Below are positions 1 to 64,000 of a stretch of DNA of 64,000 nt, piece after piece. The position numbers and the translations under genes are program-made. The first letter of the stretch is position 1. Every line of letters starts with the position of its first letter. The stretch spans positions 42,236 to 106,235 of the forward strand of contig JBKQKO010000098.1 in assembly GCA_052147455.1 (NCBI GenBank). Direction: 5' to 3'. The DNA is from Desulfobaccales bacterium. Lineage in GTDB: Bacteria > Desulfobacterota > Desulfobaccia > Desulfobaccales > 0-14-0-80-60-11. Under the pieces are notes generated by a model, which saw only the letters and a list, made by a program, of their open reading frames with translations, made no database searches and had not been told where the DNA came from.

Positions 1-66
1 CTCCCCCTGCCCTCTCCCCCCAATGCGGGGAGAAGGAAAAAGCTTGTAAATTCAATGAAATGATTA

Positions 67-294
67 ACTAGTGGGCCTGCCTGGTGTTGTGCTTCGTAAA
101 TAGTATGTGGCATTAAATCAAATGAAAACCCAAGTTCCAAGGGTAGTAAAGTCCCCCTTTGGAAAAGGGGGATTTAGGGGGATTTCATGAGGTTATTTTA
201 AATCCCCCCTGCCCCCTTTTTCCAAAGGGGGGTTAAAAAACCCTGGTTTGAAATATCCTAGCATTTATGAAGCATCACACTAGTGGGCCTGCCT
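67..294. repeat. MITE-like repeat structure: a 16-nt direct repeat ACTAGTGGGCCTGCCT (67-82 and 279-294) brackets an imperfect ~33-nt inverted repeat (153-185 and 200-232, CCCCTTTGGAAAAGGGGGATTT-type arms)
   Basis: Direct and inverted repeats read directly in the sequence. The region is AT-rich, non-coding and lies downstream of lon. Confidence 0.5.
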
Positions 295-318
295 AAGTTC
301 AAAAAGATCTTTGGTTTT

Positions 319-339
319 GGTGGGCAGTGCCCATCCTAC
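319..339. repeat. Palindromic REP-like motif GGTGGGCAGTGCCCA(TCCTAC)
   Basis: Same palindromic core as the copies at 26615, 28788 and 28823. Confidence 0.5.
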
Positions 340-399
340 CTGCCTCGCAGCAGAAATCTTTCCGGAAAGGATTGCCTTGCCTCGATTATCGTAATTGTT

Positions 400-2811
400 T
401 CAATTGGTTTTACGTTTTCTGCCTCCTGACCCTGCATCTCCAACCTCTGGCCCCGGGAAGGCGATCTCCAGGGCCTGGTCCAGGCGCTCCACCGGGTGGA
501 AGCTGAGCTCCTGGCGCACCGAGGCTGGGATCTCCTCCAGGTCCACCTGGTTCTGGGCCGGCAGGATGATTTCCCGGATGCCCGCCCGATGGGCCGCCAG
601 CACTTTGTTCTTGATGCCGCCCACCGGCAGGACGTGACCCCGCAGGGTGATCTCCCCGGTCATGGCCAGGTCCTTCTTAAGGGGCCGCGCCGAGAGCAGC
701 GAGACCAGGGCGCAGAGCATGGCCAATCCGGCGGAAGGCCCATCCTTGGGGATGGCCCCGGCGGGCACATGGATGTGTAGGTCAGATTTCTCGAAGAAGT
801 CCTCCTCGATGCCCAGGAAGGGGGCCCTAGCCCGGATATAAGAGAGCGCCGCGGTGGCCGACTCCTTCATGACCTCCCCCAACTGCCCGGTGAGTTTGAG
901 GTTGCCGCTGCCCGGCATCCGCAAGACCTCGATGAACAGGATATCGCCGCCGGTGGGGGTCCAGGCCAGGCCGGTGGCCACTCCGGGCTCCGGATGGTCC
1001 AGGGCCGCTTCCCGGAAGAACTTGGGCGGCCCCAGATAGGCGGGGACCTCCCCTTCACTGATCGCCACGTTGCTGCGGCTACCCTCGGCGATCTCCCGGG
1101 CCGCACCCCGGCACAGGGCGGCGATCTCCCGCTCCAGGTTGCGCAGCCCCGCCTCCCGGGTGTAGGAGGCGATGACCGAACGGATGGCCATCGGGCTGAT
1201 CTCCAGTTGCGCCGCGGTCAAACCGTGGGCCTCCAACTGCCGGGGGATGAGGTGGGAAAAGGCGATGCCCAACTTCTCCTCCTCAGTGTAGCCCACCAAT
1301 TCCAGGACCTCCATGCGGTCCCGCAGCGGGGGAGGAATGGGGTCCAGCAGGTTGGCGGTGGTGATGAACATCACTTTGGAGAGATCAAAACCCACGTCCA
1401 GGTAGTGGTCGGAGAAGGAGTTATTCTGTTCCGGGTCCAGCACCTCCAGGAGGGCTGACGATGGGTCGCCGCGAAAATCGGCGCCGATCTTGTCCACTTC
1501 ATCCAGAATGAAGACCGGGTTGTTGGAGCCGGCCCGGCGTATGCTCTGGATGATGCGGCCGGGCATGGCCCCCACGTAGGTGCGGCGGTGCCCCCGAATC
1601 TCGGCTTCGTCCCGTATCCCCCCCAGGGAGAGGCGCACGAACTTGCGCCCCAGGGAGCGGGCAATGGAGCGCCCCAGGGAGGTCTTGCCGGTCCCTGGCG
1701 GCCCCACGAAGCAGAGGATGGGACCCTTCATGTCCGGTTTCAGCCGGCGCACCGCCAGATATTCCAGGATGCGCTTCTTCACCTTCTCCAGGTCATAGTG
1801 GTCTTCATCCAGGATCTGCCTGGCCTGGGCCAGGTCCAGATTGTCTTCGGTTGACTTGCTCCAGGGCAGTTCGATCATCCACTCCAGATAATTGCGGATC
1901 ACCTGGTGCTCGGGGGAGGTGGGCGGGGTCCGCTTCAGCCGGGTCAGTTCCCGCTCCGCCTCCTTCATGGCGTGGGGCGGGAGCCACGCCTCTTCCAGGC
2001 GCAACTGGAGATCTTCGATCTCCTGGCCCTTGTCTTCCCCTTCCCCCAACTCTTTTTGCAGGACCTTAATATGCTCCCGGAGATAATACTCCTTTTGAGC
2101 CTTGTCCATCTCCACCTTTACCTGGGCCTGGATCTGTTTTCCCAGTTCCAGGATCTCCAGTTCCCGGTTAATCAGACTCAGCACCCGGCGCAGGCGCTCC
2201 TTGACCTCAAGAGTCTCCAGCAGTTCCTGTTTTTCGGCCTTGGAGATATTGAGGCTGCCGGCGGTGATGTCCGCCAGGAGCCGGGGGTCGCCCAACTCCC
2301 GGACCAGGGTACCCAGTTCCGCCGGCAGGTAGGGGGAGAGCTCCAGCATCTTCAAAAAGAGGCCCTTGACGTTGGAGACCAGGGCCTCCACCTCCAGGTC
2401 GGGTTCGTATTCCTCCGAGATGGGGATTATCCGGGCGGTGAGGTAAGGTTCAAAGCCCACCCATTCCTCCACCCGAAAGCGGTACAGCCCCTGGACCAGC
2501 AGGCGGAGGGCGTCGTCCTCGGATTTCCGCATCTTCAAGATAGCCGCGGCGGTGCCCAGCCGGGGGAGGTCCTCCGGGCCAAAGCCCTCGGCCTTTTCTC
2601 CCAGGCCAGCCATAATTCCGATGATCTTGTCCTGAAGGAGGGCTTCCTGCACCAGCTTTTGGGACGGCTCGTCCCACAGGATCAGGGGCAGGATCATCCG
2701 GGGAAAAAGCACCATCTCGGGCGTCGGGAGGATGGACAGCACCCGGGGGCTGGGGTGGATTTCCTGGTCCCCCAGCAGCGGGGCTTGGATTTCTTGTTCT
2801 TCGCGGGCCAT
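400..2811 (-). CDS. lon: ATP-dependent Lon protease (La)
   Basis: 803 aa. N-terminal LON substrate-binding domain, Walker [10 protein letters not shown], and a C-terminal Ser-Lys protease domain (DGPSAG, LPVGGIK). Confidence 0.95.
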
Positions 2812-2827
2812 GGGGCCTCCGTATTTA

Positions 2828-3268
2828 TTATTCCGGGTCTGCCTGTTTCACCGGAATCTTTCGAATCTGTGGGGCCTTCCGGGGCAGGTGGACCTCCAGG
2901 ATGCCATCCCGATAGTGGGCCCGGACGCCCTCAAGGTCAACGGGGATGGGCAGAAGGAAGCAGCGCTCGAAGGCGCCGAAGCCCATCTCCAGGTGGATAA
3001 AGCGCCGGATGCCCTCCGGCGGCGGCGGTTGGCGCCCGCCGGCGACCACCAATTCCTGGCCGGTCAAAGAGAGGCAAAGGCTTTCGGGCTTAATTCCGGC
3101 CACCTCCAGGCGCAGCAGCAGGCCCTGGGCGGTTTCATAGAAATCCGCCGCGGGGCGGAAGTGGAGGTGCGGCCGGGTGAACCCCAACCAGGCATCCGGT
3201 TGGCAACGCCAGTGCTCCTCCATTTGCTCAAAGTCGCGGATAATCCTGATCTTGATGAGGCGGTGCAT
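2828..3268 (-). CDS. Hsp20/alpha-crystallin small heat-shock protein
   Basis: 146 aa alpha-crystallin-domain pattern (ADFYETAQGLLLRLEVAGI ... AHYRDGILEVHLPRK). Its stop lies 16 nt upstream of the lon start, so the two are probably an operon. Confidence 0.85.
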   Translation of the reverse strand: MHRLIKIRIIRDFEQMEEHWRCQPDAWLGFTRPHLHFRPAADFYETAQGLLLRLEVAGIKPESLCLSLTGQELVVAGGRQPPPPEGIRRFIHLEMGFGAFERCFLLPIPVDLEGVRAHYRDGILEVHLPRKAPQIRKIPVKQADPE

Positions 3269-3463
3269 CGCTCTCCCTCGGCAAGGTCCTTTTATTCATT
3301 GTAGTAACTCTTTTGGAAAATTCCAGGCCTTCCCGGCTTCTTTCAGCGGGGGCAGGAAAATTCTTTATCCTGGACTGGCTGCCCGACTGCCCGGGCTCAC
3401 CCCGGTAACCCTCATCATCTCTGCTCCTTGACCGGCAGGGGAAATCCTGATAGCTTCCCAGGC

Positions 3464-4435
3464 ATGCAGCCGGAGGTATTCTGCCTGGGAGCCATCAATC
3501 TCGATCTGACCTTCCGGGTTGACGACCTGGCCGGCCTCCTTAAACGTTGGGGCACTGGACTGGTCCGGGGTGGGGAGGAAGCGCTGTCCCGGGCGGAGGA
3601 GCACCGGCTCCGAGAGTTGCTGGCCCGCTTTGCCCGGCCGGCCGGGCGCGGCGGAGGCGGACAGGCGGCCAACACCGCCTATGCCCTGGGCCGCCTGGGA
3701 ATTCCAGTGGCCCTGGCGGGGCGATTGGGAGCCGATGCGGACGGCTCTTTTCTGAAAGATAGTCTGCAGGGCGTCAATCTCGAGCACGTGGTGGAGCAAG
3801 GCGACAGCGGCCGAGCCTACATCCTGGTGGACCCGGAGGGCGAGCGCACCATCCTGGTGGCCCCCAACACCAATGACCAGCTGGAGGAGAAAGATCTGCC
3901 CCGGGAGGCCTTGCAGGAGGCCAGATTTCTCCACCTCACCTCTTTTGTAGGCGACGCTCCCTTGAAGCTGCAGCGGCTAATGGCCATGAACCTTCAGGAT
4001 GGTCCGCGCCTCACCCTGGACCCGGGTGAACTTTACGCCCGCCGGGGCCGGACCGCCCTGGAGGAGTTGCTGGATCGGGTGGAAACCCTGCTGGTGACCG
4101 AGGCGGAGTGGGCCCTCCTGGGGGGTGAGCTTGAGCGGCATCCCGTTTGGGCCCCGCCCGTCGTTCTCATCAAACGTGGTCCCCGGGGCGCCAGGCTCCT
4201 CACCCCAGTGCGCTATCTGGATATCCCGGCGCAATTTGAGGGGCGTCCGGGGGACACCCTGGGGGCCGGGGACGTCTTCGCCGCCGGCTACCTGGCCGGC
4301 CTCCTTATCGGCCTTAATCTGCCCCAGGCAGCGCGCCTGGCGGAGGCGGCCGCGGCTTACAAGTTGGGCGCCCCCGGACGACAGGGCTACCCGGACCGGG
4401 AGGTTATGGAAAGGATCATCGCCCGGTTGAGATAA
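3464..4435 (+). CDS. PfkB-family carbohydrate kinase (ribokinase-like)
   Basis: Motifs LGAINLDL, GGGQAANTA and the C-terminal DTLGAGDVFAAGYL signature. The ATG at 3464 is preferred over the TTG at 3428. Confidence 0.8.
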   Translation: MQPEVFCLGAINLDLTFRVDDLAGLLKRWGTGLVRGGEEALSRAEEHRLRELLARFARPAGRGGGGQAANTAYALGRLGIPVALAGRLGADADGSFLKDSLQGVNLEHVVEQGDSGRAYILVDPEGERTILVAPNTNDQLEEKDLPREALQEARFLHLTSFVGDAPLKLQRLMAMNLQDGPRLTLDPGELYARRGRTALEELLDRVETLLVTEAEWALLGGELERHPVWAPPVVLIKRGPRGARLLTPVRYLDIPAQFEGRPGDTLGAGDVFAAGYLAGLLIGLNLPQAARLAEAAAAYKLGAPGRQGYPDREVMERIIARLR

Positions 4436-4562
4436 GCATTGTTCTTGAGATAGGCAGGTTCTGCCAGGAGGTTAGGGGCGGCCCGCGGCACCGGCCTCAA
4501 GCCCGCGCCACTGCCGCCCCCGGGGGGGTCGCTTCCTTTCCCCTTAAGCCAAAGGAGAAGAG

Positions 4563-5654
4563 ATGCTCCAGATTCAATTGCACACGGGCTGCGAAGGACC
4601 GCTGGCCCTCAATGACAATGCCTTCGAACTCTGCCGGGAGTTTCTCCCGCCCTTGGGTGACCGGTTTTTTACCCAGTTGAGCCGTTATGGCGATTACCTG
4701 GCGGACATCGCCAAACCACCGGGGTACCAGGCCGGGGACACCCTGAAGCTCATCGGCCCGTTTCTCAAGGCTCGCGGCCTCAGCAACGCCGCGATTCGGG
4801 AGTTCTCCGCCGGGAACCTGGGGCTGATGCCCGGCGCCGAGGAGACTTACCGCTTCTTGCACGGATTCGGCTTTCCCATCTTCGAGATCAGCACCAGCTA
4901 CCGCCAGTTTGCCGAGGCGGTGGGAGGCAGGCTGGGGTTTGACCCGGAGCACATCTTGGGCACCGAACTGGACCTGGATCGCTACCCGCTGGGCCCCGGG
5001 GAAACCGCGGAGTTGCGCCGTCTGGAAGAGGAGATCATGGGGACCCCGGCCATCGAGTTGCCCCCGGGAGCCGCCTCGCTCCCGGAGCTGCCCGCCCCGG
5101 TCCAGGAGGCCATCGGCCGCCTGGAGCAAATCTTCCGGGAACGCCTGCCCCGGTTGGAGATCAGCGCCATCTATCGGGAGATCTCGCCGCTGGGCGGGGC
5201 GGAAAAGGCCAGAAGCGTGGCCGACAGCCTGGTCAGAACCGGCTTAAGGCTGGAGGACACCATCTACGTCGGGGACGGCATCACCGACGTGCAAGCCTTC
5301 CAGGAGGTGCAGGGCGGCGGCGGCCTGGCCATCTCCTTCAATGGCAACCGCTACGCCCTGAACGCCGCCGAAGTGGCGGTAGTGTCGGACAGCGCCTGGC
5401 CCATCGGGCTGCTGACTGCCATCTTTCGCCTCTGGGGCAAAGAAGGCGTGCTGGAAGTGGCCTCCCCGGAGCGCCGGGGAAAATCCCGGGCGCTGGTGCT
5501 GCCGGAGGAGATGATTGAACCCATCGCCCTGGGACTCCAGGGCCGCCGCTTCAATCTCTATCTGACCCAAGGCCCCGACCTGGAGCGGCTGGCCCAGGAG
5601 AGCGAAGCCATGCGGGCCAGCCTCCGGAGTGAAGCCATCGCCGCCCTCGGGTGA
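4563..5654 (+). CDS. HAD-superfamily protein resembling energy-converting hydrogenase A subunit R (EhaR-like)
   Basis: The N-terminus CEGPLALNDNAFEL...GDRFF...SRYGDYLADI matches my memory of the EhaR family signature. HAD motif YVGDGITDVQAF. A good RBS AAAGGAG lies upstream of the ATG. Confidence 0.55.
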   Translation: MLQIQLHTGCEGPLALNDNAFELCREFLPPLGDRFFTQLSRYGDYLADIAKPPGYQAGDTLKLIGPFLKARGLSNAAIREFSAGNLGLMPGAEETYRFLHGFGFPIFEISTSYRQFAEAVGGRLGFDPEHILGTELDLDRYPLGPGETAELRRLEEEIMGTPAIELPPGAASLPELPAPVQEAIGRLEQIFRERLPRLEISAIYREISPLGGAEKARSVADSLVRTGLRLEDTIYVGDGITDVQAFQEVQGGGGLAISFNGNRYALNAAEVAVVSDSAWPIGLLTAIFRLWGKEGVLEVASPERRGKSRALVLPEEMIEPIALGLQGRRFNLYLTQGPDLERLAQESEAMRASLRSEAIAALG

Positions 5655-5706
5655 GGGGCCGAGTTTTAGACAAAGGCAGCCAAGCCTGGCTGATAATCTT
5701 AAGCCT

Positions 5707-7467
5707 ATGCATGATCTCGGAGATGCTCATCAGAGTTATTCTTTTGGGGGCAGGATTCTCGGCGCCAGGGGAGCCATCGCCGCGGAGCATTACCTTTCGG
5801 CCCAGGCGGGCATGGACCTTCTGAAGGCCGGGGGCAATGCCTTTGATGCCGCGGTAGCCGCCGTCCTGGTGGAAGCGGTGGTTAATCCCCACATGTTCAC
5901 CCTGGGGGGCGAATGTCCAATGCTCCTTTATGTGGCCGCGGAGGACCGGGCCGTGGCCGTCAACGGCAATACCAAGGCCCCGGCCAAGGCAACCCTTAAG
6001 GCCTATGGGGATCGAGGCCTGGACCTCATCCCGCCCATGGGGGTCCTGGCCGCCGGGGTCCCGGCCGCGGTCAGCGCCCTCCTGGAGGTCCTGAAAAGGT
6101 ACGGTTCCCTGCCTTTGGAGGACATCGTGGAGCCCGCCTATGTCCTGGCGCGGGAGGGGTTCCCGTTGCACGAAGGCCTGGTCAACCTGCCGGGATTCGG
6201 CCTGCAGGACAATCGCCGGCGGTTTGCCCGGGAGTGGCCGGGGTCGGCGTCGATTTATTTGCGGGGGGACGACCCAGGGCCGCAAGTGGGGCAGATATTG
6301 GTCAACGCTCCCCTGGCCGGGGTGCTGGGGGCGTTTAAGGCAGCCGCCCGGGCCAAAGGTCAACGGGTTGCAGGGCTTAACGCCGCCCTGGATCTGTTCT
6401 ACCGGGGTGAGGCGGCGGAGGCCATGGCCGCATTTGTCCAAGAGCGGGACGGCCTGCTGGAATTTTCGGACTTCGCCTCCTTTGGCACCCGTTTTGAGGA
6501 TCCCGTCCGGGCGGACTTCAGGGATCACACCGTCTGCAAGTGCGGCCCCTGGTCCCAAGGTCCGGTCTTTTTGCAACTCTTACGGCTCCTGGACGGCTTT
6601 GACCTGGCGGCTCTCGGCCACAACTCACCCGACTATCTTCACCTGTGGGTGGAGGCCGCCAAGCTGGCCTACGCGGACCGCGAGCAGTATTACGGCGACC
6701 CGGAGCAGGTTGCGGTGCCCTTGGAGGAGCTCTTAAGCGAAAGGTATAATGCCCTCCGCCGCCAGCTTATCGATGGTCAGCGGGCCGATCTTGAGCTGCG
6801 CCCCGGAGACCCACGGCTCCACGGGGCCTTGCTGCCCAAGACCGAAGTCCGGCAAGCCAAGGACTGGGGGCATGGGACCGTGCACGTGGCGGTGGCGGAC
6901 AAGCATGGCAATATGGCGGCCCTCACCCCCAGCGGCGGCTGGATTTCGGGCAACGAAGTGATACCTTCGCTGGGGTTTCCGCTGGGGACCCGAATGCAGA
7001 CCTTCCACTTAGTGGAGGGCCACCCCAACGTGGTGGCGCCGGGCAAGCGGCCCCGGACCACCCTGAGTCCCTCCCTGGCCTGGCAGCGGGGCCGGCCCTG
7101 GATGGCCTTCGGCACCATGGGCGGGGATCAACAGGACCAGTGGACCAGCCAATTTTTTTTGAACCGGGTGGTGTTCGGCATGTCCTTGCAGGCAGCCATC
7201 GAGGCCCCCAAGATTACCTGCGACCACGTTCCCGGCACCTTTTACCCCCATGCGGCCGCGCCCGGCCAGGTGCGGCTGGAGGGGCGGGTTGCCCGGGAAA
7301 CCGGCGAAGAGCTTAGCCGGCGCGGCCACCAGGTCTTATGGGCGCCGGATTGGTCGGCGGGCTATATCTGCGCGGTGGCCAGCAACGATAACCGGGTACT
7401 GGAGGCGGGGGCGGACCCGAGGGGCAATAAATCTCCGGCGTTCCCGGCTACGGCGCTGGCGTGGTAG
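5707..7467 (+). CDS. Gamma-glutamyltransferase-family protein with no obvious signal peptide
   Basis: GGT family pattern (GGNAFDAAVA, autoprocessing-site region HGTVHVAVADKHGN, TMGGDQQ). The start is uncertain (GTG 5629 or ATG 5707). Confidence 0.8.
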   Translation: MHDLGDAHQSYSFGGRILGARGAIAAEHYLSAQAGMDLLKAGGNAFDAAVAAVLVEAVVNPHMFTLGGECPMLLYVAAEDRAVAVNGNTKAPAKATLKAYGDRGLDLIPPMGVLAAGVPAAVSALLEVLKRYGSLPLEDIVEPAYVLAREGFPLHEGLVNLPGFGLQDNRRRFAREWPGSASIYLRGDDPGPQVGQILVNAPLAGVLGAFKAAARAKGQRVAGLNAALDLFYRGEAAEAMAAFVQERDGLLEFSDFASFGTRFEDPVRADFRDHTVCKCGPWSQGPVFLQLLRLLDGFDLAALGHNSPDYLHLWVEAAKLAYADREQYYGDPEQVAVPLEELLSERYNALRRQLIDGQRADLELRPGDPRLHGALLPKTEVRQAKDWGHGTVHVAVADKHGNMAALTPSGGWISGNEVIPSLGFPLGTRMQTFHLVEGHPNVVAPGKRPRTTLSPSLAWQRGRPWMAFGTMGGDQQDQWTSQFFLNRVVFGMSLQAAIEAPKITCDHVPGTFYPHAAAPGQVRLEGRVARETGEELSRRGHQVLWAPDWSAGYICAVASNDNRVLEAGADPRGNKSPAFPATALAW

Positions 7468-7501
7468 CCCGGGCGGACCAGGTTTTTACCAGGGAGACGC
7501 C

Positions 7502-7663
7502 ATGGACGCTCATCAAATCAAGTATCGGGGAAAACTGGCGGGACACCTGAGCAAGCAATTGACCAAGAGAAGGATGGCGGCCAGCTTCGCGCCCACCGCG
7601 GCCCAGGCCCGGGAAGCAATCATGGCCCTGAACGAAAACGGCAGGACAAGCTGCAGGCATTAA
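7502..7663 (+). pseudogene. Possible truncated N-terminal remnant of a LUD/YkgG-type (lactate-utilisation-domain) gene
   Basis: A 53-aa ORF (KLAGHLSKQLTKRRMAASFAPTAAQAREAIMALNENG) resembles LUD-domain N-termini, which normally belong to ~200 aa proteins. It ends prematurely, and the downstream sequence looks frame-shifted. Confidence 0.3.
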
Positions 7664-7749
7664 CCTCCGCAGGGATAACCTTGCAGCTTGACGAGCGGCG
7701 TTCGGTAAGGATTGTGCTGAAGAATTATCGGGAACCGCAGAAAATTTTC

Positions 7750-7782
7750 TTGACAAAGGGGAGAGGCAGATAGTAAAAATTG
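7750..7782 (+). promoter_or_regulatory. Candidate sigma70-type promoter upstream of the CDC48-like gene
   Basis: TTGACA at 7750-7755 is followed by an A/T-rich TAGTAAAAAT block 15-19 nt downstream. The spacing is ambiguous. Confidence 0.25.
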
Positions 7783-7897
7783 GTCGGACCATATGATGAT
7801 TAGACGAGCAGACGGCTTTCTCATCTAATCTCGCATTGCCTGGTGGCCCACACAGTATAAAGTCAATTATTCCACACCATTAGGTTAAGAAAGTATT

Positions 7898-10024
7898 GTG
7901 GTTCTGGAATTAAAAGTCAGCGAAGCTTTGACCGATGATGTCGGCAAGGGTTGGGCTCGCCTGAACCCTGAAGATATCCAGGCCCTGGGCGCCGTCCTGG
8001 GAGATCTCATTGAAATCGCCGGCAAAAAAAAGACGGCAGGCCGGGTCACCGGGGCCCTGGGCCAGGACCACGAAAAACAGAACCTCCAAATCGACGGGCT
8101 GATCCGGGCCAATGCCCAGGTCAAAGTGGGCGACACGGTCCGGATCAGGAAGGTTACCCGCCAAACCGCCACCACCATTATCCTCTATTTCTTGGAGCCC
8201 AATTGCCCCCTGCCCCAGGAAGCCGAACTGGAACATTTCGGCAAGGTGCTCCAGGGATACCCGGTGTTTCTAGGCGACCAGATCAACATCCCCCTTTTCG
8301 GCGGCCGGGACCGTTTCTTCCGGGTAGAGGCGACCTCGCCTTCCGGCCCGGTGATCATCAACCCGCAGACCAATTTTGTTCTCCAGAAACCCGATTATCT
8401 GGTGAATAGCGCCGCCCAGGTCTCCTACGAAGACATCGGCGGCCTGGACAAAGAACTCCGGCTGGTGCGGGAGATGGTGGAACTTCCCCTGCGCTATGCC
8501 GAGATTTTTGAAAGACTGGGGATCGAAGTCCCCAAAGGCCTGCTCCTCTATGGCTCTCCCGGAACGGGCAAAACCCTGATTGCCAGGGCCATCGCCAGCG
8601 AGGTCAAACTCCATTTCATCAAGGTCAACGGTCCGGAGATTATCCATAAGTTCTACGGAGAAAGCGAGGCCAAGCTCCGGGAGATCTTTGAGGAGGCCGC
8701 CAGCCAGGCCCCCAGCGTAATTTTTATCGATGAGATCGACGCCATCGCCCCGAAACGGGCTGACGTGCTGGGGGACGTGGAAAAACGGGTGGTGGCCCAA
8801 CTGCTCGCCCTCATGGACGGCATGGTCCCCAGGGGCCACGTGGTGGTGATCGGGGCGACCAACATTCCGGAGAGGATGGATCCGGCCCTGCGGCGGCCCG
8901 GCCGTTTTGACCGGGAAATCACCATCCCGGTGCCCAACGCCGAGGGACGCCGGGCGATCTTGAAGATCCACAGCCGGCGCATGCCGCTGGCCCCGGATGT
9001 CAACCTGGAACGTCTGGCCCAGGTCACCCATGGTTTTGTCGGAGCGGACCTGCAGGCTCTCTGCAAGGAAGCGGGCATGGTGGCGTTCCGCCGATATCTT
9101 CAGGTTCTCGGGGGCGGGAATCCCGAGGCCTTCCTGAATACGTCGGAAAATCTGCAGATCACCTCGGAAGACTTCCTTACGGCCCTGCGGGAAATCGAAC
9201 CCTCGGCCACCCGGGAGTTTTTTACGGAAAGGCCGACGGTCAGATGGGAGGACGTGGGGGGACTGAAGGAGATCAAGGCGGCCCTCATTTCCGTGGTGGA
9301 TTGGCCCCATAGATATCCGGAGCTGTTCGACGCAGCGCGGCTGTCGCCTTCCCGGGGGATTTTGTTTACCGGACCCTCCGGCACCGGCAAGACCCTCATG
9401 GCCAAGGCCCTGGCCAACAAAACCGGTTTGAATTTCATTGCCATCAGCGCTCCCATCCTGTTCTCCAAATGGTTGGGGGAATCGGAAAAGGCCCTGCACG
9501 AAATCTTCAAAAAAGCCAAACAATCCGCGCCGTGTATCCTGTTTTTCGATGAGATCGATGCCCTGGTGGCCCGGCGGGGCGCGAGCAGCGAAGTGGGAGG
9601 GGGCGCCCCGGAGCGGGTGGCCAGCCAGTTCTTCAACGAACTGGATACGCTCAGCGACCTCTCGGAGGTCATCATTTTGGGAGCCACCAACCGCCAGGAC
9701 CTGCTGGACCCGTCTTTGATGCGGGCGGGCCGGCTGGATTTTGTGCTGCCCTTCCCGGTGCCTGACGAGGCCGCCCGGATTGAGATCCTTAAGATACATA
9801 CCAAAGATAGGCCCTTGAGCGCTGAGGTGGACCTGCAGGAACTGGCCGGAGAAACCGCAGGCATGGCCGGTTCAGACCTGGCGTATATCTGCAAGAGAGC
9901 GGCCATCCTGGCAATCGGGGATGTGATCAGTTTGCCGGGAGAGAGCCGGGGTACGGAGCTCTCAATGTCGGTGGGTCATTTTAGGACAGCCATCAGCGAG
10001 GTCCAAAGGACGAGGGAACCATGA
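7898..10024 (+). CDS. CDC48/VCP/p97-type AAA+ ATPase (N domain plus D1 and D2 AAA modules)
   Basis: 708 aa. The N-terminus resembles a CDC48 double-psi-barrel domain (LKVSEALTDDVGKGWARLNPEDIQALG..GDLIEI). Two Walker A motifs (GSPGTGKTL, GPSGTGKTL), two Walker B motifs (IFIDEIDA, LFFDEIDA) and SRH regions. GTG start. Confidence 0.9.
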   Translation: MVLELKVSEALTDDVGKGWARLNPEDIQALGAVLGDLIEIAGKKKTAGRVTGALGQDHEKQNLQIDGLIRANAQVKVGDTVRIRKVTRQTATTIILYFLEPNCPLPQEAELEHFGKVLQGYPVFLGDQINIPLFGGRDRFFRVEATSPSGPVIINPQTNFVLQKPDYLVNSAAQVSYEDIGGLDKELRLVREMVELPLRYAEIFERLGIEVPKGLLLYGSPGTGKTLIARAIASEVKLHFIKVNGPEIIHKFYGESEAKLREIFEEAASQAPSVIFIDEIDAIAPKRADVLGDVEKRVVAQLLALMDGMVPRGHVVVIGATNIPERMDPALRRPGRFDREITIPVPNAEGRRAILKIHSRRMPLAPDVNLERLAQVTHGFVGADLQALCKEAGMVAFRRYLQVLGGGNPEAFLNTSENLQITSEDFLTALREIEPSATREFFTERPTVRWEDVGGLKEIKAALISVVDWPHRYPELFDAARLSPSRGILFTGPSGTGKTLMAKALANKTGLNFIAISAPILFSKWLGESEKALHEIFKKAKQSAPCILFFDEIDALVARRGASSEVGGGAPERVASQFFNELDTLSDLSEVIILGATNRQDLLDPSLMRAGRLDFVLPFPVPDEAARIEILKIHTKDRPLSAEVDLQELAGETAGMAGSDLAYICKRAAILAIGDVISLPGESRGTELSMSVGHFRTAISEVQRTREP

Positions 10025-10025
10025 G

Positions 10026-10793
10026 ATGTTAAAAGCGGTGGAAAAGAAAAGGGCTTATCAGGATGTGGTCAAGCAGATCGTCAATCTCATTCAAAAGGGC
10101 AAGCTGAAGAAGGAAGACCAACTGCCCTCCGAGAGAGAATTGACCGAGACTCTCAAGGTATCCCGCACCACGGTGCGCGAAGCGATGCGTTGCCTGGAAT
10201 CGATGCGGCTGGTGGATAGTCGGCAAGGCAACGGCACGTTCGTACTGGCGTCAGGCCAGGATGTCTCGATCCAGTCTTTGTCCGCGGCCCTGTTTACTGA
10301 GAAGGACGATCTCAAGGATATCTTTTACATCCGCAAGATCATCGAACCCTCCATTGCCCAGCTGGCGGCAGAGTTTGCCAGTCCGGAAGAGCTCAAACAG
10401 TTGGAAGAAATGATCCAGGCCCATGAAGAGAACCTGGCCTCCGGGGCGAACACGGTGGACTTCGATACAGCCTTCCATATGACCCTGGCCCGGTCAGCCA
10501 AGAATCGGGTGATGAGCCGCCTGGTGAATGCCTTGATTGACCTTTTGGCTGAGTCCCGGAAAGAGATTCTCCAGAGTGACCGGCGGGCGGTGGAATCCCT
10601 GCGGGGTCATAAGATAATCCTGGACGCGGTTAAAACGGGTGATGGCGTCAGGGCGCGGGAGGCCATGCGCCGTCATTTGCAGGAGATCGAAAAACTCTTA
10701 TTCAAAGTGAAGAAAGGAGGTGGGAGGTGCAAGGTGCAAGTAGTGGCTCGGGAATACAAGATGGCAGAGTTTTTAAAACATCAGTCTGACTGA
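10026..10793 (+). CDS. GntR-family transcriptional regulator with an FCD (FadR C-terminal) ligand domain
   Basis: Winged-HTH signature LPSERELTETLKVSRTTVREAMRCLESMRLV plus a helical FCD-type C-terminus. The ATG starts 2 nt after the CDC48 stop codon. Confidence 0.9.
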   Translation: MLKAVEKKRAYQDVVKQIVNLIQKGKLKKEDQLPSERELTETLKVSRTTVREAMRCLESMRLVDSRQGNGTFVLASGQDVSIQSLSAALFTEKDDLKDIFYIRKIIEPSIAQLAAEFASPEELKQLEEMIQAHEENLASGANTVDFDTAFHMTLARSAKNRVMSRLVNALIDLLAESRKEILQSDRRAVESLRGHKIILDAVKTGDGVRAREAMRRHLQEIEKLLFKVKKGGGRCKVQVVAREYKMAEFLKHQSD

Positions 10794-10814
10794 TGACACA
10801 ATCAGGAGGGATGT

Positions 10815-11453
10815 ATGGCCAAAATTACTGAAATAACCATTTGGACCCGTGGAGTAACCATGGACAAGGAGGGCCGCGATATTGCGGGCGCCATCGGCAA
10901 AGCGGCCGAAAAGGAAGGCAAGCACGTGATGGCCTTTGATAATTACGAGGACCTCCCGGACCGCGTGTTGGTGACGACTCGCAAGTACGTCAGGATCAGC
11001 GATGAAGAGATCGAGCACAAGTATGTCTACACCAATGACCATCCTGACGTAGTCATTGTCGCGGAGCCGACCATTGTCAAAGGAATCAATGTGTTGCGGG
11101 GGATGCCCGAGGGCGGTCTCCTGCTGATCAATACCGCGCGTGACATTGACTACATGCTCCAGTTCATTCCCAACGCTGAAGTGCTCGGGGCCATCGCCAC
11201 CGTGGACGCGGACGGCATCTCGGGCGTTAAGACCGTGGATTTTTCGGGTACCGAGGGCGGCACTGACGCGGTGGGCATTGGCGCCGGGATCGCCGCGCCG
11301 ATAGTCGGCGCTATGGCCAAGATCAGCGGCCTGATCCAGAAAGAGGACCTGGCCAAGATCGTCAAGGACGTCTCCGGCATGGAAAAGGGTTATGCGGAAG
11401 TGAAGCTGCGGAAGTTTCGCAAGACCCGCGTCGAGTATTCCTGGGGCGGATGA
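10815..11453 (+). CDS. 2-oxoacid:ferredoxin oxidoreductase, gamma subunit
   Basis: Size and sequence fit the POR/VOR gamma family. It is the first gene of a gamma-delta-alpha-beta set. RBS AGGAGG. Confidence 0.75.
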   Translation: MAKITEITIWTRGVTMDKEGRDIAGAIGKAAEKEGKHVMAFDNYEDLPDRVLVTTRKYVRISDEEIEHKYVYTNDHPDVVIVAEPTIVKGINVLRGMPEGGLLLINTARDIDYMLQFIPNAEVLGAIATVDADGISGVKTVDFSGTEGGTDAVGIGAGIAAPIVGAMAKISGLIQKEDLAKIVKDVSGMEKGYAEVKLRKFRKTRVEYSWGG

Positions 11454-11499
11454 AAGACCCAATAATTCGAACTACATATGCAAAAAGGAGCATTGTGCT

Positions 11500-11853
11500 A
11501 TGTCTAAAAAGCTTCCAGAATTCGGAACCATAAACGTTCCCCATGACCGGGAAGTACCCTTCGGGGCGATTACCCCGGCCCCCGTTCGGCAGCAAGATCT
11601 TTTCGTGACCTCCAACTGGCGCATTGTGCGGCCGGTCATTGACCACGAACTATGCACCCGCTGCCTGACCTGCTATATCCACTGTCCGGATGCCTGCTGG
11701 TCTTACAATGAGAAAGAGGACCTGATGGAGTGGAACTGGAAGTTCTGCAAGGGCTGCCAGATCTGCATCCATCAGTGTCCGGTAAATGCCCTGTCACCGG
11801 TGCCGGAGCTTGATTTCCCGGATGGCGTCCACCGTTTGGAAAAACCCTTCTAG
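11500..11853 (+). CDS. 2-oxoacid:ferredoxin oxidoreductase, delta subunit (2x[4Fe-4S] ferredoxin)
   Basis: Two cysteine clusters: CTRCLTCYIHCP and CKGCQICIHQCP. Confidence 0.85.
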   Translation: MSKKLPEFGTINVPHDREVPFGAITPAPVRQQDLFVTSNWRIVRPVIDHELCTRCLTCYIHCPDACWSYNEKEDLMEWNWKFCKGCQICIHQCPVNALSPVPELDFPDGVHRLEKPF

Positions 11854-11868
11854 GGGAGGAGAAAGATT

Positions 11869-14075
<2,207 letters not shown>

Positions 14076-14150
14076 GAGAACCGGCTTATCCAAACAGGTG
14101 CAGGGTCTTCACCGACCCTGCACCGCGATCCCGGCAGGGAGGATCAATTC

Positions 14151-15434
14151 ATGAGTGCCCAGGCTGATTCTGAATCTAAGGAGACTTACAGGTCTTTAAC
14201 CAGCAAACCATGGATCCAGTTGGTGGCTGGGGTAGTTGGCATGATGATGATCTCCAGCCTCCAATATGCGTGGACGCTGTTTGTCCCCTCATTTACGCAA
14301 ACCTTTAAGTGGTCCCTTCCGGCCGTGCAACTGGCCTTTACCCTGTTTATCATTTTTATGACCTATTCGGCGCCGCTCACCGGCTATCTGTTAGACCGGT
14401 TCGGCACCCGCCTCTTCTTCACCCTGGCCGCCTTCTGTGTGGGCATCGGCTGGGGGGCCTTGGGGTTGGCCAAGTCGTTGTCTGCGCTCTATTGCTTCTA
14501 TGGCCTGGCAGGCGTAGGAGCCAGTTTTGTTTATACCGGCGGCATAGCTACCGCCCTCAAATGGTATCCCCAAAAAAGAGGCTTGGCCTCCGGTGTGATG
14601 GCGGCTGGTTTCGGCGCAGGTGCGGCGCCCTTCATCCCTTTGTTCGGGTATCTCTTGGCAAGCTACGGTTATGGGATCACTTTTCTGTGGACGGGAATAG
14701 GTTTCGGCGTCATTCTCCTCGTTGTGGCGCAAGTCCTCCATTTTCCTTCCGAGGCTCTAACCGCCAGCGTATCTGCCTCGCCGTCTGCTGCTCCCAAGGT
14801 ACAAGAGCGCGGTCTCACTCCCATGGAGATGTTGAAGAGCCCCCAATTTTACTTAATATACGTAATCTTTGTAGCCATGGCCTCCGGTTATTTGATGGTA
14901 ACGGCCCAGGCCAAGCCCTTCGCCAAAGATTTGGGCATAGCCGCCAATATTGTTATCCTCGCCGTTACCCTGAACAGCATCGGCAATGGCCTGGGGCGTG
15001 TAGTGTGGGGCTTTCTCTCCGACAAGTTGGGACGTGAGAATGCCATGGTGATTGACTTTCTCATTTGCGCCGTGGCCGTGGCCTTGCTGCCGGTCCTGGG
15101 GCGCAACCCTATCTTCTTTGTGCTGTTGATCGTGGTGGCTATGTTCAGCTTCGGTCCAATTTTTGCCTTTTTCCCGCCCATCACCGCGGACCGCTTCGGC
15201 ACCGCCTATCTGGCGACCAACTATGGCTTCCTTTACAGTGCCAAGGGCCTCGGCGGTATCGTCGGCGGAGTTATCGTTTCTTCCCTCATGATTTGGGTCG
15301 GCTGGACCTTCACCTTTTACGGTGCCGCCGCCCTGGCCGTGCTGGCGGCTTTGGGGGCGCTCATCTTGAAGTATGTCTCCAAGCCGGATTTGGGGAAAGC
15401 TATTGCCCCCGCGGGGAAGCAGTCTTTTTCCTGA
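14151..15434 (+). CDS. MFS transporter of the oxalate/formate antiporter (OFA) family
   Basis: 427 aa, roughly 12 TM helices. OFA-type N-terminus (W.QLVAGVV.MM.ISSLQYAW.LF...), the family that contains OxlT. Confidence 0.8.
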   Translation: MSAQADSESKETYRSLTSKPWIQLVAGVVGMMMISSLQYAWTLFVPSFTQTFKWSLPAVQLAFTLFIIFMTYSAPLTGYLLDRFGTRLFFTLAAFCVGIGWGALGLAKSLSALYCFYGLAGVGASFVYTGGIATALKWYPQKRGLASGVMAAGFGAGAAPFIPLFGYLLASYGYGITFLWTGIGFGVILLVVAQVLHFPSEALTASVSASPSAAPKVQERGLTPMEMLKSPQFYLIYVIFVAMASGYLMVTAQAKPFAKDLGIAANIVILAVTLNSIGNGLGRVVWGFLSDKLGRENAMVIDFLICAVAVALLPVLGRNPIFFVLLIVVAMFSFGPIFAFFPPITADRFGTAYLATNYGFLYSAKGLGGIVGGVIVSSLMIWVGWTFTFYGAAALAVLAALGALILKYVSKPDLGKAIAPAGKQSFS

Positions 15435-15447
15435 AGGGCGCCGTCCA

Positions 15448-15633
15448 ATGAGATTCTTACTTGCTGGTGGAGCGGGAGCAGTGGGCCGGGGCCTCACCTC
15501 AGCCTGGTTAGGAATGAGCCCTGAGGTGAGGGTTCTCGACACCCGCACCGAAGGCTGCCCCCGCCCAGGTCAGAAAAACCTGGAACTGATCCCGGGGAAG
15601 GTGGCAGATCCCTCTCACACCTGCAGCTTTTGA
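15448..15633 (+). pseudogene. N-terminal fragment of an NAD(P)-dependent epimerase/dehydratase
   Basis: 61 aa, MRFLLAGGAGAVGRGL...VRVLD, a Rossmann GxxGxxG start. It terminates after about 60 codons, whereas full genes are about 300 aa. Confidence 0.35.
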
Positions 15634-15705
15634 GGCCTTGGGGATAAGACTCTGGTTCTGGCAAGTAACTATGATGCCAAGGAAAGCGACGGGCCTCTCC
15701 AGTTT

Positions 15706-16440
15706 TCATGGATAGGTCTGCCGGGTCGGCATGATCAAAATCTCCTGGGGGTTGACATTGGCTGGCTGGGCGAAGGCATAGACCAGGACATTGGCAATGT
15801 CCTCGGGCTTGAGGGCGGCGAGCTGGTCGCGGCGGGCCTTCAACTCCCCTTTGGGAATGTTGTAACCCCAATTGGTGTAAACCGCCCCGGGCTCGATGAG
15901 CGAAACCCGGATGCCCTCGGGGCCGAGTTCCTTCCGCAGGGCATCGTGCAGGCCGACCACCGCGAATTTGGTCGCATTGTAGACGGCAAATCCGGCAATG
16001 CCATGGCGCCCGCCCACGCTTGAAACCGTTGCGATCATCGCACCCGGGCGGCCGCGCATCAGGGGAATGGCCTTACGGGTGCAAAACAACACCCCATAGA
16101 GGTTGACATCGATAGTAGCCCGCCATTCCTCGGTTTTGCCTTCAACAAAGGAACCGCCATAGCCTATTCCGGCATTATTGAAGAGGAGGTCAAGGCCACC
16201 AAAGCGGTGCTGTACTTCGGCAAAAAGGCGCTCCACGGCAGCCTCATCGCCGACATCCGTGGGCAACGCCAGGGCCAACGAGCCCAGTTCCTGGGCCAGC
16301 GGCTGAAGACGATCGACTGAACGGGCCGCCAGGACCACCTGTACTCCCTCGGCCACCAGGGCTCGGGAAGCAGCTTCGCCGATCCCGCTCGATGCCCCGG
16401 TCACCACCGCCACCTTGCCGCTCAAATTGGTCAATTGCAT
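15706..16440 (-). CDS. Short-chain dehydrogenase/reductase (SDR)
   Basis: TGASSGIG cofactor motif, NNAG and a YNATK catalytic motif. The start is set at the ATG preceded by AGGGGG. Confidence 0.85.
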   Translation of the reverse strand: MQLTNLSGKVAVVTGASSGIGEAASRALVAEGVQVVLAARSVDRLQPLAQELGSLALALPTDVGDEAAVERLFAEVQHRFGGLDLLFNNAGIGYGGSFVEGKTEEWRATIDVNLYGVLFCTRKAIPLMRGRPGAMIATVSSVGGRHGIAGFAVYNATKFAVVGLHDALRKELGPEGIRVSLIEPGAVYTNWGYNIPKGELKARRDQLAALKPEDIANVLVYAFAQPANVNPQEILIMPTRQTYP

Positions 16441-16519
16441 GATCTTGGCCCCCTGGAAGTCCATCATGATGGCCCGGTTAAAATCCGGCTGGATCAACTC
16501 TTCAGGAAAGCATACCAGC

Positions 16520-16714
16520 TCACGTCAAGGTCTTTTTATCCTTCTTTTGCTTGGCGTATTTCTGCGGCTGGGCCGCGAACTGGTCCCGGCAAAGCTCCGA
16601 ACAGAACCAGTAGGTTTCGTCTTCAAAGTCATATGCGAATTTGCCGTGCATGGTGGTCAGGTCAATACTGCACACCGGATCCACGTCGCATCGGGGCGTA
16701 CTCTTTTCGGTCAC
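16520..16714 (-). CDS. YHS/TRASH-domain small metal-binding protein
   Basis: 64 aa. DPVC....TTMHGKFAYDFEDETYWFCSELCRDQF matches the YHS domain pattern. Confidence 0.75.
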   Translation of the reverse strand: MTEKSTPRCDVDPVCSIDLTTMHGKFAYDFEDETYWFCSELCRDQFAAQPQKYAKQKKDKKTLT

Positions 16715-16822
16715 GGATTATGCCCTCCTCAACATTTTTTTTTAAGTTAATTATCCGGAGCCTGGGCGTCAAGGCAGCGCCAGGAGCAGGCCACCGGTGA
16801 GGACGCCCGCGTCACCTATTGC

Positions 16823-17815
16823 TTAATCAGGGAAGTTGCTTGAATTACTTAGCTTTTTGCAGAGGTCCCTCGTCCGCTGGCTCAATCTTGCGAAGTCACT
16901 GACCTCCACCGCCGCCGCGGCCAGGGCTTCCTTGAGCCGCGGACTGAGAAGGGCGGTCAACTCTTGCCGGCGGCGGTAAGCCGGCAGTCCCGGGTCGGCG
17001 TAAAGCCCGGGATGGCTGTAAATCTCGGTGACCCCCGCCTGCAGCCGGGGAATCAGGTCCAGGAGATAGGTTTCGGTCATGCGGCCATGGTTTAACAGAC
17101 CAAAGAGCCGGTCGTTATAAAAGAGCCCCGCGTCCTGGGCCTGGCGCCGCGCCCGGCGGCAGAGCAAGGCGAAGATGAGCCCCTGCGCCAGCTTGGGAAA
17201 GGGATGGTCCGGGGCCAGGGCCAGGGTGGTGCGCCAGTCCTCCCGGGCCAGACGCACCGCGGGGATAGAGTATTCCCGGGCCAGCTCCACCACCAGGGGA
17301 AAAATTCTCGGGTGCAGGTGCAGGTTGAGGTGGCTGTTCAGGTGCCAGGGGGAGAGGCCCAGCCGCAGCACCGCCTCGATCTGGGCCGCCAATTCCCGGC
17401 GGATTTCCGGCAGGAGCCGCGGATAAAAGAAATAGCGCCAGCCCACCGCCACGGGCCGGTTGCCGAAATGACCCCGGGCGTCCACCAGATGAGGAATTTT
17501 TTCGGGGGGCGAAATGGCCCGGCCTTTGATGAGGGTGAGATGCACCCCCAGGCAGAGGCCGGGAAGCTCCCGGGCCAGGCGAACGGCCGCCTCCACTTGT
17601 GGCCCAGCCGCCATCAGGCTGGCGCAGCGGAGCAGCCCCTGGCGGTGTGCCAGGGCCACCGCGCCGTTCACGGCCTCGGATAAGCCAAAATCATCCGCGC
17701 TGAAGATAACGGTGCGGCCGGTGCAGCCCCCTCGAGAGGGGGAGGCCAGGGACCCGCAGCCGCCGGCCCTTGCCGCCGCCCTCCCCTCCCCCGCGGCCTT
17801 CACCCCCGCACCCAA
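16823..17815 (-). CDS. hpnK: ChbG/YdjC-family deacetylase, hopanoid-associated HpnK-like
   Basis: VIFSADDFGLSEAVNGAV..AH..G.L...SLM and HLN.H.H.HP motifs of the YdjC family. It lies directly downstream of the hpnJ-like gene. The N-terminal extension and start are uncertain. Confidence 0.75.
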   Translation of the reverse strand: MGAGVKAAGEGRAAARAGGCGSLASPSRGGCTGRTVIFSADDFGLSEAVNGAVALAHRQGLLRCASLMAAGPQVEAAVRLARELPGLCLGVHLTLIKGRAISPPEKIPHLVDARGHFGNRPVAVGWRYFFYPRLLPEIRRELAAQIEAVLRLGLSPWHLNSHLNLHLHPRIFPLVVELAREYSIPAVRLAREDWRTTLALAPDHPFPKLAQGLIFALLCRRARRQAQDAGLFYNDRLFGLLNHGRMTETYLLDLIPRLQAGVTEIYSHPGLYADPGLPAYRRRQELTALLSPRLKEALAAAAVEVSDFARLSQRTRDLCKKLSNSSNFPD

Positions 17816-17872
17816 TGGCGGCCCTCCAGCAAGGCGGCCACGCCCACCATGCGGCTCAGGGTTCCTTAGCCG

Positions 17873-19330
17873 TTATCGGCAACTATCCCCAGCCTCCACC
17901 TCGGCCTCCGGGCACTGGCGCCGCCGGAACATGAAGCTTAAAAACTGCCGGCCTTCCTTGAGCAGCCGCCGCCGTTCCCCGGAATCCCGCAGCATCACCA
18001 GGGCCGTCCGGCCCATGTAGCTGGGGCGAAAGTAAAAGCGGCGGTAAAACTTGGGCACCGCCGCGAAGATCTCCGCCGCCGACAGACCCGGATAATCCAC
18101 CACGCACTGTTGATACCCAGTCGTGCCTTGCACCTGGGCCTCGTCCCGCAAATATCCGCGCTCCCGGCAAAAGTCGTAAAACTCGGTGCCCGGATAGGGA
18201 GTGGCCAGGGAAACCTGGATGGTGTCCGGGTCCAGCTCACAGGCAAATCGCGTGGAGGCCTCCAGGCTGGCCCGGGTTTCCCCCGGCAGGCCCACCATGA
18301 AGGTGCCGTGCACCTGAATGCCCAATTCCCGGCACCACTTGACCAGGCGGCGTCCCAGGTCCAGGGTGGCGCCCTTGCGAATGTTTTTTAAGACCTGGGG
18401 GTCGCCGGTCTCGAAACCCACCACCAGCAGCCGCAGCCCCCCCTCCTTCATGGCCTTTAGGGTCTCGTAGGAAGTGGTGACCCGGGCGGTGGTGGACCAG
18501 AGAAAGTTTTTGAGGCCGCGGAATTCACGGCTCAGGCTGCGGGCCCGTTCGCCGTTGGCGGTGAAGGTATCATCGTCGAAAAAGATCTCCGCGGCCTGGG
18601 GGAACAACTCCAGGCTGCGGCGCACTTCCGCCACCACGTTGGCCACGCTCCTGACCCGGTAGCGCCGGCCGGTGAAGGTCTGGGGCCAGAGGCAGTAAAC
18701 GCAATGGCTCGGGCAGCCCCGGCCGGTATAAAAGGAGACGTACGGGTAGCGCAGATAGGGAATCTGATAGTTTTCCATCCTCAGATCCCGGTGATAGATT
18801 TCGGTGACCATGGGCAGGGCGTCCAGGTCTTCGAGGTAGGGCCGATCCGGGTTGTGATGAATGGCATCGCCCTGCCGGTAGCTGACCCCCTGGATTTCCT
18901 GCCAGGGACGTCCCTGGGCGATCTCCGCCAGCGCATAGTCGAATTCCCGGCGGGCCACGAAATCCACCTGGGGGCCGGCGGACAACGATTCCTGGGCCAG
19001 GATGCTCACCTGGGGCCCCACCAGGCCTACCAGCAAATGCGGGTTTTTCTCTTTGAGGAGGGTAACCGTTTTCAGATCGTGCCGAAAAGAGGCGCTGGAG
19101 GTGAAGAGCACCGCCAATTCGAAATCGCTGCCCAGGGACGCCACCTGAGCCACCGTCAGGTTTTCCGGCGGGGCGTCCACTACCCGGCTCTCGGGAATGA
19201 GTCCGGCCGGGTAACAGAGCCAGGTGGGATACCAAAAGGAGGTGACCTCCCGGGTGGCCTGGTAGCGCGAACCGGCGCCGCCATCAAAATCCTGGAATGA
19301 CGGCGGGTTGAGCAAAAGGGTGCGTTTCAT
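17873..19330 (-). CDS. hpnJ: B12-binding radical SAM protein, hopanoid-associated HpnJ-like
   Basis: 485 aa. The N-terminus MKRTLLLNPPSFQDFDGGAGSRYQA.REV.SFWYPTWL is typical of HpnJ. Radical SAM cysteine motif GRGCPSHCVYC. Confidence 0.8.
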   Translation of the reverse strand: MKRTLLLNPPSFQDFDGGAGSRYQATREVTSFWYPTWLCYPAGLIPESRVVDAPPENLTVAQVASLGSDFELAVLFTSSASFRHDLKTVTLLKEKNPHLLVGLVGPQVSILAQESLSAGPQVDFVARREFDYALAEIAQGRPWQEIQGVSYRQGDAIHHNPDRPYLEDLDALPMVTEIYHRDLRMENYQIPYLRYPYVSFYTGRGCPSHCVYCLWPQTFTGRRYRVRSVANVVAEVRRSLELFPQAAEIFFDDDTFTANGERARSLSREFRGLKNFLWSTTARVTTSYETLKAMKEGGLRLLVVGFETGDPQVLKNIRKGATLDLGRRLVKWCRELGIQVHGTFMVGLPGETRASLEASTRFACELDPDTIQVSLATPYPGTEFYDFCRERGYLRDEAQVQGTTGYQQCVVDYPGLSAAEIFAAVPKFYRRFYFRPSYMGRTALVMLRDSGERRRLLKEGRQFLSFMFRRRQCPEAEVEAGDSCR

Positions 19331-19547
19331 AGATTAATCCTTGAGGAGCTTCGATCTGTGATCCGGGGAGGAACCTGGCAGCGAGCGCCGCCCCCCATAA
19401 GCAGGTGGTTATGATTGTTGAATATTATCCGAGATGCGCGGTCTTGTCCAGGAAATAGCGGGCCGGTGTCCAGGCGGGGGCGTCCCCAGTCATCGGTCCG
19501 TTTCATAATCGGGCTGACATAAGATTAAAATTAGGGGGCCTGGCCCC

Positions 19548-19581
19548 AAAAAAAGCGTTCCCAAACCGGAGCTTGGAAACG
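19548..19581 (-). terminator. Intrinsic terminator after the response-regulator gene
   Basis: On the minus strand: CGTTTCCAA-GCTCCGG-TTGGGAACG hairpin followed by CTTTTTTT. Confidence 0.6.
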
Positions 19582-19643
19582 TGAAACTGGCAATTCATTG
19601 AATAATATTCTTTTCGAAAGAAAACTGACCAAAAATTGCAGGT

Positions 19644-20291
19644 TTACAGAGTGGTGAGGCCCTCCCGGATGGCGTACTTGGTGAGTTCCGCCACGCTGTG
19701 CATCTTAAGTTTTTGCATCATTTGCTGCCGGTGGGTTTCCACGGTCTTGACGCTTACGTGGAGGCATTCGGCTATTTGATTGGTGGACTTGCCTTCGGCC
19801 ATCAACTGCAGCACCTCTCGCTCACGGTTGCTGAGAACGGAGAAGGCCGAGACCTCCGAGCCCAGCGGCGTCTGCACATAATCCTTCACCACGATGTCGG
19901 CGATCCCCGGGCTGAGAAAAGTCTTGTGGGCCATCACCACCCGAATGGCCCGCACCAACTCCTCGCTGGCGCAATCCTTCAGGAGATAACCGGAGGCCCC
20001 GGCTTTGAGCATATTGGCCACAAAACGCCGGTCGGCGTACATGGAAAGGGCGATTACCTTCATCTTGGGCATTTCGGAGATGATTTGCCGGGTAGCTTCA
20101 ATGCCATTCAGATCCGGCATGGCCACATCCATAATGATCACATCGGCATGGCAATCCCGGGCCAGCCGCACCGTGTTCCGGCCATTCTCGGCTTCGGCCA
20201 CCACCTCCAGGTCCGATTCCCTTTCCAGCAAGGTGCGCAGTCCCTGGCGGACGATCTGGTGATCGTCGGCAATGAGAACTTTGATAGCCAT
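19644..20291 (-). CDS. NarL/LuxR-family response regulator (REC + HTH)
   Basis: LIADDH, MDV.MPDLNG, and the C-terminal LSNREREVL.L.AEGKS..QIAE.L.VS.KTVE.H. Confidence 0.9.
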   Translation of the reverse strand: MAIKVLIADDHQIVRQGLRTLLERESDLEVVAEAENGRNTVRLARDCHADVIIMDVAMPDLNGIEATRQIISEMPKMKVIALSMYADRRFVANMLKAGASGYLLKDCASEELVRAIRVVMAHKTFLSPGIADIVVKDYVQTPLGSEVSAFSVLSNREREVLQLMAEGKSTNQIAECLHVSVKTVETHRQQMMQKLKMHSVAELTKYAIREGLTTL

Positions 20292-20314
20292 GCCACCATC
20301 CCCCCGCCTTGAAG

Positions 20315-21778
20315 TTAATAGTTAAGTGGCGCCACCAGAGTCAACCGGCTCCCTTGGCCCGGCTCAAATTCCACCTCCAGACGCCCGCCCAGATACTGCA
20401 AACGCTCCCGGATGCCGAAGAGCCCCAGGCCGTTGGGAGAGATCAGGGGCGACCCGGCCCTCGGGTCCCATCCGACCCCGTCATTTTCGATGCTTACCTG
20501 CACCTCCGCAAGGCTCCGCCTGATGAGAACCAAAATATTTTTGGCCTTGCCCTCCTTGACTACCTTCAGCAGCAGTTCCCGCACCAGATGAAAGAGGAGA
20601 ATCCGGCTATCATCGTTCAGGGGCTTGGGGCTTTGATCAGCGGTCACCTTCAGGTGAATGCCGCTTTGCTCCTGGATTAGCTCCGCCAGCCACTCCACTG
20701 CGGCCTCAAAACCCAGGTCGTAAAGGATGGGCGGGCTGAGTTCGAAGGTCAGGGATCTGGTGTACCGGATAGTCTGATCGAGGAGTTGGCGGATCTCGTC
20801 CATGGCCCCGCTCAGACCGGCGGGGGCCGCTTCCCGGAAGGCTCCCAGTTTGATTTGCGCCAGGGCCAGGATCTGTCCCACCTGGTCGTGGAGCTCGGTG
20901 GCCAGGCGCCGCCGTTCCTGCTCTTCAGCCAGGGATAACTGCAAGGCCATGGAGCGGAGCTTCCCCCGGTAGTCGTGAATCTCGGCTTCCACTTGTTTCT
21001 GCTCGCTAATATCCTCCAGCATGGCGATGACCAGCGGCACCTCGCCGGCAGCGGAAAACGAGAGCCACAGGCGGCCCCAGGACAACTGGCCATTTTTCCG
21101 CCGATAGTGACCCTCGACCTGACAGGCCTGGTGAACCCCGTCAGCCAGTCCTTTGAAAAGCTCGCGGCAGCTGCTGGCCTCTCCGGTCAGGATGAATTCG
21201 TTAAACTCTTGATGGCGCAGTTCGTCCTGACCATACCCCAGCAGTTCCTGCAAGGTGGGATTGCTCGCCACTATCCGCCAATTTTCGTCCAACAGGGCGA
21301 TACCCAGGGGAGACTTCTCAAAAATCGTGCGAAAACGGGCTTCACTATCCCGTATCAGGTATAAATAGTCCTGAATGGCCAGGTCGGGAATGCCTTGGCT
21401 GAGAAAAATCTTCCGGGCCTGGACCACCCGGATGGCCACGACCAACTCTTCAAAGACCCTCTCTTTGAGGAGGTAGCCGAAGGCCCCTGCCTTGAGAACC
21501 TCCGCTACGAATCTACGGTCGCCGTGCAGGGACAGGCCGATCACCTTGGCCAGGGGGGCGGCGGCCGCCATCCGCCGCACCGCCTCCAGGCCAGGCAAAT
21601 CGGCGCCGGCCAGGTCCAGGATGACCACGTCCGGATTAACCTCCTGCGCCAAACCCAGCGCCGCTTCTCCGGTGCCGACTTCCGCCGCTACCTGGAAGTC
21701 CGGTTCCTGGTCCAAAAGGGCCCGCAATTCCTGGCGGACGGTATGGTGGTCATCGGCAAGGAGGATTCTGATGGCCAT
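20315..21778 (-). CDS. Hybrid sensor kinase: N-terminal REC, PAS, HisKA_3 and HATPase domains
   Basis: MAIRILLADDHH receiver, a PAS region (FEKSPLGIALLDENWRIV.SN), an H-box LATELHDQVGQ (NarX/HisKA_3 type), and an ATPase G-box GLGLFGIRERL. The internal ATG at 21778 is preferred. Confidence 0.85.
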   Translation of the reverse strand: MAIRILLADDHHTVRQELRALLDQEPDFQVAAEVGTGEAALGLAQEVNPDVVILDLAGADLPGLEAVRRMAAAAPLAKVIGLSLHGDRRFVAEVLKAGAFGYLLKERVFEELVVAIRVVQARKIFLSQGIPDLAIQDYLYLIRDSEARFRTIFEKSPLGIALLDENWRIVASNPTLQELLGYGQDELRHQEFNEFILTGEASSCRELFKGLADGVHQACQVEGHYRRKNGQLSWGRLWLSFSAAGEVPLVIAMLEDISEQKQVEAEIHDYRGKLRSMALQLSLAEEQERRRLATELHDQVGQILALAQIKLGAFREAAPAGLSGAMDEIRQLLDQTIRYTRSLTFELSPPILYDLGFEAAVEWLAELIQEQSGIHLKVTADQSPKPLNDDSRILLFHLVRELLLKVVKEGKAKNILVLIRRSLAEVQVSIENDGVGWDPRAGSPLISPNGLGLFGIRERLQYLGGRLEVEFEPGQGSRLTLVAPLNY

Positions 21779-21834
21779 GGTTTCCCTGAAAAAAAACGCA
21801 ATTATTCTTGGACAATTGTAACCTGCATAATCCC

Positions 21835-21864
21835 AAAAAAAAAGGTCTCCACGGGAGGGACCTG
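21835..21864 (-). terminator. Intrinsic terminator after tadC
   Basis: On the minus strand: GC-rich hairpin GGTCCCTCCCGTGGAGACC followed by a run of nine T. Confidence 0.6.
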
Positions 21865-21947
21865 GTATCTTCCTTTTCCCGGGGCTAACCAGCAATCATT
21901 GCCTTCAAGTCAACAAGTTTCTCCTGGCCCGTCAGGCCCCTCAGCGC

Positions 21948-22883
21948 TCAACCCTTGACACTGCTCAAAGCATGAATAGTATTAATGACCGCCGGTCCTA
22001 TGACTATGATCATGATCGCGGGGAAAATGAACAGGAGCAAAGGGATCATGATCTTTACCGGCAACTTGCCAGCCCTTTCCTCGGCTTGCTGGGCCCGCTG
22101 TACCCGGAGAAAATCGGAATGGACCCGCAGCGCCTGGGCAATACTGGTCCCCATCTTATCCGATTGGATCATGATGCCCACCAGGGACTTGACGGTTTGG
22201 GCCCCGGTGCGCTCCCCAAAATTCTTTAGGGCCAATTCCCGGGAAATCCCGGTGCGCAGCTCGGCGTTGGTGAGGTGCAGTTCGTGGTACAGTTCCAAGG
22301 AGATGTTGCGGACCTCATCGGATACCCGGTGGAGGGCGGACTGCAACGACAGTCCGCCCTCCACGCAGACAATGAGCAGATCCAGGACGTCCGGCAAGCC
22401 CCGGTCGAGGCGCTCCTGGCGCCGGGCGATCATGGCCTTCAGGATATAGGGCGGCACATAGAAACCGGTGGCAGCCAGCAACAGGCAATACATAAGATTG
22501 CCGTTAGCCATCACGCCGGCCATGGCATTGGCTAAGAGATACGGCAAGGCCAGGAGGAAGGGGGCCAGGACCCGGATCCCTAAAAAGATGGTAGGAGCCT
22601 TGGGATTACGATAACCGGCCTGGATCAAGGAGAACCGGAGTTTGGAGGTTTCCTCCTTATCCTTCATGGCATACTTGCCGAAGGAGGAGATCCAATCCAG
22701 GAAACGTTTCTTCAGGTTGGCGCCGCCGCCCCCTGGATAAAGGGACATGGATGCGGTGGTGGGGGTCTTTTTGAACCTGTCCCGCACCATCCGGCGGCTC
22801 CCGGCGTAATGCAGGATGCCATAAATGAAAAACGTCCCGGTGAGAAAACAAGCACCCCAGATGAGCCAATCGAGCCCTTCCAT
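21948..22883 (-). CDS. tadC: Tad pilus inner-membrane platform protein TadC (T2SS-F family)
   Basis: 311 aa with the T2SSF-domain pattern (LPD.LDLL..C.EGG.SL..AL..V). Paired with tadB. Confidence 0.85.
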   Translation of the reverse strand: MEGLDWLIWGACFLTGTFFIYGILHYAGSRRMVRDRFKKTPTTASMSLYPGGGGANLKKRFLDWISSFGKYAMKDKEETSKLRFSLIQAGYRNPKAPTIFLGIRVLAPFLLALPYLLANAMAGVMANGNLMYCLLLAATGFYVPPYILKAMIARRQERLDRGLPDVLDLLIVCVEGGLSLQSALHRVSDEVRNISLELYHELHLTNAELRTGISRELALKNFGERTGAQTVKSLVGIMIQSDKMGTSIAQALRVHSDFLRVQRAQQAEERAGKLPVKIMIPLLLFIFPAIMIIVIGPAVINTIHALSSVKG

Positions 22884-22895
22884 GAGCCCCCTCCT

Positions 22896-23906
22896 CTAAA
22901 TCTTGATGGATACCATCTTTTTCATCACCCACGCCCCGATACCCATGCTGCAGATCGCCGCACTCAACATCGATTTGCCTAAGGGGTCAGAGAACAAGAT
23001 CATGATGTAATTGCGGTTCATGAAGTAAAGCCCCAGGAAGGTTACCACGGGCAAGCCCATCAGGACCAGCGCCGAAAACCGGCCTTCGGCGGTGAGGGTT
23101 TGAACCTTGCCCTTCAATTGCATGCGCTGCCGAATCAGGGTGCCGATGTTTTCTAAAATCTCCGCCAGATTGCCCCCGCTCTCGTTTTGGACCAGGACCG
23201 CGGTGACGAAGAAGCGCAGGTCCTGGCTGGCCACCCGTTCACCCATGCGGCGCAGCGCCTGGGGCACACTCAGTCCCAAACGCTGCTCTTCATAGGTGAT
23301 GCGCATCTCCTTCCCCAGGGGCGGCTGAATCTCCTGGGCCACCAACTCCATGGTGGCCGGCAGGGTGTGGCCGGCCCGGAGGGATCGGGCCAGGAGTTCC
23401 ATGGCCTCCGGCATCTGGTTTTCGAATTGCGCGGTCTTGCGCCGCTTTTTCCAGCGCAGGACAAAGATGGGCAGCCAACCCATGACCCCTACCGCGACCC
23501 AGATCCAGATACCCGACAGAAACCTGCCGCCCAAGACAAAGCCAATGGCCCCCATGAGGGCCACCACCAGGATAAAGACCCCGGGGGGAATATAGAGATC
23601 CGCCTGAATGAGCTGGCGCTCCAGGTTGTCCACCCTGCCCCAGCCCGTCAGCCGCCCCATCAATGATGTCACCGGACTATTCCGGTCCTTGGACTCCTGG
23701 TAGTCCTTGAAGATCTTGGCCCGTAACTCCTCCTCGCGCTTCTGTTGACGCATCCGCTTCTTGAGCTGGCTCCGCTTCAGGTAGGGCTCCATTACCAGCT
23801 GATTGATGACGGTGGTCAGCAGACAAGCCGCCACAAAGACCCCCAGGAGTCCCAGAACGTACATGAAATCCATGCCGCCCATGTTCAAATGTCTCAAACG
23901 ATCCAT
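22896..23906 (-). CDS. tadB: Tad pilus inner-membrane platform protein TadB (T2SS-F family)
   Basis: 336 aa with the T2SSF-domain pattern (PEAMELLARSLRAGH.L..). Adjacent to cpaF. Confidence 0.85.
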   Translation of the reverse strand: MDRLRHLNMGGMDFMYVLGLLGVFVAACLLTTVINQLVMEPYLKRSQLKKRMRQQKREEELRAKIFKDYQESKDRNSPVTSLMGRLTGWGRVDNLERQLIQADLYIPPGVFILVVALMGAIGFVLGGRFLSGIWIWVAVGVMGWLPIFVLRWKKRRKTAQFENQMPEAMELLARSLRAGHTLPATMELVAQEIQPPLGKEMRITYEEQRLGLSVPQALRRMGERVASQDLRFFVTAVLVQNESGGNLAEILENIGTLIRQRMQLKGKVQTLTAEGRFSALVLMGLPVVTFLGLYFMNRNYIMILFSDPLGKSMLSAAICSMGIGAWVMKKMVSIKI

Positions 23907-23936
23907 CGCTCTTCTCCCGTTGGAGTCGTCATATCT

Positions 23937-25355
23937 TTAATCCAGGCCCCGGCTGGGGGGTTTGAAGATGCCGTCCATGAGCGGCACGCCGAAGAGCCGG
24001 CAACGGTCGGCGAAGCGGGGACGCACCCCGGTGGCCACATAACGCCCCGTGATCATCCCATCCAGGTTCATGCCGTGGCGTTCGAAGACGAAGATATCTT
24101 GCATGCTGATCACATCACCCTCCATCCCGGTGATTTCCGAGAAGGACACCATGCGGCGGCAGCCGTCACTGTGGCGCACCAACTGGATGATTACGTTGAT
24201 GGAGGAAGAGACCATCTGTCGCATGGCCTTTTCCTGGATGGTGATGCCCGAGAGGGAAATCATGGTTTCCAGCCGCAGCAGGGCATCCCGGGAGGTGTTG
24301 GCGTGAATGGTGGTCATGGACCCCTCGTGGCCGGTGTTCATGGCCTGGAGCATATCGATAACCTCGGGGCCCCGCACCTCGCCGACCACCACCCGATCCG
24401 GCCGCATCCGCAGGCAGTTGCGCACCAGGTCCCGCGCGGTGATCTCCCCTTTGCCCTCCACGTTAGGCGGTCGGGTCTCCAGGCGGCACACGTGTTCCTG
24501 CTGCAACTGAAGTTCGGCAGAGTCTTCTATGGTGATAATGCGCTCATTGGCCGGGATGAAGCCGGAGAGGATGTTCAACAAGGTGGTCTTGCCGGCCCCG
24601 GTGCCCCCGGAGATGAGGGCGTTCAGTTTGGCCACCGATACAGCCTTCAGGACCTCCGCGATTTGCGCGGTGAGGCTGCCTTTCTCTATCAGGTCCTCCA
24701 GAGTGGGGCGCTGCACGGAAAACCGCCGGATACAAAGCATGGGCCCGTCCAGGGCCAGAGGCGGGATGATGGCGTTGACCCGGGAGCCGTCGGGCAACCG
24801 GGCATCCACCATGGGAATGGACTCATCGATGCGGCGCCCCACGTTGCTGACGATCTTATTGATGATTTTCAAGAGGTGCTCATTATCCTGGAACTGGATA
24901 TCCGTCAGTTCCAGACGGCCACGCCTTTCGACGTACACCTGATTGTGGCGGTTTACCAGGATATCCGAAATGGTCGGGTCGGCCAACAGAGGTTCCAGGG
25001 GACCCAGACCGAGGATCTCGAACTCCAGTTCCCGGTTCAAGCGGGTCTTTTCCGCCAGGTTTAGAGGCTCTTCTTCCTCCTCTAAAAGGGACGCCAGGGC
25101 TTGCCGGATTTCCCGGGCCCGAAGGCTTTCCTCCAATTCCTCCAGGGCGCTCAGGTCCAAACGCTCCAACAGCAGGTGGTGAATCCGCTTCTTCACCTGG
25201 TAAAGCCGGGTTTCCCGAACCTTCTCCTTCTTGAAGAGGGGCGCCGCCTGTGGCTCTCGATCTTCCTGGACCGGCTGCGGCGAAACCGCACTCAGCCCCT
25301 TCGCCCTAGCCGTCACCGGACCCCTTTTTTCCTTCTTGTAATCCAGCCAACTCAT
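23937..25355 (-). CDS. cpaF: Tad pilus secretion ATPase CpaF/TadA
   Basis: Walker [36 protein letters not shown] and the GH.GSM.T.HAN Asp/His boxes of VirB11/CpaF ATPases. Confidence 0.95.
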
Positions 25356-25370
25356 GCAGAATCACCTCCA

Positions 25371-26573
25371 CTAAAACAACCAGAACTTGCGCTTGGGCTC
25401 GGCAACGGCGCACACCGCGTCCTGTTCCATCTCCGCCGGCATTTCCAGCTTCACCTGTTCCGCCAGGGCCTTCAGGTCGCGCCACAGCTTGGAGCGCCGC
25501 CCGCTGACCCCTAAAGGCGCTCCCCGGTTCAAGACCTCCACCATCACCGAGTAATCGCTGGACAGGGTGGCGAACACCTTCTGCAGCACTATCTGTTCCA
25601 GATCCCGCAGCACCAAACCGCTGCTCCGATCAAAACGGTTGATCACCAGCTTGATTTTTCGCCGCTCCTGCTGATCTTCCAGAAGCGCCGGCCACAACCG
25701 CTTCAGGTTGCGCAAATCCGGAACGGTGAGACCGGTGAGCATCACCACCAGGTCGGCATCCAGGATCACCTGGAGAAAGAACTCATCCAGCCAGTGGCTC
25801 AGATCGACTATGGTGTATTGGTAAAGTTGGCGCAAGACCGCGAAGATTTTCCCCAGGGACTCGATCTCGATGTTTTCCTGCTCCCGAAAATCCGGACAAC
25901 CATGGAGCACGAACAGGTTATCCCCAAAAGGCTGCATCGCCCTCAGGATGAAAGACTGATCCAGTTCATGCAGATTCTGACACAAATCCAGAATGTTATA
26001 GGAGGGCTCCAGGTCCAGGAAATTCGCCACGTCCGGGAAGGGCCGGCCCAGGTCCACCAGGGCCAGAGGCTCCGGAGCCAGCTCGGCCATGGCCACCGCC
26101 AGGTTGACGGCCACCGTGGTGGCCCCCGCCCCGCCCTTGTGCCCGGTGACCACGATCAACTTCCCCTGGGGGCGATCCCCGGAGCTTTGCCGTTTTTTGG
26201 TTTGCCACACCCGGCTGATCGCGGCTTCCAGATCGTCGTGGGTCAGGGGCATCGGCAGAAACTCCCTGATCCCTACCTGCATGATACGGATCAGGAATTC
26301 CGGTTCCAGGGTATGGGAACACAACAACACCGGGGTCTGCGGCATCTCCTGGGGCAGGCGCTCCAGCCAAGGCGGCACGTGACTCTGTCCATCCATCTCC
26401 ACCAGCACCACGTCAGGTCTGGCGTTACCGCTGAGCTGGCGGCAATAACGCTCCGGGTCGCAAGTCTGTTCCAACAATTTCAGTTGGGGAAGACTTTCCA
26501 CAGCCTCCTGGATCTCCGGATGCTCGACTCCGGTCCCGAACAGCACTGAAATGGTCAAGCTATCAGACTTCAC
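25371..26573 (-). CDS. cpaE: CpaE/TadZ-type pilus assembly protein (receiver-like domain plus ParA/MinD-like ATPase)
   Basis: Receiver-like N domain. Deviant Walker A region VTGHKGGAGATTVAVNLA. Confidence 0.85.
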   Translation of the reverse strand: MKSDSLTISVLFGTGVEHPEIQEAVESLPQLKLLEQTCDPERYCRQLSGNARPDVVLVEMDGQSHVPPWLERLPQEMPQTPVLLCSHTLEPEFLIRIMQVGIREFLPMPLTHDDLEAAISRVWQTKKRQSSGDRPQGKLIVVTGHKGGAGATTVAVNLAVAMAELAPEPLALVDLGRPFPDVANFLDLEPSYNILDLCQNLHELDQSFILRAMQPFGDNLFVLHGCPDFREQENIEIESLGKIFAVLRQLYQYTIVDLSHWLDEFFLQVILDADLVVMLTGLTVPDLRNLKRLWPALLEDQQERRKIKLVINRFDRSSGLVLRDLEQIVLQKVFATLSSDYSVMVEVLNRGAPLGVSGRRSKLWRDLKALAEQVKLEMPAEMEQDAVCAVAEPKRKFWLF

Positions 26574-26614
26574 CGGTCACTCCCACGGCGTCGGCCGTCG
26601 CGTTTTGCCATGCC

Positions 26615-26644
26615 GGTGGGTACTGCCCACCAATTCCTTCATTG
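26615..26644. repeat. Palindromic motif GGTGGGTACTGCCCACCAATTCCTTCATTG between cpaE and cpaB
   Basis: Shares about 30 nt with the copies at 28788-28817 and 28827-28856. Confidence 0.6.
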
Positions 26645-26666
26645 CCGCGTCTTAACTGACATCCAG

Positions 26667-27482
26667 CTAGAGGGTGAACTTGCTGCGCTCACACCCCTTG
26701 ATTATTTCCACGCATCTCTCTGGTTTGTCCTCCTTCTGGGGTGTGGACACATCCGGCGTTTTCATCGTGCCGGTAAACAGATTCGAGCTGGCCACTCCGC
26801 TGGTTTCCACGTTGGTCTTATTGTTGCCGCCTCGCAGGGCCAGACGAATCTTCCCTTCGTTACTGGCCAGATTCAGGATCTCGGTCTGCTCCGGGGTCAA
26901 TTCCAGGGTGACGGCATTCACCACCGTGGGCTTGTCTTCCCCCGTTTGCTGCCAGATCTGGCCGATGCTCAGGACCGTGATGTCTTGCAGGATGACCTTG
27001 GAATAGTTCTCATCGCCTTTCATCTTCATATCCGCCAGGACGTCCACCCGGTCCCGGGGATGGAGGAAGCCGGCAACTCCGGTGACGTCATCGACCCGGA
27101 CCGTCAGGGCCCTCTTGCTCTCGTTCAACAGGCTGCTCAAGCCGGCGGTGGTGCCCACCGGGGCCAGCTTGCTGAACAGGATGGGCTCCCCAGTGGAAAT
27201 GGGAAAGCTGACCACCCGGCCCTCCACCTGGTTTAGGGCAGAGGCGCACTGGGGCGGAATCAGCTCCTTGGGCCAGGAAACCAGCTTGAGGGAACCGGCG
27301 GCCAGGGCGGTGCCGGGAGCTATGTCGCCGGTGGCTACCGCCACCATGTCGGTGGGCGCCGGGGCCGCGACCTGGGTCTTATTGACCACATAACGATGAA
27401 TGCCAAAGGTAGTTAACAGACCGACCACCACCGCGACGGCCATATAAGTCATTCCCTTGGGTAGGTTTGCCATAGCGCTCAC
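26667..27482 (-). CDS. cpaB: Flp pilus assembly protein CpaB/RcpC
   Basis: N-terminal TM anchor, SAF-like region (VAVATGDIAPGTAL....LKLV.WP) and an RcpC-type C-terminus. Confidence 0.85.
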   Translation of the reverse strand: MSAMANLPKGMTYMAVAVVVGLLTTFGIHRYVVNKTQVAAPAPTDMVAVATGDIAPGTALAAGSLKLVSWPKELIPPQCASALNQVEGRVVSFPISTGEPILFSKLAPVGTTAGLSSLLNESKRALTVRVDDVTGVAGFLHPRDRVDVLADMKMKGDENYSKVILQDITVLSIGQIWQQTGEDKPTVVNAVTLELTPEQTEILNLASNEGKIRLALRGGNNKTNVETSGVASSNLFTGTMKTPDVSTPQKEDKPERCVEIIKGCERSKFTL

Positions 27483-27674
27483 TCACTTTTCATGGTTGAT
27501 GTAACTGCGAACTCCACTGCGCCACCCCTTCGCTTCCAAGCTCTGTGCGGCTCTCACCTCAGGGTTCGGTTCAGGTCCCCTCAAATGCAAGCAAACCATC
27601 CGCAGGCGGCTCGCAGGCCGGCCCCGGCCTCATCATGGCCCAGTGCCTGGTTTCTACCGCCTCCTGCAAGAATT

Positions 27675-27694
27675 GGGGGGCCCATGGGCCCCCC
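27675..27694 (-). promoter_or_regulatory. Perfect 20-nt GC palindrome GGGGGGCCCATGGGCCCCCC in the flp1-cpaB spacer, a candidate attenuator or RNA-stabilising hairpin
   Basis: Read directly. It sits in a ~350-nt non-coding spacer between the pilin genes and the assembly genes. Confidence 0.4.
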
Positions 27695-27840
27695 GTTAGT
27701 TGAGTTCGGGCCCAACCGGCACCCGGCGCCGATCAGGGTGGCAGCATTATCGAACTCGCTGCTCAGGTTGGTCCACAAAGTACCTCTCCAGGAGCAAACC
27801 CCTTTACAGGGTTTAGGCCCCTGGAGGTCTAGATTAAACA

Positions 27841-28011
27841 TCAACTGGCGTTGGCTACACCGGTGCCGGCCGTAGTGAACGTACCACTCAGGGTGGTGCC
27901 CAGAGCGGCCACCGAGGCGATAATCACCACGGCGATCAGGGCCACCAGCAGGCCATACTCCACGGCGGCGGCGCCGGAATCGTCCTTGAAGAAATTTACG
28001 AGCTTTGCCAT
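27841..28011 (-). CDS. flp: Flp-family type IVb pilin (copy 1)
   Basis: 56 aa: MAKLVNFFKDDSGAAAVEYGLLVALIAVVII... It has the Flp processing motif G/AAAVEYGLLVA. RBS GGGAGAG. Confidence 0.9.
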   Translation of the reverse strand: MAKLVNFFKDDSGAAAVEYGLLVALIAVVIIASVAALGTTLSGTFTTAGTGVANAS

Positions 28012-28072
28012 GGTTCTCTCCCTAATTTTGGTGCTTTCCTCAGGTTGGTCGACAAAGTACCTCTCCAGGAGC

Positions 28073-28091
28073 AAACCCCCTTAGGGGGTTT
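28073..28091 (-). terminator. Inter-pilin hairpin AAACCCCC-TAA-GGGGGTTT (weak terminator or processing signal). A degenerate copy lies at 27796-27814.
   Basis: 8-bp perfect stem immediately downstream of flp2. It is followed only by a short T stretch. Confidence 0.35.
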
Positions 28092-28117
28092 AGGCCACTG
28101 GAGGTCTAGATTAAACA

Positions 28118-28288
28118 TCAACTGGCGTTGGCTACACCGGTGTCGACCGTAGTGAACTTAGTGCTCAGGGTGGTGCCCAGAGCGGCCACCGAAGCAATAA
28201 TCACCACGGCGATCAGGGCCACCAGCAGGCCATACTCCACGGCCGCGGCGCCGGATTCGTCCTTGAAGAAATTTCTCATCCTTTCCAT
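28118..28288 (-). CDS. flp: Flp-family type IVb pilin (copy 2; absent from the supplied ORF track because it is under 60 aa)
   Basis: Hand translation gives MERMRNFFKDESGAAAVEYGLLVALIAVVIIASVAALGTTLSTKFTTVDTGVANAS. It is about 90 percent identical to flp1 at the DNA level. RBS AAGGAGAG. Confidence 0.85.
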   Translation of the reverse strand: MERMRNFFKDESGAAAVEYGLLVALIAVVIIASVAALGTTLSTKFTTVDTGVANAS

Positions 28289-28339
28289 GATTCTCTCCTT
28301 ATTTGGTGTTTTCCTCAGGTTGGAGGTCTGGATTAAACA

Positions 28340-28510
28340 TTAACTGGCGGCGGCGATCTGCGCGGAGACCGTCTGGAACTTACCGCTCAGGGTGGTCCCC
28401 AGGGTGGTCACTGCACCGATGATCACAACGGCGATCAGGGCCACTAACAGGCCATACTCCACGGCCGCGGCGCCGGATTCGTCCTTGAAGAAATTTCTCA
28501 GCTTTTCCAT
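28340..28510 (-). CDS. flp: Flp-family type IVb pilin (copy 3, diverged C-terminus)
   Basis: 56 aa: MEKLRNFFKDESGAAAVEYGLLVALIAVVIIGAVTTLGTTLSGKFQTVSAQIAAAS. RBS AAGGAGAG. Confidence 0.9.
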   Translation of the reverse strand: MEKLRNFFKDESGAAAVEYGLLVALIAVVIIGAVTTLGTTLSGKFQTVSAQIAAAS

Positions 28511-28770
28511 GGTTCTCTCCTTTTGGGTATTTTGAAGTAACTGAAAGGTTAGCATGGCGAATTCAGTTCCGGTTTCTGCCTCGGCTTCCGTTAGCGATTT
28601 GTTTGATCAGTCCTCTCTTTTTGATGGATTTGCAGATACTTTTTGGTTCTGGATGGTAATATGGGTTAGCGGCGATAAAAGATAAATCAGGGTTTCCCTG
28701 GTATTTGCCTTCGATAACCATGAATTTGCGACAGGGGAATGCGGTAATCCGATAAAGAGGGGGGGGCCGT

Positions 28771-28856
28771 GTAGGGCGGGCACCGCAGGGTGGGCACTGC
28801 CCACCAATTTCTTAATGCCCTTGTAGGGTGGGCACTGCCCACCAATTCCTCAAAAT
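28771..28856. repeat. Two and a half tandem copies of the GTAGGGTGGGCACTGCCCACCAATT palindromic motif, upstream of flp3
   Basis: Full copies at 28788-28817 and 28823-28856, plus a partial GTAGGGCGGGCACCGC at 28771-28786. Confidence 0.7.
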
Positions 28857-28952
28857 GCTGGTCATTTTCGGGCTGGGGGAAAAGGGAAATAGGGTGATAG
28901 AGCTAAATTACTGTCGTCATTGATAACCAATTGGAAAAGGCCACTGCAAGAC

Positions 28953-29076
28953 CCCGGGCTGCCCAAAAAGGTCATTCTGAGTGAAACGAATAATCTCGTA
29001 TTTTTAGTGAGTTGAGATCCTTCGCTTCGGTCAGGATGACACTGAAATCAGATTTGGCAATAGCTTCGAGGCAAAT
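28953..29076. repeat. Dispersed ~120-bp repeat, family B (TCATTCTGAG...CGTATTTTTAGTGA...GGTCAGGATGACA.TGAAATCAG.TTTGGCAATAGC)
   Basis: About 80 percent identical by eye to 51934-52056, in the same orientation. Confidence 0.7.
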
Positions 29077-29350
29077 GGTTTTGGTGGCAGACCTATCATT
29101 CCAGCAGGATGCCAAAATGCTTAAACTTTTTCTTGCATTTAAAGGTCTAAAGTGGCATCCCCAGGGAGGCAACCGCGATCAGAGTTTTTCTGGGAGGGGC
29201 TTAGATAAAAGCAGCGGCTGTGTGCTGCATCTTAATGACTGGGCAAGCATGCGGGTTACAGGTGAGTTAAGCGGCCTAAATTTGAACGACAGCCGACGGC
29301 TAATGGTTTAAGTGCAACTCATGAACCACAAATAATGATCTGCTCCAGGG

Positions 29351-30364
29351 TCAGATGAATTTCCCCCAGAATCCCGTTCGCAACCATTTTTGGGATGGAA
29401 TGTAATTTAATAATTTAAATTCAGTAGCAACTGCGGCAATGGGCTCCCCCACCTGGACAATATCGGCCTCATCAATCGTACCGAGGACAAATTCAGCCCT
29501 CTTGAGATAACCGACTCTATAAGGGTTGATCTTCATGACCCGCGCACAAGTGGCGTCCACTGCCGGGAGGTTGCGGCCCATGACTAGCACCCCCGCGGGT
29601 TTAGGGTCTCCCATAATGGGACCATCTCCCTCCATGCCCACGATCCCGTCCACGATAGCCAGCTGCGGGCGTAAAGTCGCCGTGATATCCAAGATGGCCT
29701 CCTCGATACCGGCATAATGGAGAACATTTTTGGGCCACCCATAATAAAGTCCGGGCATGAAACCAAATAAATTTTTCATAGAAAGGGTGATACCCGCCCA
29801 ATGATGGGTCTTGAGCTTGGCCAGGGAGACGATCAAGTCCACTTGATGGAGAATTGCCGGGAAAGTGAGACTGGTCAAACTGCTAAACTTTCCTGCATTC
29901 GGCATGCTATAAGCATCCTGGTAATTTAGATCAATAAAGGGAATCCGGTCTTCCCAGAGCACTTCAGCTAAACCGGACTCCTCCAAGACGCGTAAGGTAT
30001 CGCGGCAATGTCCCGGGCCCTCAGCGACCATGACCCGGGAGGCGCCGAACTTAAGGAAGGCTTCGACGGCGCCGCGCACCACCAGGGGATGGGTATTGAT
30101 CTGGATGCTGGCGGGGTTGCTCTCTACGAGATTCGGTTTCAATAAAATCCGTTTGCCCTTGATTTCCTGAGGAGAGATCCCCAGGTGGGCTAATCCTTCG
30201 CAAATCACTGTGGCAATGTCAGCCTGATAGCCTGGGACTTTGGCAATAAAAGTCTGAGCCTGCCATCTGGTTCTTAAAATCTTTCTCCAAAGGAAATGAC
30301 CGGAAGCAGCCAGAATGGCACCCCCGGCACAAGCCCCCAGGAATTCGCGGCGAGTAAAACCCAT
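29351..30364 (-). CDS. DUF362-domain protein with a twin-arginine (Tat) signal
   Basis: MGFTRREFLGACAGGAILAAS Tat-type leader. DUF362 pattern LLKPNLVE....THP.VVRGAVEAF...GA..V.V.EGPG. Confidence 0.75.
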   Translation of the reverse strand: MGFTRREFLGACAGGAILAASGHFLWRKILRTRWQAQTFIAKVPGYQADIATVICEGLAHLGISPQEIKGKRILLKPNLVESNPASIQINTHPLVVRGAVEAFLKFGASRVMVAEGPGHCRDTLRVLEESGLAEVLWEDRIPFIDLNYQDAYSMPNAGKFSSLTSLTFPAILHQVDLIVSLAKLKTHHWAGITLSMKNLFGFMPGLYYGWPKNVLHYAGIEEAILDITATLRPQLAIVDGIVGMEGDGPIMGDPKPAGVLVMGRNLPAVDATCARVMKINPYRVGYLKRAEFVLGTIDEADIVQVGEPIAAVATEFKLLNYIPSQKWLRTGFWGKFI

Positions 30365-30393
30365 GAGTTTTCTATCCTCTGCGGTGCAACCCT

Positions 30394-31281
30394 TTATGGG
30401 GCCAGGCTGTATAAACTTTCAATGCCCCCGGATAAACGGCAAGCCAGGATAAATAAAGAGAGGGAACCTGTGTCATAACCCCCAAACCGCGCTTGCCACC
30501 CCCAGCATTCGGAAAGCCAGGTGGTGGCGGCCGCCGGGCGCTCGCCCCAGGCGCCCAAACCCAAGATCCCCCACGACAAGGCAATGGGAGTCCGCAAATT
30601 TCCCACCACACCTTTGAGATAATCTAAACTCGTTTCCAGGTTCGATCTCGCAGTCAAACCCTTAAGGGCATCGAGCGCCAAGCCGGTATTCTCCGGCATT
30701 GGTCTTAATTCCGTACCGAACACGCTGATATTACCATAATTCCATCCCCCCTGCGGCAGTTGCCGGTTCAGAAGCAGGCGCGTGGCCTCCACAACGCGTG
30801 GATGGTTACTATGGCCGGTAACCTTCAGGGCGATAACCCCCAGGGCAGTGGGGTCAATCCAGGAATAGGTATCCATTACCCAAGGCCAACCCTTAAGAGT
30901 GACGTCTTCGGCGACAGGTGACTGCTCTTGTTCCTGCAGACCCATACCGGAGTGAGCCAGCAGAAAATCCACCGCCCGGGCCAAACTGTCTTGATGAGGT
31001 GGTGATTGGAGCCAGGCGAGGATGGCCAATTGCGTCGGCCAGTAGACTTCAGGATGGGAGGGAGAAATACAGACTCGCCCATCCGCTAGTTGCCCGGAAG
31101 CTAAACGGGAACGCGCCCGACTAATAATTTCCGGGTCAAAACCGCAAGCACTCAGAGCTAGTATTGCCCAGGCCGTGGCATCAGTTCGATAATCGCCGTT
31201 ATCGGTATTCGCAAAGCCACCTGCGGCCAGGGATCGCTTCCGCAAAAGGCTAATACTGTCGGAAACCAAAGGATCAATCAT
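30394..31281 (-). CDS. Prenyltransferase/squalene-oxidase-repeat (terpene-cyclase-like alpha/alpha-toroid) protein
   Basis: Repeated QW-like motifs (LAAGGFANTDNG, QLADGR, QLPQGGWNYG, TA.A..AL). Its stop lies 30 nt upstream of the DUF362 gene. Confidence 0.65.
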   Translation of the reverse strand: MIDPLVSDSISLLRKRSLAAGGFANTDNGDYRTDATAWAILALSACGFDPEIISRARSRLASGQLADGRVCISPSHPEVYWPTQLAILAWLQSPPHQDSLARAVDFLLAHSGMGLQEQEQSPVAEDVTLKGWPWVMDTYSWIDPTALGVIALKVTGHSNHPRVVEATRLLLNRQLPQGGWNYGNISVFGTELRPMPENTGLALDALKGLTARSNLETSLDYLKGVVGNLRTPIALSWGILGLGAWGERPAAATTWLSECWGWQARFGGYDTGSLSLFILACRLSGGIESLYSLAP

Positions 31282-31311
31282 AAAAAGTTAAATATTAAGA
31301 TAATTAACCGG

Positions 31312-32040
31312 GATTATGCAGCAGCCTTGGCCACCGCAATCCAAAAAAGATCTTGGGGACCTCTTGCCTGGAAAAAAATCCCCCCAAGTTTCTGTTCTTG
31401 AAGCCGACTCCTCCCATTGATACCATGGTAACACAAGTTTCCTTGAAAAAATACTTTTTCCCTGAATTTTGGGCATATCTAACCCTCAGAACCAAGATAC
31501 CTTACTGCTGTGGAGCTTAAGGACCCCAGGCCAGCACCGTCCGATAATGGTGCGCTAAAGGAAAAGCCGAGGCCACCTGGACATACCACCTCCGGGCGTA
31601 GTAAGAAACGCTGGCCCCCACTTTGATCATACGCTTGCTCAACCAGTCCAAGGACCGCTTAACTTCTTCGCCCCAGATATATAACTTTATTATATCAAAT
31701 GGTTATGCTGGTTTCCATCTTTTCCTGCGGATTAGTTAAAGTAAAAATCTATTCCCCAAAATCAAAATCAAATTTCAGGTCGAGATTTTCCCCCCAATCA
31801 TCCGGGTAAAGGTTCCGCCTGACAAATTTCCGGAAAATGAGGCGGCGCTTAATTTTTATAACTAATGCAAACAGATTTGCCGTATGCCGGCGTAGGGCTG
31901 GACCCAGGTGTCCGCCCCCCGAAGGGCAGTGAGATAAGATTCTGAGCGTCACTTTTCCTGACCCAGATCCAGGACTGCAATGCGCCAGTCCTGGCCAACG
32001 TACACCAGCTTGACCCAGTCAGGGTATCGCTGCTGCAAAC
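31312..32040. mobile_element. Degenerate IS remnant, direct-repeat copy A (about 729 bp)
   Basis: Aligns by eye over its length with 42478-43118. Copy A carries an extra ~90 bp that copy B lacks, and it contains a transposase C-terminal fragment. Confidence 0.7.
31517..31678 (-). pseudogene. C-terminal fragment of a DDE transposase (IS4/IS1380-like tail)
   Basis: Hand translation gives IWGEEVKRSLDWLSKRMIKVGASVSYYARRWYVQVASAFPLAHHYRTVLAWGP*, with no upstream continuation. This resembles the conserved C-terminal helix of IS4/IS1380-type transposases. Confidence 0.5.
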
Positions 32041-32179
32041 CATCTAGAAGCCGGTCAATATCCTTTTCATCGAAGGCATACACGGGCATTTTCACCAAAT
32101 ATCTGACCTTGTAGGTCCTCTGGGTGCGCCTCAGGTCCTCCACCGTCCCAAAGGATAGCGCTGCCTCGCCATAAGGCAT
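31949..32179 (-). CDS. Hypothetical small protein (76 aa) partly inside repeat copy A
   Basis: Intact ORF here. The homologous stretch in copy B (about 43020-43110) is interrupted by stops. No family recognised. Confidence 0.3.
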   Translation of the reverse strand: MPYGEAALSFGTVEDLRRTQRTYKVRYLVKMPVYAFDEKDIDRLLDGLQQRYPDWVKLVYVGQDWRIAVLDLGQEK

Positions 32180-32598
32180 GAGCGGCGCCGGGGTGAGCTT
32201 AAAGGGCCTTAGGGAGACGCGCCCGGTATATCATCTATAGGCGTTTTCTCTTTAATTTTGCACTCGCCAAGATATTCCCTTTGATATTTATATCCGGTAT
32301 TTGCCATCCACCAAGGTATGAACGGCGAACTCCAAGGTTCCCAGCATCAATTGATCTTCCAAAAAAACCTGCAAGAGAACTTTGTCGATAGTCATAGGTT
32401 TAATATCTGGCCATGGCTTATACGCTCCAAAAAGTTATTGGCAAAGATAGCACAGATCAATTATTTATTAAAGAATGTAATGTATTATAAGTGTTTTTGG
32501 GTTGAATTAAAGAAGATGGAATTTGGAAGGTAATGATCGGGCGAATACCTTTTTCGACAGCCTCAACAGTGAGCTGCTATGTTGTTTCCATATCATTA

Positions 32599-33594
32599 TC
32601 AGTAGTTATAACGTAGTCTCAGCCAGCACCAGAGGCCCACCAGAGCCTGAACCACAATCCCCCAAAAAGAATAGATCAGACTGAAGGCCAACACTGCCGC
32701 AGCCCGGACTTCCGGGTTGGGAAGGGGAACATATGGGCTGAACAGAAAGACCAGAGCGGCCTGGGTGGTGCCCAAACCCACGGGAGTGATAGGCAGGGCA
32801 CCGATGAGTAGCACTAGAGGCACCATCGCTACTCCCTGCGCCAGAGGGACGGCAATACCCCAAAGACGCAAAGCCCCCCAGTAGGTGAGGACCAGGAGCA
32901 GTACATGGGGGAGCCTCCCGCCGGCCGCGCACAAGTGACCGAGTAGACCAGTTTCCAAGAGAGGTGCCAGCAGTTGATAACTCTGCAAGCAGCGAGGCCG
33001 CAGCCAGATGATGGCCAGATACAGCACCATTCCGACTAACAGTCCGTAGCCCAGGGGAGAGAGGTTAAAGTGGGCCGTTCCTGGATAGCCACCTGCCAAT
33101 AAGCCAAAGCTGGCCACTAACAGGAGTACCCCTATGTTGACAATCATCAAGAAGAGCATAGTACCCGCAGCCCGCATGGTCGCAACCCCTGAGCGCTGAA
33201 GGTAAAGGCCAAAGGCCCCCTGTCCCAAGGCGTAGTTGAGGATACCCAGGATGTAGGTAGCACCTCGGGCCAGAAAAATTAGGAAAAATCGCTGCCTGAA
33301 GCCCGTGATAGCCAGAGAAACTGAGGTGGCATAAGCGTCTGCTATTAAGATTATGAGCACCTGAAGGAGGGTATACGCTCCCAAGGAGAGCCAGGGGCCT
33401 GCCTCAAGCGCGTTGAATAATGCCCTGCGGGGGATTCGGGTGAACAAGAAGGCAAGGATGGTTAGCGCCACCAGCCAAGGCCACAATTTGGCAAAGACCC
33501 CTCTGGGGGCCGGGACGGAGCGTTCAAGCCCCAGGGAGGCTGATCCTTTGGGCTTAGGGAGTTTCATGGCGATGCTTGATGGGGTGGAGGCCAA
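32599..33594 (-). CDS. UPF0104 / lysylphosphatidylglycerol-synthase-TM-like (flippase-like, HpnL-type) membrane protein
   Basis: 331 aa, roughly 8 TM. Pattern L.L....L..LIILIADAYA......TGF, FFLIFLARGATYILG.LNYALGQGAFG.YL. The start is uncertain (33594 or 33567). Confidence 0.65.
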   Translation of the reverse strand: MASTPSSIAMKLPKPKGSASLGLERSVPAPRGVFAKLWPWLVALTILAFLFTRIPRRALFNALEAGPWLSLGAYTLLQVLIILIADAYATSVSLAITGFRQRFFLIFLARGATYILGILNYALGQGAFGLYLQRSGVATMRAAGTMLFLMIVNIGVLLLVASFGLLAGGYPGTAHFNLSPLGYGLLVGMVLYLAIIWLRPRCLQSYQLLAPLLETGLLGHLCAAGGRLPHVLLLVLTYWGALRLWGIAVPLAQGVAMVPLVLLIGALPITPVGLGTTQAALVFLFSPYVPLPNPEVRAAAVLAFSLIYSFWGIVVQALVGLWCWLRLRYNY

Positions 33595-35221
33595 ACTGAG
33601 CCAGTTCTTCGGGCTTAACGGTATGGACTGTTCCCAGTGTTTTTAATTTGGCCAACTGATCCTCGTTTAAATAGGGAGCGAACAGGATCTTCGGATGATT
33701 GCGCAGGAAAGGGTCGTTTCGCACCAGCAACTGAGAAAACCACACCTCGGTGGGATCAATGACGGCAAAGGAGTACGGCAGGGACTGAATATACTGAGCC
33801 GATCTGGCAAAGGGCCGAATGAAGCTCTCGACTTGCAGGCAACGGAGGGGGAATTGGACCAGCACCGCCAGCGCGGTGCCCAGCACAAAGAGCCCCCAGG
33901 CTTTTCTGAGACCTAAACTCTCTTTGAGGAAAAACCAGCCGGCTACTGCCACTAGGACCAGGTTTCCCAGGACTCCGTAAAAGAAACGGTACCCCCAGCC
34001 CAACACCTGATCTACAGGGAAGAAGAAGAAAAAGCCGAAGGTCAGTAGACAGCCAAAAATTAGAGTCTTAAAGAAAGGGGCCAATTTCTGCCAATAAATG
34101 AAGGACAGGAGAACCGAGACCGTAAGCGCCAGGGACTGCCAGGCAAAGAGCATGGAGAGGTTCATCGGTTGAATCAAAAATTGGTAGAATCCAGGGAACT
34201 GGAAGGCGCTCATGTCGGAGCTTCTAAGAAAAACCAAGCGGGACCACCAAAGATACCACATTACGCAGCCGGCAGCGTAAACCGCCCCGAAGTACAGGGT
34301 GAGCCGCCAGTTTCTCCGCCAAACCAGGACCAGGAGAAAAGGGGCGACAAACAGGGCATGGACAAAGGGGTTGTGGAGGCCCAGGGCAAAAAACCCGATC
34401 CAGGGAGTCACCAAGTATCCCAGCCGATCACCGCGGCAATAGAAATAGAGCCAGGCCAGGTTGAAGCAGAGATGCGCCGGATAGGCGTAAGAGGTCATGG
34501 AGGTGATGAGAAACTGCGTGGAGGAAGCTAAAAGGATAACCGCAATAAATGGTGCCAGGGTCTCTTGGGGCCACAGCCGGCGGGCCACGGCGGCAATAAG
34601 CACGAGGCTCAATCCTCCCAGAGCTGGACCAGTCAAGGGTTCCACCCCTAGTGCCAGGAATCCGGTTCGCAGCAGGGAATATATCGGTAGGTAAGAACTG
34701 ATCCAGGTCCCTTTCTGGGGGTTAAAAATTGCGAAAATCGGCGTCAGGGCTTCGCCGAACTCCCTCAATTGGGGGGGCAGGAGGGCCTTGACCTGGCCGG
34801 TCATAAAGATTTGCGCCTGAAACCGGGGCAGGAACTCGTCATTGCTCAGGGGAAAATTGTGTAATACCAGGAAGTTCCCTATCCAGGCCAGGAGCACCAC
34901 GGCCGGGACCATCACCCACAACCAGGGAAATCTGGCCAACTGGTCGCGGCTGAGGGGAGCCGGCCAAACCGAAAGGAGCCGATCCCCCAACAGATATGGG
35001 CGTGCCAGCCACAAAGCCAGGAAAAGCAAGATGAACACCCCGGTCTCATTTCTGACATACAGGACATGGAAGGAGTTACCATAGAAATCGCGGCTCGATA
35101 GGCCAGCCTGCCAGACGAATAGGCTAAAAAGCAAACCCACAGCAAAAATGGCCATCCCCAGGTTAATGGCGATCCTAAGGGCTTCCGGGACATTCTTGTG
35201 ATCACTCGGGGTTTTGGCCAT
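33554..35221 (-). CDS. Large polytopic membrane protein, putative GT-C-fold glycosyltransferase
   Basis: About 556 aa, at least 11 TM, an acidic first-loop motif (PLSNDEF) and a C-terminal soluble domain. The ATG at 35221 is preferred over the upstream ORF start. Confidence 0.5.
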   Translation of the reverse strand: MAKTPSDHKNVPEALRIAINLGMAIFAVGLLFSLFVWQAGLSSRDFYGNSFHVLYVRNETGVFILLFLALWLARPYLLGDRLLSVWPAPLSRDQLARFPWLWVMVPAVVLLAWIGNFLVLHNFPLSNDEFLPRFQAQIFMTGQVKALLPPQLREFGEALTPIFAIFNPQKGTWISSYLPIYSLLRTGFLALGVEPLTGPALGGLSLVLIAAVARRLWPQETLAPFIAVILLASSTQFLITSMTSYAYPAHLCFNLAWLYFYCRGDRLGYLVTPWIGFFALGLHNPFVHALFVAPFLLVLVWRRNWRLTLYFGAVYAAGCVMWYLWWSRLVFLRSSDMSAFQFPGFYQFLIQPMNLSMLFAWQSLALTVSVLLSFIYWQKLAPFFKTLIFGCLLTFGFFFFFPVDQVLGWGYRFFYGVLGNLVLVAVAGWFFLKESLGLRKAWGLFVLGTALAVLVQFPLRCLQVESFIRPFARSAQYIQSLPYSFAVIDPTEVWFSQLLVRNDPFLRNHPKILFAPYLNEDQLAKLKTLGTVHTVKPEELAQFGLHPIKHRHETP

Positions 35222-35243
35222 GTACCTCGGTCTCAGGTCTTCT

Positions 35244-36194
35244 CTACCCTCGTCTCCAGTAGTACTTGTGGAGGCTGAGATAGTATTTGGCCCGGGTCGG
35301 CAACAGATGAGATTTTTGACCCAAGGCGAACCCAAGGGATCTGGCTGCCTCATGCAGGAAAAAATAGGGGATCCAAGCAGCCTTGTCCCGGTTTATCAAA
35401 TATTTAATACCCTTCCTTAGGTGACTCAGTTCGTAAGAGACCATCCGCCTAAATGAGTCTCCGACTATTCCTCTCAATGAGCAACCGCTGTCAAAATTTC
35501 TTTGCAAGACATGCCTCAGCCCATAATTGTGAGAATGTATGACGGCCGCAGCCGGTTCGTAAATGATAGAAAAGCCTTCCTGTAACACTTCCTTAGCCCA
35601 TTGTTGATCTTCGCTCATGATCAAGTTTTCATTAAAGGGTACTTGTTCCCAGACCTGGCGTTTAATGGCCGAGCAAACGTTCGAGAAGAAGATGGATTGA
35701 ATGGTGGGATTACCTGATGAATCGTAATAGCGAGTTTGGGGTAATTCAGGATAAGTGGCCCACAAAAAAAATTGCTCTACAGGATTTGCAGAGGTATGAG
35801 GAAGCTGTCTCCCGTAAGCTGCAGCCATTGTAGAACAGGTCAATGGAGCAACGAGGCAGAGAAGAAAGTTGGGAGTGGTGGGAATTGCATCCTGGACCAG
35901 ATAGACTATTATATCGCCTTTAGCCAGCTTGGCCCCAAGATTCCTCGTGCGGCCATGCCCAAACTCGGAGGGCAAAATCCGGTGAATCTGTATCTGGGGA
36001 TAGCGTGCTGCATATTTCAGAGTTGAATCATGCGAGCCTGAATCGATAAGGATGATCTCCGCCTTGTCGATGCCCGTGCAAGCGAATAAGCTTTCCAATA
36101 CTTCTTGGAAGAGATTACCTGCGTTCTTGGTGAGAATGATGATGGAGATTCCAGAGAAATCTCCGGAAGACTGCTTAGGGAGCGTTCTTTTCAT
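35244..36194 (-). CDS. Glycosyltransferase family 2
   Basis: ISIIILTKNAG......LESL.......AEIILIDSGSHDST, with a DxD-like VQDA. Confidence 0.8.
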   Translation of the reverse strand: MKRTLPKQSSGDFSGISIIILTKNAGNLFQEVLESLFACTGIDKAEIILIDSGSHDSTLKYAARYPQIQIHRILPSEFGHGRTRNLGAKLAKGDIIVYLVQDAIPTTPNFLLCLVAPLTCSTMAAAYGRQLPHTSANPVEQFFLWATYPELPQTRYYDSSGNPTIQSIFFSNVCSAIKRQVWEQVPFNENLIMSEDQQWAKEVLQEGFSIIYEPAAAVIHSHNYGLRHVLQRNFDSGCSLRGIVGDSFRRMVSYELSHLRKGIKYLINRDKAAWIPYFFLHEAARSLGFALGQKSHLLPTRAKYYLSLHKYYWRRG

Positions 36195-36689
36195 TGACCC
36201 ACGTCAGCCTCTCAGGAAGCAGTTTTCCTCTGGAAGGCCATCATAACAGTACCCCCCCTTCCGGTGACAGCCTCAAGCAAGGCCAAGGGCTGGATGCACC
36301 AGGTCCCCCCCGGGAGAGTAATTATAATACGAAGTTGATCAACTTCATTATAAACGTAACTGGATTAATCAATTGCATCTTTTAGAGTTATCCCCTTGCT
36401 TGGCAAATCGGCTTGCGTAATGGCAATTTGGAGGGGCCTTTTTTGACTACACCCCACAAGGGGGCCAGTTTCGGCTTGCTTGGTTCTGCTAACCAATCTC
36501 TTAGCTTTGCGAGAAAATCTTGAGCTACATTCTTGCAACGACTAAAGTGGGATACCGTGAAGGTTCTTGTCAGTACTTGGCAAAAATAGCTACAAAATGT
36601 ATAGTCAAAAATGTGGTTGCCCCTTCCAACCACACCTCCTACATAAAAACCGTGAAAAGCGATTTCTTATCATCTCACCTTGTCACACT

Positions 36690-37592
36690 TTAGCCGTCCC
36701 GCCGCCTCATACGCTCTTCCATTCCCTCGATATACGAAGCGACCAAGAGTGAGAACCAGTAGAGCCTCTTGCTGAGATGTTTCATGACGAAGCCGAGGGA
36801 TCTTAAGGGATAGAATACCGTTTTCGCCAGAGTGATATTGACCGGCAAGGCCACCCTGGCGACCTCGGGGTGTTTCCTTTTGAATATCTCTCCAGATATC
36901 CCGCTCAACCGCATCCGCGCAAGATAGGAATCAAGCGTTATCGCATGCCGATGATATCCCATCGCATCCTTGTCGAATATGATCTTCAAGCCTTTCCGTT
37001 CGAGGCGGTAACCGAGATCGGTATCCTCGAACCCCGCAAACGGGAATTCCTCGTCGAAAAGGTCGTCCTGGAACCATTTCCTTCCCAGTGAAATATTCGA
37101 GGTATAAAAACGACGGAAACCGCAATCCATAGGGTCCTTGATACTGAGGAACCTAAACTGCGGACCCTCAGGCGCAAGGTACCTCATGAAGTCGGTAATC
37201 TCTAGATCATCGGGGGGCCATTCGACCATCCCGAGTACCGCGGTACCGGGGAATTTCTTATGCGACCGGATATGACATTCAACTAGGTTCGCCGCGGGGA
37301 GTATATCGTCACCGATGAGGAGAATTATATCCGAACTGGCAGCACTTATACCGGTATTTCGGGCAGCGCCGGGACCGGCATTACGCTGGCTCAGATAGGA
37401 CAGATGGTACGGATATTTCGCCCGTGCCGCAGAAACCGCAGGTCCAGTGTCATCGGTGCTGCCGTCGTCCACCACGACAACCTCGAAGCGCGTGCAGGGA
37501 TAGGTCTGGACTGCGAGCAGATCTAGGGTTTTCAGGAGAGACTCGACCCGGTTATAGGTCGGTATGACAACACTGATGTCAGGTTTTCCCAT
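36690..37592 (-). CDS. Glycosyltransferase family 2
   Basis: ISVVIPTYNRVESLLKTLDLLAVQTYP...FEVVVVDDGSTDDT; GDDILP. Confidence 0.85.
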   Translation of the reverse strand: MGKPDISVVIPTYNRVESLLKTLDLLAVQTYPCTRFEVVVVDDGSTDDTGPAVSAARAKYPYHLSYLSQRNAGPGAARNTGISAASSDIILLIGDDILPAANLVECHIRSHKKFPGTAVLGMVEWPPDDLEITDFMRYLAPEGPQFRFLSIKDPMDCGFRRFYTSNISLGRKWFQDDLFDEEFPFAGFEDTDLGYRLERKGLKIIFDKDAMGYHRHAITLDSYLARMRLSGISGEIFKRKHPEVARVALPVNITLAKTVFYPLRSLGFVMKHLSKRLYWFSLLVASYIEGMEERMRRRDG

Positions 37593-38694
37593 TGGCCACT
37601 CTGTATCTCAAGTACCCCTTGAGAATGGCGGGCACGGTCCGAACGTAGGCCGCGGCGGAGAGTTTAATAAAGCAGACATGCGTGCATGCGCAATCTGTCG
37701 CGCGAATCTTTTGCCTGAGTTCCATCGCTCGACGCGAATTCCAGACGGACATGAAATCGTACCCAGCGTCCCTGACATTACCGATAGCGGGCAGCAGTTC
37801 GCATAGTCGTACGCCGCCATCGGGTTCAAGTACCCCGATGTTTCGTCCTGCCGTGCACCGTGCGGGAAGTTCCCGGCGGTCAAGGACGCGTTCCTTCGCC
37901 TTCTGCGAGTACAGCAGCAGTCCCATTTCTGCGAAGCGTTCCATCTCTCCGGCTCCGCGCCGTTTCAGGTACCGTTCCCTGTTCCGGGCGACAAGTCCAT
38001 GCAGGAGCCGGATCTCCGCGACTGGCGGTGCTTTTAAGCCGCCGTCTTTGGGGTCGCCCCGCAATATTTCGAAATCATGGTAATCGCAGTCTAATTCGTT
38101 ATATACGAATTCACAGAGGAGATCGATCTCACCCGCGTTTCTTTCGGTAATAACGGTATTGATGACAATCTCCAGTTTCGGATTCCGCCGCCTGATCCTT
38201 GAAAGCTCCGTAACAGTCTCGACGACTTTGTCGAAAACGCCTTTCTTTCCCCTCATCGCGTCATGGGTCTCGCGCATCCCGTCAAGGGATGGATTTATCG
38301 AAAGGGTTAGGTGCGGATACCTGTCCAGGATATCCTCAACGAACGGCAGCATGCGTTCCGGAAGCGTGCAGTTGGTGGGAATTGCAAGCGCGGCGATGCC
38401 GTTCTGTTCAATAAAACATGAACATACTGCGGAGATGTCGTTTCTCATAAAGGGTTCACCGCCGGAAAGGAGCAGCGTCCGAAACCTACCCATTGAGGCC
38501 GAAACCTTTTTTATCTCAGCCAAGGAAAGGTTCTCAGTCCTGTTCAGGCTTTGCCAGTAAAAACATGTCGAGCACCGGCAATTGCACGTTGATGTGATGA
38601 AGAAAATCAGAAAATTGATCCTGTCAACGGCAGTGACGTTCTCAAGGAAATTGGCTACATATCGACCGAGCAGTTTATTTTTTTTCATTCGCAA
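37579..38694 (-). CDS. Radical SAM enzyme with a SPASM/twitch-type C-terminal cysteine cluster
   Basis: CX3CX2C motif in FFITSTCNCRCSTCFYW; GGEPF; C-terminal cysteines (CTAGRN...LCELL...CACTHVCF). Overlaps the downstream GT2 gene by 14 nt. Confidence 0.8.
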   Translation of the reverse strand: MRMKKNKLLGRYVANFLENVTAVDRINFLIFFITSTCNCRCSTCFYWQSLNRTENLSLAEIKKVSASMGRFRTLLLSGGEPFMRNDISAVCSCFIEQNGIAALAIPTNCTLPERMLPFVEDILDRYPHLTLSINPSLDGMRETHDAMRGKKGVFDKVVETVTELSRIRRRNPKLEIVINTVITERNAGEIDLLCEFVYNELDCDYHDFEILRGDPKDGGLKAPPVAEIRLLHGLVARNRERYLKRRGAGEMERFAEMGLLLYSQKAKERVLDRRELPARCTAGRNIGVLEPDGGVRLCELLPAIGNVRDAGYDFMSVWNSRRAMELRQKIRATDCACTHVCFIKLSAAAYVRTVPAILKGYLRYRVANGKT

Positions 38695-38719
38695 CCTGGG
38701 TTACGGTATCAGAAATTGC

Positions 38720-38747
38720 ATTATAGCACTATTCCTTTATTCTTCAA
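38720..38747 (-). promoter_or_regulatory. Candidate sigma70 promoter for the radical SAM/GT2 pair
   Basis: On the minus strand: TTGAAG, a 16-nt spacer, then TATAAT. The -10 element lies about 25 nt upstream of the ATG at 38694. Confidence 0.4.
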
Positions 38748-39018
38748 CACCTCGGGTGCCGTAGGAGGTTCAATTCTATTTTCTTCCATCACCCGATTTA
38801 ACAAGCTGGACCTTTCCATCAGAGTATTGATAGCGATATTAGGAAGGTCTATCAAACCGGGTGAACCAAATATTTTTAAGATTGCGCCAAAAGCGTTGCA
38901 ATCTAATTTTTATACACATTGATAATATCCTCTCAGGGTAATTGCTATGAAAGCAAAATTGCAACGTGATAGCGTACCCCGAAACTTCCATTTAACCGTT
39001 ACCAATCCGTTTCATTGG

Positions 39019-41034
39019 TCACCCTGAATTAACTAAATTGACCTTATCCTTAATCCGATAGAGGACGAAAGCCTCATTACTATATACCGGTTCGAGATAG
39101 TGCTCAGCAAATGATAAGAATTTATCCCAATGAAAGCTCCTGGGGTCTATACCTCGACTCACCAAATAATTAAAATTGGCAAAGTTAGTAAGGATATAGT
39201 TTATCCCCGCAGCTCTCATTACTTCGGGATCAGGCACATTTTCTGACAGTAGAGCCCAATTAGTACCATCCGGGTCCTGAATCACCGGGATTTCACAATA
39301 ATACCCACGACCTTCAAACATAAATAGTACTTTATCTTTTTCCCTTAGATTATGATTTATATATGCTGTAATATCTGCATAGGTCGAAGCTACTTTCATC
39401 GGATGATTAATTAGATAAGATTGCCATGAACGCATTCCTATAAAGTGTTCGAGAGCTGGCCTGTTCGATGGCCAGAGTAAAAAAACCATGCCGATATTGG
39501 GAAGCAGTATAAAAAGACTGAGAACAATAAGCAAGTAATTATATAATTTACATTTGAATTTGCGCGCACCAAAATTCCAGATAACATACATTGCCACTAT
39601 GGTAAGTGGTGGAATAGCTGGAATCAAATAGCGCAGGTTGCTATGAGAATAATAAGTGTTGAGACCTACAATAAATAATGTACTTGGCAGTACCAACCAA
39701 AAAATCGTTAGGTTATTTAAACAACAAATTGAGAGCGGCAATAATAAAAAAAGAAGATTTGCACAATAAAAAATTCCTTCGGGCTCGATAGTCAGGTGAC
39801 CTGGGTTAAAGAAGAAATCTTTCAAATTGAAGAAGGCAGGTATCTGCAAATGAGCCTGGTATATTTGGGGGTCAGTAGTAAGCAGCGGTTTTACCAGGTC
39901 TTTTATCCAAGCAGGGTTTTGCCTCCCAGTGATAAAGGGGTAGAGGGGGGACTTAAGCAAAATCCAATTTTTCAACAACCAGGGGGATATGGCACAGAAC
40001 AATAATAAAGAGAAAAAGAAAACAGCCTTAATAAAGTTAAGATGATTAGACGAATTGCGATAAGCAATCCATAATATCAATGGAGTTAAGGCTAATATAT
40101 AAAATCCAGCACTATATTTAACTCCAAAGGCACAGCCAAGAAAAATTGCAGATAAATAAAAATATACTGACCAGGGACGCTGGGCATGCGATTTAATTAA
40201 TAAATAGTGCGCTAAAAAACAGAAGAGGGCGACCGATACGTCTATTCTAGGTGTTATTAAAACTATTAAGATAACGGTACTCGCCCATATCAAAGATAGA
40301 CTATAATTCGCCACAAAATTATTGAGAAAGCGATTGCTAAATTCAAAAACAGCTAACCCTAATACTAATCCCAAAAGGGCGCTTAAAATTCCAGGAGCTG
40401 AAGCATTCCCAAAAGCTAATAAGGGTATATACAGCATGTGGATGAGTTGTACTGCAAAGATATTTAAATTATCATCAGGCAAAAATATTTTATGAGCCTT
40501 TAAAAATAGGGCTGGCCCTTGTACATGATATACTAAAGTATCCCAATCAATGGGAGGAGCGCTGGATAGAACCAAAAGAAATAGACTTACAATACCTCCT
40601 ATCAAAATGCTCACCAGATCGCATTTATCTATTATATATACGCCAGCATCTTTTACTAAAATTAAAACTTTCTTGATTGATGTTCGGCATAACAACATCA
40701 GAAAGAGCAACACAAATCCGAGAACCGATGGCATTAAAAGAGAAACAAATCCGAGAAATAAAATTATTAGAGATAGAAACCCGATACCTAATAATAGTGA
40801 AATAAGTAAAATTTCGAGCGGTTCAGCGAATAATTTTCTCCATGATGACAATAAATGGAATCCGAAGGATGCGCATATAATCAACAAATATATAACCAAC
40901 AATTGATTATATAAATTATCAAAAAGTAAGAATAAACCGTTGTAGTTTGAGCCTTGATAATGTACATAGAAATGTGAGCCAATAATAACTGTAAAAACTA
41001 CAGCAAGCGTCGACAAAAAATAACGGTTAATCAA
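39019..41034 (-). CDS. Large polytopic membrane protein, putative GT-C-fold (ArnT/PMT-like) glycosyltransferase; very AT-rich
   Basis: 671 aa, more than 12 TM. First-loop acidic motif PPIDWDTLVYH and a soluble C-terminal domain of about 130 aa. TTG start, with no ATG nearby. Confidence 0.55.
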   Translation of the reverse strand: MINRYFLSTLAVVFTVIIGSHFYVHYQGSNYNGLFLLFDNLYNQLLVIYLLIICASFGFHLLSSWRKLFAEPLEILLISLLLGIGFLSLIILFLGFVSLLMPSVLGFVLLFLMLLCRTSIKKVLILVKDAGVYIIDKCDLVSILIGGIVSLFLLVLSSAPPIDWDTLVYHVQGPALFLKAHKIFLPDDNLNIFAVQLIHMLYIPLLAFGNASAPGILSALLGLVLGLAVFEFSNRFLNNFVANYSLSLIWASTVILIVLITPRIDVSVALFCFLAHYLLIKSHAQRPWSVYFYLSAIFLGCAFGVKYSAGFYILALTPLILWIAYRNSSNHLNFIKAVFFFSLLLFCAISPWLLKNWILLKSPLYPFITGRQNPAWIKDLVKPLLTTDPQIYQAHLQIPAFFNLKDFFFNPGHLTIEPEGIFYCANLLFLLLPLSICCLNNLTIFWLVLPSTLFIVGLNTYYSHSNLRYLIPAIPPLTIVAMYVIWNFGARKFKCKLYNYLLIVLSLFILLPNIGMVFLLWPSNRPALEHFIGMRSWQSYLINHPMKVASTYADITAYINHNLREKDKVLFMFEGRGYYCEIPVIQDPDGTNWALLSENVPDPEVMRAAGINYILTNFANFNYLVSRGIDPRSFHWDKFLSFAEHYLEPVYSNEAFVLYRIKDKVNLVNSG

Positions 41035-41248
41035 GCTAATTCTCTTTGATCCAAATGATTGCTCGAAGAGCTGTGTCGTATCGATGGAAATAGACGGGAA
41101 TAATTAGATATGGGTTTAATGGATAGTCTAAAATAGACCATAGTTCGGCATTGATGGATAGGCATGATTTTTCAAACATTTCCTCCAAGTTTTCTCTATT
41201 CTAACATGGAGAACACTTGGCTGTGAGCTCGCTCGATCAAAGGAACTC

Positions 41249-42406
41249 TCATTTCCTGGGCAAACTAAGAATGCTTAAGAAAAAGCTGGAAAAGATCACC
41301 TGGACGCCTATCGTTATCAAGTTGACGGCGGGGATGACTTGTCGAAGACTCTCGGGATAGGAAAGGGCTCCGAAATGAGCCGCCTTCCAGAAGAGGACGG
41401 CGATTATCAGTTTAGACAGCCCCACCAGGAGGATCACCAGGCCCAACAAAACCCCTCTTTCCAGGGTGAACCATTTGTAGAGATTGTCCAGGAGGCTGGC
41501 GGTCTTAGGCAGCAAGCCTTCGGAGATTGCGAAAACCCGGGTAAATATACCGAAGATGGAAATTTGCAGCCCCACCACCTGGCACATGGAACATACCAGC
41601 AGGGTATTAGTGTCAAAACCAAAGGGCCCCACCTTCCAGGGTCCCATCTGTAAGCGGGCGCTGAAGGCCATACCCACCAAGAGGAGAAGCATCCCCGGCA
41701 CCAGGAAGAGCCAGGTAGGGCTGTAAAGCAGCATGAAGCGCAGATGCCGCCAACCGTCCCGCCAACTTCTCAGATGGGGAGGCCGGGATCGCCCGTCCTT
41801 ATAAAGGGTGATGGGGACCTCCCCGATGCGCAAGCCTTGGAGCGTGGCCTTGATGACCATCTCGGAGGCAAACTCCATGCCCGTAGTCCTGGGAGTAATC
41901 TGCTGGTATGCTTCACGGGTAAAGGCCCGCATGCCGCAATGGAAGTCGGTGGCCCGGCTTTCAAAGAAGAGACGGCCGATACCCGACAGAACCGGATTGC
42001 CGATCCAGCGGTGCTTCCAGGGCATCGCCCCCTTCATGATCTTCCCGCCCCCCTTGGGAAGACGGCAACCCATAACCAGCTCGTAGCCCTCCTGCAGCTT
42101 CTCTACAAAAGGGGTAATATGGCTGAGATCATAGCTGTCATCGGCGTCGGCCATAATTATCCATTTTCCTGTGGCCGCCTCGATCCCTCCCCGGAGCGCA
42201 TTCCCATATCCCTTCTCGTTAACGTGCACTACCCGGGCTCCCATATCCCTGGCTATTTCTAGAGAACCATCGGTGCTGCCATTATCCGCCACAATAATTT
42301 CCCCGTCAAGTTTGAGTGCTTCTATACTCTTTTTGGCTTTCAAAATACAATTACCGAGGGTTTCAGCCTCATTTAAGCAGGGTAAAATAATGCTAAGATC
42401 TCGCAT
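41249..42406 (-). CDS. GT2 polyprenyl-phosphate glycosyltransferase (ArnC/GtrB/DPM1-like) with C-terminal TM helices
   Basis: LSIILPCLNEAETL..........GEIIVADNGSTDGS, ADADDSYD, and four C-terminal TM segments. Confidence 0.8.
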   Translation of the reverse strand: MRDLSIILPCLNEAETLGNCILKAKKSIEALKLDGEIIVADNGSTDGSLEIARDMGARVVHVNEKGYGNALRGGIEAATGKWIIMADADDSYDLSHITPFVEKLQEGYELVMGCRLPKGGGKIMKGAMPWKHRWIGNPVLSGIGRLFFESRATDFHCGMRAFTREAYQQITPRTTGMEFASEMVIKATLQGLRIGEVPITLYKDGRSRPPHLRSWRDGWRHLRFMLLYSPTWLFLVPGMLLLLVGMAFSARLQMGPWKVGPFGFDTNTLLVCSMCQVVGLQISIFGIFTRVFAISEGLLPKTASLLDNLYKWFTLERGVLLGLVILLVGLSKLIIAVLFWKAAHFGALSYPESLRQVIPAVNLITIGVQVIFSSFFLSILSLPRK

Positions 42407-42477
42407 AACTACCTCTTAAGCGTAGCCAGCCACATTAATATTCCCAGAAGGCAACTCATAATAATCATGTTAGCCGA

Positions 42478-43118
42478 GATTATGCGGCAGCCTTGGCCAG
42501 AGCAATCCAAAAAAGGTTTTTGGGACCTCTTGCCCGGAAAAAATCCCCAAAAGTTTCTGTTCTTGAAGCCGAATCCTCTCATTGATACTATGCTAACACA
42601 AGTTTCCTTCGAAAAATACTATTTCCCTGAATTTTGGGCATATCTAACCCTCAGAACCAAGATACCCCATGGCTGTGGAGCTTGCCCCCACTTTGATCAG
42701 GCGCTTGCTCAGCCAGTCCAGGGACCACTTAGCTTCTTGGCCCCAGACATAGAATTTTATTATATCAAATGGTTATGCTGGTCTCCATTTTCCTGCGGCA
42801 TAATCCAGATAAAAAATCTAGAAATCTATTCCCCAAAATCAAATTTCAGGTCGAGATTTTCCCCCCAATCATCCGGGCAAAGGTTCCACCTGACAAATTT
42901 CCGGAAAAAGAGCCGACGCTACTTTTTATAACTAATTCAAAACCCACAGATTTGCCGTATGCCGGCGCTGTAGGGGCGGACGCAGGTGTCCGCCCCCGGA
43001 GGCCAATGAGTTAAAATTCTGCGGGTCACTTTTCCTGACCCATAGCCAGGACTACAAAGCGCCGGTCCAGGCCAACCTGCACCGGCTTGATCTAGCCGGT
43101 GTAGGGCTGCTGGAAGTT
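42478..43118. mobile_element. Degenerate IS remnant, direct-repeat copy B (about 641 bp)
   Basis: Collinear with 31312-32040. Its transposase tail carries an internal deletion and frame disruption. Confidence 0.7.
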
Positions 43119-43666
43119 ATTTTATTATATATCATATTGATAATTCTATATATTATGATTAATCTTTAAATTTCTTAATATTTAATCAGCCCAATTTGCA
43201 GAGGGTCATAAAATAATTTTTCTGGTCGTGAAATTGGCCGGGCGCACACTTTTCCAAAAAAAATCTAACCATTTGCCCCTTTCCCGTGGCATAATGCTTC
43301 CGGGTGAGGCCCGATGAATTCACGGGATACCTGGCGCAAGGAATTATCCGAAATTCGCTCTTCCGGCGCGGCGATCAAGGAGGTTTTCTATTGCGGCCCG
43401 CGGGCTAACCTAATATGGACAGGGGGGGATGGGACTCCTATCCCCGGGTTTGGGTTTCAGGGGCGAAAAATTTTCAGGATGGCGGCGGCGCCGGTGGAGG
43501 GAACGCGGCGAGCGGTTACCACAACTACTCCCCGGGAAGAGGAACCACCTCGGCGGTAGACTCTGGAGAGAGGCCGGCGGGTAATCTTTTGACTACGGTA
43601 TCCATGGCTGTCGCATAATCTCTGGTTATCTTGGAGCGATCCGCTGTTATTAAATTCTTGGGGGTA

Positions 43667-44808
43667 ATGGATATGGCAAAGTGTGCACTAGTATTAACCT
43701 CTATCTTTAACACGAATATTTTAGATAATTATTTGCAAAATTTTTATAAGTATGGTACTATCGACTCAGTTACGGTATTTTTCATCCCAGATAGAAAGAC
43801 CCCGCAAGATGTTTACGATAAATGCAAGGAATGGAGCAAGAAAGGATTGCCTGTATCATGTCCGACTATTTCTGAACAAGAGGCATTTCTTTCAAAAATC
43901 GGCTTTAATCCAATTTTAATCCCTTATGATTCTGATAACCGGCGCAATGTTGGATATCTCATGGCTATGGAATCTGGAGTAGACTTTGTAGTATCCATTG
44001 ATGACGATAATTTTTGTATAGATCACGAAGATTTCTTTGCCGAACATTCTATTGTGTGTAAAGGTACCATTAAAGCCGAGATGATACATTCAAACACTGG
44101 GTGGTTTAATATTTGCCAGTTGCTCGAATTCGACCAACCAGGGACAACCTATCCGCGAGGGTTCCCTTATTATGCCAGACATCTGCCAGAGGAAATTCAG
44201 CAGCAAATCTCGCCGGCATCGATCCACATCAATGCCGGTCTCTGGTTGAAAGATCCGGATGTTGATGGGATCAGCTGGCTGGTCAAGCCTATGCGGTCAA
44301 AGTCATTTACTGGAAGGTCAGTCGTTTTGGATAGAAATACCTGGACGCCGGTGAATTCTCAAAATACTGCCCTAAAAGTCGAGGCTATTGCAGCATATTA
44401 TTTCATACGGATGCGCTATCCGTTGCTGGGCGGTCTGCTTATTGACCGCTATGGAGACATTTTTTCAGGATATTTTTGCCAAGCCTGTATGCGGCACCTG
44501 GGGGGGCTTTACGGGTAGGTTCCCCGGTCGCCGATCATCGTCGCAACAGCCATAATTATCTGGCGGATGCCTTAGGGGAGATGGCTTGCATAGTTGTGCT
44601 TGAAGAATTTTTAGTCTGGCTTACCCAAGAGGCCAAGCTATCGGGAAATTCTTATGTTGAGGCTTATACGTCTTTGAGTTACCTGATAGAGGATGTAGTG
44701 GAGAGGTTTACGGGCAAATTATGGAATGATGCAACTCGGGCTTATTTCCATCAGGTTGCTTATTGCATGCGGGAATGGGCCGGAACGTGTAAACGCTTAA
44801 CAAGTTAA
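43667..44808 (+). pseudogene. RGP/GT75-like (reversibly glycosylated polypeptide / UDP-arabinopyranose-mutase-family) gene, split by a frameshift at a G7 tract
   Basis: ORFs 43631-44518 and 44476-44808 overlap around GGGGGGG (44500-44506). DxD region VVSIDDDNFCI. The junction would read CMRHLGGALRVGSPVADHRRNSHN if one G were added, resembling the plant RGP motif CDHLG.GVKTG.PY.WHSKASN. Confidence 0.6.
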
Positions 44809-44836
44809 GTATGGCATAACAGAGAGAGGATAGGAG

Positions 44837-45148
44837 ATGCAAGCAGGCCTGGCACTTATTGGAACTGTTCTGTTTAATCTGGTAGCTCACATTTTTATGA
44901 AATTTAGTGCTATGCGCGATGCTCTAATTCCTTACTTTTTTTTAGGAATTATATTCTTTGGTTTTTCGGTTTTTTTCTACAGATTCAGTCTTAAGTTTTT
45001 TCCCCTTAATAAGGCCTTCCTCATTTTGAACGGTTCTAGTTATGTTTTGATCGGCATCATCTCGGTGTTCCTGTTTAACGAAAAATTCTCCGCTAAGCTC
45101 TTAATCAGCTATGGTTTGGTACTCGGCGGACTCCTTTTATCCCTGTAA
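44837..45148 (+). CDS. Small 4-TM EamA/SMR-like membrane protein (ArnE/ArnF-type lipid-linked sugar flippase candidate)
   Basis: 103 aa, hydrophobic, about 4 TM. It sits between glycosyltransferase genes. Confidence 0.5.
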   Translation: MQAGLALIGTVLFNLVAHIFMKFSAMRDALIPYFFLGIIFFGFSVFFYRFSLKFFPLNKAFLILNGSSYVLIGIISVFLFNEKFSAKLLISYGLVLGGLLLSL

Positions 45149-45163
45149 AGTGAGATAACCAAA

Positions 45164-45901
45164 ATGAAAAAAGTGGGCATTTCGATGCCGGTAGCCAATG
45201 AAGAATTAACCATAAGCAACTTTTTGGAAGATCTCCTCAATGAAATTTCTAAGCTCAATTATTCTTTTTTTGTTTATGTAGTTATGGACAACTTCTCTAA
45301 AGACGGAACCTGGGATATTGTCCAACAGGTTGCTGACCAAGACCCCAGGGTGAAGCTTGTTTTTTTTAAAGAATCGACCGGGGTGGTCAGTTGCTACCTG
45401 AAGGGGTTTAAAGAGGCTTTGGCTGACCATTGTGATTTTATTATAGAGATGGATAGTGGCGGCAGCCACCCTCCGGAGAGAATTGGTGAAATATTAGAGA
45501 GCCTGGATGGACAAGGATTTGACGTTGCCTTTATGAGCAGATTTATGTCAGGTGCAGGTATTGAGAATTTTCCTTTTTATCGTAGAGTTGTTAGCCAGGG
45601 CGGCACAATCTTGGCAAACCTGTGGTTGGGGACCAAGTATAGTGACGCTACCAGCGGCTATGAAGGGTTTCGCCAAGAGGTTCTTAATTCTCTGAATTTA
45701 GACGCCTTTATCTCCACCGGTGGCATATATCAGACCGAAATGAAATACTATTGTTATGCCGGGAAATTTAAAATCAAAGAGATCCCTTTTGTTTATATCG
45801 GCACAACTACCGCATTTAAAAGTAAATGGATCTGGATCGCCCTCAAGACTTTATACAGAATAAAATACAATACCATGAACGTTCTAAGAAGAAATTTATA
45901 A
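45164..45901 (+). CDS. GT2 glycosyltransferase (dolichyl/polyprenyl-phosphate sugar synthase-like, soluble form)
   Basis: ISMPVANEE.TI..........YSFFVYVVMDNFSKDGT, with an acidic motif EMDSGGSHPP. Confidence 0.75.
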   Translation: MKKVGISMPVANEELTISNFLEDLLNEISKLNYSFFVYVVMDNFSKDGTWDIVQQVADQDPRVKLVFFKESTGVVSCYLKGFKEALADHCDFIIEMDSGGSHPPERIGEILESLDGQGFDVAFMSRFMSGAGIENFPFYRRVVSQGGTILANLWLGTKYSDATSGYEGFRQEVLNSLNLDAFISTGGIYQTEMKYYCYAGKFKIKEIPFVYIGTTTAFKSKWIWIALKTLYRIKYNTMNVLRRNL

Positions 45902-45984
45902 GCTTTCAGCGGGTCTTGAACCACTGCAAGAATAATTTGCTGCTTTCAGCAGATATATATCAACTTCAGAGGATGGAACAGCCC

Positions 45985-46953
45985 ATGAAGAACGCGCTGG
46001 TATGCGGTGCCGGTGGATTTATTGGAAGTCATCTGGTTAAGCGTCTTCGAACCGAAGGTTTCTGGGTTCGGGGCGTGGATTTAAAATATCCTGAATTTTC
46101 CCCCACTGAGGCGGACGATTTTGTCATCGGCGATTTACGAGATCAGACAATTTGCAGACTGGTAGTCGACCGCCGCTTCGATGAAGTCTACCAGCTAGCA
46201 GCTGACATGGGTGGGGCCGGCTTCGTCTTCACCGGCGCTAATGATGCCGACATCATGCATAACTCCGGACTCATCAACCTGAACATGCTCGAAGCCTGCC
46301 ACAAGCGTAATGTGAAACGGATCTTCTATTCGTCTTCCGCCTGCATGTATCCGGAACATAACCAAGAAGACCCTGATAACCCAAATTGCGCCGAAGATAG
46401 TGCCTACCCGGCCAACCCGGATAGCGAATACGGCTGGGAGAAGCTGTTCAGCGAACGATTATACCTGGCATTCCAGCGGAACTATGGCATGGAAGTCAGA
46501 ATTGCCCGCTTTCACAATATCTTCGGACCGGAGGGCACGTGGCGCGGCGGGCGGGAAAAGGCGCCGGCGGCCCTTTGCCGCAAGGTGGCAGAGGCTAAAT
46601 CTGGTAAAGATCTGGAGATTTGGGGAGATGGCAAACAGACCCGTTCTTTCTTGTATATCGACGAGTGTCTGGAGGGCGTCATCCGGCTGACACGTTCCAA
46701 CTTCACCGGTCCAGTAAACATCGGTTCCGAGGAAATGGTTACCATCAATCAACTTACCGAGATGATCACGGAGATTGCCGGGAAAATGCTGGCTAAAAGG
46801 CATATCCCCGGTCCACAAGGCGTGCGGGGCCGGAATTCTGATAATCGACTGATTTATGAGAAGCTGGGGTGGAAGCCGACCCAGCCCCTGGAGGCAGGCT
46901 TGAAAAAAACCTACGCCTGGATTGCCGGGCAGGTGGAACAGAGTAAAGGTTAG
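45985..46953 (+). CDS. NAD-dependent sugar-nucleotide epimerase closely resembling GDP-mannose 3,5-epimerase (GME)
   Basis: GAGGFIGSHL; LAADMGGAGF; SSACMYPE; YGWEKL; RFHNIFGPEGTWRGGREKAPAALCRK. The last block is near-identical to the plant GME block RFHNIYGPFGTWKGGREKAPAAFCRK as I remember it. The ATG at 45985 is preceded by AGAGGA. Confidence 0.75.
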   Translation: MKNALVCGAGGFIGSHLVKRLRTEGFWVRGVDLKYPEFSPTEADDFVIGDLRDQTICRLVVDRRFDEVYQLAADMGGAGFVFTGANDADIMHNSGLINLNMLEACHKRNVKRIFYSSSACMYPEHNQEDPDNPNCAEDSAYPANPDSEYGWEKLFSERLYLAFQRNYGMEVRIARFHNIFGPEGTWRGGREKAPAALCRKVAEAKSGKDLEIWGDGKQTRSFLYIDECLEGVIRLTRSNFTGPVNIGSEEMVTINQLTEMITEIAGKMLAKRHIPGPQGVRGRNSDNRLIYEKLGWKPTQPLEAGLKKTYAWIAGQVEQSKG

Positions 46954-46991
46954 GTTATTATTGCCACTATTTTGTCTGAAAGGAAATTATT

Positions 46992-47435
46992 ATGACCACC
47001 CCGCAAGATATTAATTTGGCGCAAATAGTTAAAAAGCTGCATAAGGTTGAACAAGAATGTGGCAAACTCGCCCAGCAAAACCGCATTTTAAAACATCTGC
47101 TAATGATCGTCGCGGTTTTAATCCTGGGCGTATTCGTTATGGGGCAGGCTTTACCCAATAATGAAATTATCGAAGCCAAGGGCTTTATTCTACATGATCC
47201 CTCCGGAAACGCGAGAGCTAAGCTTACGATAAAAGATGATCAGCCAATATTGACCCTCATGGATAATAATAAGCAAGATCGTATAATAATGACAATTAAT
47301 GATGGCGAACCATCTATCGTGCTTTGCAATAAAGTTGGGATGAATAGGGCCGCATTATTTTTAATAAATGGTTCATCTCGGCTCGTTTTATTGAATAATG
47401 ATAATAAGCCAGTTTTCGTAGCTCCTCATGAATAA
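46992..47435 (+). CDS. Hypothetical membrane-anchored protein with a short periodic beta-strand-like repeat
   Basis: 147 aa. Coiled N-terminus, one TM (LLMIVAVLILGVFVM), then units of the type ..L.L.D..G..R. AT-rich. No family recognised. Confidence 0.45.
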   Translation: MTTPQDINLAQIVKKLHKVEQECGKLAQQNRILKHLLMIVAVLILGVFVMGQALPNNEIIEAKGFILHDPSGNARAKLTIKDDQPILTLMDNNKQDRIIMTINDGEPSIVLCNKVGMNRAALFLINGSSRLVLLNNDNKPVFVAPHE

Positions 47436-47504
47436 AATTAGCCTTCCTGAGCGATCTCTAATAATTCTAATTTAGGGCCGATATTGGATTCAGGGTTAAG
47501 TCTG

Positions 47505-48809
47505 ATGAAATATTCCTGGAATAACTTTGCTTTATTATTGATTAGTATTATATTAGGGTTATTGTTTATTCCTTTATATTTGTACAATGTATTATGTTTC
47601 AGTATTGGCAATACTTATTGCCATACGAATGATTTTGGTAAAATGTTTAATACTACGCAGTCATTATTAAATGGTAAGATTGACGGATATATTAATAGCC
47701 CAACTACATTAACACTTTTAAGCAAATATTGGTATGACTATTTATTAAATATGAATCCACCACATTTGCATTTTATTATGCTACCGTTAATTTATTTTAA
47801 TATCCACACGGCTTTTATGATATGGATGTCAATTAATGGTATTTGTTTAATAATATCACTTATTTTAATTATTAGAGAAAGCGGAATAAAATTAAATCCC
47901 AGCAGAGGTTTTTTTATCATTTTTGGAGTGCTGATTTTAGCCAGTACTACGGCAAACCTGCCTACGGGGCAACTCTCCTTTTTTCTGTTACTTCCCATCA
48001 CCCTCGCCTGGATTGCCGCGCGTCGAGGTAATTGGGAGGTAATGGGTCTATTTATGGGGTTAGCCGTGAGCGTTAAACTTTTTTTACTAATTTTCCTGCC
48101 TTACCTGGCCTTGCGGCGGCAATTCCGAGCTCTCGCCGTTACTTGTTTGACCGTTTCAGCATGTTTTGCCGCGGGGGTCCTGGTGTTCGGTATGGAAGCC
48201 CACCGGGCCTGGATCCGGGCGCTCTCTTCGGTTAGTTGGGCCTGGATTCCCACCAATCTGTCCGTCATGGGCTTTTTAACCAGGGCCATCTCCCAGAGCC
48301 CTGGTTTCATGCCGATATTCAATGCTCCTGGTTTGATTAAGCCTCTCTGGTTCGTCGGCGCAGGGTTGCTGGGCTTAATAACCTTGGCGGTTGCGGCCCT
48401 GGACACTACCGATCATGCGGTGGATCGTGGATTTGCGTTATTATTGTTGGGAGCCTTGCTGATCTCCCCTCTCGGCTGGGTTTACTATCTCTGGTTTGCT
48501 ATGGGTCCTAGCGTTATTTTAGTGAAATCTTGCTATGAAACAAATAAGCTGGCCGATTCCCCAAAGGGGAGCAGGGTTAGATTAAGAAATTGTTTATTTA
48601 TTGCAGCTATACCTGGTCTTGTATGGCCTATTCTGGGCCTATTCTGGTTTGAGCCCAGTATCTGGGCCACTATCCTAATTGGGTCTATTTATTTCTGGAC
48701 TGTCTTGGCTCTCTGGCTCAGTCTTTTGGCCGATTGGGTTGAGGCCTCCGGGAACTTTTCCCCTATGATAATCTCCCGACTATTTTACCTTAAGGGAAGT
48801 GCGCGGTGA
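47505..48809 (+). CDS. Polytopic membrane protein, putative GT87/DUF2029-like GT-C glycosyltransferase
   Basis: About 434 aa, more than 10 TM. Early loop acidic motif (HTNDFGKMF), as in DUF2029/PimE-like enzymes. The start is uncertain (TTG 47484 or ATG 47505). Confidence 0.5.
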   Translation: MKYSWNNFALLLISIILGLLFIPLYLYNVLCFSIGNTYCHTNDFGKMFNTTQSLLNGKIDGYINSPTTLTLLSKYWYDYLLNMNPPHLHFIMLPLIYFNIHTAFMIWMSINGICLIISLILIIRESGIKLNPSRGFFIIFGVLILASTTANLPTGQLSFFLLLPITLAWIAARRGNWEVMGLFMGLAVSVKLFLLIFLPYLALRRQFRALAVTCLTVSACFAAGVLVFGMEAHRAWIRALSSVSWAWIPTNLSVMGFLTRAISQSPGFMPIFNAPGLIKPLWFVGAGLLGLITLAVAALDTTDHAVDRGFALLLLGALLISPLGWVYYLWFAMGPSVILVKSCYETNKLADSPKGSRVRLRNCLFIAAIPGLVWPILGLFWFEPSIWATILIGSIYFWTVLALWLSLLADWVEASGNFSPMIISRLFYLKGSAR

Positions 48810-50355
48810 TGGGTTTCCCCCGCATATCGGTGATGGGGAATCTTTTTGCCAGGTCTGACCGCAGGTACAGGGAATATCCGTCATCCTGATAGACGAGGGT
48901 CCATCCGGGTGAGTTACCGTTGCTTATCCCCACAGCGTTCTGGCCCATAACTTGATCGAGCTGGCGCCAGCGGGGGACCAAGATCGCGTCAGTCTGATAT
49001 TTAGTAAGAGTCTTCTGCCAACCCTCTTCAGCAGCGTAAAACAAGATGTTTTCCCTCACGGCTTGAACCGGATACACAACCTCAAACCTGCTATCCATGC
49101 TTACCTTGACTTCCGGATATAGTTTCCAGGAGACGTACGCCCCCGCATCAAAAGGAACCATGAGGTTCCCGGAAAACTGGTGGTCTTTGAGATAGCTAAC
49201 GGCTCCGGCGGGATAAACAGGCACCCCTTCCTTGCTGTCCTCTGCCGTGGTAGGGATACGGAGCTGCCAGAATTGGTGCCGCACCGCATAGACGGTTCCC
49301 GCTAGCCCAATAATAACAAAAATAGCCGTCAACAACCTGGCGTTTTGCTTGCAAACCTTATTTATTAAGTTGCCAAAAGAAGTGTTCTCTACATAAGCTG
49401 GAGTGTAGCATATCCAGACGACAGCATATATCGATAAATGCCGATAATGCCATAAGGAAACCCAGGCGGTTGCCGCGACTATGAAGAGCCCCGGCATTTG
49501 TCTCAGGCTTTTTTGAGTCGTGCAATAGAGGACCACGCCGACTGAAAAAATCCACGCCAACAGGTCACCCAGGTTTATTTCCCACAGGGGGCGCCATTCT
49601 ACAATATAGGGCGTGCGGTCCAAGGTGACGGCGTTCCAGATGTAAGGAAGATAAGCAGTTCCATAGGGAGTGACCAGGGTTAATAAACACGTGGCCACCC
49701 AGAACAATATCGGGCGTTTCACCATCTGCAGCGATTTTAGAAAGTTTTTTCCAGCAAAGAAGTTCATGAAAAAGCGTTCGCTGATATAAACAGCCAACAA
49801 TACAACGCCCACCAGGAAGCCGCCGTGCAGGTTGAGCCAGATCAGATATACTGGCAGCCACGCCCATAGGGCCCAGCCCTTGCCTTTCCGGTCTTCTTCC
49901 ACCAGGAAAAGTAAAATAATGGTAAAACAGAGGGTAAAGAGTTGCGCCCTGATGGTTGAGAACCCAGCCAGCCCCATCATGATCCCTAACAACCCTAAAA
50001 AGGAAAAAACCGGATAACTTGCACCCTGGCGAGTTGCGAAAAAATAGCACCCGAGGGCAATGAAAGCCGTCAGTAAATATTTAAGAACCATTAATCCAGC
50101 GGCGCCGAGACCAAGTTGAACCGTGACGAGATATAAAATCAGGCCCGTGCCCCATTCGTGGTGGACGACAGGGCTGATGGTCGGAACATATGAAAAAGTA
50201 TCGGTACGCGGTAAAAAGCCTAGCCTGAAAGCTTCCCGGATAAGAGCCATTTCATGAAATAAATCCAGATCTAACACGTTAAGTCTGCTTATGGCCGCGA
50301 GAAAACCACCGCCTAAACCGAATAACATAGCTCTGCGCAAAGACTTTTCAGACAC
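48790..50355 (-). CDS. Polytopic membrane protein with a periplasmic C-terminal domain (possible fourth GT-C-like enzyme)
   Basis: 521 aa, about 12 TM. N-terminal loop LDLDLFHEMALIREAF and a soluble C-terminus of about 150 aa. It converges on, and overlaps by 20 nt, the preceding plus-strand gene. Confidence 0.45.
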   Translation of the reverse strand: MSEKSLRRAMLFGLGGGFLAAISRLNVLDLDLFHEMALIREAFRLGFLPRTDTFSYVPTISPVVHHEWGTGLILYLVTVQLGLGAAGLMVLKYLLTAFIALGCYFFATRQGASYPVFSFLGLLGIMMGLAGFSTIRAQLFTLCFTIILLFLVEEDRKGKGWALWAWLPVYLIWLNLHGGFLVGVVLLAVYISERFFMNFFAGKNFLKSLQMVKRPILFWVATCLLTLVTPYGTAYLPYIWNAVTLDRTPYIVEWRPLWEINLGDLLAWIFSVGVVLYCTTQKSLRQMPGLFIVAATAWVSLWHYRHLSIYAVVWICYTPAYVENTSFGNLINKVCKQNARLLTAIFVIIGLAGTVYAVRHQFWQLRIPTTAEDSKEGVPVYPAGAVSYLKDHQFSGNLMVPFDAGAYVSWKLYPEVKVSMDSRFEVVYPVQAVRENILFYAAEEGWQKTLTKYQTDAILVPRWRQLDQVMGQNAVGISNGNSPGWTLVYQDDGYSLYLRSDLAKRFPITDMRGKPITAHFP

Positions 50356-50533
50356 AGAATGCCCTCATCTATTTAGCAAGATCATACGGCGGCGGTAACG
50401 GCCTTCCTGCAAAAATATCTTGACAGGGGCGACAATTATCCCCCAGCCAGAAAAATTGCGGATATCCCCCGCTGGTCGCATCTGGGGGTCGTTAATAGTT
50501 AAATCTTGCGAAAGCTTCCCATCTCATCTCGCT

Positions 50534-50563
50534 CAAAGAAAAAGGGACCGCTCAGGTCCCTTT
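50534..50563 (-). terminator. Intrinsic terminator
   Basis: On the minus strand: AAAGGGACC-TGAGC-GGTCCCTTT followed by TTCTTTG. It lies downstream of the repeat-protein gene. Confidence 0.6.
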
Positions 50564-50628
50564 AAAAAGGCAATTATCTAGTTGGCAAACACACCCTGAT
50601 GGTTCCCGTTGAGGCGGCCAGCCGTTTT

Positions 50629-51252
50629 TCAGGGGCGACTGCCGCTGTCTTTATTACGATCCTGGCCTCTCCCGAAGCCGCCGATGCCAAAGCCGAAAGC
50701 GGGAAGGCGGGAGCCCGTGTCAGGCTGCGGCTGAGCTGTGGGACCTGGCTGCGCCGACGCTGATGCACCGGCTGGCGGCGGACAGGGGACGCGGACGAAA
50801 GTGTGACCACCATGCACAACATGATTAACATCGGGGTTTTCGCCCGGTATGCCGCCATAACCGGTGGGACTCCAGCCAGGAGGCCCGGTCGCGACCGGCT
50901 TTCCAGTTGCCGCGTCGATCCAGGTGCCATCCGGTTGTTTGACGAAGGTGTGACCACCACGCACAACATGATTAGCATCGGGGTTTTCGCCCGGTATGCC
51001 GCCGTAACCGGTGGGACTCCAGCCAGGAGGCCCGGTCGCGACCGGATTTCCAGTCGCCGCGTCGATCCAACATAAGTTGGTCGAAGCCGCGGCTGTTTGG
51101 GCGTGGGCGTTGGACGATTGGCTGAGATAAGCCGCGGCGACGAGCAAGCAGGCAGAAACACCTGCGAGAATGACCCGATGCAACCTGGCAGCCCCGTTAT
51201 TAGCCGCTCGATCGCCCACTTCCCTTACCGTAGTAGTAAGTTCGCGCCGCAT
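50629..51252 (-). CDS. Secreted protein with two tandem 49-aa repeats
   Basis: Signal peptide (ILAGVSACLLVAAAYLSQSSNAHA/Q). Two copies of WIDAATG.PVATGPPGWSPTGYGGIPGENPD.NHVV.GGHTFV, encoded by a 147-bp tandem duplication (50801 and 50948). No family recognised. Confidence 0.6.
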   Translation of the reverse strand: MRRELTTTVREVGDRAANNGAARLHRVILAGVSACLLVAAAYLSQSSNAHAQTAAASTNLCWIDAATGNPVATGPPGWSPTGYGGIPGENPDANHVVRGGHTFVKQPDGTWIDAATGKPVATGPPGWSPTGYGGIPGENPDVNHVVHGGHTFVRVPCPPPAGASASAQPGPTAQPQPDTGSRLPAFGFGIGGFGRGQDRNKDSGSRP

Positions 51253-51368
51253 CGTCCTTCTCCCCTAAATATGGAAAAGGCCACCTGGATTGGCTTACTG
51301 TGGGGCGAATTGGCTAAAACCCAAGCTGCCTTAACCAATTAACTATTTAAATTTGATAGATAATCAAA

Positions 51369-51455
51369 TGGTGCCGAAGGCGGGATTTGAACCCGCACGG
51401 GTATTCCCCACCACCCCCTCAAGATGGCGTGTCTACCAGGTTCCACCACTTCGGC
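51369..51455 (-). tRNA. tRNA-Leu (anticodon GAG), long variable arm, CCA encoded
   Basis: Hand-folded. Acceptor GCCGAAG/CTTCGGC, anticodon stem CCATC/GGTGG with loop TTGAGGG, T-arm GCGGGTTCAAATCCCGC. 87 nt. Confidence 0.9.
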
Positions 51456-51471
51456 ACAAAAATAAGACGGC

Positions 51472-51810
51472 TCATTTGACCGGCGGCCTCGAAGCGGGCG
51501 GGGTAGCGGGAGCAGGCGGCGCAGAGGGGTGGACCGGAGCCGCGGGTGCCGTCTGGCCGGCCCCGCGCATCACCGAAGCCTCCTTCTGGCGCCCCATGAA
51601 GGTGAGTCCCAAAGAGGTCACCATGAACAGAATGGCCGCCACCGCGGTCATTTTGGCCAGAAAGGGAGCCGCGCCGGTGGAGCCGAAGACCGTCTGGCTG
51701 GAGCCGCCGAAGGCCGCCCCGATCCCGGCGCCCTTGCCGTGCTGTAACAGGACGATGATGATCAAGGCCAGGCAGACGATGATATGGACGCTGATGATGA
51801 GGGTAATCAT
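51472..51810 (-). CDS. secG: Preprotein translocase subunit SecG
   Basis: VLLQHGKGAGIGAAFGGSSQTVFGS.G signature with two TM segments. Confidence 0.9.
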   Translation of the reverse strand: MITLIISVHIIVCLALIIIVLLQHGKGAGIGAAFGGSSQTVFGSTGAAPFLAKMTAVAAILFMVTSLGLTFMGRQKEASVMRGAGQTAPAAPVHPSAPPAPATPPASRPPVK

Positions 51811-51933
51811 AACTTTTTTAATATAAACGACTTATCGGAGGGATGCAAGCCCGAAGCACAGCCTGCTGCCGTCAGCCTTAAGACTTATCTATAAAGGGAA
51901 ATCCTCCGCATGATCATAGAGGCTATTGCAAAA

Positions 51934-52056
51934 CACCGGTCTGCCCAAAATGTCATTCTGGGCGCCGCGAAGAATTTCGTATTTTTAGTGACTTGAATTC
52001 CTTCACTTGGTTCAGGATGACAGTGAAATCAGGTTTGGCAATAGCTGATAGTGTCG
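51934..52056. repeat. Dispersed repeat family B, second copy
   Basis: Collinear with 28953-29076. Confidence 0.7.
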
Positions 52057-52081
52057 TGTAGTGTCGTGTTTCAGAAATATC

Positions 52082-52228
52082 TTAAAAATATTTACCTGTC
52101 CTCATAGCCGCAGGCTTTAGCCTGCGCTCATTTTATTAAGAATTTTCGCAAGCTAAAGCTTGCGGCTACATTTTAACTACTTAAAGATAATGACATTTTT
52201 AAATATTAAGGAAAATCTGCCACAGGAC
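52082..52228. repeat. Dispersed ~150-bp repeat family C with nested palindromes (TAGCCGCAGGCTTTAGCCTGCG ... CGCAAGCTAAAGCTTGCGGCTA)
   Basis: Collinear with 57565-57712. It lies immediately 3' of tpiA on the minus strand. Confidence 0.7.
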
Positions 52229-52229
52229 A

Positions 52230-52985
52230 CTAACCGGCCGCGGCCATGATGCCCAGGAACGAATCGGCCTGAAGCGACGCCCCGCCCACCAGGGCCCCGT
52301 CGATATCCACCTCGGCCAGCAGGGTGGCGGCGTTGTCCGGGGTGACGCTGCCGCCATAGAGCACCCGGATCTCCGCGGCCGCGGCCCCCAGGGACTCCCG
52401 CAACAGGCCGCGGATAAAGGCGTGCACCTCCTGGGCTTGCTGCGGGGTGGCGGTGAGACCGGTGCCGATGGCCCAGATCGGCTCATAGGCCAGGACCAAC
52501 TGCTCGCCGCTGAGCCTGAGGCCGCCCAAACCTCTGGACAGTTGGCCCCGCACCACCTCGAGGGTCCGGCCCGCCTGGCGATCTTCGATTTTCTCGCCGA
52601 TGCACATGATGGGGATAAGCCCCGCAGCCGTAACCGCCAAGAGTTTCTTATTGACCGTCTCATCGGTCTCGCCGAAATACTGGCGGCGCTCGGAATGCCC
52701 CACGATGACATAGCGGCAGCCCACGTCCCGGAGCATCAGCGGGGAGACCGCCCCGGTAAAGGCCCCTTGCCGCTCCCAGAAGGTATCTTGCCCGGCCAGG
52801 CCGATGGCGGAGCCGGCCAACTCGGAGGCCACCGCGGCCAGGGCGGTGAAGGGCGGGGCCAGGGCCACCTCCGCCCGCGCCCCCGAAGGCAGTCCCAGGC
52901 GAACTTGCCTGGCCAGGGTCCTGGCCTCCTCCAGGGTCTTGTGCATCTTCCAGTTGGCCGCGATCAAGCGCCGGCGCTCAGACAT
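52230..52985 (-). CDS. tpiA: Triosephosphate isomerase
   Basis: [33 protein letters not shown]. Confidence 0.95.
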
Positions 52986-54180
52986 CGGGGTGCCTCTTGG
53001 CCCACTCTTCCAGGGCCTGAATCCCCGGCAGCTTCTTGCCTTCCAGCAGCTCGATGAAGGCGCCGCCGCCGGTGGAGACGTACGAGAACTTCTGGTACTC
53101 CCCTGCCTTGTGCAGGGCCACGTCGGTGTCGCCGCCGCCCACGATGGTTAAGGCATAGGAATCCGCCACCTTTTGCACCATGGCCATGGTGCCGCGGCTG
53201 AAGGCGTCGTATTCGAAGGCCCCCATAGGTCCGTTCCAGATGATGGTCTTGGCGTTTTGCAGGGCCTCCCCGAAGAGGGTCACCGTGGCCGGGCCGATGT
53301 CCACGATGAGCCAATCCGGGGGGACCTCCTGCACCGGGATGATCTTGGTTTCCGCGGACTTGGCCAATTTGTCGGCGACGACGCAATCCACCGGCAGATA
53401 GAATCTCACCTTCTTTTTCAAGGCCGCGGCCATGATTTCGCCGGCGGACTCGAGGAGGGAATCTTCCACCAGGGATTGACCCACCTCATAACCCTTGGCC
53501 TTGAGGAAGGTGTTGGCCATGGCCCCGCCGATGATGACTTTGTCCACGTTTCCCAGCATATTTTTCAGGGCCGCCAGTTTGCTGGAGATCTTGGCGCCGC
53601 CGATGAGGGCCGCCAGGGGGCGGGCCGGATCCTCCATGGCCTTGTGAAAATAGTGGACCTCATCCCGCATCAGAAAGCCGGCCACGCAGATGGGGGCATA
53701 CCTGGTCACCGCTTCCACCGAGGCATGGGCCCGGTGCGCCACGGCAAAGGCGTCGTCCACGTAGATATCCACCCCTTGCATCAATTCCCGGGCGAAACCG
53801 GGGTCGTTCTTTTCCTCTTCCTCATGAAACCGCAGGTTTTCCAGGAGGATCACATCTCCGGGCTGCATCGCCGCCTTCTGCCGGTCCACCTCCGGCCCTA
53901 CGCAATCCGGGGACAGGACCACCTGTTTATGCAGCCGGTAGGCCAGGCGCCGGGCCACCGGCGCCAGGGACAATTCTTCCTTCCTGCTTCCTTTGGGGCG
54001 CCCCATATGGGAGGCCAGGATCACCTTGGCGTCGCCTTCCAGGCAATAATGGATGGTGGGCAGCACCGCCCGGATACGGGTGTCGTCGGTGATGTTGAGG
54101 TTCTGGTCCAGGGGCACGTTGAAATCTACCCGGATGAAGACGGCCTTTTCCTTGATCTCCACTTCATCGATGTATTTCAC
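52978..54180 (-). CDS. pgk: Phosphoglycerate kinase
   Basis: [40 protein letters not shown]. Confidence 0.95.
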
Positions 54181-54460
54181 CAGTAACTCCTGTGAGCGGC
54201 GCTTGGCAAAGGGTGGCGTTCACCACCGCGGCTTGGAGGCCGCCATTGACCCTGGCCCGGCCGCCCCGTGGATCGCGGCACTAACCGGCTTCCACCCTCC
54301 TGCCGCAGACCGCCGCGGCCAAGCCTGGGCGGCCCTGGTTGCCGCTTTAATGTTAATCAGAGTCGCTTTGGCCGTCAATACATTTGTCCCGCAGAGGGGA
54401 ATTTTATCCGAAAGGGCTTGAGTTTTCCTGAAACCCTGATAACCTTTTCCAGATTGCCTT

Positions 54461-54466
54461 TATAAT
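54461..54466 (+). promoter_or_regulatory. Candidate -10 element (TATAAT) for the mla operon
   Basis: Perfect TATAAT 30 nt upstream of the mlaE ATG. No convincing -35 element. Confidence 0.25.
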
Positions 54467-54495
54467 ACGTCCATTTAAAAAATTAACGGTACCCC

Positions 54496-55266
54496 ATGGT
54501 CCAATTCATTCGGTATTTAGGCTATCGGACCTTGGAGCTGGTGCGCGCTGCCGGAGCCATGCAGCTCTTTCTCCTGGAGGCCCTGGCCCTGGCCTTCGTC
54601 CCGCCCTTCCGGCCCCGCCGCCTCTTGCAGGAAATTCAGTCCATCGGAGTCAAATCGACCCCGATCATCCTGCTCACCGCCGCCTTCACCGGCATGGTGC
54701 TGGCGCTGCAAGGCTACTATACCTTGAAGAGATACGGCTCGGAAGGGGCCCTGGGGTCGGCGGTGGCCCTGAGCCTCATCCGGGAGATGGGTCCGGTGCT
54801 CACCGGGATCATGGTCTCCGCCCGGGCCGGCTCGGCGGTCACCGCGGAAATCGGCATCATGCGCATCACCGAGCAGTTGGACGCCCTGGATACCATGGCC
54901 GTTAACCCGATGCAATACGTGGTGATGCCCAAGCTCCTGGCCGGTCTGATCGCCGTGCCCCTGCTCACTGCCATCTTCGACGTCACCGGCATCGGGGGGG
55001 GCTATCTGGTGGGCGTGGTCCTGCTGGGGGTGAGCTCCGGCTCCTATTTCTCCAGCATGGTCCAGAGCGTGGTGCCCCTGGACATCAATGGCGGCGTCGT
55101 CAAGTCCCTGGTCTTCGGCCTCACCATCATCCTGGTGGCTTGCTACAACGGATACAACACCAAACACGGGGCCGAGGGCGTCAGCCGGGCCACCAACCAG
55201 ACCGTGGTCCTGTCCGCGGTCCTGGTCCTGGCCTGGGACTATATCCTCACCTCTTTCTTTATGTAA
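54496..55266 (+). CDS. mlaE: Phospholipid ABC transporter permease MlaE
   Basis: 256 aa. MlaE family pattern (G..S.PI..LTA.FTGMV.ALQ, REMGPVLT..M.S.R.GSA..AE.G.M...EQ.DA). Confidence 0.9.
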   Translation: MVQFIRYLGYRTLELVRAAGAMQLFLLEALALAFVPPFRPRRLLQEIQSIGVKSTPIILLTAAFTGMVLALQGYYTLKRYGSEGALGSAVALSLIREMGPVLTGIMVSARAGSAVTAEIGIMRITEQLDALDTMAVNPMQYVVMPKLLAGLIAVPLLTAIFDVTGIGGGYLVGVVLLGVSSGSYFSSMVQSVVPLDINGGVVKSLVFGLTIILVACYNGYNTKHGAEGVSRATNQTVVLSAVLVLAWDYILTSFFM

Positions 55267-55342
55267 ACCGGAGGTTGGAGTTTCGAGTTTTTAAGTTTCG
55301 ACCAAGACTTGTTAAAAGCTGCTGGCTGACTGCTAAGGACTT

Positions 55343-56086
55343 ATGATCCAAATCATCGACCTGTACAAATCCTTCAACGGCCAAGTGGTGCTGGATGGCA
55401 TCAACCTCACCATGCCCCCCGGCCGGATCACCGTGGTCATCGGCAAGAGCGGGGTGGGCAAGAGCGTGCTGTTGAAACACCTCATCGGCTTGCTGAAACC
55501 CGACCGGGGCCGTATTCTAGTGGACGAAGTGGACATCGCCACCTTGCGGGGCCGCGACCTGCGGGATTTCAAGGAGCACTTTGCGGTGCTCTTCCAGGGG
55601 GGCGCCTTGTTCGACTCCCTCAGCGTCTTTGAGAACATCGCCTTTCCCCTGCGGGAGAAGACCCGCCTGCCGGAGGCCGAGATCGCCCGGCGGGTGCGGC
55701 TGCGGTTGGAGCAGATGCACCTGAGCTCCGAGGTGGAAACCAAACTCCCCGATGAGTTGAGCGGCGGCATGAAGAAACGGGTGGCCCTGGCCCGGGCCAT
55801 GATCCAGGAACCGGAGATCATCCTCTTCGATGAGCCGGTTACCGGGTTGGACCCCCCGATGACCAATACGGTCTTTCACCTGATCGAAAAAACCCACCGG
55901 GAGAGCGGCTACACTGCCCTGGTGGTTTCCCATGACATCCCGGAGGTCTTCACCATTGCCGACCAGGTGGCCATGCTGCATCGAGGCCGCATTGTGGCCT
56001 GCGGCACTCCGGAGGAGATCCGGACCAACCCGGACCCGGTGGTGCAGAGTTTCATCAAGGGTGAAGTCGATTTCCTGGAAGAATAG
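55343..56086 (+). CDS. mlaF: Phospholipid ABC transporter ATP-binding protein MlaF
   Basis: Walker A GKSGVGKS, ABC signature LSGGMKKRV, Walker B ILFDEP. Confidence 0.9.
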   Translation: MIQIIDLYKSFNGQVVLDGINLTMPPGRITVVIGKSGVGKSVLLKHLIGLLKPDRGRILVDEVDIATLRGRDLRDFKEHFAVLFQGGALFDSLSVFENIAFPLREKTRLPEAEIARRVRLRLEQMHLSSEVETKLPDELSGGMKKRVALARAMIQEPEIILFDEPVTGLDPPMTNTVFHLIEKTHRESGYTALVVSHDIPEVFTIADQVAMLHRGRIVACGTPEEIRTNPDPVVQSFIKGEVDFLEE

Positions 56087-56095
56087 GGTGAGGTT

Positions 56096-56536
56096 ATGAG
56101 AAGGGGCAATCTGGAATTGGCGGTGGGCGGCTTTGTCCTGTTGGGTCTGGTATGCCTGGCATACCTGGCTATCCACCTGGGCAAGATGGAGGTCTGGGGA
56201 GGCGGCTATCGGGTCGTCGCCAATTTCGACAACGTCTCAGGGCTCGGACTAGGGGCCGCGGTGGAAGTGGCCGGGGTGCAGGTGGGCCGGGTGGAAGCCA
56301 TTCGACTCACGCCGGGAGACCGGGCCGTGGTGACCCTGAGGTTGGAGCCGGGTCTTCAGCTGCACGACGATGCCATTGCTTCCGTCCGCACCAAAGGCAT
56401 CATCGGCGACAAGTTCATCCAACTCTCTCCAGGCAATTCGGAAAAACTCATTTCTGCGGGGGGCACTATCCACGACACCGAGAGCAACATCGACCTGGAA
56501 CAATTGATCAGCAGCTTCATCCACGGCAAGGTCTGA
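56096..56536 (+). CDS. mlaD: MCE-domain protein MlaD
   Basis: N-terminal TM and MCE domain (F.NVSGL..GA.V.VAGV.VG.V..I.L). Confidence 0.85.
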   Translation: MRRGNLELAVGGFVLLGLVCLAYLAIHLGKMEVWGGGYRVVANFDNVSGLGLGAAVEVAGVQVGRVEAIRLTPGDRAVVTLRLEPGLQLHDDAIASVRTKGIIGDKFIQLSPGNSEKLISAGGTIHDTESNIDLEQLISSFIHGKV

Positions 56537-56764
56537 GTCCGGCCAAGACCTTTTTCTGCGGTGGCCCAGATGTTGCATCGGTGCAGGGAGAGCGGCCGCA
56601 TCCCCGGCAAGGTCTGGAGTCCCCCGCGGCCACTTGAATTTTGTCCGCCAATGATTAAATTAATCAATTACGCGGTCGTCGCGCCGGGAGAGGCGACCCG
56701 CCGACATGCGGCGCGGTTTCCCCCGGATATCCATGGCGCCGACCGTTTTAGAAAGGAGTGGCTT

Positions 56765-57382
56765 GTGCGCAGATTGCTGAACCAGACCCTTGCCCTGCTC
56801 GCCCTCATCAGCCTCCTAACCCTGGCCGCCCCGGCGGCGGCGGCTGAACCCCAGCAGGCGGTGAAGCAGGTCATTGACCAGGTGCTGGATATTCTGAATA
56901 ATCCGGCCTACGCCGGCCCGGCCCAAGAGCAGCGGCGGCACCGGTTGACGAAAGAGCTCGTGGACCGGCACTTCGACTACCGGGAGATGTCCAAAAGGAG
57001 TTTGGGGGCCGCCTGGAATAATCTCAGCAATGCCCAGCGGGATGAATTTGTCAGCCTCTTTGCTGAACTTTTGGAGTATTCTTACGCCGGCAAGATCGAG
57101 CGGTACGTCCAGCACCTGCGGATCGATTACACCGGCCAGAGTCTGGAAGATGGCTACGCCGAGGTGCGCACCGTGGTGGTGCAACCCAATGACAGGTTCC
57201 CCATCACTTACCGCCTGGAAAACGCCTCCGGCGACTGGATGGTTTACGACGTGGTCATCGACGGCGTCGGCATGGTGAGCAACTACCGCTTCCAGTTCGC
57301 CCAGGTGATTAACCAGTCCTCTTACAATGCGCTGGTGAACCGCCTGCGCACCCGGGTAAACGAGTTGCATGCCGGGGGGTAA
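56765..57382 (+). CDS. mlaC: MlaC/Ttg2D-family periplasmic lipid-binding protein
   Basis: Signal peptide LLALISLLTLAAPAAAA. Ttg2D pattern (FDY.EMSKRSLG..W..LS..QR.EF...F..LL...Y). GTG at 56765 preceded by AGGAG. Confidence 0.8.
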   Translation: MRRLLNQTLALLALISLLTLAAPAAAAEPQQAVKQVIDQVLDILNNPAYAGPAQEQRRHRLTKELVDRHFDYREMSKRSLGAAWNNLSNAQRDEFVSLFAELLEYSYAGKIERYVQHLRIDYTGQSLEDGYAEVRTVVVQPNDRFPITYRLENASGDWMVYDVVIDGVGMVSNYRFQFAQVINQSSYNALVNRLRTRVNELHAGG

Positions 57383-57564
57383 AAGGCGATTTGCGGCAGT
57401 AGTGGCCGGCAGAGATTTGGCGTAAGCGGCGGCAGTTTGCCAATGGGAATGCAGCCCCTTCCTTAACCTTCCTTCCCGATTGATTCCCCTGAAAAGATGC
57501 CCGGCGGCAGGGGCCGCCGGCCCCGGAAAAGATGCGGTTTCCTGGTGTCCTGTTTCAGCAATAC

Positions 57565-57712
57565 CCTTAAAAGTACCTGCACGTTCTGGTAGCCGCAGGC
57601 TTTAGTCTGCGCTCATTTTATTAAGGTGGAACGCAGGCTCAAGCCTGCGGCTACCAGTTAACGGCCTAAAGATGAAGGACATTTTTTAATAAAGAAAAAT
57701 CTGAGACCTGAC
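57565..57712. repeat. Dispersed repeat family C, second copy
   Basis: Collinear with 52082-52228. It lies immediately 3' of the thioesterase gene on the minus strand. Confidence 0.7.
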
Positions 57713-57713
57713 C

Positions 57714-58148
57714 CTAGGAGCCGTTCCAAGGGAGCGCCTGCTCCTTACGGTAGGCCAGGGCCTGGCAGGAGGCCACCAGGCTTCCCCGGGGGTCGGTGAC
57801 TTCGATGAAGTAGGTGGCGGTGCGCCGCCCGGCGTGGAGTTCCCGGGTCCGGGCCGTCAGGCGCTCCCCCATCCGGGGGGCGGCGTGGAAGGTCAGATTC
57901 ATATTAAGGGCCACCGCCACCGAGCCATGGGCATTGCAGGCGGCCTGGAAGGCCTCGTCGATCAAGGCGAAGATCGCGGTGCCGTGCACCATCCCCAGGA
58001 TGTTGGCCATCTCCGGGCGGCAGCTCATCCCCACCCGAGCCCGCCCGGGGCCCAACTCCTCCAGCTCCAGGCCGAAATGGCGGCTGATCCCCTGGGCCTC
58101 CACCCGTTCCTGGAAGGCCGCTAAAAAAGTTTCGTTGACTTGGCTCAT
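57714..58148 (-). CDS. PaaI/hotdog-fold thioesterase
   Basis: GMVHGTAIFALIDEAF..A motif. The ATG at 58148 has RBS GGGGGAGA. Confidence 0.8.
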   Translation of the reverse strand: MSQVNETFLAAFQERVEAQGISRHFGLELEELGPGRARVGMSCRPEMANILGMVHGTAIFALIDEAFQAACNAHGSVAVALNMNLTFHAAPRMGERLTARTRELHAGRRTATYFIEVTDPRGSLVASCQALAYRKEQALPWNGS

Positions 58149-58223
58149 TTCTCCCCCGCTGAAGAAGGTTTTCAGTTTTTGGTTCGCTGGAACTGAATCC
58201 CGGATTAGCAAGCCGGGCGCATC

Positions 58224-59147
58224 TTACGCGCCTTTTCCTTGCAAGTGAACGCCAGTTTGAGCTGACTTTTCGGTTTCTGCTACCAGCGTTTCTGCTGAAA
58301 ACTGATAGCCCTTCTCATAAATCTCCGGAAACTGGTTTTTCCAGCGCCGATGAAGCCAGAGCCACTGGGCCGGCTCGGCCCGGATCCAGGCCTCGATGGC
58401 CCGGTTCTGGAGTTCCAGGTGCCGGATCAGGTCCGCCTGGGCCTCACCGGTCTTCACCATGGGAATGGCCGGAAAATACACCACCAAGTGGCGCCCGTCG
58501 GGGAGCCGCCGGGACAGGCCGGGCAATACCGGCACGCCGCGGGCCCGGGCCAGCAGCGCCGCAATCGGAGTGGTACGGGCCGGATGACCGAAAAAGTCCA
58601 CCAGTAACCCTTCCTCCGCCGCGGTGTTCTGGTCGATGACAATCCCCACTATCTGGTTCTGTTTCAGGAGGCGAAGGATCTCCTTCAGGCCCCGCTGCTT
58701 GGCCACCATCCGGTTACCTCCCCGTTGCCGCATATATCTTGCCAGCCCCCGGGCCCAGGGGTGGTCCAGTTCCCGGCCCACCACCGCCACCGGCCCATGC
58801 TTCAGGCCCAAGCCCATGACGGTGTATTCCCAGTTGCCGGCGTGGGCCGCAACCGCAATCAGCCCCCGGCCCTGGGCCAGGGCCGCCTCTACGTGCTCCT
58901 GCCCCACAACGATCACCTTGCGGCGAATCCGGGCCAGGGGCGCCAGGAGCAGTTCCAGCACCTCGAAGCCAAACAGGACAAAGTGGCGAAAGACCTCCCG
59001 GGCCAGACGTTCCCGGGATTCGGGGGCCAACTCCGGCCCGTAGGCGAACTCCAGGTTTCGCAAGGTGATGCGCCGGTGCCGGGCGTCCAGCCGATACCAG
59101 AAGCCGGCCAGGACGCTGGCCAGTTTAGCTATCCAGGGTTGAGCCAC
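58224..59147 (-). CDS. LpxL/HtrB-family lipid A (Kdo2-lipid IVA) late acyltransferase
   Basis: 307 aa. AHAGNWE catalytic H-box and a DQN..... motif typical of lauroyl/myristoyl acyltransferases. Confidence 0.8.
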   Translation of the reverse strand: MAQPWIAKLASVLAGFWYRLDARHRRITLRNLEFAYGPELAPESRERLAREVFRHFVLFGFEVLELLLAPLARIRRKVIVVGQEHVEAALAQGRGLIAVAAHAGNWEYTVMGLGLKHGPVAVVGRELDHPWARGLARYMRQRGGNRMVAKQRGLKEILRLLKQNQIVGIVIDQNTAAEEGLLVDFFGHPARTTPIAALLARARGVPVLPGLSRRLPDGRHLVVYFPAIPMVKTGEAQADLIRHLELQNRAIEAWIRAEPAQWLWLHRRWKNQFPEIYEKGYQFSAETLVAETEKSAQTGVHLQGKGA

Positions 59148-59304
59148 GATTATACCTGGACCTCCTTTTGATACCCACCGCCTAAGTCCTGCACCACCTT
59201 CCCGCCTAGGCCGGGCGTCCCGCCTGCCTCACCGGCAGGGCCGCTAAGACGCGCCCGGCGCCCGGCGCCCTGAGCTGCGCTCGGAAGATGGCCGTAACTG
59301 TTCC

Positions 59305-59973
59305 CTAGCCCCGCCGGCCATAAAGGAGCATGGCCTCTTCCCCCACCAGTTGGGCGATACGGGCCAGCAGCAGTCTCCGGGCCAATTCATAGGCCCCCCT
59401 CCGGCCCCAATAAAACGGACTGTTATAATTGAAGACCGCCCAGCTCCAGCTGGCCAGCCGGTACAGCCGATGGTGCACAATGAACCGGCTCACCGGATGA
59501 TTTCTTACGTTTTGATAAACGCCATAGTAACGGATAATGGATTGCAGTTCCAGGTCCTTAAAGGTGCGGATGGGAGCGGTCTCCAGCCAGGCCGCCAGCC
59601 GGCTTCCCACCCGGTTATGGAGAGCCAGCAGATCCGCCAGGGAGGCCTTGAGCAGCGGCTCCTCCTCCTGGGGGAAATAGACGCCGGCAATCTCCTTCAT
59701 AATCTCCAGGGACTGCTCCTGAATGGCGTAAAAGGAGAGGGCCGTTTCGGGCCAGCGATTCCAGAGATAGCGGCGGCGGCGGCTCCGGATAATTTCCAGG
59801 GCGGCCCGGTCTTCGGGCCGCTGGCCGCTGGGCCGGGGCAGCTCGCAGCCGCCAGGCCGGGCCATGATGTCCGTCAACATCCGCCTCCTGGTCCAGAAGC
59901 GCATAGCCGCCAGGGAGGCGAGCCAGAGGATAGCCAGGCTCGCCATAGCCGGAATGATCCAGGGATTTTCCAT
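59305..59973 (-). CDS. Hypothetical membrane-anchored protein
   Basis: An N-terminal TM (IIPAMASLAILWLASLAAM) followed by a helical domain. No family recognised. Confidence 0.45.
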   Translation of the reverse strand: MENPWIIPAMASLAILWLASLAAMRFWTRRRMLTDIMARPGGCELPRPSGQRPEDRAALEIIRSRRRRYLWNRWPETALSFYAIQEQSLEIMKEIAGVYFPQEEEPLLKASLADLLALHNRVGSRLAAWLETAPIRTFKDLELQSIIRYYGVYQNVRNHPVSRFIVHHRLYRLASWSWAVFNYNSPFYWGRRGAYELARRLLLARIAQLVGEEAMLLYGRRG

Positions 59974-59986
59974 TAAGTTGCGAGAT

Positions 59987-60082
59987 GTAGGGGCGACTCG
60001 CTGGGTCGCCCAGTTTCGAGTCCCGATTTTTTTTAGAAAATCAGATGGTGTATTAAACGGGCGACCCAAGGGTCGCCCCTAG
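59987..60082. repeat. Pair of inverted GC palindromes (TAGGGGCGACTCGCTGGGTCGCCC ... GGGCGACCCAAGGGTCGCCCCTA)
   Basis: Read directly. Intergenic, flanking a T8 run. Confidence 0.6.
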
Positions 60083-60085
60083 CGG

Positions 60086-61213
60086 TCAGCGACTCAGCCC
60101 CTGGTACACCGCCTCCACCGCGGCGGCCATCTGTTCCACGGAGAACCTGGCCGCCACCAGTTCCCGGCCCCGCCGGCCCAGTTCCCGGCGATGGCGCGCA
60201 TCCGCCAGCAACCGCCGCAGGGCCAGGGTCAGGGCGGCGGCATCCCGGGGGGGCGCCAGCAAACCCGTTTGGCCTTGCAGCACCACCTCCGGGATGCCCC
60301 CCACCGCGCTGCCCACCACCGGCTTGGCCATGGCCATGGCCTGGAGCAGGGATTGGGGCACCCCTTCATTGGCATAGGAGGCCAGGATCACCGCGTCCAT
60401 CAGGGCCAGCCAGGGCGCCACCTCATCCTGGTAGCCTACCAGGCGCACCCAAGCCTCCAGGCCCAGTTCCCGAACCTTCTCGGCAATCACCACCCGGTAG
60501 GGCCCCTCCCCTACCACCAACAGATAGGCCGGCTCCCCGGCCCGGACCAGGTCCGCCAGGGCCTCCAGTAGATAGAGGTGGCCCTTCCAGGAACGCAACA
60601 CCGCCACCGTCCCCAAGACCAGGGCCTCTTCCGGGATCTGCAGCCGGGCCAGCAGCTCCCGGTCTTTTTCCCGGGGGCTAAATTCCTCCAGGGAGACTCC
60701 CGTCGGAATGGAAAACAACCGGCTGGCCGGGACTCCCAGGCGCTGCCGCAAAATCTGGCGGGTGACTTCGCCGGTACTGATCACGGCCCCGGGGGCCCGG
60801 TATAGCCAGCGAGTGGGGAGATTGTTCTGCACCCGGGTGGAGAGATGACGCGTGCGCACCAGATGGGGGCGATTCCCCAGACTGCGCCAGGCCAGGGCGC
60901 CGATCCAGGAGTCCAGGGAACTATGGGTATTCAAGATGTCTATCGCTTGCTCCCGAAGCAGACGCCGCAAGCGTCGCCAGGCCACCAGCGAGCGCATCCC
61001 GCCGCAGGTTAGGGGAAAACTGGGAAATCCCCGCCCCCGGGCCCGCCGATACAGCTCCCCCCGGGGGTCACAGGCCAGGAGCAGGCGGTGGCCCCGCCTC
61101 TGCATGGCCTCGGCCTCCGCCAGGATGCGGCGCTCCTGGCCGCCCCACCCCAGGGAGGACTCGGTGTGCAGGATGGTATAAGTTGCCGGCAGCGGCCTAA
61201 CGGACATCAACAA
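60086..61213 (-). CDS. Glycosyltransferase family 4 (GT-B fold)
   Basis: N-terminal GG.E. motif and a C-terminal E(x7)E-type region (EG.P.SLLQAMAM.KPVV.S.VGGIPEVV). Confidence 0.85.
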   Translation of the reverse strand: MLMSVRPLPATYTILHTESSLGWGGQERRILAEAEAMQRRGHRLLLACDPRGELYRRARGRGFPSFPLTCGGMRSLVAWRRLRRLLREQAIDILNTHSSLDSWIGALAWRSLGNRPHLVRTRHLSTRVQNNLPTRWLYRAPGAVISTGEVTRQILRQRLGVPASRLFSIPTGVSLEEFSPREKDRELLARLQIPEEALVLGTVAVLRSWKGHLYLLEALADLVRAGEPAYLLVVGEGPYRVVIAEKVRELGLEAWVRLVGYQDEVAPWLALMDAVILASYANEGVPQSLLQAMAMAKPVVGSAVGGIPEVVLQGQTGLLAPPRDAAALTLALRRLLADARHRRELGRRGRELVAARFSVEQMAAAVEAVYQGLSR

Positions 61214-61256
61214 TCCTTATTATTAGCTGTCAGCCGTCAGCTATTGGCTTTTTGGC

Positions 61257-62447
61257 TTAGGGCTTATTGGTTTTTGTGTTTTTGCTAACCGCGGACCGCG
61301 GATAGCTGTTTTTCTGCCAAAGTTCCAGATAAAGCCGCTCCAGCCCGGCCAGCATCGCCTCCAGGGAATAGTGCTCCCGGATGGTGAGGCGAGCCGCGGC
61401 TCCCAAACGGGCCCGGAGTTTCGGCCGCCGGTAGAGCTCCACCAGGACCCGGCCCAGGGCCTCCGGCTCTGCGGGGGCCACCAGCCGGCCATTGATCCCA
61501 TCCTCAATGAGCTCCAGGACGCCGCTCACCCGGGTGGCCAGGACCGGCAAACCGGCCCCCATGGCCTTGAGGAGGGCCAGGGGCAGCCCCTCCCAGAGGG
61601 AGGGTTGCACATAGAGGTCCAGGGCCCGATAAATGAGGGCCAGGTCCCGGCGGGTTCCCAGGAAGCGAACCCGATCGGCCAGCCCCAGTTCCCGGGCCTG
61701 GCGTTCCAGGGCTTGCCGTTGGCGGCCCTCACCCACCAAAATCAGGGTCGCCTCGGGGATCTGCCGGCGCACCCCAGCCATGGCCGCCAGCAGGTTCTTC
61801 TGCCCTTTTTGTTCCTCCAGGCGCCCCACCGCGCCCAGGACGAACCCGGAAACCGAAAGGAGGCCGCGGGCTTCCTCCGCGCTGAGGTCCGTTTCCAGCT
61901 CCGCCAGGTCGATCCCGTAAGGCAGGAGCAGCAGGCGGGAGGCCGGCACGCCGTCATAGCGGCGCACGTCCTCCCAGACCTGGGCGCTGCCCACCAGAAT
62001 CCGGTCCGAAGTCCAGCCCAGGAGATGATTCCACAGGCGCCGATGGAATTTTACCCGGGTATAGGAGTTGTGCACCGCGGCCACTACCCCGGGTAAACCC
62101 AGACCCAGGGCGGCCAGGCGGCCATAGAGATTGGGATGGTACAGGTGGGTGTGCAGGATGTCCGGCCTGATTTCCTTCAGGAGGCGCCGCACCGCCGCGG
62201 CCAGCCGCCAGGCAGAGGCATTTTTGAGATCCAGGCCCAGAGAGTGCACCGGATAGCCGGCGGCGGCAAGTTCCGCCCCCACCGGGCCGGGAGCCTCGAG
62301 ACAGGCCACCTCGGGGGCAAAGCGCCGGGGAGGCAGGCCCCGGACGATGGCCGCCACCAGATCTTCGGCGCCCCCCACCGGCAGGCTCGCCAGCAGGTGC
62401 ACGACCTTGAGGGGCCGCTCCGGCAATGGGCTCTGCTTTCCCTCCAT
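61257..62447 (-). CDS. Glycosyltransferase family 4 (GT-B fold)
   Basis: GGAEDLV at the N-terminus. C-terminal WEGLPLALLKAMGAGLPVLATRVSGV.ELIEDG.NG. Confidence 0.85.
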   Translation of the reverse strand: MEGKQSPLPERPLKVVHLLASLPVGGAEDLVAAIVRGLPPRRFAPEVACLEAPGPVGAELAAAGYPVHSLGLDLKNASAWRLAAAVRRLLKEIRPDILHTHLYHPNLYGRLAALGLGLPGVVAAVHNSYTRVKFHRRLWNHLLGWTSDRILVGSAQVWEDVRRYDGVPASRLLLLPYGIDLAELETDLSAEEARGLLSVSGFVLGAVGRLEEQKGQKNLLAAMAGVRRQIPEATLILVGEGRQRQALERQARELGLADRVRFLGTRRDLALIYRALDLYVQPSLWEGLPLALLKAMGAGLPVLATRVSGVLELIEDGINGRLVAPAEPEALGRVLVELYRRPKLRARLGAAARLTIREHYSLEAMLAGLERLYLELWQKNSYPRSAVSKNTKTNKP

Positions 62448-62546
62448 TAACGAATTATATCAAAATTGCCGCCGGCCGGCGGCAATTTCGCAGATTTCAG
62501 GCCCTTGACAGGCCCGCCCCCTTTTGTTAAGAAAAACCATGGGCGT

Positions 62547-62622
<76 letters not shown>

Positions 62623-62786
62623 AAATTAGACAGTAATTAAGGCAAGTTACAGGTGGCGACCCTGAACTTGCCTTTTCCATTTTGGAGCAATGTGCACCAT
62701 AACTGACCTGACAGCCCCACGACTGACAGCCTCCAGAGTTAAACCCGATTCCAGCAAACTGGATATTTTCCGGGACCCCTGGCTGC

Positions 62787-64000
62787 TCAGCGATAAGCAG
62801 TCGCCTGGATCTGGAAAAGCTGGGCATACTTGCCCCCTTGTTGGATAAGCTCTTCATGGGTGCCGTGTTCGCTGATACTGCCATCTGCCAGCACATAGAT
62901 GTAATCCGCCAGCCGGACCGTGGAAAAGCGATGGCTGATGAGGAGGACCATGCGCCCCGGGACCCGCGGCCGCAAGTACTTGAAGACTTCGTATTCAGCC
63001 CGGGCATCCAGCCAACTGGTGGGCTCGTCGAGGATAAGCAGTTGGGCCTGCCGCAGGAAGGCCCGGGCCAGGGCCACCTTTTGCCATTCACCCAGGCTCA
63101 GTTCCCCCTGGTCTTCAAACTCATGGCCCAGGATGGTGTCGTAGCCCCGGGGCAGCCTCTGGAGAAAGGCATCGGCCTGGGCCTGGCGGGCCGCCACATA
63201 GACCTTCTCATCCCCTGGCGCCAGGCTGGTGTCTCCCAACCAGATATTTTCCCGAGCCGTCAGGGCGTAACGGGCGTAATCTTGAAAGAGTAGACTCACC
63301 TGCCTTCTTAAGTCCCTGGGATCAAATTGGCGCAAGTCGATGCCGTCAACGGTAATCTGCCCGGCCGCCGGATCATAGAGCCGGCACAGCAGCTTGGCGA
63401 GGCTGGTCTTCCCTGAGCCGTTTTCGCCCACCAGGGCCACCACCTGACCGGGCAAGATGCGGAGATTGATATCCTCCAATACCGCTCTGGCTCCGTTGGG
63501 ATAATGAAAATGGAGGTGGTCGAGGATGATGCCTTCCTTGATGGGGAGGGGAAACGCCGCGGGGTGCGGGGGAGCCGCCAGCCTCGGTTTGAGATCCAGG
63601 AATTCATTAAAATTGGCCAGAAACAGGTTGTCTTCATAAAGGCGGGTGAGACTGCTCCAGATCTCCTGGAGCGAGCTTTGGGCCCGTTGAAAGGCGCCAT
63701 AGTACATGACCATCCCCCCCAGGGTGATGGCGCCGGCCACTGCCTGGTAGGCGACATAGGCCAGGACCCCAAAGATTGCCGCAGTGGCGCTGGCCTGGGT
63801 AGTCAAATCCGCCAGGGAACGGCGGCTGGAGATCTTGAGCCTATCCACCCGGAGCCTCTGGCGCAAGGCCCGGAAGCGATCCCGGAAGAGCGTCCCCAGG
63901 GCAAAGATCCTGATTTCCTTGGCATAACTGCCGTCGGTCAGGATCCAGTGGAAATAGGCAGCCCGCCTCTGGTCCTGGGTGTGGCGGCGCTGCCAAGCAT
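62787..64000 (-). CDS. ABC exporter, fused permease/ATPase (MsbA/multidrug type); 5' end lies outside the window
   Basis: Walker A GENGSGKTS, signature LSLGEWQK, Walker B LLILDEP. The reading frame stays open to the window edge. Confidence 0.85.
   Translation of the reverse strand, partial: AWQRRHTQDQRRAAYFHWILTDGSYAKEIRIFALGTLFRDRFRALRQRLRVDRLKISSRRSLADLTTQASATAAIFGVLAYVAYQAVAGAITLGGMVMYYGAFQRAQSSLQEIWSSLTRLYEDNLFLANFNEFLDLKPRLAAPPHPAAFPLPIKEGIILDHLHFHYPNGARAVLEDINLRILPGQVVALVGENGSGKTSLAKLLCRLYDPAAGQITVDGIDLRQFDPRDLRRQVSLLFQDYARYALTARENIWLGDTSLAPGDEKVYVAARQAQADAFLQRLPRGYDTILGHEFEDQGELSLGEWQKVALARAFLRQAQLLILDEPTSWLDARAEYEVFKYLRPRVPGRMVLLISHRFSTVRLADYIYVLADGSISEHGTHEELIQQGGKYAQLFQIQATAYR

Follow-up and report, generated by a model that had tools for sequence, protein, structure and literature searches.

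Predicted oxalate-catabolism operon of a soil Desulfobaccales bacterium, with a Cdc48-type ATPase gene linked to oxalate oxidoreductase

The 64-kb stretch of DNA that was analyzed (the window) comes from a soil deltaproteobacterium of the order Desulfobaccales, and the list of its open reading frames includes a cluster of seven genes, all on the plus strand, spanning positions 7898 to 15434 (Table 1). The intergenic spacers measure, in gene order, 1, 21, 46, 15, 32, and 75 nt, exactly reproducing the tight same-strand packing and spacer lengths claimed in the initial annotation. The domain content of the genes was checked against Pfam and NCBIfam. A GGAGG-like ribosome-binding site precedes each of the last five starts, and the start of the beta gene was set at ATG 13092, where such a site (GGAGG) lies, rather than at TTG 13068, with which the mechanical open reading frame begins. 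Neither neighbor, a gamma-glutamyltranspeptidase gene upstream and a convergent short-chain dehydrogenase gene downstream, is related to the cassette, and a 430-nt spacer lies upstream of the Cdc48-like gene, which is the first of the cluster. A terminator scan inside the cluster gave no terminator-like signals above shuffled background. The stem TGCAGGG...CCCTGCA of the hairpin listed in Table 1 occurs once in the window and is found in 8 of 72 loci, all close relatives, always 18 to 38 nt past the beta stop and with varying loops; it may serve as a partial terminator or an mRNA-stabilizing element. The arrangement of the cluster is not a matter of chance, since dozens of other genomes have these genes in the same order, and the seven genes are predicted to form a single oxalate-catabolism operon.

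Table 1. Features of the gene cluster and its upstream region, in positions of the 64-kb window
Feature	Position	Strand	Size and basis
TTGACA, candidate -35 box of the operon promoter	7750..7755	+	upstream alignment; inferred
TGGTCGGACCA palindrome, candidate FadR-type GntR operator	7781..7791	.	uniqueness, recurrence, conservation
Cdc48/VAT-type double-ring AAA+ ATPase	7898..10024	+	708 aa, GTG start; Pfam, TIGR01243, PDB match
GntR-family regulator with FCD effector domain	10026..10793	+	255 aa; Pfam GntR and FCD
OOR gamma subunit (OFOR domain III)	10815..11453	+	NF045790 and Pfam POR domain
OOR delta subunit (ferredoxin-like domain V, two [4Fe-4S] clusters)	11500..11853	+	NF045790, cysteine motifs
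OOR alpha subunit	11869..13059	+	396 aa; NF045791, 5C4I_A match
OOR beta subunit (binds TPP and proximal cluster)	13092..14075	+	327 aa; 5C4I_C match
Perfect 11-bp stem-loop GGTGCAGGGTC / GACCCTGCACC, between beta and transporter genes	14097..14124	+	
OFA-family MFS transporter, probable oxalate carrier	14151..15434	+	427 aa; TIGR04259, OxlT 8HPJ match

The 2-oxoacid:ferredoxin oxidoreductase encoded in the cluster is, as judged from its sequence, an orthologue of oxalate oxidoreductase (OOR). Its alpha subunit scores 566 bits against NF045791, the NCBIfam model for OOR alpha (cutoff, 500), and aligns ungapped over residues 3 to 394 with Moorella OOR chain 5C4I_A (E value, 5e-146), whereas the beta subunit matches 5C4I_C with an E value of 8e-150 but falls just under the curated cutoff of NF045792 (561 bits versus 590). 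The 5C4I chains are by far the best PDB matches for both subunits. The gamma subunit scores 236 bits against NF045790 (cutoff, 230) at model positions 12 to 212, making it the counterpart of residues 12 to 212, the N-terminal part, of the Moorella "delta" protein; the delta subunit matches the same model at positions 227 to 315, corresponding to residues 227 to 315 of that protein, and contains two CxxCxxCxxxCP motifs. CxxC...C...C cluster ligands and a GDGG...NESYAN TPP motif are seen in the beta translation. In the alpha subunit, Arg31 within YPIRP (a (Y/F)PIRP motif), Arg109, Asp112, Asp116, and Phe117 are all kept, as is the DPPGDF switch loop, and the OOR pocket residues are present in 54 of 54 aligned orthologues. 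Identity as POR, VOR, or KOR was rejected, the OOR-specific residues being kept and the NCBIfam PorA and PorB models reaching only about half the scores of the OOR models. By sequence, the four OFOR subunits are a split-subunit version of the Moorella enzyme with its oxalate-specific active-site residues.

In Moorella thermoacetica, the OOR alpha and beta subunits are encoded by Moth_1592 and Moth_1591 (PMC12873857). Relative to the crystallized enzyme (PDB 5C4I/5EXD/5EXE), the alpha subunit described here is 56% identical over its full length and the beta subunit is about 70% identical (tblastn); the two enzymes share Arg31 of YPIRP, Arg109, the DPPGDF loop, three [4Fe-4S] sites, and the TPP motif. 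They differ in that the single Moorella "delta" gene corresponds here to two genes, gamma and delta, so that the enzyme has four subunits, and in that Moorella is a thermophilic Firmicute whereas the present host is a diderm member of the Desulfobaccales whose orthologue is known from sequence. In one Moorella genome, which encodes an alpha subunit 97% identical to that of the crystallized enzyme, the gene order is GntR, Cdc48, delta, alpha, beta; at the present locus, Cdc48 precedes GntR and the two are translationally juxtaposed. The initial annotation had tentatively placed a GntR regulator, a Cdc48-type ATPase, and an MFS transporter beside the Moorella enzyme. The first two are indeed there, but the transporter gene, located downstream, belongs to the lactate-permease family (PF02652) and not to the OFA-type MFS carriers represented here.

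The transporter scores 369 bits against TIGR04259 (oxalate/formate antiporter; cutoff, 335) and matches OxlT of Oxalobacter formigenes, an OFA-family protein (PDB 8HPJ/8HPK), over its whole length (8HPJ; E value, 6e-73). All five first-shell oxalate ligands of OxlT are kept (Gln34, Tyr35, Tyr124, Arg272, and Lys355), and Thr38 and Asn268 are likewise conserved. Second-shell aromatic residues are replaced by other aromatics (Y150F, W324F, Y328F, and W352Y), and Ile and Met take the places of Gln63 and Gln66. By sequence, the OFA transporter has an OxlT-like oxalate-binding site, and it is predicted to act as an oxalate carrier; formate is not implied as its counter-substrate, because the product of OOR is CO2 rather than formate. 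A transporter of this type was found in only 33 of 63 OOR loci.

Ahead of the first gene, TTGACA is one of two blocks that show no variation among the upstream regions of six Desulfobaccales, and an A/T-rich stretch resembling a -10 element follows it by about 17 to 19 nt; a generic promoter scan did not call this promoter. The palindrome TGGTCGGACCA, 117 nt upstream of the Cdc48 start, is the sole match to TGGTnnnACCA in the window. The alignment of close relatives shows no change in it, and 23 of 63 loci, from several phyla, have a TGGTnnnACCA palindrome ahead of their first cluster gene. This is the palindrome shape typical of operators of the FadR subfamily of GntR regulators, and its conservation adjoining the conserved TTGACA fits a candidate FadR-type operator. 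The encoded regulator shares the GntR helix-turn-helix and FCD domain with FadR-subfamily members such as PdhR, LldR, and GlcC. Its nearest NCBIfam models are NanR, LldR, PdhR, and GlcC, all below cutoff; it is not orthologous to any named member, and oxalate is only its presumed effector.

The Cdc48-like protein contains CDC48_N, CDC48_2, two AAA, and two AAA_lid_3 Pfam domains and scores 795 bits against TIGR01243, just under the curated cutoff of 803. Among PDB entries, the VAT unfoldase matches best (5G4F; E value, 1.7e-227), with p97 at about 1e-171. As in VAT, archaeal Cdc48, and eukaryotic p97 (TIGR01243), an N domain (double-psi barrel and beta-clam) precedes D1 and D2 rings with their lids. 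Both rings have intact Walker A and B motifs, arginine fingers, and aromatic pore loops, and the catalytic and pore-loop motifs of both are conserved among the OOR-linked Cdc48 proteins; the aromatic D1 pore loop (KFYG) is VAT-like, not p97-like. Unlike its archaeal and eukaryotic relatives, this ATPase is bacterial, is encoded in a catabolic operon, and is part of a subgroup whose genes accompany those of OOR; a conserved C-terminal hydrophobic-Tyr-X tail for proteasome docking was not found among the OOR-linked proteins compared.

Linkage of the Cdc48-like gene to OOR was surveyed in GTDB species-level OOR loci, those with at least 3 kb of upstream sequence being counted as informative. Of 61 informative loci, which represent about eight phylum-level groups, 56 have the gene upstream and on the same strand; the lineages covered are Desulfobaccales, Syntrophobacter, Syntrophales, Desulfomonilaceae, Nitrospirota, Thermoanaerobaculia, NC10, Betaproteobacteria, Anaeromyxobacteraceae, and Deferrimicrobiaceae, and the linkage also occurs in Moorella and Clostridium. 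It stands directly before the enzyme genes even at loci with a displaced or absent GntR gene (L060, L066, L071, L075, L078, L081, L084, and L089-L092). Pairwise identities of Cdc48 and alpha are correlated (r = 0.89 over 54 loci), in part through shared species history. In a neighbor-joining tree without support values (about 45 to 50% identity), all OOR-linked Cdc48 proteins fall in one clade. Five of seven otherwise unknown 50%-identity representatives inside this clade adjoin OOR-type genes, compared with none of three outside it; alpha could be read at four of these five loci and carries OOR motifs in all four. Two members of the clade (P0259 and P0287) have no adjoining OFOR genes. One locus (L034) has Cdc48 fragments, and in two others Cdc48 lies about 6 kb downstream. 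No nearby Cdc48 was found at L065 and L073, at the second Clostridium copy (L083), and probably at L070, so the ATPase is dispensable in cis and may not be required in every case.

Together, these observations make it likely that the cluster is an oxalate-catabolism operon combining OOR, an OxlT-like transporter, GntR control, and a dedicated Cdc48 partner. The initial annotation fared well in this respect: its gamma-delta-alpha-beta oxidoreductase is identified as OOR by NCBIfam, PDB 5C4I, and the pocket residues, which are those of OOR; its OFA/OxlT-family transporter passes the model cutoff and keeps the OxlT ligands; and the Cdc48-OFOR synteny that it predicted is real and broad. OOR identity, OxlT ligands, and synteny also support its tentative overall reading of an anaerobic oxalate cassette with a conserved Cdc48-type ATPase. 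Transcription would start from the conserved TTGACA promoter and would be repressed by the FadR-type regulator bound to TGGTCGGACCA in the -10/+1 region until oxalate or a related acid releases it, and translation of the regulator may be coupled to that of the ATPase. By analogy to the Moorella enzyme, OOR would convert oxalate to two CO2 independently of CoA, and two low-potential electrons would reach ferredoxin by way of three [4Fe-4S] clusters. The Cdc48-like protein would be an active hexameric, ATP-driven unfoldase that threads or remodels an OOR subunit, either in assembly or loading of this TPP/Fe-S enzyme or in reactivation or clearance of damaged or inhibited enzyme.

A less likely role, though one to be taken seriously, is quality control or turnover without activation, in which the ATPase extracts oxidatively damaged or surplus OOR for a separately encoded protease. 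The unfoldase is VAT-like, and the aromatic pore loops of its two rings are those expected for full threading of a substrate. OOR, a TPP/Fe-S enzyme, is sensitive to oxygen, and soils and peat, in which oxygen fluctuates, are the source of many host MAGs. However, the conserved tail through which a proteasome-type peptidase would dock was not found, no peptidase gene is conserved in the clusters, and the Lon gene at 400 to 2811, on the other strand and about 5 kb away, encodes a self-contained protease. It is rather doubtful that the ATPase acts instead on the regulator and takes part in the induction circuit by remodeling or stripping the GntR repressor or a regulator complex. The GntR start codon follows the Cdc48 stop by 1 nt here (TGAGATG), most diderm loci have the pair either overlapping or abutting, GntR accompanies Cdc48 in 61 of 69 loci, and in one MAG (L050) both read as a single 955-aa open reading frame; this fusion, together with the 1-nt junction, could mean that the ATPase serves regulation and not the enzyme. 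The fusion comes from a single MAG, though, and may be an assembly indel, and in Moorella, Clostridium, L066, L071, L075, L090, and L092, GntR precedes Cdc48 with separate spacers. GntR lies downstream of beta in L091, and L060, L078, L087, and L089 lack an adjacent GntR, yet their Cdc48 gene abuts gamma. We know of no FadR-type regulator that requires an unfoldase.

It is very unlikely that the oxidoreductase serves mainly another small 2-oxoacid (glyoxylate, pyruvate, an oxamate-derived acid, or other) and that oxalate is not the chief substrate of the cassette. The sub-cutoff beta score, related clusters of which some carry a lactate permease, TctABC, or an amidase, and the confinement of enzyme assays to Moorella would allow this, but all residues reported as oxalate specific are kept together with the bait-and-switch loop, the best POR/VOR models score about half as high, and the adjacent transporter has the OxlT ligands. 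Least probable of all is a general proteostasis gene carried along by chance or by hitchhiking in horizontal transfer: the cassette has clearly moved between phyla, given that alpha identities of 65 to 96% cut across taxonomy, and the ATPase has no unusual domains, but its linkage has outlasted rearrangement of regulator and transporter, fusion and splitting of subunits, and replacement of delta by a GltD-like subunit, and the nearest nonlinked Cdc48 lineages are distinct in the tree.

Rubisco activase and CbbX are AAA+ hexamers encoded beside, and co-inherited with, one metabolic enzyme. The comparison to the present ATPase is one of mechanism only, homology extending no further than the AAA+ fold class. 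The enzyme and transporter of the cluster are ordinary; the notable part is a Cdc48 ATPase beside OOR in almost every bacterial lineage examined. Gene linkage suggests that this ATPase most likely remodels or matures OOR, much as Rubisco activase may be said to serve its own enzyme.

The cassette consists of seven plus-strand open reading frames in succession, encoding a Cdc48-type ATPase, a GntR/FCD regulator, the gamma, delta, alpha, and beta subunits of a 2-oxoacid:ferredoxin oxidoreductase (OFOR), and an MFS transporter of the OFA family. The spacers obtained from the open reading frame call on the window (1, 21, 46, 15, 32, and 75 nt) match the figures of the initial annotation, which had described seven tightly spaced genes on one strand. 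The 32-nt spacer presumes ATG 13092, with its GGAGG ribosome-binding site, as the beta start in place of the mechanically called TTG 13068; a GGAGG-like site precedes each of the last five genes. The Cdc48 stop and GntR start meet in the sequence TGAGATG, which suggests that the two genes are translationally coupled. A generic scan for promoters and terminators within the cluster found none above the shuffled background, and the segment past the transporter stop is no more stably folded than its shuffled versions (z = -0.71), so that no terminator is claimed there.

Upstream, the cassette is bordered by a gamma-glutamyltranspeptidase gene and a 430-nt spacer; downstream lie convergent genes of unrelated function encoding a short-chain dehydrogenase, a YdjC-like protein, and a radical-SAM protein. 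The window DNA is 95.6% identical, flanks included, to a Microflora Danica metagenome-assembled genome (MAG) contig labeled "uncultured delta proteobacterium" (L001) and 88 to 89% identical to MAGs labeled Desulfobaccales, in agreement with the earlier placement of the host in a distant diderm lineage. A full-length Lon protease gene about 5 kb upstream shows no sign of linkage to the cassette. Elsewhere in the window, a stretch with a GC content of 42 to 52%, compared with about 60% in the remainder, carries genes for two family-2 glycosyltransferases, a GT87 protein, an RGP-like protein, an NAD-dependent epimerase, a radical-SAM protein, and a DUF362 protein, as well as several open reading frames without a Pfam match. 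A tRNA gene lies beside this stretch, which resembles a surface-polysaccharide island of horizontal origin.

Features of the window and of related loci from other genomes (L-numbers), with their positions
Feature	Location	Strand	Remark
Seven-gene cassette	7898-15434	+	
Candidate FadR-type operator palindrome TGGTCGGACCA	7781-7791		sole TGGTnnnACCA in window
11-bp perfect stem-loop GGTGCAGGGTC-ttcacc-GACCCTGCACC	14097-14124		between beta and transporter genes, 21 nt after beta stop
Lon protease gene	400-2811	-	
Low-GC stretch	28000-50400		
tRNA-Leu(gag)	51369-51455		
Cdc48 and GntR in one open reading frame	L050:6051-8918		Microflora Danica MAG
Transketolase gene	L088:2465-4495		convergent
DXP synthase gene	L089:867-2741		directly upstream of Cdc48 and oxidoreductase genes
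Cluster with GltD-like subunit	L090:4297-9166		
Second OFOR, GltD-like subunit, Cdc48	L064:12217-19883		
Firmicute-type cluster, GntR, amidase	L091:5395-7070		

The four OFOR subunits, recognized by Pfam and NCBIfam models, belong to an oxalate oxidoreductase (OOR). In the NCBIfam OOR set (NF045790/NF045791/NF045792), alpha scored 566 bits against the OOR-alpha equivalog (cutoff, 500). Gamma corresponds to the N-terminal part of the Moorella "delta" model, in which gamma and delta are fused (236; cutoff, 230), and delta corresponds to its C-terminal part, with a score of 109, as expected with a split protein; beta fell narrowly below the cutoff of its model (561; cutoff, 590). A search of solved structures placed the Moorella OOR (PDB 5C4I) first for both alpha (5C4I_A; E = 5e-146) and beta (5C4I_C; E = 8e-150), the next-best structure being in each case a PFOR (E = 1e-57 [9BT4] and 2e-74, respectively). 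Because the alignment of alpha with 5C4I_A is gapless, residue numbers transfer directly: YPIRP occupies residues 28 to 32 and includes Arg31, ADR occupies residues 107 to 109 and includes Arg109, and a DPPGDFG switch (or plug) loop at residues 112 to 118 supplies Asp112, Asp116, and Phe117. Arg31, Arg109, and Asp116 are among the features behind oxalate binding and the "bait and switch" loop of OOR (PMC5020499, a secondary source), and all three are present here. Among 54 aligned orthologs, (Y/F)PIRP and Arg109 were kept in every one; DPPGDFG was likewise invariant in all 54 and in four distant Cdc48-linked loci. Beta retains the GDGG...NESYAN TPP motif and the CxxC...C...C cluster ligands, and delta contains two CxxCxxCxxxCP motifs, so that the TPP site and all three [4Fe-4S] cluster motifs of OOR are present across these two subunits. 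Such an enzyme would oxidize oxalate to two molecules of CO2 independently of CoA while reducing ferredoxin.

Identity as a POR, VOR, KOR, or IOR, other OFOR classes among which the enzyme might have fallen, was rejected. The scores were 294 for PorA (cutoff, 550), 84 for VorB, and 58 to 78 for the KOR/OGOR alpha models, all far below cutoff; overall, models of POR, VOR, and phenylglyoxylate dehydrogenase reached at best about half of the OOR scores, and KOR models far less. The Thr of the YPITP motif found in other OFORs is replaced by Arg31, and the PFOR structure is a far weaker match. The enzyme therefore does not have the POR, VOR, or KOR placement that would have overturned the initial reading.

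The transporter exceeded the cutoff of the oxalate/formate antiporter equivalog TIGR04259 (369; cutoff, 335) and matched OxlT (8HPJ) with an E value of 6e-73, bearing out its initial assignment to the OFA family. When it was compared with the oxalate ligands named in the OxlT structure paper, all five first-shell residues (Gln34, Tyr35, Tyr124, Arg272, and Lys355) were kept, among them the essential basic pair of Arg272 and Lys355; the four second-shell aromatics were swapped for other aromatics and Gln63 and Gln66 were not kept. A role as an oxalate carrier is well supported. There is no corresponding support for formate as its exchange partner, since the product of OOR is CO2 and not formate. 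The predicted catabolic part of the cassette, from oxalate uptake through CoA-independent oxidation to ferredoxin reduction, rests on strong homology to a characterized enzyme and transporter.

A cassette of this kind is already known from the OOR cluster of Moorella, and models for it exist in NCBIfam; to our knowledge, OOR has been characterized from Moorella alone. One Moorella chromosome encodes an alpha subunit 97% identical to that of the crystallized OOR, within the order GntR/FCD, Cdc48 (733 amino acids [aa]), fused gamma/delta (315 aa), alpha, beta, and a lactate-permease-family protein (PF02652). The neighborhood given in the initial annotation was therefore correct for the GntR regulator and the Cdc48 ATPase but not for the MFS transporter, in whose place the PF02652 protein is found. 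The OOR paper of Pierce from 2010 reportedly enumerated the genes around OOR. In the literature collection searched for Cdc48 or ATPase with OOR, and for Moth_1590/1593/1594/1595, nothing relevant to the association turned up.

The distribution of the ATPase gene was followed through a scan for OOR-alpha relatives with one genome per species, which confirmed at least 462, some of them possibly other OFORs; the best 80 of these (64 to 96% identity) were taken with 10-kb flanks. Among these best 80 of at least 462, Cdc48 lay upstream on the same strand in 56 of the 61 loci whose sequence extended 3 kb or more beyond gamma on the upstream side, GntR lay upstream in 61/69 loci, and an OFA-like MFS gene followed beta in only 33/63. 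The lineages include several Desulfobacterota orders, Nitrospirota, Thermoanaerobaculia, NC10, Betaproteobacteria, Myxococcota, and Deferrimicrobiaceae, so the recurrence of a Cdc48-OOR neighborhood that had been anticipated extends across many lineages. The pairwise identities of Cdc48 and alpha were correlated (r = 0.89; 54 loci), which fits co-inheritance of the two proteins, with shared ancestry contributing to the figure. As for the exceptions, one locus (L034) had Cdc48 fragments, two betaproteobacterial loci had Cdc48 about 6 kb downstream, past a second OFOR and a GltD-like gene, no Cdc48 was in view in the flanks of two others (L065 and L073), and one with only 2.8 kb of upstream sequence probably lacks it (L070). 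These few loci show that the ATPase can act in trans or be dispensable. In Clostridium CP020473.1, two OOR clusters (L083 and L084) have identical alpha subunits, and both have GntR and MFS genes but only one has Cdc48; this genome offers a natural system for the question of whether the ATPase acts in trans.

Some OOR-type clusters contain GltD-like subunits (Fer4_20 plus Pyr_redox_2) of about 615 to 650 aa. One such subunit replaces the ferredoxin-like delta in L090; another, in L064, lies after a second OFOR (alpha and beta fused) and before Cdc48, and L068 has a second OFOR and downstream Cdc48 in the same manner, judged by BLAST match. These clusters may encode NAD(P)-linked variants of the enzyme. 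In L091, the genes after a Firmicute-type OOR cluster encode GntR and an FmdA/AmdA-family amidase; the amidase might use oxamate or a related amide to supply oxalate.

The ATPase itself contains CDC48_N, CDC48_2, and two AAA-plus-lid modules by Pfam, scored 795.4 bits against TIGR01243, just below the cutoff of 802.65, and has the archaeal unfoldase VAT as its nearest solved relative (E = 1.7e-227). Both AAA rings, D1 and D2, have intact Walker A and B motifs, arginine fingers, and aromatic pore loops (KFYG or KYYG in D1 and KWLG or KWVG in D2), all of them kept across orthologs; this motif set is as expected of an active threading motor. In a domain-by-domain comparison, divergence was greatest in the N domain, which gave no pointer to where a client might bind.

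An exhaustive search of 50%-identity representatives yielded 17,168 Cdc48-like proteins at E < 1e-30. In a neighbor-joining tree of 52 OOR-linked Cdc48 proteins and 98 full-length representatives, all of the OOR-linked proteins fell within one clade of 61 tips. Genomic context was looked up for ten representatives whose context had not been known: five of the seven inside the clade adjoin OFOR genes (L087, L089, L090, L091, and L092), compared with none of the three outside it. In L089 to L092, alpha is about 57% identical to that of the window and keeps YPIRP and DPPGDFG, and in L087 only a gamma gene was identifiable before the contig end. The two clade members not beside OFOR genes, P0259 and P0287, form a basal pair. 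The OOR-linked proteins are likely a dedicated subfamily, a grading held at that level because the tree has no support values and its divergences are deep. A protein search with a profile of eight divergent representatives was uninformative, recovering generic archaeal Cdc48 proteins only. Genes for TPP enzymes adjoin two of the clade members, a DXP synthase gene in L089 and a transketolase gene in L088, where no OFOR is in view; both may be coincidence.

The linkage pattern favors a role for the ATPase directed at the enzyme: it might help to assemble OOR or load its cofactors, reactivate it, or remove damaged copies. It is less likely that the ATPase works with the GntR regulator. The 1-nt junction of the two genes in the window is what such a partnership might produce, as is their occurrence in L050 as one 955-aa open reading frame, either a true fusion or an assembly indel, but adjacency of Cdc48 to the enzyme genes persists through every GntR rearrangement: it directly precedes them whether GntR lies before it, follows beta, or is absent. 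A proteasome-coupled unfoldase of the Cdc48/PAN type was rejected, as the C-terminal hydrophobic-Tyr-X tail that docks with proteasome-type peptidases is absent (the protein ends in ...QRTREP, and the C termini of 54 orthologs are variable) and no conserved peptidase gene was found in the clusters.

The regulator, with an N-terminal GntR helix-turn-helix (PF00392; E = 4e-20) and a C-terminal FCD domain (PF07729; E = 7.5e-28), reached the cutoff of no named NCBIfam equivalog. A single TGGTnnnACCA in 64 kb is not significant alone; the palindrome recurs upstream of the first cluster gene in 23/63 loci from several phyla. Alignment of six Desulfobaccales upstream regions revealed the invariant blocks TCTTGACAAA and AAATTGGTnnGACCATATGATG, which we infer to be a -35 box and a FadR-type operator overlapping -10/+1, the classic position for a repressor. 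The stem of the stem-loop between the beta and transporter genes occurs, with differing loops, 18 to 38 nt past the beta stop in 8/72 related loci (Desulfobaccales, Syntrophobacter, and one Thermodesulfovibrionales) and may govern how much enzyme is expressed relative to the transporter.

For an ATPase directed at OOR, a more specific proposal can be framed, in which we place somewhat less than even confidence: the OOR-linked Cdc48 proteins would form a distinct bacterial subfamily with OOR as their sole client, each an "OOR activase/maturase" that would use ATP to thread a portion of a subunit and so load or reset the TPP/Fe-S site or rescue inhibited enzyme. Isolated Moorella OOR turns over slowly, which the need for a helper could explain. 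If true, this would be the first physiological function assigned to a bacterial Cdc48/VAT homolog outside proteasome-type degradation and the first dedicated unfoldase of an OFOR.

The initial observation of seven tightly packed genes is confirmed, and its reading as an oxalate cassette is supported. The noteworthy point is the coupling of a Cdc48/VAT-type unfoldase to OOR, which is robust across phyla and functionally unexplained. In heterologous expression of OOR, for example, for CO2/oxalate electro-enzymology, co-expression of the ATPase gene is probably advisable. The near-universal presence of the ATPase beside OOR provides a handle on the role of bacterial Cdc48/VAT homologs and on whether a complex TPP/Fe-S enzyme needs an ATP-driven helper. 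Most of the best 80 of the at least 462 OOR-alpha relatives belong to anaerobes of soil, peat, sediment, and groundwater, and from their number and habitats, CoA-independent anaerobic oxalate oxidation may be a widespread route for carbon and electrons in such environments.
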